63,838 nucleotides of DNA from Sminthopsis crassicaudata (Eukaryota), in assembly GCF_048593235.1 (NCBI RefSeq), contig NC_133617.1, positions 626,677,120-626,740,957 on the forward strand, written 5' to 3'. Below, one piece after another: positions 1 through 63,838 of this stretch (the stretch's first letter is position 1; every line of letters starts with the position of its first letter). The translations under genes and the position numbers were made by a program. The notes under the pieces are model-generated. The model was not told where the DNA came from and did not search any database. It was given only the letters and a program-made list of their open reading frames with translations.

Positions 1-11595: not shown

Positions 11596-12102
11596 TCTCC
11601 CTCATTGAATTAGCTCAAATGAGACTTGCCTATTCTTTTTCCATTCTCCCCTCTTTTGTAAAAATGTTACTTGTGCATCTGTTTTATGTGAGTTAATTTC
11701 CCTAATTCTTTCTCTTCCTTCCCCTTTCAAGGAATCCTTCTTTTTCACCACTCCATTTATATGAGATCATTGGTACATAATTAATTTGTACCTGTGTTTT
11801 CTGTCATTGTACGATCCTTTTAAGAGCCCTAATAATAAAATTATGATTTCTCTTTCATGTCTGCTTTTTTAATGCTTTTCTAAAGTCTTATGTTTGAATG
11901 TCCAATTTTCTATTCAGCTCCATCAGGAATATTTGATGTCCTCTATTTCTTAACCGTTTGTTTTTCCCCTACAACTTTATATTCAGTTTTGATGATGGGT
12001 TATTCTTGGTTGTATTCTTAGCTTCTTTGCCTTCTAGAATATCATATTCCAAGCTTTTCAGTCTTTTGGTGTGGTAGTTGCTAAATTTTGCATGATTCTG
12101 AC

Positions 12103-12486
12103 TGATACTTCAAATTCAACATCATCTCCTACTTTTAGCTCCTACAGGTTGCCATTGTACTGTGAACAGTGGAAGAAAAGTCTAGCTTGACGTTCTGAAC
12201 ACTGAATAAATCCATAAGAGGTCAGCAGTTTTTCAATAACCCCAGTTTCATGCAGTGCTGCCGAAGTACCATTGGGGTACCCGTTGTGTCCATTGTTGTG
12301 GAGAAGGTTTGGATCAAAGCTCATCTCACAGTGATAATCAAACATTGCACTTTCAGTAGTATTTGCTGATTCTTCTTTCTCAGCACACGTTTCAAAGGAT
12401 GAAAATTTCTAGTATATTTTTTTTAAAAAAGAGAGAGAGCAAGAGGAAATGATCTACCAAGCTAATAAGAGATCCGACTGCTGCTG
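12103..12486 (-). pseudogene. CSDE1: CSDE1 (UNR) processed mRNA fragment: 162 nt of 5' UTR plus codons 1-74
   Basis: From ATG at 12324: MSFDPNLLHNNGHNGYPNGTSAALHETGVIEKLLTSYGFIQCSERQARLFFHCSQYNGNL*ELKVGDDVEFEVS, the CSDE1 N-terminus/CSD1 with R>H and Q>TAG. Upstream sequence matches the recalled CSDE1 5' UTR (ttagcttggtagatcattt...aagaagaatcagcaaatactactgaaagtgcaat). Confidence 0.97.
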
Positions 12487-13799
12487 AATGATTTCTTTGT
12501 AGCTACTTTCAATAGTCTTTCCTTGACCTGGAAGTTCTGATATTCAATCATAATATTTCTTGGAGTTTTTATTTTGGGATCTTTTTCAGGAGATAATCAG
12601 GGAATGCTTTCAATTTCTATTTTGCCCTCCAGTTCTAAGATATCAGGGCAGTTTTGCTTTATAATTCCTTGAAAAATATGTATAGGCTCTTTTTTTAATC
12701 ATGGCTTTCATTCTAAAATTATCTTTCCTTGATCTAGTTTCCATATCAATTGTTTTCTGGTAAGATGTTTCACATTTTCTTATACTTTTTCATTCCTTTG
12801 ACTTTTATTTGATTCTTTTAAAAATATCTCATAAGTTTTCACTTGCCCAATTCTAATTTTTATGGAATTGCTTTCTTCAGTGAACTTTTGTACCTGTTTT
12901 TCCATTTGTCCAATTCTACTTTTTTAAGGAATTATTTCCACATTGTTAATGAAGCTGTTATTTCTCTTTTCATAAATTTCTTCCATTGCTCTCATTCTTT
13001 TCCCAATTTTTCATTTATCACTCATTTGATTTTTTTTTTTATCATGTTTGTACTCTTTCTTAAGTTCTTTAACTTTTATAGTTGATGGAATGAGATCCTG
13101 AAGAACACTGGAGGGGATAAAATCAAGATCACAATTAAGGAGTTTTTCTTGGAAAAGAAAAGCAACATAACCTCAAAGAGAAGTTGGTTGAAGATACAGA
13201 AAAAATTTGGGAAGGAAGAAGAGATAACATGGAACTGTTGTAACTAGGTGCTTGCTTTTTTTTTTTTCTCAGTAAAACTAAGATGGCCTCATTTTATTGG
13301 GATAAAAGAGGGAGGCATAAGGTTTTTCCAGCTTTCTTTGCATTGAAAGGAAACCTTTATAAGATGCTGCTACTTATTGTAAAACAGAGGGAAACTATAC
13401 TATCACCAGAGCTGCCTTTTGTTGACCTTACATTAGAATTTGTCTATATCCTGTGGAATTTTCCAAAAGCTAGGTCCTTTGAATTTCCCTCCAGAATGAC
13501 AAGCACCATATGATCACACCATTTTCTTTGGAGAGGAAAGAGCTGACAAAACTATTACCCTATGTCCTAAATTTGGAAGTCTTTATCAGAGATATGGAGT
13601 TGTCATCTGGGACATGTCTCAAATGTCTCGATTTAAAGTTTAGAAATCTCTTTAGTAGTTAGATGGTGGAACTATATAAAGTATACCTTGTTTATGTAAT
13701 TATTGTGCAACTAGGGAAAAATCTCATGACCTGTTTGAGCTTCAGTTTCCTCATCTGTAAGAGGAGAATAACAATACTTGTACCTCCTACCTCTAGATC

Positions 13800-14050
13800 A
13801 ACTAGGTGTTACAATGGATATAGTACTGTGCCTTGAGACAAAAAAACATTGTCTTGAGTTCAAACTTGACCTCAGACACTAGCTATATGACCCTGGGTAA
13901 ATCACTTAACCCTGTTCATCTCAGTTTCCTCATCTGTAAAATGAGTCGGAGAAGGAAATGGTGAATAATTCACTATCTTTGCCAGGATAACCTCAAATGG
14001 GGTCACAAAGACTTAGACACAAATGAAAAATGACTGGAAAACAACAAAAA
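13800..14050 (+). mobile_element. Mar1-type CORE-SINE nested in a MIR
   Basis: tRNA-like head, core ctcagtttcctcatctgtaaaatga, RTE-derived tail (ggagaaggaaatgg...ggggtcacaaag...aacaacaaaaa). Confidence 0.85.
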
Positions 14051-14259
14051 CCTTTGATCTTGGAGGATTGTTACAAGGAAAGACCTCAGTAAATGTTAGT
14101 GAACAATATTAGTACTTTAATCTTCCCTTAAAATTGCATCTAAATTAAATTTTATTTTAAATGTAGTAGGAAAGTTCTGTATTAAAAGATGTTCCCTCTG
14201 GTCATATAATACCTAAAGTGTTGTGTTCAATTTATAGCATTTTAAAATAGGAATTATTT

Positions 14260-14650
14260 TTAAACTGAAGCAATTTCAGAAGGGACAAAGAGGACAGTGA
14301 AGAATCTCTAATCAATGTCACATGAGGAATAATTGAAATAGGTAAGGATTTTTAGATTGGAGAAGATTCAAGAATATTTAATATCTTTAAATATTTAAAC
14401 AGCTATAATGCGAAGGAGACAATAGATTTATTCTGTATTGTAAGCTTAGAACCAATGGATGAAAATTACAGGAGGCAGATTTTGGCTTAATATAAGGAAA
14501 AACTTTACACTGAACAAGTTGTATAACAAGATAGCAAAAAAAAAAAAATAGCTACTTCTCAGGGAAATTTAGAAGACACAGTTGTATTGGATGGGAGGTT
14601 GAATTACATGACCCCTGAAGCTCCTTCCATCTTTTAAATTGTTATGATTC
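14260..14650 (+). mobile_element. L3/CR1 LINE 3' fragment
   Basis: ggaggcagattttggcttaatataaggaaaaacttt and 3' end gaattacatgacccctgaagctccttcc. Confidence 0.75.
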
Positions 14651-15382
14651 CATTTATTTTATCATGAATTCTTTTATAAAATGAAATGAAAACCCATACA
14701 AACCCAATAATCACTTACTAACATATGCATCTTGTATATACATGCATATATATGTAGGTAGTGTATTAGTAAAGATATATTTTTTTCACATATTGAGGTT
14801 TTTTTTAAAGGTAGCATACCAATTTAAGTTTACCATTAAATCTGACTGAAAGTAATTTAATTTTTAAAAATACACAAATTCTGTGCATGTTTGGAAATTA
14901 TCTTTGGAAATTAGTAATAAGACCTTGCATTTGCATAGTCAAGGGAAAGAAGACTTAAGAAAGATATCATTACTGTCTTCAAATATGTCGTATGGAACAA
15001 TTTTGTGACATCAGAAGAGCTAAATATCATTGTTCCTATTTTCTAGATGAAGAAATTGACACTCAGAAAAGAAGTGTTTGCCCAGGGCCACAAAGCTCTC
15101 TGTTGCCAAACTAGGACCTGTGTTTCCTGATGCCAGGTGATGCAGTGAATCTCTATATACTGTTTTGGTTCTTCCATGATTGACATGGAGATGAGCTACT
15201 TCACATCTATAATAGATCATAATTAGGGCTACCTTTTCCAAACCTAAGAAATAGAAATGGCAGGACCATTCTCTGGTATGTATTAAGGACACTGCCTAAA
15301 AGAGTTTGGGAGCTCCTTAGAGAAGATGCTAAATTAACAAAGTAGTAACCATGCAAAAGACATCTTGGGGGTCATATGGTGT

Positions 15383-15765
15383 TCAATTCTGATGGACATG
15401 GCTCTTTTCAACAATGAGATGATTCAGGACAGTTCCAATGGTCTTGTGATAAAAGAACCATCTGCACCCAGAGAGAAAACTGTGGGGACTGAGGTGGATC
15501 ACAATGTAGTATTTTTTACTCTTTTTGTTGTTGTTTTCTTTCTCATTGTTTTCCTTTGTGATCTGATTTTTCTTGTGTAGCATAATAGTTGTGGAAATAA
15601 GTATAGAAGAATCGCACATGTTTAACATATATTGGATTACTTGCCATCTAGGGGAGGGGGGTGGGAGGAAGGAAGGGAAAAATTAGAATACAAAGTTTTG
15701 AAAGGGTAAATGTTGAAAATTATCCATGTATATATTTTGAAAATAAAAAGCTTTTATTTAAAAAA
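15383..15765 (+). mobile_element. Marsupial L1 3' UTR fragment
   Basis: Homologous to 3740-4210 (tcaattctgatggac...ttttcaacaatgagatgatt...aataaaaagcttt). Confidence 0.93.
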
Positions 15766-18246
15766 TTGGGGTCCATGGCACAAAATTGGAATGCGATCCT
15801 TCTGGTGCTGCCAGTCTGATAAAGCACCAAGTGATTGAATGCAGACTCCCCTTAGATCAAACTGCTGAGCTGGTGAGGACTAGAGAAAGATTTGAATATC
15901 ATATAACCAATGAAAAATTCATCTCCTATTCAAGCTGAGCAGTGTGACAGGCTGCCAAATGAAAGAACTTCTTTTCCTTCGTGGTGGGAAACCTTCTGGT
16001 GCCTGATGAGGTCCCTGTGGTTACATTAATGCTCCATCTGCTCAAGTGGAGACCTGAGAGCTCCTCTGGCAGGATTTGTTTCCCTTAGGTGGTGCACCTT
16101 TCTCCCACTTGGCAACCAACCTTATAGTTTCCGAAACAAATCTGTGCAGAGGCACGCTAAAGGAGAAGGTTTTCTGGACAATTCTGGACAACCAGGACAT
16201 CAGGTCTGGGCCAGACAAGCGAAATAGACACACTGGCCTTGGGGATGGGGTGGGGAGGGAGCAGATGGGCTAAAAGGGACAATGCCAGAAGGAAACACCT
16301 GTCTGAGATTTCAGCTGTGGGATTCCCTAAAGTCTGATTCTCAGCCAAAAACTGTGTCAGACATGATGATGAGGCACACCCATACACAAACATGCCTTGT
16401 TCAAGAAAACCTAAAATCTGGACAATTTTTCTTGAATCCATATTAGTGATTTGGTCATCAGTCAACTCATTCCCAATCACCCAAGCTTCAACTGGAGTCC
16501 CTTATATTTTATAAAGTTCCTTGTCTCCTCTAACACTAGTACTAGACCTAGTAAAGGAACCGTTAATAGGGATAAGTGACCTTAATGGTCATCTAGTCCA
16601 ACTCCCTTATTTAAAAGATGAAGAAATCAAGGTCTGAATATATTAAGTGAGTTGTCCAATATCAAACATGCATTAAGTGGAAAAGCTGGGGGTCAGACTC
16701 CATTCCTGCAACTCCAAGTTCCGTGTTGTTTCCATGATCTCGTGTTTCCTCCATGATTGATTCCAAAAGCTGTTGCTTGATTTTCCTAGTCCCTTCACAC
16801 TTTAGCATCATGGAGAGTATATTACTAAAACTGTACTAAGCCATTACATAGTAAAGAATCAATAAATTTGCCTAAGTATTAGGCAACGTTTTTTCTTTAA
16901 CTGGGGAGGGGGATATAAAGCAGAAATTGTTGGTCTTTTTTATCTTGAAGATTCTTCCAACTGATGGATAGGTGAAGTAGTAGTTCTGGTGATCAAGATG
17001 CCTGTAAACTATAACAGTAAAATAGGATGAGGTAGGTTTGTGAGGTGAAGGGAAAGAGGAGAAGATAAAGATGGAGATAATTTAATTACTGCCAGCCTAG
17101 GGAATGACCACATCCAGATCCACAAGTTTCCAGTTACTGTTATTTGTCCTGTTCAGGACTCCAACCTGAAATCAGTGGCTTGAGACACTAACTTACTATG
17201 TGGCTCTGGTTAAGGGCAGATCTCTACCATCTTTTCCTTCAAGTTTGTTATCAGAATTATTATTATGCTGAAGTGGAATAAATCTGCAAAATTAATTAGA
17301 CTATTCATTGCTATGTTTGTTTCTACTATGAGTGAATGAAAAGGAGTTATTAAGCTGTTATTTTGTGCCAGTTCACTGTGCAAAGTGCTTGGGATATAGG
17401 ACAAAAGAGAGACAGTCCTGACCTCAAAGAGTTTATATTCTAATAGGAAAATTAATATATAGAGGGCAATAATGGCCAAGGAAGAGAATTCTGGAGAGTC
17501 ACTTGGGTTATTGATTAATGTGACCTTTCTGAAATCAATTATTATATTGACTTGATTAATGTGCCAGAGTGAGATGTGGAAGAGTGGGACATACAATAAC
17601 GAGACAGAATGATGGTGGTTGTAGTAGACTGAAGTATAACAGCATGGCCTCAGGGAGTTCCTAGTCCCTAAAAGACAGGTATTTTCCCCTGGCTCTGCCT
17701 ATGACAGACTGCCTATGACAGACAGAACAAAGAAAAGTACCTTCCTAAGGGGAGCTGTCAGAGAATTCCTAGAAGTGATCACTGAGTCTTAGAGCATTTC
17801 CTAGAGCACTGAGAGTGTCTTATTCAGGTTCACACAGCCAATATGGTCAAGAGACAGGACAAATCTAGGTGTTGCTATCCCCACAGTCTGCTCTATTTTT
17901 CCACATTGTCTCTTCTATTGAGCCAGAAAATCCTACATCAGTCTGCTGATACTAGGGAAAAGCAGAATAGAAGGAGGGAGGTTTCTGTCTGTGTTCAGTT
18001 ACTGAAGAAAGCAATTCTACATATTCTATGCTGGTCATAGATGGTGTATAGTAAATGAGTCTACTCTGAACATCCTGTGTGAGCTTGGACAAGTCACTTT
18101 TCTTTTCCAAGCTTCAGTTTTAAACAAAAAGGGGTGAAGTTGGTATCTTTCACTCTGAAATGTTTGTGCCTATGTTTTGTTTTTGTTTTGGCACATATCT
18201 TCCTCAGAAACCTACTCCTGGAGGTCAATAAAAAGCTAATCATAGG

Positions 18247-18387
18247 GCAGCTAGGTGGTTCAGTGGATAGAGCACCAGCCTTGAAGTTGGGAGGATCTGA
18301 GTTCAAGTGTGACCTCAGACACTTAACACTTCCTAGCTTGGTGATCCTAGGCAAGTCACTTAACCCCCAAATGCCTCAGGGAAAAAT
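18247..18387 (+). mobile_element. WSINE1-type young SINE with 15-bp TSD
   Basis: gcagctaggtgg...gagttcaa...cacttaacacttcctagc; TSD aaagctaatcatagg at 18232-18246 and 18388-18402. Confidence 0.93.
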
Positions 18388-19425
18388 AAAGCTAATCATA
18401 GGAATCAGAAAATATCACTTTACAATATAAAACCTTTTTTTTTTGATGATTTCAAAAGTACCCCCAAGATGTGAATGGTAATAAAACCAAACATTCATCT
18501 TAGTCTCTTAAATAGAATTCATTTTATTTTATTTGAAGAACCACTGTGGGATGTTTCCTTAGTGAGAGATATCTGACAGAGTAGATTTTATGTATAGGCA
18601 GAACAGGTAGTTTCCTAGGTGATTTGAAGATAGCTCTGGAAGATTCCATGCCCAAGAATATGTCTTCTACCATCCTGCTATTATGCCTAAAAATCTATTA
18701 GAGATGCATTTCTTTGGCTTAAGATTTCACTGCTCCAAAGGGGCCCTTTTAAAATGTAAACATTCTTGGGAATGGTAACATATTAAACAACTATCAGTGA
18801 TTAACACCGGAATATTTTATTTATATATTTATAATTTGCTAAATGTAATCAATCATTATTAACTAATGTTGGATAGGTAGGGAGAAAGATTAGAGAAGAT
18901 GGGTCCCTTTCAGAAAAGACAGACATGGGTGGGGAACTATGGTAGGGGATCCAAAGGGCAAATAATGAAAGCATTGAAGAATGAGGAGGCATTCAAGATA
19001 AATGATGTACTTCAAAAACAGAGAAGTATGAACTTTCATACAGTAGAAACCATGGATACTTGCTGAATCATATATGCTCATGTATAATTGCTCCTAAGCA
19101 TTTTATTAGTCATCTTGGGAGATGTCCATTCACTCTTTTTCAGATTATATTTAGTGCCATTCAGTGCATGCAAAAAAAAAAAAAAATACAGATAACTATT
19201 GGTCTTTGACACAATTTTTCATCATATATATGTATGTTTCGATTAAACACTTATTTACTAGGCATCCATTTTGTGCAAGGCATGGGTTAAAATAATAACA
19301 TTTACATTTTTTTTAACCTTCATGACTTGATGGCCCAGTGTACAATTTGGGTTTTTTTCTCACAAAATCTCTTTGGTTCATGTCTCCATTTTGGGAGCAT
19401 CTGCCTTTGACATGTCTCATGAAAA

Positions 19426-19561
19426 GGGGCAGCTAGGTGGCGCAGTGGATAGATGACCAGGCCTGAATTCAGGATGAACTGAGTTCAAATCTGGTCTCAG
19501 ACACTTAACACTTCCTAGCTGTGTGACCCTGGGCAAGTCACTTAACCCCAGCCTCAGAAAA
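19426..19561 (+). mobile_element. WSINE1-type young SINE with 17-bp TSD
   Basis: TSD gacatgtctcatgaaaa at 19409-19425 and 19562-19578. Confidence 0.95.
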
Positions 19562-19939
19562 GACATGTCTCATGAAAAATTTATGACTCATTTTTCTCTC
19601 TAAAAATGGGCATTCCCTTTTAATCAGTCAACTGAGACAGTGAACATAAGTACCATTTAGCTTGATTCTATCACCATCATCAACAACCCATCTAACAGAC
19701 TCATATCACAGCCTCTAGATGGTCAGGAAAAGCTTCTCCCTACTCCCACAGGGAGTATATCATTCTTCTGACTTATAATCCCAGCCTTTGTAGCTCAGCA
19801 TTGCTAAGGAGTCAATCAATAATTCAATCCTGGGTGGGGTCCTACTCTCCCCATGGGAAATATAGCCAGAATTGGATTGCAAGGTCTCCTAAAGACTTAC
19901 ATTAACTACATAGTTCACAGTCTTGTTATGCAGTAATTT

Positions 19940-20165
19940 TCAGTTGTGTCTGATTCTTTGTGACCCCATTTTGAGGTTGTTGTAGTTGGGATTTTGGTGG
20001 GAGATTTTTTGGGGTTTTGTTTTTTTTATTTTTGAAAGGTACTGGAGCACTTTGCCATTTCCTTCTTCAACTCTTTTTACTAATGAGAAACCTGAGAAAA
20101 CAGGGCTAAGTGACTTGCCCAGGGTCACACAACTATTAAGTATCTGAAACCAGATTTGAACTTCA
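19940..20165 (-). mobile_element. Mar1-type CORE-SINE
   Basis: Antisense tail (ttctttgtgaccccatttt...tactggagcactttgccatttccttc) and core aagtgacttgcccagggtcacac. Confidence 0.85.
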
Positions 20166-21475
20166 CAATGTCATACAGACATTTCTCTATCCCTGTCTCT
20201 AATTGTCTCTGTCTGTCTCTTTGTCTCCCTCATTTCTCTCTCTCTCTCTGTCTCTGTCTCTCTTTCTCTCTCTGACTTCCTTTTATCTTTGCTGTGATGC
20301 TCCTTGTTGAAACTGCCTCTTTTGCCTCTTTATATTGTTGAGATTCCATTTCTTTTGCCTTTTTTTTCCTTATGAAAATTGTCTTCTTCCCTTCATTCTC
20401 TTGTCAAAATTCCATCTCTCTTCGCGGTTGCTTAGATACAATGGCCTGAAGCCTCTCCTCCTCTCCCTGGACCATTATTTTCCCCTACTATGAATAGAGT
20501 GCCAGCCCCAGGAGAGTCTCTGCCACCATTTTCTCTACTTTATCTTGGCTCCTTTGTGCACACTTTCCCCTGCAGGGGCCACGTAGATATTCAAAGCTCT
20601 TTCCATGCACATGTGTAACACAGCACTTCTATTTTTTCTCCTCACAGAACAGAGGTTCTGTCTGATTTAGAAGCAGATTCCTTCCTGTGTGTTTGCTTTG
20701 GATATCTTTATGAATCTAGTAGGAGACTTACCTTTCTCCTGCTTATACATGCACTATTTCATTTGAAAGATCTATCAATCCCATGATGTATCTACTAAAA
20801 TATTATTGTGCTCACTTTGCAGATGTAAAAATAGAGACTTAACTTGCCCAGAGATATATAGCTAGTAAATGGCAGAACTGGTACTCAGATACATATCTTT
20901 TGACCCCAAGTCCATTTGCTCCTAAATTTGGTTTGGATTGATGTATCTAGAATCAGGAAGCTGATCAGGAAGTTCAAATCCAGCTTCAGACATTACTAGC
21001 TATATGATTCTGGGCATATTATTTAACCTCTGTTTTAGTTTGCTCATCTGCAAAATAGGGATCATAGTAGTACCTATTACACAGAATTGTTTTGAGGATC
21101 AAATGAAATAATATTAGTAAAACATTTTGTAGACCAACAGGTGGCATATTATTCACTATTATTTATTATTTATTATTCACTATTATTGTTATTTTTAATT
21201 GGAGGTGACCTTGGGCAGTTGAAGACTATGGCTATGGAACACAAATTCCAGTAGATTTTATCAAGTTGTGGTAAGACTGTGCAGAAGCCTAGGAACTAAT
21301 GGTGTCATGTCTTAGTCTTAGTCTAGCTAAATTGAGAAACATTCACGAGAAGCAGGTGACTTATTAAGTGAGGAAATTTTTGATTATGGTAACTTGTGAT
21401 ACCATTTATTAAATTATGCAATCTGCATTGATGGAGAGGGTACCCTCATTAATATGTATCAGTGCCATTTTAGAT

Positions 21476-21648
21476 CATATTTCTTAATCTTTTCTCTGGC
21501 ATGGACCAATTTGGCTGTCCAATGAAATGGAATAATGTTTTTAAATGCATAAAATAAAACATGTAAGATTCTGTAGGAAACCCATTAATATGGAAAATAG
21601 TTAGCAAAATATTTTTAAAAGTTCATGGAGCCCAAGTTAAGACTCCTG
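21476..21648 (+). mobile_element. hAT-Charlie-type MITE
   Basis: gaataatgtttttaaatgcataaaataaa...aagttcatggagcccaagttaagactcctg; the same family recurs at 38057 and 46241. Confidence 0.7.
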
Positions 21649-23725
21649 ATTTCCAAATCAGGATATGCATGGATATGCACTTTGATCTCTTCTTTAAGGA
21701 CTGCAACAATCTCTGTTTGATTTTACTCTCATTATATGATTTTTTTTTTAAAAATTGGGATAAATTAAAAAGAATTCTCCTTTGGAAAAGATGTTGGAAA
21801 TTTTCCCAACACCTCTTGACATCAGTAGAAACACCCTTGGATATTGCAAAACACAGGGTGGTAATTACCACTATGAAATATGCCATAAAACTTCACCTAA
21901 AGTGCCTGACTGAGTTCCTTTAAAATTGGAGAATCAAAGTAAAATGGCTACTCATTCAGCAGAACCATGAAACCTAACAATTTCCTGGCCAGGCTATCCT
22001 CTACTTAAACAGTCTTGGAAGCAGCCATCTCTTTCTTCTGGTCACTAGGGAATCAATCCAGTAAGTACTGGATTCAATCCCTCATATTAACATCTGCCTG
22101 AAGCAAATTCACTCAGAACTTCTCCACTGACCCAGATTTCCTCTGAAAGTCAAACAAGAAAAGTACAGAAAATTGTAGTATAAGAAAATTTTCCTGAAGT
22201 CCTTTGCCTAATTTTTCAAGAGACCAGCTCCTGTCTTTTGGGCCCTCCATCCATGGACCACTGAGTTAGCAGATAAATAAAATCCGGTATGATTCTTTGA
22301 CTTCAAAGTCAATTTCTTCCATGTGTGGAAAAGATAGAGTAGGGTGTGGGAAGGGGATGGGAATTGGGAATAGAGAATATATATATATATATATTTTTTT
22401 TGCTGGCAAGGGAGAGACTATATGACCTAATGGATTTTTTTTTTCCATTCCTAACTTCAGGGATTCCATGATTAATTCAGACATCTGGTTTACCTCTCCA
22501 GTGAGATACCATTTTATTAACTACCGTGTAGGAAACTGTCTTGTTATCCCAGACAGAGAAATAGTCACTCCCTGCTTCCTCAAAATGTGCAATTCAGCCA
22601 AGCTAATAACTTTCTATAATTTTTTTTAACTGGCCTAATTCCGACTTCTTTGTAAAGAAACTCAATAAGGACCTGTCAAAAAAGACCTGGAAAATGGTGT
22701 GTGTGTTTTAAACAAGAGCAGAAATTTATGTGGAAAACTCTTCTTGTAGATACTGGAAATTTCTGGGCATACAACCAAGCACACATCCATGCTTGTAAAC
22801 AGTATTGTTTTACTATTATTGATATAACAAACAAGCACTTTCATGTTTGCCACAGGCTGTGTGTCATTTGTCTGTTTTTTGGGACAGCTTGTTCTGATAG
22901 GTCTAGGGATCCTAAGGGGTGGAGAGGAGTAATTTAATATTCAAGTCAATTTAGTTCAAATCAATCCAACGTGCATCTATTAAATGCCTAAAATGTACTA
23001 GGCATTATACTAAGCACTAGGGATGTAAATACAAAAAAACCCAAAAAACAAAAAACAAAAAAACAGTCCCTGCCCACAAGGAATTTGTATCTTTACTGAG
23101 AATAACTCTTCTGGAAATAATGATGGAGACTTGTGACCAGGGAAGTCCGATCTTCTACAGATACTGTTATTTCCAGGGAATGGGGGTGGGGTTAAAGCAG
23201 GGGATGATCTAAGTGCTGACAGCTTTCTTCCTAGCAGAGATGGTTTGCAAAATCTTGAAAAACCCTAGAGCATAATGGGGCTCTAGGGATAAGCTTAACC
23301 CCACAAATTGCCTCATTTTCCTTGCTTCTAGGAAGTGAAGTTGTATAACTCCGGAGATAATTGTTTCTGAATCAGGAACAAACTATTTTTTGTTTTTGGG
23401 ATTTAGAGGGAGGGAGAGGCAATCAGCTCCTTGAGGGCCTAAGAGGGAGTGGATTATGGTGTGGTGTGAATCTTGCAAAAGCTATATCTGGAATGGACTT
23501 TTCAGGAGCCAAATAGAGTGACTTGGGTACCAGGTTGCTACTCAATGGACCTCAGTCACCTAGATCAGTCCACCCAAAGATCTAAGGAAGGGAGAGAGAA
23601 GGAATAGGATAACTTCTTCCTCTAACCCTATAATGACCTTGGTCACATTCTCCACATGGCTCCAGGATTTGAAAGCTAGAGTCCTAGACTATACACTGGT
23701 TTGGAGAAACAACCTGTATCTAAAT

Positions 23726-23915
23726 TCTTTTTTTTTTTTTTTTTAAATGATATTTCCCCCAGTTACAAGTAAAAATCATTTTAAACAATCAGTTAAAAAA
23801 ATTTTGAGTTGCAACTTTTTTCCCTCCCTCACCTCTTCCCTTTCCTGACACAGTAAGCAATTTGATATAGGTTATACATGTTCAATCATGCAAAACATAT
23901 TATCGTAGTAGTCAT
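23726..23915 (-). mobile_element. L1 3' end with poly(A) (seen as a poly-T run)
   Basis: T-run then antisense L1 3' UTR (aagcaatttgatataggttatacatg...atcatgcaaaacatatt). Confidence 0.85.
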
Positions 23916-24429
23916 ATTGGGAAAGACTGTCTAAATTCTTATAAGCAGATGCAATAGGTTGTCATACAAATACAAAAAAGAGATGCATGGACTATATACT
24001 TAGCTGTCTATCTTTTCACCAATTATTCTCTCTCCGTTCTGACTCTTAGTTAAGATTTTTGTCTTTCACCAAGTCAAGTTGACTGATATTTATTGAGAAC
24101 ATTCTTAGCTATGAAGCCCTGTATAAGCTATTGCAGGGTGGGGAGGGATCAAAAATTTAGCCTTAGACTGTGCTTTCCACTAACTTCCCTTGTAATAGGA
24201 TTTGCATATTTGCAGTCTTCAAATATTTGAAGTATTATCTTGTAGAATGGGGATTGGGCACATCCTTTTTCATCCCAGAGGTCAAAAGCTAGAAGCAATG
24301 GGTGGAAATGCTATGGAAGACAATTTAGACTTGATGTCAAAATTAGCCCTGTCCATGAGTAGAACAGACCATCACAAGAGATTTCCCTCAATGAAGTCTT
24401 GAAGCAAATGCTGGAAAGTTTTTGTTGTT

Positions 24430-24672
24430 ATTGTTGTTGTTGACAAGTCGTGTCCAAGTCCTTGTAACTCCATTTAGGGTTTTCTTGGTGAAAATACTGT
24501 AATGGTTACTATTTTCTTCTCCAGCTCATTTGACAGATGAGGAAACTCAAACAAACAGGGTTAAGTGACTTGTTCAGGGTCACACAACGAGGAATCTGAG
24601 GCTGGATTTGTATTCAAAAAGATGACTTTTCCCCATGTTATCCCCAAGTCTCTATCCACTGTGTCACCTAGC
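24430..24672 (-). mobile_element. Mar1-type CORE-SINE
   Basis: (ttg)n tail, ttcttctccagctcatttgacagatgaggaaact, aagtgacttgttcagggtcacac. Confidence 0.85.
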
Positions 24673-25704
24673 TAAAAGGACTTAATGTACCTAAAGACCA
24701 TTGTTTTCTCTTATTACTCTGAACCTGTCATTCTGTCACTTAGTAGAACTGAGTTTAAATCTTGGTTCTGAAAATGGCTAGTCATGTGACTAGGAAAGTT
24801 AGTCCCTCTGACTTTGACTTTTCTTTTCTGTAAATGTGGATAATAGTTCATGTGCAGAATTCACATGGAAGAGAGATCTCCTGTACGTGAGAAAGTCCCC
24901 CAGATGCCTCAATTTGTGGCTGACCTTGCACGGATTACATCGAGGCATGGCACTCTGCAGAACCACTTAGAACACATCTGTAACTATTTAAAAGAATTTG
25001 ATATCACTACCTATATATCAAAAACCAAGTGGATGAAGAATGCCTTTTGTCTATATCAGGGGTTCTATGTGAGGTTGAATCCAGTCCTATTTTATTTAAA
25101 AATGTCAAAATCATTCATTTAGCCCTTGGGTAGTACAAAGACAGGTTGTAGTGCATAGTTTGCAAATCCTTGGTTTAGACAATGATATAAAGGAAAGGAA
25201 TAAGCATTTATAAAGTTCCTACTATATGTCAGGCACTGAACTAAGCGTTTTACAAATATTATCTTACTATCTAACATAGTGATATAATTTTTATCCTCTT
25301 CAAGAATAAAGAGAAACAACCAACCAAACAAAAATATCAAAATACCCTGTTTTTCCTTAATATAAAAGAGTTTTGGAAAGAATACTGCACTGGGATTCAT
25401 AAAAATTTGGATTCTAATCCAAGGTAGCCACTTGCTAGCTATGTGACCTTGGGCCAATTACTTAACATTCTGGACCTCAGTTTTCTCATCTATAAAATGG
25501 GGACTAATACTATTTACCTGCCCTATTTACCTCCAAGATACATTATGAAGATCAAATGAGATAATATATGAAAGTATTATAAATTAGAAATTATAGGAAC
25601 ATCTCATACCATATTCTATAATAAACTAAAAATAGATATGTCATCTGAATATTAAGGGTCATGTCATTAAAAAAATTAGAAGAAAATAGATTGTATACCT
25701 ATCA

Positions 25705-27170
25705 TAGCTATGTGTGGGAGATGAATTTTTTACCAAATAAAAGAAAGAGGCAATTAAAAGATAAACTAGATAATTTGATTACACAAAATTGGAAAATTTT
25801 CATATAAACAAAATAGATACATGAAGGATAAGAAGGGAAATGGTCAATTGGGAGAAAAATCTTTATATTGCATATCTCTGTTAAGAATTTGAAATCAATA
25901 GGCAACTATGTACAATACATGTATCTATACAAATATACATGTATATATACATGAATATATATAAAATATGAGTACAGATACATGTAACTATTCGTACATA
26001 TATGTATCTATACAAATATGTATATAAATGCATAGAGATATAGATTTGTATATACACAGATGTATGTTTATACTAGCATATCCATAATATATATATGTAT
26101 GTTAACAAATATATGTAAGCACATGCATGTAAAAACCAAATTCATACTCCAATAGAGAAATGGTCAAAGGATATAAACAAACAGTTTTCAAAAGAAAAAT
26201 TGAAAACTAACAATAGCTATATGAAAAAAAAATACAAATCATAAAAAGTAAGAAAAATGCAAATTAATGCAATTCTAAAATTTCACTTCATATTCAATAA
26301 ATGGACAAAGATTGACAAAAGTTGGGAATCATTAAATTACATTATTGTGGGGAGACAGGCAAACTAATCCTTATGGGTAGAGCTGTGATGAAGTACAATT
26401 CTTCTGAAAAGAAAATTAGCATTATGCAAATAGAAAACTAGAATTTCTATAACTTCTGATTCAGTATTTACAATGTTAAGCATGTATGAAAGGTTCCATA
26501 TTCATTAACATATTTATAAAAGCACTTTTTGTAGTAGCAAAGAAGTTGATTTTCTCTTATTAGGAAATGACTAAAATTGTGGTTCATGAATGTTATAGAA
26601 TATTGGTTATTTCTGGAGGCAATCGAGTTAAGTGAGTTGGCCAGAATCATACAAACTAGTAAGTATCTGAGGAGGATTTGAAGTGAGATCTGCCTGACTA
26701 CAAGCCCAGAGCTCTATCCACTGAGCCACTTACCTGCCCTGATGTTATAGAATATTAATGAACTGTAAGAAAAAATAAGCATAATGAATTACTAAAAATA
26801 TGGGAAGACTGATATGAATTGATGCAAAGTGAATTAAACTGAATCAGGAATACAATATGGATCAGTACAACAATGTCAATGGAAAGTATCATGACCACAA
26901 AACAATATAAACTGACTATTTACAAAAGCACAAAAAGACAAGCATAGCCACAAAGAAGAGATGTGAGAAAATATCTTCCTTAAACCCTACTGCTTTGTAG
27001 AGATGAGATTCCTTTGGTGCAGAACATTGCATATAATGTTGGATTTTTTTCAATACATTGATGGGTTTTGATGAATTTTTATTTTTCTTCTTTCTCTTTA
27101 AAAATTTGTTATTAGGCAGGAGCATATGGTTCTTGAGCTAAGGATGATTTTTGTGTTTTTAAATAAAGTT
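25705..27170 (+). mobile_element. Old L1 ORF2 3' part and 3' UTR, interrupted by AT-rich repeat and a MIR
   Basis: ccaatagagaaatggtcaaaggatataaacaaacagttttcaaaagaa and agcactttttgtagtagcaaagaa. Confidence 0.8.
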
Positions 27171-27339
27171 TTTATTGTATTTTATAATTTATTTAAAATG
27201 TTTACCCCTTATAACAAGGGATGTATCTTTGGAATGAGGGATTCTCTGAGCAGAGGGTAGTATATAGGTGAGATTTGAGTTATTATAAAACAAAACATTC
27301 AAAGTGGGTAATTTAAAAAAATACTATATGCATTTTGTT

Positions 27340-27900
27340 GTTGTTGTTTTTCCTATTTACATCTGGGAGGTGATGCAGTGGCATGCAAATGAATTGAGAG
27401 AGCAGTGCAAAGTCACCAGTCTTATTTTCTTCCCCAGAGCTTCTGGGTCCATTGGCAAGATATAGATCAAGACAATTGGAGATGGCCCTGGATGTAGGGG
27501 GGAGATGTTGACCTTTTAAAACTAAAGTCTTTAATAGGTCTCAGTTTGACAATCCCAGTCAGTGAGTAAGTCTAGATAAGAAAGGAGACAGAGAATGGCC
27601 TCTTTTACCTAGTCAAAAAAAAAAAAAAAAAAAAAAAATCCATCTGGGAGGGAAAGACATTCAGGGTTTCTGGCCAAAACAAAATAATTACTATTACATT
27701 CACTCTGAGTCAATCTGGACCCAAACAACACTAAATGAGGTTTGGCCTAGAACCTATTTTTGATCAATTAATGAGAGCCAGAGTGATTTGGGTTTAGAGC
27801 ATGGTACTAGATTGTAAATCCCAAGATATTATGGGAGGTTTCAGAGATCAAAATTTACATTTCTTTGGGCAGAGCACTTGCAGATAAGGGTATGATACCT
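27340..27900. mobile_element. Marsupial-specific interspersed repeat (WALLSI/RTE-derived type; family name uncertain)
   Basis: ggaggtgatgc...gaattg...aaagtcaccagtct...ggagatggccctggatg; related to 42265-42625. Confidence 0.65.
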
Positions 27901-28202
27901 TATGTGGACAGAGGGAAGGAAAGAGAAAGAAGAAAAAGAAAAGAAAAGAAAACAGCTCTTTTCCTTTCTTTCTTTTTTTTTTTTTGTTTACACATAAATT
28001 CATTTTATACCATCTAAACATCTTGCTTCCATTAATTTATGTAAATCCTTCTTGAGCTTGTTATTATTTTCACTCTGTATAGTGTTTCAGTTCTCCAGCT
28101 AAGAAACTTCCTTAAATAATGATGACCTTAGAAGAGTGGAGTGAATGATTGTCTAAGTGATGTGATTTAAGGGAATATTGGGGATGGGCCAAGGAGCAAG
28201 AG

Positions 28203-28334
28203 NNNNNNNNNNNNNNNNNNNNNNNNNNNNNNNNNNNNNNNNNNNNNNNNNNNNNNNNNNNNNNNNNNNNNNNNNNNNNNNNNNNNNNNNNNNNNNNNNN
28301 NNNNNNNNNNNNNNNNNNNNNNNNNNNNNNNNNN
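28203..28334. other. Assembly gap (132 N) in GA-rich low-complexity sequence
   Basis: Run of N. Confidence 1.
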
Positions 28335-28509
28335 GACAAAGCCAGAGAGACAGAGACAGAGAGACAGAGACAAAGAGACAGAAAGAGCAGGACTAGACAG
28401 TAAAATTTGCATAGGTGCATTTCTTTTAAATATAGATTTCTTTTAAAATTCTGTAAGTAAAGTTGAATTTACATAAATCCAGAATTGTCTGTAATAGGAA
28501 AGCAATATG

Positions 28510-28945
28510 AAAAAATGTGTTGAAGCTTCATTATAAAGAGCTTTTAATTGCAGAATAGAGTAATTTGCATTTTATCCCTGAGGCAGTATGGAGCCATAGA
28601 AGCTTTTTGATTATTGGAAAAGACTGATCATTCCCGTGTTTGAGGAATATCAGTTTGGCAGCCATGTGGAGGATGGATGAGAGAGTTAATGGATTGGATG
28701 CAGGGAGATTAAGTAGGTTTTTTGCAGTAGTCTAGGTAAAAGGTAATGAGGACCTGAGAGAGCCTGGGGCCTCTGAGAGTAAAGATAAAAAGGATGAATG
28801 TAAGATATATTGTGGGGGCAAAACTGATAAGACTTGGCAAATGATTAAATATGTCAAGGAGTAGGGAAAGAAGAGAATCAAGGATACTACAGACTGCAAA
28901 CCTGGATGTGTGGAAGAATGATATAGAAGTTGGATTTAGGGGAAA
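28510..28945 (-). mobile_element. L2 fragment
   Basis: Antisense L2 motifs tttggcagccatgtggaggatgga and gacttggcaaatgattaaatatg. Confidence 0.8.
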
Positions 28946-28984
28946 AGCAATTAATCTCTCAACTAGTATTTGTTAATCATCTAC

Positions 28985-29470
28985 TGTCAAATTCCTTTGT
29001 AATTTAGTCTCCCCCTACCTTTCCAGTCTTCTTGCATCTTACTATTCAGGGTCTGTTCTTTAACTCAGTGACTCTGGCCTCCTGGCTATTGCACAAACGA
29101 GACATTCCATCTCCTAGCTCTGAGCATTCTCTCTAGTTTATCCCCAGTGCCTCTGCCCCAGGAATGCTCTTACTCCATCATTCAGACTTCTGACCTCCCT
29201 GGCTTTCTTTAAATCACAGCTAAAAATCCCACTTTCTACAAGAATTCTACCCTAATCCCTCCAAACCCCAGTGTCTTCCCTCCATTAATTATCTCCTATT
29301 TACTCAGTATATAACTTACTTTGAATATATATGTTTGCCTGATATGCTCCTCCTCCCTTAGATTAAGTGCAGGGAATTTCTTTTGCCTCTTTTTTGTATT
29401 CCCAATACTTAGCACTGTGCCTGACAGTTGGAAGGCATTCAATAAATATTAATTGAATGTATGAATGAAT
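28985..29470 (+). mobile_element. L2 3' fragment
   Basis: ccctacctttccagtcttctt...cttagcactgtgcctgaca...aataaatattaattgaatgtatgaatgaat. Confidence 0.85.
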
Positions 29471-31170
29471 GTGTCAGATACTGTGCTAGGTGCTGGGGTT
29501 ATAAGACTAAAATGGAACTCCCTCTGCCTTCAAGGAATTATATTCAATCATAATACATAAATAAATATATACAAATTAAACCTAAGATACATTTTAGGGA
29601 GGAGGCAGTTAAGAGATCAGAAAAAGTAATGAGCTCCATTTTTGGCATATTGAATATGTGATGCCTTATGGGGTATCCAGATGGAGAAATAAGGCAGTAG
29701 GTGATGGGGATCTAGACAGAAATGATGTCTGGGTATACAGATTTGGGAGTCATCTGGGAGAAATCATAACTGAACTCATGGCACCTGATGAGATCATTAG
29801 AGAAAGGACAGAGAAAAGCAGAGGTTTCAAGACAGAAATCTGGGATATGCACACACATCGGAGCAGGAAATAGTTGATGAGTCAGCAAAAGATACTGAGA
29901 AAGATTAATCCAACAGAAAAAAGAATAATAAAAAGTGAATTGTCATAAAGATGCACAGAGGGGAAATTATATAGGAGAAATGGGTGGTCCACAATGTCAA
30001 ACAATAAATGAAATTCAAGAAGACTGAGAACTGAGAAAAAGTCATTCAATTTAGAAATCAAAATTATTGTAAACTTGATAAAGAACAATTTTGGTTGAAT
30101 TGTGGGATTTCAAAGGCAGACTACAGGAGGTTGAGAAGTGAGGAAAAGGAAACTTCAATGGTTTAGATGGTCTAGGAGTGGCTGGGAAAGGTAGGAGAGA
30201 TACAAAATAGAGGTGGCAAAATTAAATGAAAGCTTTTTAAGGATGAGGAGATCTGGACATGTTTGTAGGCATCAGAAGAGGAGTTATAGAAATTAGAGAT
30301 GGAAGGAAAATGATTGATTCAAAATGGGATGGAATCAAGGTCAAAAGGAAAGGGTTTGGCTATGAAGAGAAGAAAGACCACCTTCTTAGAGATTGTTAAA
30401 AAGAAGAGAATGGCGAGTTTTGTTAAGATGTAGAATTGGATTCAAAAAGGAGCTTATGACTGATGGCCTTGATTTCCCTTAGTAATGTGTAATATGACAT
30501 CCTTTGTTTGGATAGGGGTCATGTTATTAGTAGTCTGAAGGAGAAAAGAAGAGAGGTTTGGAACAGATGGTACAGAGAGTTAATAGAGCCTATTAGGGAG
30601 GAGTGAAGGAATCACACAATACAGCTGTGAGGGCCCAAATGAGATTAAATAACATAAATTTGTAGTTGATTCAGTCAGCATGGTTATGTGACTTTCTCCA
30701 GCTGTGTTTAGCAGCAGAGGAGAGAAGAAGGTGAATGATGACCATAATTGTTGCTTGGGGTTTGAAAAAGATTGAGCAGTGACTGGAAAAAAGGGCAAAA
30801 AAAATTCTAGATCATAGGACAGTGTAAAGGCTAACAGGCTAACTATAGGAATCAACATGGCAAGCAGAGGAAAGTGAGATCAGAATAGAGATAAAGCACC
30901 AGACAAGCAGGGAGAGGTCGAGATGAGAGGTTGTGTTGAAGAGGAGGAAGACTAAGTTTTGGAGGGTTGAGACCTAGGGAGACAGACCTGACAGGAGGCT
31001 ATGACCAGACCAAAAAATATAACTTTTGTGGAGGCTGACCTGATCAAAGATATGACTGCCCTGGATGTGGCTGAAGAATGAAGGTGAAGGTCGGGATAGC
31101 TGAGGAGGTTGATGAATTGGGAGATCAGAGGATTTTTTGCTGGCCCAACCATGCATTCATAGTGTGGGTT
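29470..31170 (-). mobile_element. Long L2 ORF2 remnant (endonuclease to 3' end)
   Basis: ORF 29882-30088 contains VLSLLEFHLLFDIVDHPFLL (RT motif like LLDLSAAFDTVDH); ORF 30952-31173 resembles L2 endonuclease (QFINLL...DLHLH). Confidence 0.85.
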
Positions 31171-31859
31171 CAAACCACCATAAGGTTGGTTTGCCTCAAG
31201 CTGGGAGGGTAAACAGAATTGGGGGAATGCAGAGCTTGTCCAAATTCAGCTCAAGTGTTTTGCATTTTAATATTAACCTAAATGAAATGCTAAGTGGTGG
31301 AAGAATTTGAGTTATTTGGAAATCTGGGGAACTACCACTTTAGCCCTGCAAACTCACCAAGGAATTTAATCTTCAATCATTCCTGTACCTCAATTATTCC
31401 TTCATTTTACAGTTTTTTCCCTCCTTTCCTCCCCATTTCTGAAGCTAGAGATTCTCTAAGAACTCTGAGTATTTTTTTTTACAGTCATGACCTGTGAAAA
31501 TAATAATAATAATAATAGATTTTTACAAAGTACTTTAAGGTGTCCGGAGTGCTTTACTTACACTATCTTTAGGGAGCATCAAATGATTCCTGGATGGTAG
31601 GTATTAAAGCAATCAATTCCTTTTGATTCAATAAACATTCATTAAGGTATATAAGATGCTATGCCAAGAAGCATAGGAAGGAGGATGGACTGATATCATC
31701 TGGCTGAACTCAGATAAGTAATTGTAAATTAATTTGAAGAGGAAATGAATACCAGGAGAATCAGGAAAGATTTCCTTTATGAGGGGAGAACTGAATTGTA
31801 CCTTAAAGGTATATAAACTAGGAGGAACCTGAGTAGGGAATGTATTAACCAATTAACAT

Positions 31860-32090
31860 TTATTAAGAAAGCATCTAGGTAGTAAGTAGAGCACTAAGTC
31901 TAAAGTCAGCAAGATCTGTGTTCAAATATGTGCTCAGACACTTAGCTGTGTGATTTCAGGAAAGTCAAGTTTTATTTGTCTTAATCCACTAAAGAAGGAA
32001 ATAACAAACTATTCCATTATCTTTGTTAAGGAAAACATGGACAATGTGGTCCATGGGATTACAAAGACATGACTGAACAACAATAATAAA
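31860..32090 (+). mobile_element. CORE-SINE with RTE-type tail
   Basis: tagagcactaagtct...gttcaaat...cagacacttagctgtgtga and tail gtggtccatgggattacaaagacatgactgaacaacaa. Confidence 0.7.
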
Positions 32091-33147
32091 TATTCAAGGG
32101 TACTGATAAAATAAAAAAAAAATAAATTTAAAAAAATAGTCCCTGTCTTTAAAGAACTTACGTTCTAATATAGAGTGACATCACATACAGGGAATGGTGG
32201 CCAAAAAAGGGAATCTGGTTTAAATTGTTGCAATGAGCGAGTAGATTTGTAGGACATTTGATCAGATTAGGGGGTCTAAGAACAATAGGTAGAAAGCAGG
32301 AGAGGTGAAATGAATATGGTGACAAGGTAGATGGAAAGATGCCCAAGGTAGTGAATGGATGACATATGCTGCATGGTCTAGTCTTGGTGGGGATGAGGGA
32401 GAACCAGAGTTGGGAGTTGATATAATGGACTTTGTATCTACTCAGTAACTGATCAGGACAGCTGAGAACCAGGATGAGAATTCCAAAACCAGGTGGTATA
32501 ATTTCCCCAGGTGATGGAGTGAATAAAACTCCAACAAAAAGACCCTAGGTCTTTAATAACTAGGTTGTTCATAAGGAGGGGAGGCAAGTAGGAAGGAGCA
32601 CTGACAGGATTATTTGTCTTAAATAGGTTTTTTGTTGTCTTAAATGGACCTTTATTGCAGTAGTCCCTTTGAATTCCTGTTCCAATTCCTGGCACACCCT
32701 CACAGTTACTGTATCCAGTCAGAAGGCAGTATTATGATGTTACCGTTTTAGTTATTTTTCTCTTATAAAAGAACTTACTTGAACCCCACTTCTCTGTGGA
32801 TTCATTAAGAACCACCCACTTTATGGCAGTATATTTTCTAGGGACTTGCCATGCCTTATGGCATCTTCCTCCTGTTCTGATCTTTCTCCTTTTTAATTGT
32901 TAAAAATCCCATATGGAAATTAGTCCACTATCAGCAACCTAAATGAAATCTTCTTCTCTTGATTTGGAGATGGTCACAGCCTACAAATTCTTTTGCTACA
33001 CCTCACGACACTGGCCCCCAACTCCAATATTTTGAGGATCCCCAACATTTGGTGGATCGTACATGCAAGTCCTGAAACACCAATATATTTTTGGGAGTCT
33101 AGCACTTCTGCACCCCTATATCTAATCAATGGTTAATAGCAGAGAAT

Positions 33148-33694
33148 TGTGGAAATCCCCTTTGGGTCAGAGGCACAGGTTCTTCGTGAAAGAATTCACG
33201 AATCCTGAAATATTAATTGGCAAAAATGGAAGTTTATTGTTGGAGAGGAAGCCAGTTTTGCTAAGAGACTGATTTCTTTAGTGGCAAAGTCCTATTAGGG
33301 AAATGGAGGCTGGCACTGAGAAGGGAATGCCTTCTCAGCAGGCAGGGTCCTTTGGACATTCTGCAAAGAATGAATTCAGAAAATTGCCCTTTAAAAAGGA
33401 ATCTTTGAGGCTCAGGTTTCAGGTTGAAAAGAAAGCCAAAGTCCCCAGGCCTAGATGCTTATCAATATCTGGCCCAAATCTCCAGTTGGAATTTAAAAGG
33501 GTCTGTTATTCCCAAAAGATCAATGGGGTGCTTTTTGACCAAGATTTCTAATTGAATAACAACACTTAATTTATCTGGGGAAATATGCTTTCCCAGGAGG
33601 GCCTGAGATTCCAATCTTCTTTCTTTACAGATCAAAAGGGAACACAGTTTTGGAGTATGAATTTTAAAGAGAACATAGTTTCACCCCCCCTTCA
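33148..33694 (-). mobile_element. LTR-like element (ERV solo LTR)
   Basis: Minus strand TGAAGGG...CCACA termini, AATAAA (plus tttattg ~33233) about 85 nt from the 3' end; no TSD found. Confidence 0.7.
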
Positions 33695-36600
33695 ATACAA
33701 GGAGACCTCTGAAACCCTAGTGTTTTGGGGAGGTTCAGTGTTTTGCATCCCATACTCCATCACAAGGATTTCAGGCATAACCTCTGGGAGATCTTGTCTA
33801 GAGTTGTCCAAGGTGGAAAAAAATATGGCAGATAAGGCAGAAAAAGACAAATGGCAAAAGACTAAAGGTAGAAACTTGACTGGGATTTGAAGCATGGGAT
33901 TTTGGGTATCTTCTTGAATATGTCACTGTTTTGTTCTCCAAGGGATAAAATACATTTGAATCCTGTGGCCTGTTCCTTTTCTTCTTCAAGGAACATACTA
34001 CATCAGGAAATCTTTCAGGGGAGATCTAGTGCCCAAATTATTGACTTTAGAAACTCTTGAAACTGGGGTTGCCCATGAGGCAATTCTTAAAGGCTGTGTT
34101 GCTCATTATATTTCCCTTTGCTTCCAGAAAGCCATATTCCAGAATCATGCTACCTGAGGAATTCATAATTCCTGCTCCTTTGTATAGGAGATGGGGATTC
34201 AGGACCAATGTCCTTGAAATCCCTTCTCAGAGCTCGAATAAGCACATTTCTCTTAGAGTAATATGGAGAGCCATTTTATTGGTGAAGAGACTAAGAGAGA
34301 AATAAATGATTTTCACATTTCTGTAGTTTCACAGTGGGAAGATTCTAACTAACCCACACCACTTCTCTATCCTCTTATATAACCTGTTTTGCCATGGTGA
34401 GCACTTCTGAACTTGCCTAATTTGGTCTTCAAACTACATAGTTCATTGTGGAGCTTTCCACCTTGAGAGAATTTGCAAGAGGGAAACTGCTCCCAGAATA
34501 TCCTTTGTAGGCCCAGGGACCCTTCCCCATCATCTCACTTTACGAATTTTTTAAAACATTAGTATTCTCTTGGTAATTATAATTAGTCATCATTTAAGTC
34601 CTACCCTGATGCCATTTTGGAGTTTGTGGGTGGTTCTATCAAACTGGAAAGATTTTGAGTATGATTGGTGATGGAGCCTTCTTGTCTTGTTGTAAGTCCA
34701 GGCAGGCCACAGGGTGATTTATTATTTGACCATAGCATTTAAGAAGACATTGAACTATAAAATAGAGAAGTTGCAATCTATAGGATATAGAAGTAAACTA
34801 CATTAAGGAAATTCTAGTATTATAGGGTATAGAGCTGGAAAGAACCTCAGAGGCCAGTAAGACCCTTTATGTTACAGATGAGGAATTAAGTGACTTGTTC
34901 AAGGTCAAAGATAGAATTTGAACCAATTCTAAAGCCAGTATTCTTTCCACTACTTATCATACTATTTCACTTCCAGATCTTTAAAGTGCTGAAAATTTTG
35001 TAATTATGAAGGGTTTGAATAAATAGGGTTTGTTTTTTTAATGTCCTTGATTTTCCAAGTCTGAACTCCATAGTTGGAAAAAAGTGGGAGTTAAGAATAA
35101 ATGATGTCATATATTGGAATCACTAAAGAGAAAAGGTAAAATATTTGATCCCTTTCATTCCACATTTTGGCCAAGTGCTGAAATATAATCACAGGGATAT
35201 TTTCTGGCAAGGCACATATAATTTAGGTTCTGTTTTCCAGAGCCCCAGAGACTCCTCCCTCCCAGCACATCAATGTTTCTGTCCTATCAGTTTTCCCCAA
35301 ATAGAATCCTGCTTGCAAGCTCTCGAATCTGACACATATCCCAGTTCATTCACACTTTGGAGATACCATATGTTAACTCACAGCTGTGCTGTAGCATGAG
35401 GTTAAAAAAAAAGCTTACTCTGCCTCCACTGATACACCCACGATGTCTCTTCCAGCGGAACTGTTTAGGATTGAGAACAGCTTGCTTAATACAAATGTGT
35501 CTCCGATCTTTTATGGAGCTGACATTTTCTCATGATATGGTATACTCTCTGCCGACATTGCAGATAAACTTTTTCCTATTAAGAATTGGCTGTTCTCATG
35601 GTAACAGAGCCAGTCCCTTTTAAGAGCACGGCATCCATCATCTCAGCTAATTTTCTGTTTGCAGATTCTTACACATCACCTGTAGGATTATGGAATGGCC
35701 CGGGTTCTTCTTGGCCTTTGAAGGCCAACAGGGAACAATAATTGAGAACAATCTTTCCTGAAGAATTAATTTCTAAAGTCTGGAGGTCTCTCTCATTCCC
35801 ATGTATTTAACTGGTCATCAAACTTATTTCTAGCCCTCAGTTATAGGTTGGAATACAACACACATAAACAGGTAGAGCAATTGATTGGGTTCTCACTCTT
35901 CCAGAGTATAAATTGGACAAATCTCCCGTTCTGGGTGCAAGGGGAATCCCTGAAAGGTTAGAATGTCTCTTTCTCTATCTAGTGTTATGACTTTGGGTCC
36001 CCATTCCAGTGCCTTCCCCTCACTCTTAATCACTTGTGACTAGTGTTTCAAGTTCCATTTAACCAATTAATCTGACTTCATATGGACTTCATAGATATAA
36101 TGTGAATAGAAATATAAAGATTTCACTCTAATACCTAGGATACATATTTCCTCCCATATCACCTCAGTTCCTGAAGAGACTTAAAACTTAAAGTAGTTTC
36201 TAGATAATTGATCCCACCAAGGTCATACTCAGATGTGTCATAGTATTCTGGGCTATACTCTGAAAGACATTACTCTGGATGGTGGACAGGATGACTATCA
36301 AACTCAGCACCCAGCCCTGCTGGCCAATGTTCTTAAGGTAATAGCCATCTCCAATATCCTTGACTTTGAAATGAAATAAGAATTCCATATCCCTGGCATA
36401 TATATCGGTCTTGAATGGGGAAGACTCAAAGCCTCTCCTTTTATAGTAGTGATGCTCTTTTCACCTGAATGCAACTAGGCATGGAGTTAAACCCCCCCAA
36501 AAAAAGAAAGAAAAAAAGAAAGAAAGGTTGGTCTGACTAGTGCTTTTGTAATGTATCCCAATTTCAGCTCCTTAGTTAATCAAAGAGACTTCTCTTCATT

Positions 36601-37562
36601 ATGTGGTGAATAGATCAAAAACATGTAGAGAATATCTGTCCATCTTCCAGGTAGGATTTTCATTAGCTGGGCACTCGGCACATGTCCATCAATGCTGGAT
36701 CTCCAGGAAAACATAACCAAATGAAGTAAATATTTCTATTTGGAGTCCTATAGTTTTGGGGTTCTTTTAATCTTATGGAGGAAGATTTTGCAAGAACACC
36801 TCATAAAGATGTAAAGTGTTAGAGGGAAAAACACATGTATAGATAATTTAGTAAGAAAACCAGTTAAGGCAGATTATCCCAATGCATTTAAGGATAAAAC
36901 TAGGAAGGAAAGCAATATCCCAAAATGAAAAATATCTGCAAATATTTCTATAATAGACTCTTTTTTCCATCAATGACATTGAAGCCAGTTAGGAAATGAG
37001 AGATTATTTGACTTGTCCATGATCACATACTTAGTAGACATTAAAGACAAGACTCAGAAGTTCCTGGATCTTTCTACCCACTCTCTATCCACTATGCCAT
37101 GATTCTTCAACTCTTCTTTCAAGTGCTTTGTTCCCTTTACACTCATGATATGTCTCCAACATTTTTTTTTTTGCAAGTCTGGAATCTGAAGTAGAATACC
37201 CTATTAGTAGATTATAATGGGAAGGAGTATAATGTTGGACTCTGTTTGACTAAACTTTTCCTATCTTAGTACTCCTCTACTTCATTTCCTTCTCTCCAAA
37301 TCAATTTAATTTCCCCCAGGTATTAGAATTCCTAGTTAAAGCTCTGCAACCCCCTTCCCACTTTTGAATGCATCCACTACCCCCATAGGCAGTACATTAT
37401 AATTTCTATTATGGCAGGCTATATAGCTTATCTAAAGTTATATTTTAGATGGCTTACTGTAGGCACTTTTGAATTTTTTTTAATAAAAAGGGCAAAGGTA
37501 AACCAACTGACATCCAAATTGTTGTAGATTGTGCTATTAATTAATGAGGTTATATTATAGGG

Positions 37563-37787
37563 AGCAACAAGATGGTGTAGTGGATAGAGCACTGGATTGG
37601 AAAAAATCTTGATAGGAAAACTTGAAGGCAAAAGGAAAAGGGGACAGCAGAGGATGAGATGGTTAGGTAGTGTTACAGAAACAATGAACATGAACTTGAA
37701 CAGACTTCTGGAGATAGTGGAGAATAGAAGGGCTTGGCACACTATGGTTCATGGGGTCACAAAGAGCTGGATGTGACTGAACAAAAA
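37563..37787 (+). mobile_element. MIR head fused to RTE/BovB-like 3' end
   Basis: ggtgtagtggatagagcactggattgg then gaaggcaaaaggaaaaggggacagcagaggatgagatgg...ggggtcacaaagagctggatgtgactgaacaa. Confidence 0.8.
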
Positions 37788-38056
37788 TTATATTATTTTA
37801 TTTACTTAGCATTTCTTGATAACAAGGATGTATTTCAAAGTCTGGGAGTTGAGTCAACATATTAGTATAAAAAAAACTACACTGAGAATTGAGAATCTAG
37901 TTCTGTGGCTAACTACATGTATGATCTTCAATAAGTTAAAACTTTGGGCCTCAGTTTCCTTATCTATAACATTTAGAGAGATGTACAAATTTATCTCTTA
38001 AGGTACCTTGTAGCTGTAAAAGACCACAGTCTTCTTAGCTATTACCTTTCACAATA

Positions 38057-38237
38057 CAAGTCTTCTTAACCTGTCTCATAGTGTCTAAGGGATTTGGATT
38101 TAAAAAATATCCTGAGAACTAGATTTCAATAAATTTAATTTCCTTCAGATTTCTATATATATTTTTTCTTTTATTCATTCTGATTGATGCCAAATTGCCA
38201 AATGGGTCTATGACACCAAAAAGTTTAACAGCCTCTG
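38057..38237 (-). mobile_element. hAT-Charlie-type MITE
   Basis: Reverse-orientation relative of 21476 and 46241. Confidence 0.6.
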
Positions 38238-39117
38238 ATCTAATGGCATGCCTGTACCTAAAGATAATATTTTGCAAATGCTATTGATTTATTCTCTGAT
38301 AGATATTTGAATGAATGTTGTATCTGGAGCTAGGGAATTTGAGTTTAAATTCTCCTTTACATACTCTACCTATATAATCTTGAGCAAATCAATTTATTTC
38401 TCTGGGTCTTAGATTGCCCATCTTTAAAATACAAACATATGATGGTCTCAAATCTCCCTTCTACCTCTAAATCTATGGTTCTAGGGTCCTATAAACTGGT
38501 TTAAAATATTTTTAAAGCAAAGGATTAAATTTTAGGACTCTACAGTATTCTTTAAACATATTAAACCTTAAACACATTAAGCAGATACCTAATTCATTTT
38601 TTTGGCAGGTGAGGCACTTGGGGTTAAGTGACATGCCCAGGGTCACACAGCTAGTAAGTATGCCCTGGGCCATCTACCTTCCCCTACTTAATAAATTTTT
38701 AAACAAATTGGATTGGGGCCATTGTATTCTTAATTCTAACAGGGAGGGAAGAACAGTACTTTAAGGGCCCAGTCAGAAAAGTCAATACAAGAACTCTTAG
38801 TATAACAATCTCCAACTTAATGCTGCACTGGGTCATCACGGACTTTAATTCTTTCTTTCAATAGATGACCATTCTTTTTTTTTTCAGACTTATAAGAAAG
38901 CAACATCTTAATAATCCAAAGTAGTGACTAGAAATGCAACCTTCCTTTCTAGAGATTTCTTTGGCAAATGTCTATTCTAAGCTCCATATATTGTTGCTAA
39001 CACCTGCAATTCTATTTCTCTCCATCCCACTCACAGATGGCTTTCATGGGTGATCCAGATGGTAAGAATCAATTTCCCTTGCTTTCCTGAGAAAGTATAA
39101 ATTATTTTTAAAAAACA

Positions 39118-39345
39118 GATAGATTAGATAGATGATAGAGAGATAGAGATGGATGGGTAGATAGGTAGTTAAATGGATAGATAGGTAAAAAGGCAGATAG
39201 ATATGTAACAAGTGACATTCTGATAGGTAGATTATGTAGAGAGGTAGATATATGGGTGAATAGATAGGCAAATACATATATGGATAGAGAGGTAGATGAT
39301 AATCAATCATTTAGATAGATACATAGAAAGATAGATAGATGGATG
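39118..39345. repeat. Degenerate (GATA)n/(TAGA)n simple repeat
   Basis: Repeated agatag/gataga units. Confidence 0.9.
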
Positions 39346-39599
39346 GTAGAATATGGGGCAAGATTTATCTTTTATTATTCTTGATATGTAGTACTTAGCA
39401 TAGTATCTGATACCTAATAGGTGCTTAACAAATCTTCATTGAGTATTGACTTACTGAGAGACATTCGTATTGCCCTTTGGAATAATTAAGCTTTTAACAC
39501 TTCATTTAATACTTCAATATTATATTCCATAATTTATAGATATAGAACTTCAATGAGACAATATTGGTGTTAAAAAAATTGGGCTTCATGAGAAGTTTG

Positions 39600-39920
39600 T
39601 GTACTAATGAAGATGGAGTAGTCAGAAAAATAATATATATAATGGCTACAAAATATAAATGGAAAAAGGGGGAATAAAGGGTAACTAAGTGCTGTAAAAT
39701 TATTATTACTTCTCTCCCTCCTTTGCAAAGGTGGGGGAGTATAGGTGTGAAACATTGCATATACTGTCCTACATGATTGATACAACAGTTCATTTGGTTG
39801 AAATTATATTTTTCTTTTTCTTTTAATCTTTATTATATTGGATAAATGTATAAAGAAAGGAGGGGAGAGAATATATTTAGAAATGAAGTTGCTATAATAA
39901 CAAAATATGTAAATAAAAAT
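39600..39920 (+). mobile_element. Old L1 3' UTR remnant
   Basis: aaaggtgggggagtataggtgtgaaacattgcatatactgtc...gttggttgaaattat; A-rich end. Confidence 0.65.
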
Positions 39921-40084
39921 AGATTTGGGAAGGTTAGAGTTGGAAGGGTTAGGGTTAGAGTCGCATTATGGACAATTTAATATCACTCAAAGTACAATGC
40001 ATTTTCCAAAATTTGAACCAACTATCTTACTACCTCTTATTCAATTTAGGGCCCAATTTTTGTTCTTTTGCTAGAATAAAAAAC

Positions 40085-41060
40085 ATTCAATTCAACCATA
40101 TTAACCACCTGGTTTTTGCCAGGCATTGTGTGAGGTGCTGGTATTTCAAAGAAAAAAATCAAACAGTCCTTTCCTTTCTGAGAAAACAAAAAATCCACAG
40201 ATAAGTCAACACAGAACTATATGAAGTAAACACAAAATAATTTGTGGAGGTGGAGAATAGCACTAAAGCTGGGTAGATGAAAAAGAAAGAGTCTCATATA
40301 GGAGGTAACAGTTGAAAAGAGTTATAAAGTCTAAGAGGGATAGGTGAGGAGTGAGATTATTTCATGCACATATTTTAATGCAAAGTTGGGGAGACACAAA
40401 ATGGAATGTCAAGTCTAGGAATGAGCAAGTACTGTATATTAGTGCAGCTAAAATATAGACTAGATGAGAGGGAATAACTTGCAATAGACCAGAAAAGAGA
40501 AACTTGGGTCAGAATATGTAGGCCTTTAAATGTCCCACTGAGAAATTTGCATTTTATTACAGACAGTAGAGAGAGCCTGGAACTAATTTTTGAGGAGACT
40601 GATATGGTTAGATAGTCCCATGTTTTAAGAATATATATATGGTAGCTGAGTGGTGAATAAACTACAAAGAAGGAAGACCGATGTGGAGACTATTGTTCAT
40701 TGCTGAGGGCCTGAATTGGAATGATGGATCCAGATGGGTAGAGATAAAAAGATCGACGTGAAAAATGTTGAGGAGGTAGATTTGATAAGATTTTGAACCT
40801 CAGTGGATGGTACAGAGGAGACAAAGGAAAGCATCAGGATAATTCTGGAGTTGTGAACCTTGGTGAATTGAAAGATGGTGATACCCTTAACAGAAATAGG
40901 AAAAGTGAGTTACGAAGAAAGGTAACAAATTCTGTCATGGTTATATTGAGTTTTCGATGTCTTGGAGACATCCAGATAGAGAGATATCTTCAACAGTTAA
41001 TGATATAGAATTTTTGGTTAGGGAAAAAATGAAGTATGGCTGAATAGAACTGAGTTATTT
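40085..41060 (-). mobile_element. L2 fragment
   Basis: tgccaggcattgtgtgaggtgctgg 3' end; gataattctggagttgtgaaccttggtgaattgaaagatggtgatacc. Confidence 0.85.
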
Positions 41061-42264
41061 TCATGGAGCTACATGAGACAATCAGGTGACACAGTAGATT
41101 GAAGTCACAGATGAAGTCAGAAAAACCTGAATTTAAATTCAAATTTTACTATTTGTGTGATCTTGGACATGTCACTTAACCTCTGGCTGCCTCAGTTTTC
41201 TCATTTCTAAAATGGGGATAATAATAATCTCTTACCTTTCAAGATTACTGTGAGAATACAATGAGAATATTTTTATGATGCTTCTCAAACTTTAAATCTA
41301 GATGTTATAATAATAATTACTATTGTTTTGAAAATAAAAATAATAATTATTATCATAAATGATAATTGAACTTAATGAAGTTGATGAGGTCATTGAGAGT
41401 GTGGAGACAGAAGACCCAGGAGAGACATGACTAAATCACTGAACAGACTGCCCTTTCAGTAACCTGTCCCAATCCAGGCAGCAAGCATTCTTCACTGATT
41501 CGGTTTTCATGTGGCTTGCTAGACTGATGATGTAAGTCACTGTGGATCTTGTTAAATAGGCATTGTAGGTTCAAAGTAATCAGCACCAAGTTGCCCACAA
41601 ACAGAATTATCTGCATAATCTCACCGTCTACTGAGAATCCCTCTTTTTCTCTGATCTCAGCATAGGATATTTTCTAGGGCTGGTTAAAACCCTTGACAAA
41701 CATATCTTCCCTGCCTTTGATAACTAGGTGATAGTGATCAGAGGATTCTTAAATAAAATTATCTTTATGATTGTATTTATTATAGACTTTTGTACATATA
41801 CACCTTTCTGGAGAAGAACCTTTTAAGTCTGTGTTTTCCTATTCTACAACACAAACAGTTTTTGGAGGTTTTTGTTTTTTGTTTTGGGTTTTTTGGTTGT
41901 TGTGGTGGTGGTGGTTGTTGTTTTCGTAATAAGCAAAAAATAAACACATTAGATTCTTATAGGCTTTAAACAGCTGCCAATTATGTGATTCTGAGTCTCT
42001 TTTGAATCATCCACAAGAAAATGCTCACTTCAAGTCTGAATCAGCATCTTCAATGAACCCATTTTCTATAAGGACTTTACAGAACTGAGAGTAAAGGCAT
42101 ATAGATTGGTAGTTAGTAATGACTTCTTGGTTATTTGGGAGAGGATAATAATACTGCCTTTGATCTTTTTCATTCTTTTGGAATCTTAACCTTGGATCTA
42201 TCTGGAAAATTGATCCTGGACTGCCTTTAAAATGTATTGTTCCTTATTTCTAGGAAGGTAATAG

Positions 42265-42625
42265 TTGTGCATTCTTCATTTTCAAAGAGGATCAACACCA
42301 TCATGGGGTGATATCTTGATTTGCCTGTGAATTGGATTTAAGTGAGGCAGACTTACATAAAGTCAACAGCCTTCCTCTCTTTTCCTAAGTCATAGAAATT
42401 CAGTGGTAGGACAAAAGTCACAACTTTTTCCCGGGATGTTGTAAATGAAATTGAGATCTTCAATGAATGACCAAGCTATTAAGTGTTCCACAGTACCTGC
42501 TTCAGCTGACTTCACAGTTATTGGAACAAATTGTTCTCATCCACCCATTCCAGCCAAGGGAAGTCATCACATGCTTAGGGTAGACACTTCCCTAACTCAC
42601 CAATAGGTTAAAGGTCTATAGAGAT
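42265..42625. mobile_element. Marsupial-specific interspersed repeat (WALLSI/RTE-derived type)
   Basis: ttcattttcaaagaggatcaacaccatcatggggtgatatcttga...ggaacaaattgttctcatccacccattcc. Confidence 0.7.
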
Positions 42626-42744
42626 ACAGATCAGGAGAAGTTGGAGTTTAAAAATCTAAATCTGAATTCCAGTTCTGCTGCTTATTGTCAACTCTGAGTC
42701 TCCGATTTATTTTTCTCTATTTAATAGTATTTTGTTTTTTTTCA

Positions 42745-43297
42745 ATTACACATAAGGACAGTTTTCAACGTTTACTTTTATAAGATTTTGATTTACATTT
42801 TTCTCTTTCCTTCTCTTTCCTCCTCCTACTCCAAGATGGCAAGCCATCTGATATAGGTTATAAATATGCAATTGTATTAAACATATGTCCACATTAGTTA
42901 TGTTGTAAAAGAAGAATCCGAGCAAAAGGGGAAAAGCCACAAGAAAGAAAAAAATGAAAACAGTATGCTTTAATCTGCATTCAGATTTCATAGTTTTTTC
43001 TGGCTATAGATAGCATTTTCCATCATGAGTCTTTTAGAGTTGCCTTAGCTTATTGCTGAGAAGAGCTAAGTCTATTAAAGTTAATCACTGCACAGTGCTG
43101 TTCCAATGTTCTTTTGGTTCTGCTCTCTTCACTCAGCATAAGTTCATGTAAGTCTTTCCAGGTTTTTCTGAAATTTGCCTGCTTAACATTTTTTATAGCA
43201 CAATAGTATCCCACTACATTCATATATGACAACTTGTTCAAGTGATTCCCCAGTTGATGGTCATTTCCTCAATTTCCAGTTTGTTGCCACCACAAAA
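42745..43297 (-). mobile_element. Marsupial L1 3' end
   Basis: Antisense 3' UTR and ORF2 end (cactcagcataagttcatgtaagtctttccagg; cattccccagttgatgg). Confidence 0.9.
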
Positions 43298-44099
43298 AAA
43301 GCTGCTGGGATTTATGATCATATATAAAATGAAGGTCTTAGACTAGATGATCTCTATTTCATCTTACATGAAAACTCATCTAATTGTCCCCGTGACAGGT
43401 TATGTTTGTATATTTATCAAGTTTATAAACCTTTCCTATGTCAAGATGAAATAGAATCTATGAAGAATTCAGAAGTTCCTTCAAACTAACTTAGAACACT
43501 TCTTGTATGTGGCAATCTGAATGTGAAGGTTGGCACAAGGAAGGTGAAAAAATAGGAAAGGTGATTGGACAAAATTAAATGACATTGAGTAGAATCAATA
43601 GGTCATAAATTTGGAGCTTCAAGGCCCACAGAGACTGTCAGATATGAGACTTTCACAGCTTCAGCTGCCTAAATACCTGTTGGGACAAATTCTTCTCATC
43701 CACCCATTCTGACCAGGAGAAGACTTCATATCCTCCATGACAATGGCCAACATCTTTGACCAACATGTACAGAGATAAGCATAAAAGAGAAGATAACAAA
43801 AATGTATGGTATAGATAATAATTGTTATGTGGAAATGATCATGAAGGAGAAAGATCTGGGTCATTTGAATCAACAAAGAAAAGGTTCACACTGAAGGTGC
43901 TGATAAACAATGATTTGTTTGGACTTGGATAACTGATGGATAGTCTAAAAGTATTCATAAGGTAGTAAATCATGCAGAGGAATGTTTCCAGCATGTTAGG
44001 TTGACATTTTAGGAAGAATGTAGTAATTTGTATTGGGGAGGGAAAGGCATTGGGTGATTTCATTGACAGGAGGGACTCCCAGTAAAGAGATTTATTTAT

Positions 44100-44400
44100 A
44101 AACAGGCCTTTAATAAATGCCTATTATGTGTTGGGCAATATTCTAATCCTCTGGGGATATTTTTTTTTTAAAGAGAAAATTATCCCTGTTCTCAAGAAGC
44201 TAACGACTAGTGGGAGAGGCAACATGCAAATAATGCATTACATTCAGAATGTATACCATGTAGATAGAAGGCAATCTCAAAGGAGAAGATACTAGCAACT
44301 GGGGGTTGCAGAAAGGACTTCCTGAACAAGGTGGGTTTTAAAGTGAATATTTAAAAAGTGTGGGATATTAAGAGAGGAAGATAAGGGAACAAAGTTTTAG
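44100..44400 (-). mobile_element. L2 3' fragment
   Basis: aataaatgcctattatgtgttgggca...ccctgttctcaagaagct. Confidence 0.75.
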
Positions 44401-46240
44401 GCCTGGGGATAGGACAAATTTTTATAAATTCTAGTCTTAAAGAGTCACTTCAGGACACTGAGAGGTTAAGTAATTTGTCCAGGACCACAAAGTCAACGTG
44501 TATCAGAAGTTCTAATACTCCATATACCCACTCTCATGGAGGATTCATGAATGAGAATCCCATAGGAGGAGGCTGTATTCTGAGACAGGAGAGGTAATAT
44601 TCATAAGTATGTTACTGCAAATTCACCAATATGTTTTACATTGGTCTCTGACAATTTCATGTATGTAATTCTCTCCTATTAGTCTCAGATTTCAATTTCA
44701 GTCAGGGATTGTTTTATTTATTTTAAACAAATACTTGTTGAATTGAATTGAGTGAATTTTCCAATCTGATCAGTTAGTATTTTAAAAATGAAAAATAACC
44801 CACAACCTAAATTATTATCGTCCCTGATTTTTTTGTTGCTGTTATGGACTCTTACATGATTTCTGTCTAAAGAGCACCCCCAGGAGTATTTTGGGAAATC
44901 CTGAAATTACTGATGCCATATGATTTTTGCTAGTGGCCCCTATTACATAGTACTGGAATGTTCAGTCAACACACATTCCAGAATTCCTTGCCTACACAGT
45001 CTGGCTCCATTTCAGAATGGCTGGTGTACTTGAAGATGGGTGTGCTGGTAAATAGCCTCATTTTCAAGTCTTTATATAACCAGCTTATTGTAGGATTTTC
45101 TTTTCTCCACCCACCTAAAGCTCACTGCTGTCTCAGTTTCCAGCATGTGCTAACATGAGCTCTGGCTCAATAGCTTTGTGAACTTCAGTGTCTTTTGAAT
45201 TTCTTCTGAATAATAAATTTGCTGTTTCCCTCAATATCTTGGGCCACTTCTGGGGTCCCTGTTTGTTCAGAGATATGGCATGTGGTATCATTTCCTTGGC
45301 TACAGATGGAGGAAAGCAAAATAAAAAAGACTCAGTCATTTTTACAAGAGCAATACACTGTATTCAATCTACATGGTGTGTGTTTGCATGTGTGTAAAGA
45401 GAGGGGGAGAAACTCTAGGTTTCGGGTTTCAGTTCAAATGTGAAATTCAGTTCCAGTTTATCCAAAGGTTTCCTGAGGTTTATAAGTCTGTCCAAGAAAT
45501 CTGGCCCCAGTTTATTACTTCATACTGAAATCATGCAAAACTCATGATCTCATGAGCTTGGATGTGAGACCAGGTGAAACTTAAATAGCTTAGAGTGCAC
45601 TTTTCATAGAAGCTGGGGTCATCTAATCTTGACTTGGGGAACATGGAGCAACCAATGTAACTGGTAACCAAATTGAAGATTCTGGGGAAACCTGTGTTCA
45701 AGGACTTGCAGAAAAATGAAACAGCTCATTTTCATTCTGTTTTCTTAATGCTGTCCTTTGAAGAATGCTTTAGGAAGCTCTTGAGGATCTCTCCTTACTT
45801 TTTCCTGGATGAAGAAATTACCAATTATTTTTGTGCAATTGTAGTCATTTATTGTGGTCACCAAACATAAATAATTACTGGTTAATTTAATTTCCCTTCC
45901 CTGTGATATTGTACCCTGGTCCTAAGCTGTGTTGTCACTGTACTGTCATCAGAAAGTACTCTTGCACATACATTTTTTTTTAAAATCTGGCACTGCATAA
46001 AAGGAATCTGTTCTTTAGGACAAGGGTACCAAGTCAGGAGATCAGGACCTATGGATAGATCCCAGACTATTACCCAATGGCCATTGTCCTACTCCTTTAC
46101 TTACTCAGGAACTTTGTTGTCAACTGTCCACCAATCTCAGTTCTGCCATTGTCAAACTTTCAAAATCAAAAGCTAACACCCCAACCCCAAACTGTGGCCC
46201 CTGGGTCTAATAATTTATAGATAAGTTAGACTAGATTCCA

Positions 46241-46473
46241 CAGGGATTCTTAACTTTTCCTATGTCACAGACCCTTTTGACAGTCAAATGAAACCCATGG
46301 AGTCTTTCTCAGAATGTTTTTCAAATACACAAAATAATAGGATTACAAAAGAAACCACTTATACTGAAATATATTTATCTGTCTATCTATCATCTCATTG
46401 TCTGTCTTTTGCTGTGTCTTTATGTATCTATCTTTCTATCAAACAAGTTCGCTTACCCCAGATTTAACTCCTG
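46241..46473 (+). mobile_element. hAT-Charlie-type MITE with internal simple repeat
   Basis: cagggattcttaactttt...ttctcagaatgttttcaaatacacaaaataataggattacaaaagaaacc...ccccagatttaactcctg; imperfect terminal inverted repeats. Confidence 0.75.
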
Positions 46474-47885
46474 GATTGCTTTCTAGGCAAGTCCCTACAC
46501 TGGTCTTGATATGCAAAGGTTAAGGATGAGTACTAACTTGAGCCTACTCCCAACATATAAATATTATCCAGTTTGTGCTTGATAAGAATGCAGCAGAATT
46601 AGCGATCCTAATTTCTTTGGCCCTCTGTCTGAGCTTGCTACCCATCCTGTACCTGGACAAGTATTTGTTTCTTATATCCTTTATCTGGATTCCAGCATGG
46701 TAATCTCTGATTCTACAGTTCAATCCTTCTTTTTCCTAGAAAGCAATCTTACAAACTACCAGACGTGTCTGTTTGGACACTAGGACCAAAATGTATACAT
46801 ATGTTTCTAGCATATCTAAATGTGTATATGTTAATCTTTATATATAGCGATGTCTAGATACATTTCTTCTTTCCTTTTCTCTTCTTTTCAATCATACTCC
46901 CCTCCATATATGTATTCTCTTATTTCTTATTTCCTCCATATACATTTCCTCCTTATACCTTTTATCCATCCTGATTATAAAGAACAATGTAGTTTGCTCA
47001 ATGCTCATCTTGCTCTGCCAGAGATGTTTCAAATAGACACAGGGAAACCCATACATGGAAGAAAGGGGGAGCTGAAATTCTGAGTAACCCAGAACCTATT
47101 TTCTCTTCTTATCATGAGTAGCTAGCTAAGGGAGCATGAAAAACATCCCCACATTTCACTGGAGAACAAATTCTAATGAATTCTGAGATGTGTCAGCAGC
47201 TACTTTCAACTTTCAACTACTTTCTTTTGGAATGACCTTATCTTCTCACAGGTAGGCAGAATTATGATGGGAGCAAAGTTCTTAGTTGGTGCTCTCTTCT
47301 ACCTCTATGTTTGGTAGCAGCAGTATTCTTTTTTCCCAATCTCCCTCTCTCCCATCTCTCCTTTTTCAAAATTTATTTTTCTTCAGAACCTCTTCTAAGT
47401 TAGCTCATATGGCCAGGTCAGTTCTCCACACTCTCAGTTACTTCCCCTCCCTCTTCTTGACCCCTTCCCTCAACCTCATAAAAATTACTGGGTTTGTTTC
47501 CCTCTCCCTTTGAATCCCTTTCAACTAGATTGTCAAGGGTACATGTCTCTGCTTTTGTGTAATCAAACTAATCGGTCACCTCCTCCTAAGTAAAATAATA
47601 TGTTAATCCATTTCAAAAGTAAACAGTGGGAATTTCAAAACTGGGGAAAATTTTTTCTTGTTAAGTTAGTCATTCAAGAACCTCTTATCATACTATCTTT
47701 CTGATTATTTACTGTTCCTACAATGTAATTCTGACTGTTCTTCCCTAAACATCTTTTTCCCCCAAAGATAATGGAAGTCTCTTGGTTGGCTAGACACCAA
47801 GAAGTCAGGCTCTTAGAAGGACTACATCACTCATTCATTGTTCACCACCCACTGGATGCTTTCTTTCCCATTTTCCATTTCCCAG

Positions 47886-48039
47886 GCCTAGCAAGTTTCA
47901 CCTGAAACAGGACAATAACTCCTTCAGACCAACGGGGAATTGAGACACAGCTGCAGATCTGAGATGTTTCCATTATCTGAGGGTCAAGGAATGAGACTAA
48001 AGTCCAAAGAGACTTAAAGCTATTCAGGATTTTTAAAAG
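47886..48039 (+). other. Candidate 154-nt non-coding exon
   Basis: tttctttcccattttccatttcccag| acceptor and aag|gtaagt donor; stops in all three frames. Confidence 0.3.
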
Positions 48040-49254
48040 GTAAGTTGGGGAAAGGACCTGTGAGAGAGGTCGCCTTGTGTTTATAAAGTACTTCCTCAAG
48101 GCTTAAATTGTAACTCCATGTGTTTACTCTTTCTAGATTTGTTCAAACTGAGGTTCCTAACTAAGGGGATCTGAGAGTAAGAAAAAATGATTAAGGGAGA
48201 AATCATTTCATTTCTGTGAGCTAACTTAATTTCCTCATCTGAAAAAGGGTATGATAATTTCAACAACAGAGTTGTTGTGAGGCCCAAGGGGAAAATGTAA
48301 TTAAATGTCAGTTATTAATGATAATAATAGATAATAGGAAATGCTTTCCATGGGACATACAGAGACTCACTAAAATGCATCCCCTCAGATAGCAATTGAG
48401 CCCAATCTATGGCTTTTAAAAAAAAAATTCAATTTTTTAAATAGCTTCAATAATTTAATTGTTTTTAATAATAAAGCAAAAGAAAAGTGATGCTTAAAAC
48501 TGATTACTTGGCCTATTCTCACCTCCTTTGGCGTACATCTCTTGATGGGCAGCATCTCTTTGGTCCACAGTTGGATTTAATAAACCTTCTTTTATGGTCT
48601 TGGTCTTTCCCCTTTAATTGGCTTTGTAGGATTGCTGCTGTCCCTCTGCTTCCCATCACAGGACCTTTTCTCTTGAGTGATCCATGAGTCGTTTTTCTTG
48701 TTTTACTGAAGCACTTTTAGAGTCTGGTACCTGCCACAGTCTTTTCAATCAGTTCCGCAGATTTGGGGTCCGTTCTTCATGTTTGTGGCACCATTACCAG
48801 CAAGAAGAGCCAGAGCTCCTCTCCTGATCAGTCATGTAACAACACTGATCAATTAAAAGTCACAGTGTTGAACTAGATGTGGAGACTTACAAAGGAAATA
48901 ATCTCTGTCATCTAGGACATGGAATTCAGTATCTACAACTAGAACAGACTTCTGAGCCATCTAATCCAATCCCCACCACCATTTTACAGTAGAAGAAGCT
49001 GAGACCTAGAGAGCAAAAGATCAAAGTTTTAAAAGTTAGGATTCAAATCCTGTTCATCTGACTCCAAATCCAACATATTCTTTCAAGCCTCCACTGGAGT
49101 ATGATTCTATATAATCAGGTGTTGTTGTAATTCATGTAATTTGTATTTCCAGATTCATCATGCTGCTCAAGAAAAATGGGATTAAAAGGGGGGAAATAAA
49201 AGAAAAAAAAAAACCAAGCAAATCAACAACAACAAAAATAAAAATGTTTTATTG

Positions 49255-49365
49255 TATTCCACATTCAGTTTCCACATAGTTCTCTCTCTGGATATGATGG
49301 CACTTTCCAACACAATGTCTATTGGAAATGCCTTGAATCACCTCATTGTTGAAAAGAGCTAAGAC
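49255..49365 (-). mobile_element. L1 3' UTR fragment
   Basis: ttccacattcagtttccacatagttctctctctgg...atcacctcattgttgaaaagagc. Confidence 0.85.
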
Positions 49366-49514
49366 TTCCCCAGTCTTAACTCCCAAATCCTTAGCTCTTC
49401 TGAACTTTCTTTTTATTGTTGAAGGTATTATCATCCAGTCACCCTTGACTCACTATAGACATACAACTTTTCGTCAAAAGTTATATACCTTTCAGCTTTC
49501 ACAATGGGACAGCT

Positions 49515-49735
49515 AGCTGGCACAATAGAAAAAAGGTCTTAAATGAGAAACATGTCTTTTCCTGAGTTCAAATATAGTCTCAGACACTACTAGCTGGGCA
49601 AATCATTTAACTTTGTTGGTCTCCATTTCCTCATCTATAAAATGAGCTGGAGAAGGAAATGACAAATCAGTATTTCTGCCAAGAAAACTTCAGAGGGGAT
49701 CATGAAGAGTCAGAAACTACTGAACAAGAAAAATC
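49515..49735 (+). mobile_element. Mar1-type CORE-SINE
   Basis: ctgagttcaaat...cctcatctataaaatgagctggagaaggaaatg...catgaagagtcag. Confidence 0.8.
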
Positions 49736-49739
49736 TTCA

Positions 49740-50250
49740 TAACAGCTCTCCTATGTGTCCTTTTCTCTCTACTTCCATAGCCACCATTTTGGTTCAGGAT
49801 TTCACCATCTTTTACCTAGGTTATTGCAAAAATCTCCTGACTAGTCTCCCCTCCTTAGGCTTCCTATTCCAGTACATTTAACACAACACTGTTAAAGTAA
49901 TTTTCCTAAAACATAGGTCCAACCATGTCAACCCCTTACTTAGTAAACTCCAGTGGCTTTTTTATTACTTCCAGGATCAAAAATAAACTCTTTCATGGCA
50001 TTTAATACTATTCATGAATTAGTTTCTTTTTAACTTTAAAATCTTTTTACACTTAACTCTCCTCCTTCTATTTCATGATCCAGCTACATTGGTTGGTTCA
50101 ATTTTCATTGCTTGCATATAACCCCTCCCTCATCTCTGGGCTTTTGCTCTGTTTCTAATGTCTGCAATGGTCTCCGTCATCCCTTTTTGTTTCTCTGGTT
50201 TTTAAAAAGTTTCTTCTCAAATTCTAACTCGTCCAGGAAACCTTTTCCCA
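49740..50250 (+). mobile_element. L2 fragment
   Basis: ctactttccatagccaccattttggttcagg...aataaactccagtggc...ccaggatcaaaa. Confidence 0.75.
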
Positions 50251-52369
50251 ATTCAAAATATTTATAACTCTGATAGAGAGGTGATATTTTCAGAGTACAA
50301 AATAAGACATATATTTTTTTTTTGGAAGGGACAAGGCCAAAGTGGGAATTTGGTTTGCTTTACTTTAAATGTTTGTGATGGGGGTTTTGTTTTCCTTTTT
50401 TTCTCATTTTGGAGTGGGAGGATGAGAAGATGGACTTGAAAATAAAAATTTAATTTAAAAAGGAATGCACTAATGTACTTGATGACAGGAAATACTATTA
50501 CCTTTCTTCATATACCCAGTGTTTAGTAGCACAGTATCTGGAACATGGTGTTAATAAATATTTTTGGTAGATTGATTAAATAATCTCTAACATTTATTCA
50601 GTGTTGTTTCACTTATATCTCACAGGATGTTCAGAGGAACCTTCAAGATTTGTAGGAAAGGAGAGACATTATTTTACAGATGAAGAAACTGAGTCTTGAT
50701 GACTTCTAGTCAAAGTTACTTGGCTCCCTATCTTAGGACAGGATCAGCTACAATAAATGTGTCGAAAAATACAGGATCATAGATCATAACATTAAGATCT
50801 GAGAAGGAACTAATCCAGAATTCTTATTTTTACAGGAAGAATATGAAATCCAGAGAAGTGATGTTCAAGTAAAATGAAAAGTATATGTGGCAGGGCAGTG
50901 AGAAATTATAGTGAGAACAGGGCAGTTCTTGTAATCAAAATACTCAGGTTATTAAACTGTTTTGCACCTCTAGAGAGGCTCCTCTATAGAAAATGTCTTT
51001 TCTTTTATGGAACAGATATAAGAATAATTGCACTCAGACCCCACTAGGTGGCAGAGTGGATAGAGCCCAGTCCCTGGAGCCAGGAGGACCTAAATTCAAA
51101 TTTGACCTCAGACAGTTACTGATTGCATGATCCTGGGCAAGTCACTTAAATCTGATTGCTCCCTCCCTAATAATATCATGTTATATAATTATAACTTTAT
51201 TATAATTACATAATAATAATAATTGCATTCCCTGTCTTGCAGCAAAGATCTGAGAAAATTGATTCTTGAATCTGAAAGCCTCCTAGAAATGTGTGTTATT
51301 ATTATATATAATACAGTCCTTTTTTATCCAGAACTGGAATTTCCTTCATTAAGGCTGATTGACAACTATTTTGCAATTTATAGTCTTAAAAAGTTGCCCA
51401 GAGCACTGAACAATTCATAATAATAATAGCTAACATTTATATAGTGCTTATTCTGTATGTCACAGACTGTGCTAATGGCTTTATAAATATCTTATTTAAT
51501 AATAATAATAGCTAACATTTACATAGCACTCACTATGTGCCAGGCACTGTGCTAAGAGCTTTACAATTATTATTTCACTTTATTCTCACAAAGTCCTGGG
51601 AGATAGGATAGTAATATCCCCATTTTACTGGTGAAGAAAAGGAGGCAGAGGTTAAGTGACTTGACTAGGATTATAGAGCTAGGAAATGTCAGAGGTGAGA
51701 CTTAAAGACAAGCCTCGCTTTTCATTCATGATGCCACTTTGTCTTTCATTATACAACTACACATATATAATATGTGTGTATAAAACACATACGGGGCTTA
51801 AAAAAAAGAAAGAAAAGAAAAGAAACTTGTTTCTGGCACTGTAACTTAAAAGTCACAAAGGTAATGACAGCTTTGACACTTTTGGGAAAAAGTTATTATA
51901 AATTACCATAGGAGCTGAAGAAAACAAGAAAAATGTGTTATTTTATGACTCAGAGCAATTAATAATGGAATTCTGGGAAAAGAAAAACTGAAATAAATTT
52001 CTAATATTTAAATCTCTGCTGCTTACTATCTGTGTGAGCTTTTACAAATCACTGAATTTCTCTGAGTCTCAAGGTTCTCCTCATATATAACCTAGAAGGT
52101 CCCTTCCAACTCTCAGTTCATAATTTTGGATTGATGAACATATGACCTGTCCTCATATTACCAAATTTGAATTGACTACTCATCTGAACATGTTCAAAAC
52201 TAAAAGAAATGACAAGCAGGATAATACAAGCTATATTTTGTAATAAGATCAAAAGAAGGAAAATGTGTATGAGTATGAGTTTTTTTAGAAATTACTGGGT
52301 AATGAGTAGAAATTACTGAAAGGCACATTTAGGGTTGAGGTAAGGAAAAAAATTTCCTAACAATTATCA

Positions 52370-52600
52370 GTATTGTCGTTTCGGTCATATCTGACTCTTC
52401 ATGACCCAATTTGGAGTTTTCTTGGTAAAGATACTAGAGTACTTTGCCATTTCCTTCTCCAGCTCATTTTACAGATGAGGAAACTGAGGCAAGCAGCATT
52501 AAGGGACTTGTCTAAAATCACATGGTTAGCAAGTGCCTGAGTTTGAATTTGAATTCAGCAAAATGAGCCTCCCTGACTCCAGGTCTGGTGCTCTATCTAA
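52370..52600 (-). mobile_element. Mar1-type CORE-SINE
   Basis: ttgccatttccttctccagctcattttacagatgaggaaactgaggc. Confidence 0.88.

Positions 52601-63838: not shown

What the first reader, a model, noticed from the sequence alone, without database searches (positions are those of the whole stretch)
12103..12486. Internal slice of spliced CSDE1 mRNA inserted into an old L1, with no poly(A) and no TSD
Seen: 384 bp made of 162 nt of 5' UTR and the first 74 codons of CSDE1. It is cut at both ends, has no A-tail and no flanking direct repeat. L1 sequence stops at ...catgattctgac and resumes at aatgatttctttgtagc. The insert keeps several CpGs and differs from the recalled human protein at few positions (R>H, Q>stop, D>E), while the host L1 is heavily decayed. 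Established: canonical L1 TPRT retrocopies start from the poly(A) tail, are 5'-truncated and have TSDs, so a 5'-end-only fragment is the opposite of the usual product. Recalled but unverified: the UTR|ATG and GGAG|ATGAT joins are exon junctions, so the template was spliced RNA, and ~16 nt of L1 consensus are missing at the site. Inference: an endonuclease-independent, RNA/cDNA-templated double-strand-break repair insertion, with short tg/tga microhomologies. It also carries part of the CSDE1 IRES-containing 5' UTR.
Basis: partly seen in the sequence, partly recalled or inferred. Interest (0 to 1): 0.72.

Follow-up and report, generated by a model that had tools for sequence, protein, structure and literature searches.

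The report
Spliced CSDE1 cDNA patch in L1
A young 384-base piece of spliced CSDE1 messenger RNA, cut at both ends and lacking the usual tail and flanking repeats, sits inside a much older L1 repeat of the dunnart genome; it is most likely a scar of DNA-break repair, a rare but already described kind of event.

Summary
Window 12103-12486 on the minus strand is 162 nt of CSDE1/UNR 5'UTR, the complete 199-nt start-codon exon and the first 23 nt of the next exon.

In orthologous genes of other vertebrates, introns of about 2.45 kb and 0.7-1.3 kb separate these three pieces. The template was therefore spliced RNA.

There is no poly(A), no abutting direct repeat and no other CSDE1 exon in the 63.8-kb window.

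The flanks are one L1 ORF1 RNA-binding domain, interrupted at one point and in the same orientation as the insert.

The insert carries only two replacements in 74 codons, R25H at a CpG and Q61stop. That gives a divergence of about 1% (upper bound about 5%). The flanking ORF1 has 10 stops and at least 2 frameshifts in 230 codons, or about 20-30%. Equal age is rejected (P 1e-6 to 3e-3), which rules out a template-switch chimera made when the L1 itself inserted.

Best reading (0.6): a doubly truncated cDNA/RNA-templated patch at a double-strand break. This matches class 2 templated sequence insertions, RT-product-mediated break repair and endonuclease-independent retro-insertion.

Not verified: the size of the target deletion, microhomology, the empty site, and reads across the junctions.

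It is a new member of a known kind, of modest interest.

The parts
12487..12923 (-). Host L1 ORF1, upstream part (coiled coil and RBD-like domain). It ends in codons ..KKS plus 2 nt of the next codon at the junction, and holds 2 stops and at least 2 frameshifts.
   Evidence: PF02994 pos 57-83/98, E 0.074; top four PDB hits are LINE-1 ORF1p; query 8-35 aligns to 2w7a 58-85; 28/30 Atlas hits PF02994.
12325..12486 (-). 162 nt of a CSDE1 5'UTR exon (its 3' part). It is joined directly to the start-codon exon and holds 2 CpGs.
   Evidence: colinear match to L008:3295-3481 (83-84% identity). That exon ends at a GT donor and lies about 2.45 kb upstream of the ATG exon. In L008 a likely splice acceptor lies about 23 nt further upstream.
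12126..12324 (-). Complete 199-nt CSDE1 start-codon exon (codons 1-66 plus 1 nt).
   Evidence: 92.5-94% identity to the orthologous exon in L001-L004 and L008-L010. In those contigs an intron follows where the insert continues with the next exon.
12103..12125 (-). First 22-23 nt of the following CSDE1 exon (through codon 74). Homology is certain to 12104; 12103 may be parental or filler.
   Evidence: matches the start of the next exon in L002, L003, L004, L008 and L009, which lies 0.7-1.3 kb downstream of the ATG exon.
12250..12252 (-). Codon 25 is CAT (His) where all orthologues have CGT (Arg), a CpG transition.
12142..12144 (-). Codon 61 is TAG where all orthologues have CAG (Gln), a premature stop.
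11845..12102 (-). Host L1 ORF1, downstream part. It resumes with ..VRIMQNLA.. in the same orientation and has 8 in-frame stops in 85 codons.
   Evidence: Its correspondence to human ORF1p ..IRLTADLSAE.. is recalled, not tool-tested.
10930..11400 (-). The same L1 continues into the N-terminal (endonuclease) part of ORF2. This rests on reading motifs only.
   Evidence: The Pfam scan of the short pieces gave nothing.

Best explanation
A chromosomal double-strand break inside an old, dead L1 ORF1 was repaired by inserting a patch copied from spliced CSDE1 mRNA. One route is that a broken 3' end primed reverse transcription inside the mRNA, at codon 74, and synthesis ran towards the 5'UTR. The other route is that end joining captured a free partial cDNA. 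Either way the patch was joined without L1 endonuclease, so it has no poly(A) and no target-site duplication, and roughly 20 nt of the target were lost.

Shown: spliced origin, both truncations, absence of tail and TSD, and a young insert in an old L1. Inferred: the break, the enzyme that did the reverse transcription, and the joining pathway. The patch has since decayed slightly (R25H, Q61stop) and nothing indicates a function.
For: - Identity and two exon joins.
- No A-tail and no abutting direct repeat.
- The L1 ORF1 frame stops and resumes around one point.
- No other CSDE1 exon in 63.8 kb.
- Insert divergence is about 0.012 (95% upper bound 0.04-0.055) against about 0.17-0.35 for the L1 (lower bounds 0.055-0.165). 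Equal age is rejected at P 1e-6 to 3e-3.
- Of the 7 insert-specific differences, 5 are synonymous. That fits change in the selected parent gene, not in the dead copy (P 0.014).
- 3 of 4 conserved coding CpGs are kept.
- The stop and the R25H change show that this is not contaminating cDNA.
- 6 DNA runs from 2 samples and 2 studies of the same organism hold 64-77% of the sampled words of 11700-12900.
- The structure matches published cases. Spliced Pcnt and Inadl fragments were captured at Cas9 breaks in mouse zygotes, without poly(A) and with short microhomology (PMC4516963). Class 2 templated sequence insertion polymorphisms have the same features (PMC5110952). So do endonuclease-independent L1 insertions with target deletions (PMC1920257).
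Against: - No pre-insertion allele was seen, so neither the break nor the exact deletion and microhomology is demonstrated.
- The parent gene of this species was not available. The age therefore rests on protein conservation, and the L1 age on a crude stop-codon clock.
- The shared orientation of insert and L1 has a 50% chance expectation and is equally what a template switch would give.
- No overlapping microhomology is visible from the sequences in hand.
Confidence: 0.6

Rival explanations
1. The break was patched by copying DNA, not RNA. The donor would be a CSDE1 processed pseudogene that already existed elsewhere in the genome, used through fragment capture or through microhomology-mediated template switching during repair or replication.
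For: The junction structure would be identical: no tail, no TSD, both ends truncated. The stop and R25H could have been inherited from such a donor. Sen et al. report DNA-templated filler at endonuclease-independent loci.
Against: No such donor is known. None lies in this window. The insert is very close to the functional protein, so a donor would itself have to be young. Ono et al. argue for RNA origin from the enrichment of exonic and spliced captures.
Confidence: 0.15
2. Two steps: an ordinary L1-mediated (TPRT) CSDE1 retrocopy, 5'-truncated at -162, landed in the L1. A later deletion of about 3.5-4 kb then removed everything from codon 75 through the poly(A) and the 3' TSD, plus about 20 nt of L1.
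For: Canonical retrocopies are far commoner than break-repair patches. This genome has young ones nested in L1 (earlier scan notes). The 5' junction alone is compatible with TPRT.
Against: The deletion would have to end within about 20 nt past the retrocopy after spanning several kb. It would also have to occur within the roughly 1% divergence time of the insert. The plus-strand end at 12102 does not resemble a TTTT/AA nick site. My rough estimate is about 30-fold lower odds than the one-step route; this is inference, not a computation on data.
Confidence: 0.12
3. Assembly or library artefact: a chimeric read or a contig mis-join placed a CSDE1 pseudogene fragment inside the L1.
For: Junction-spanning reads could not be examined. 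Only 64-77% of the sampled words are held by the DNA runs.
Against: The L1 ORF1 resumes within about 7 codons of where it stopped, in the same orientation, which a random mis-join would not produce. The fragment carries pseudogene mutations, so it is not mRNA contamination. Two samples from two studies hold most of the stretch.
Confidence: 0.06
4. Template-switch chimera. While this L1 was being reverse-transcribed at its own insertion, the enzyme jumped to a CSDE1 mRNA and back to the L1 RNA.
For: Insert and L1 have the same orientation. L1 RT does switch to cellular RNAs; an example is the GPD2 fragment in Sen et al..
Against: Insert and L1 would then be the same age, and equal age is rejected at P 1e-6 to 3e-3. 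It also needs two jumps, with a return to nearly the same L1 position.
Confidence: 0.03

Closest known systems
Class 2 templated sequence insertions / TSIPs (Onozawa and Aplan; PMC5110952)
   Same: A short patch templated from a distant transcript, sometimes with several spliced exons. No TSD, no poly(A), no cryptic poly(A) signal, and micro-deletion at the target. Interpreted as germline or early-embryo double-strand-break repair.
   Different: Those are human polymorphisms with a known empty allele. Here the genome is a marsupial's, fixation status is unknown, no empty allele has been seen, and junction microhomology or filler is unverified.
[quoted passage not shown] 2015; PMC4516963)
   Same: Internal slices of spliced mRNAs a few hundred nt long (Pcnt 6803-7599, Inadl 1527-1836), truncated at both ends and without poly(A).
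   Different: Those breaks were induced experimentally and were often accompanied by 1-7 nt of microhomology. Here the break is inferred and natural, and the slice comes from the 5' end of the mRNA.
Endonuclease-independent (non-classical) L1 insertion (Morrish 2002; Sen et al. 2007, PMC1920257)
   Same: No TSD, 3' truncation without a tail, deletion of target DNA, and a proposed role in break repair. Cellular mRNA fragments are occasionally co-inserted.
   Different: In those cases the inserted RNA is L1 itself. Here no new L1 sequence accompanies the mRNA piece, and the L1 present is the old target.
Canonical processed pseudogene made by L1 target-primed reverse transcription
   Same: An intron-less copy of a cellular mRNA.
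   Different: It lacks the mRNA 3' end, the poly(A) tail, the TSD and a recognisable endonuclease site. It is the 5' end that is kept.

Membership tests
Canonical L1/TPRT processed pseudogene | Contains the mRNA 3' end followed by a poly(A) tail | tested here: not met
   The insert ends at codon 74. The next bases are L1 ORF1 and there is no A-run.
Canonical L1/TPRT processed pseudogene | Target-site duplication abutting both ends | tested here: not met
   One search finds no abutting repeat. The 8/9-nt imperfect repeat is offset by 3 and 1 nt, and each copy lies in its own ORF1 codons.
Canonical L1/TPRT processed pseudogene | Intron-less (spliced template) | tested here: met
   Two exon joins were checked against orthologous genomic contigs.
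Class 2 templated sequence insertion / RMDR / endonuclease-independent retro-insertion | No TSD and no poly(A) | tested here: met
Class 2 templated sequence insertion / RMDR / endonuclease-independent retro-insertion | Donor sequence truncated at both ends | tested here: met
   The 3' truncation at codon 74 of a protein of about 800 residues is certain. The 5' truncation is inferred from a distant orthologue, whose exon starts about 23 nt further upstream.
Class 2 templated sequence insertion / RMDR / endonuclease-independent retro-insertion | RNA origin shown by exon-exon joins | tested here: met
Class 2 templated sequence insertion / RMDR / endonuclease-independent retro-insertion | Small deletion of target DNA at the site | tested here: inconclusive
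   The upstream flank ends at 2w7a residue 86-87. The downstream flank resumes at about residue 95 by my recall of human ORF1p. That gives a gap of about 6-7 codons. No marsupial L1 reference could be obtained.
Class 2 templated sequence insertion / RMDR / endonuclease-independent retro-insertion | Microhomology or filler nucleotides at the junctions | not testable with these tools
   This needs the pre-insertion L1 sequence and this species' CSDE1 mRNA, and neither was available.
Class 2 templated sequence insertion / RMDR / endonuclease-independent retro-insertion | An empty pre-insertion allele exists in relatives or in the population | not tested
L1 template-switch chimera (U6-L1 type) | All parts are made in one retrotransposition and so have equal age | tested here: not met
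   Equal divergence is rejected at P 1e-6 to 3e-3.

The most novel reading that the evidence does not exclude
The patch is more than a scar. It keeps 162 nt of the IRES-bearing CSDE1 leader, the start codon and a 60-codon open frame. It could therefore be transcribed and act as a decoy for factors that bind the CSDE1 leader, or give a truncated cold-shock-domain peptide.
Probability: 0.02. Interest if true: 0.55.

Novelty: new member of a known kind. Interest (0 to 1): 0.3.

Why it matters
Natural, datable examples of break repair by captured reverse-transcribed mRNA are few. They are known mainly from human polymorphisms and from nuclease-cut mouse zygotes. A clean marsupial case, young and sitting in a target whose original sequence can be recovered from other L1 copies, would show that the pathway works in the marsupial germline. 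It would also give exact junctions for asking which polymerase and which end-joining route acted. It changes no concept: the mechanism class is already described, and the insert has no sign of function.

Tried and rejected
By caution I also sent none of the whole insert 12103-12486. That left no read-level check, no parent-gene letters and no empty-site test.

3. A marsupial L1 ORF1 reference, needed to size the gap and date the L1, could not be obtained:
- The window holds no second ORF1 copy.
- The word search with a 47-aa ORF1 piece found nothing. The 36-aa piece was too short for that tool.
- The large HMMER search with the 36-aa piece gave 0 hits.
- A degenerate two-motif pattern scan of metagenome contigs gave 4 chance hits with no L1 similarity.
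- Pfam and PDB scans of other short L1 pieces gave nothing.

4. A plain comparison of stop density (Fisher P 0.2) was too weak. I replaced it with opportunity-scaled estimates.

5. Contigs behind proteins P0002-P0005 and P0012 (eutherian-type QDLKVG, possibly human) were deliberately not fetched.

6. No L1 consensus was built.

7. Hidden TSD: rejected (and codon reading).

8. Rest of the mRNA nearby: rejected for the exons I could test.

9. The earlier-findings index has no CSDE1 note and no note near this place.

Full report
**What is there**

The feature lies on the minus strand. Read from 12486 down to 12103 it has three parts: 162 nt of leader, an ATG at 12324, and 74 codons with a single stop at codon 61.

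The first 60 residues match the solved first cold-shock domain of human UNR/CSDE1 (1wfq, E 5e-27). R25H is the only difference over residues 13-60. They also match CSDE1 N-terminal fragments of many vertebrates at 95-98% identity.

Several of those database fragments are read-throughs from genomic contigs. They leave the CSDE1 sequence exactly after ..KVG, and some enter it exactly at the ATG, which marks two intron borders. The residue after Q61 is E in the non-eutherian fragments.

**Exon structure**

I fetched the genomic contigs behind the E-type fragments and compared them with the insert.
- The start-codon exon is 199 nt and corresponds to window 12324-12126, at 92.5-94% identity.
- In every contig a GT intron follows. 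The next exon, whose first 22-23 nt correspond to window 12125-12104/3, lies 0.7-1.3 kb downstream.
- The leader (12486-12325) matches one upstream exon (L008:3295-3481). That exon ends at a GT donor about 2.45 kb before the ATG exon.
- In that orthologue a pyrimidine tract and a CAG acceptor lie about 23 nt upstream of where the homology to the insert begins. The insert therefore probably starts inside that exon.

The organisms behind these contigs are not given. They are not human (QELKVG type), and their downstream exons carry the CSD and CSDE1 Pfam families.

**What is absent**
- There is no A-run at the 3' end.
- No direct repeat abuts the insert. An imperfect 8/9-nt repeat (12092-12099 and 12488-12496) is offset by 3 and 1 nt from the junctions, and each copy lies in its own ORF1 codons.
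- No other CSDE1 exon occurs anywhere in the 63.8-kb window. I tested this with the orthologous loci, which include the following cold-shock-domain and CSDE1-domain exons.

**The host**

The 36 residues encoded just upstream of the insert, on the same strand, align to the L1 ORF1 RNA-binding domain.
- Pfam PF02994, profile positions 57-83 of 98, at E 0.074, which is below the cut-off.
- The four best PDB hits are all human LINE-1 ORF1p, with query 8-35 aligned to 2w7a 58-85.
- 28 of 30 ESM-Atlas neighbours are PF02994 clusters.

Downstream of the insert the same frame family continues (..VRIMQNLA..KAWNMIF..). I recognise this from memory as the stretch following that domain. Further on I recognise the start of ORF2, although Pfam found nothing on those short pieces.

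So one L1 ORF1 is interrupted at a single point, and the L1 and the insert point the same way. By the human alignment about 6-7 codons of ORF1 are missing, but the position of the downstream flank is recalled, not computed. I could not obtain a marsupial L1 to settle this.

**Relative age**

The parent protein is essentially invariant across amniotes, so replacements in the insert date it.
- *Insert.* Two replacements (R25H at a CpG, Q61stop) over 166 replacement opportunities give a divergence of about 0.012, with a 95% upper bound of 0.04-0.055.
- *Insert-specific differences.* Seven separate the insert from four orthologues, and five are synonymous. That pattern is unlikely if they had arisen in a dead copy (P 0.014). 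They are therefore mostly lineage differences of the living parent gene.
- *CpGs.* Three of four conserved coding CpGs survive, and the insert has 5 CpGs in all. The 600 nt of L1 on either side have 0 and 4.
- *Host L1.* The flanking ORF1 has 10 in-frame stops and at least two frameshifts in 230 codons. Scaled by stop opportunity this gives a divergence of about 0.26-0.35. Using only TAA and TAG stops, to avoid CGA hypermutability, it gives 0.17-0.22. The lower bounds are 0.055-0.165.
- *Equal age.* A common divergence for the insert and the L1 is rejected at P 1e-6 to 3e-3.

This is a crude clock, but the gap is about an order of magnitude.

**Mechanism**

The shared orientation made a template-switch chimera, formed when the L1 itself inserted, a serious rival. 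The age gap disposes of it.

A canonical retrocopy followed by a deletion is possible. That deletion would have to span 3.5-4 kb, stop within about 20 nt beyond the copy, and happen within about 1% divergence time. I rate this roughly 30-fold less likely; this is inference.

The plus-strand end at 12102 does not resemble an L1 endonuclease site.

The remaining and best reading is a break in the old L1 patched with a partial CSDE1 cDNA. The patch was either primed from the broken end inside the mRNA or captured ready-made, and was sealed by end joining with a small loss of target. The sequence alone cannot separate a direct RNA or cDNA donor from a DNA copy of an unseen CSDE1 pseudogene.

**What is known**

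The structure matches three published classes:
- class 2 templated sequence insertion polymorphisms in humans (PMC5110952);
- spliced Pcnt and Inadl fragments captured at Cas9 breaks in mouse zygotes (PMC4516963);
- endonuclease-independent L1 insertions with target deletions (PMC1920257).

It is a new member of that kind.

**Assembly**

The stop and the R25H change show that this is a genomic pseudogene fragment, not cDNA contamination. Six DNA runs from two samples and two studies of the same organism hold 64-77% of the sampled words of 11700-12900. No read was laid across the junctions.

**Limits and rules observed**
- I did not fetch contigs behind the eutherian-type fragments, which might be human.
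- I built no L1 consensus and did no joined spliced-model search.
- That the genome is the fat-tailed dunnart comes from earlier scan notes. I did not test it.

Noticed in passing
window 12061-12324 (minus strand): The CSDE1 reading frame runs in frame into the downstream L1 ORF1 frame (..EFEVS-VRIMQNLATTTPKD-stop). The odds of this by chance are one in three. The stop at codon 61 makes it moot.
   Followed up: partly
window 12421-12434: Inside the UTR part there is a T6A8 run where the distant orthologue (L008) has a long CT-rich pyrimidine tract. It is internal to one exon and colinear on both sides, so it is not a tail or a second junction.
   Followed up: partly
window 11560-11595 and 10400-10570: A (GT)n microsatellite lies between ORF1 and ORF2 of the host L1. 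A long (TA/TATA)n run lies further into the element.
   Followed up: no
window 12646-12789: The host ORF1 needs two frame changes here. The conserved ..ETRSRKDNFR.. motif sits in another frame than its neighbours. This is further evidence of the L1's age.
   Followed up: partly
window 11700-12900: Runs of the same organism labelled as probable RNA hold 36%, 17% and about 10% of the sampled words. Either the locus is transcribed (possibly intronic) or these runs are DNA. Runs of other organisms hold 7-11%, probably the conserved CSDE1 part.
   Followed up: no
window 28203-28334: A run of N (assembly gap or masked stretch).
   Followed up: no
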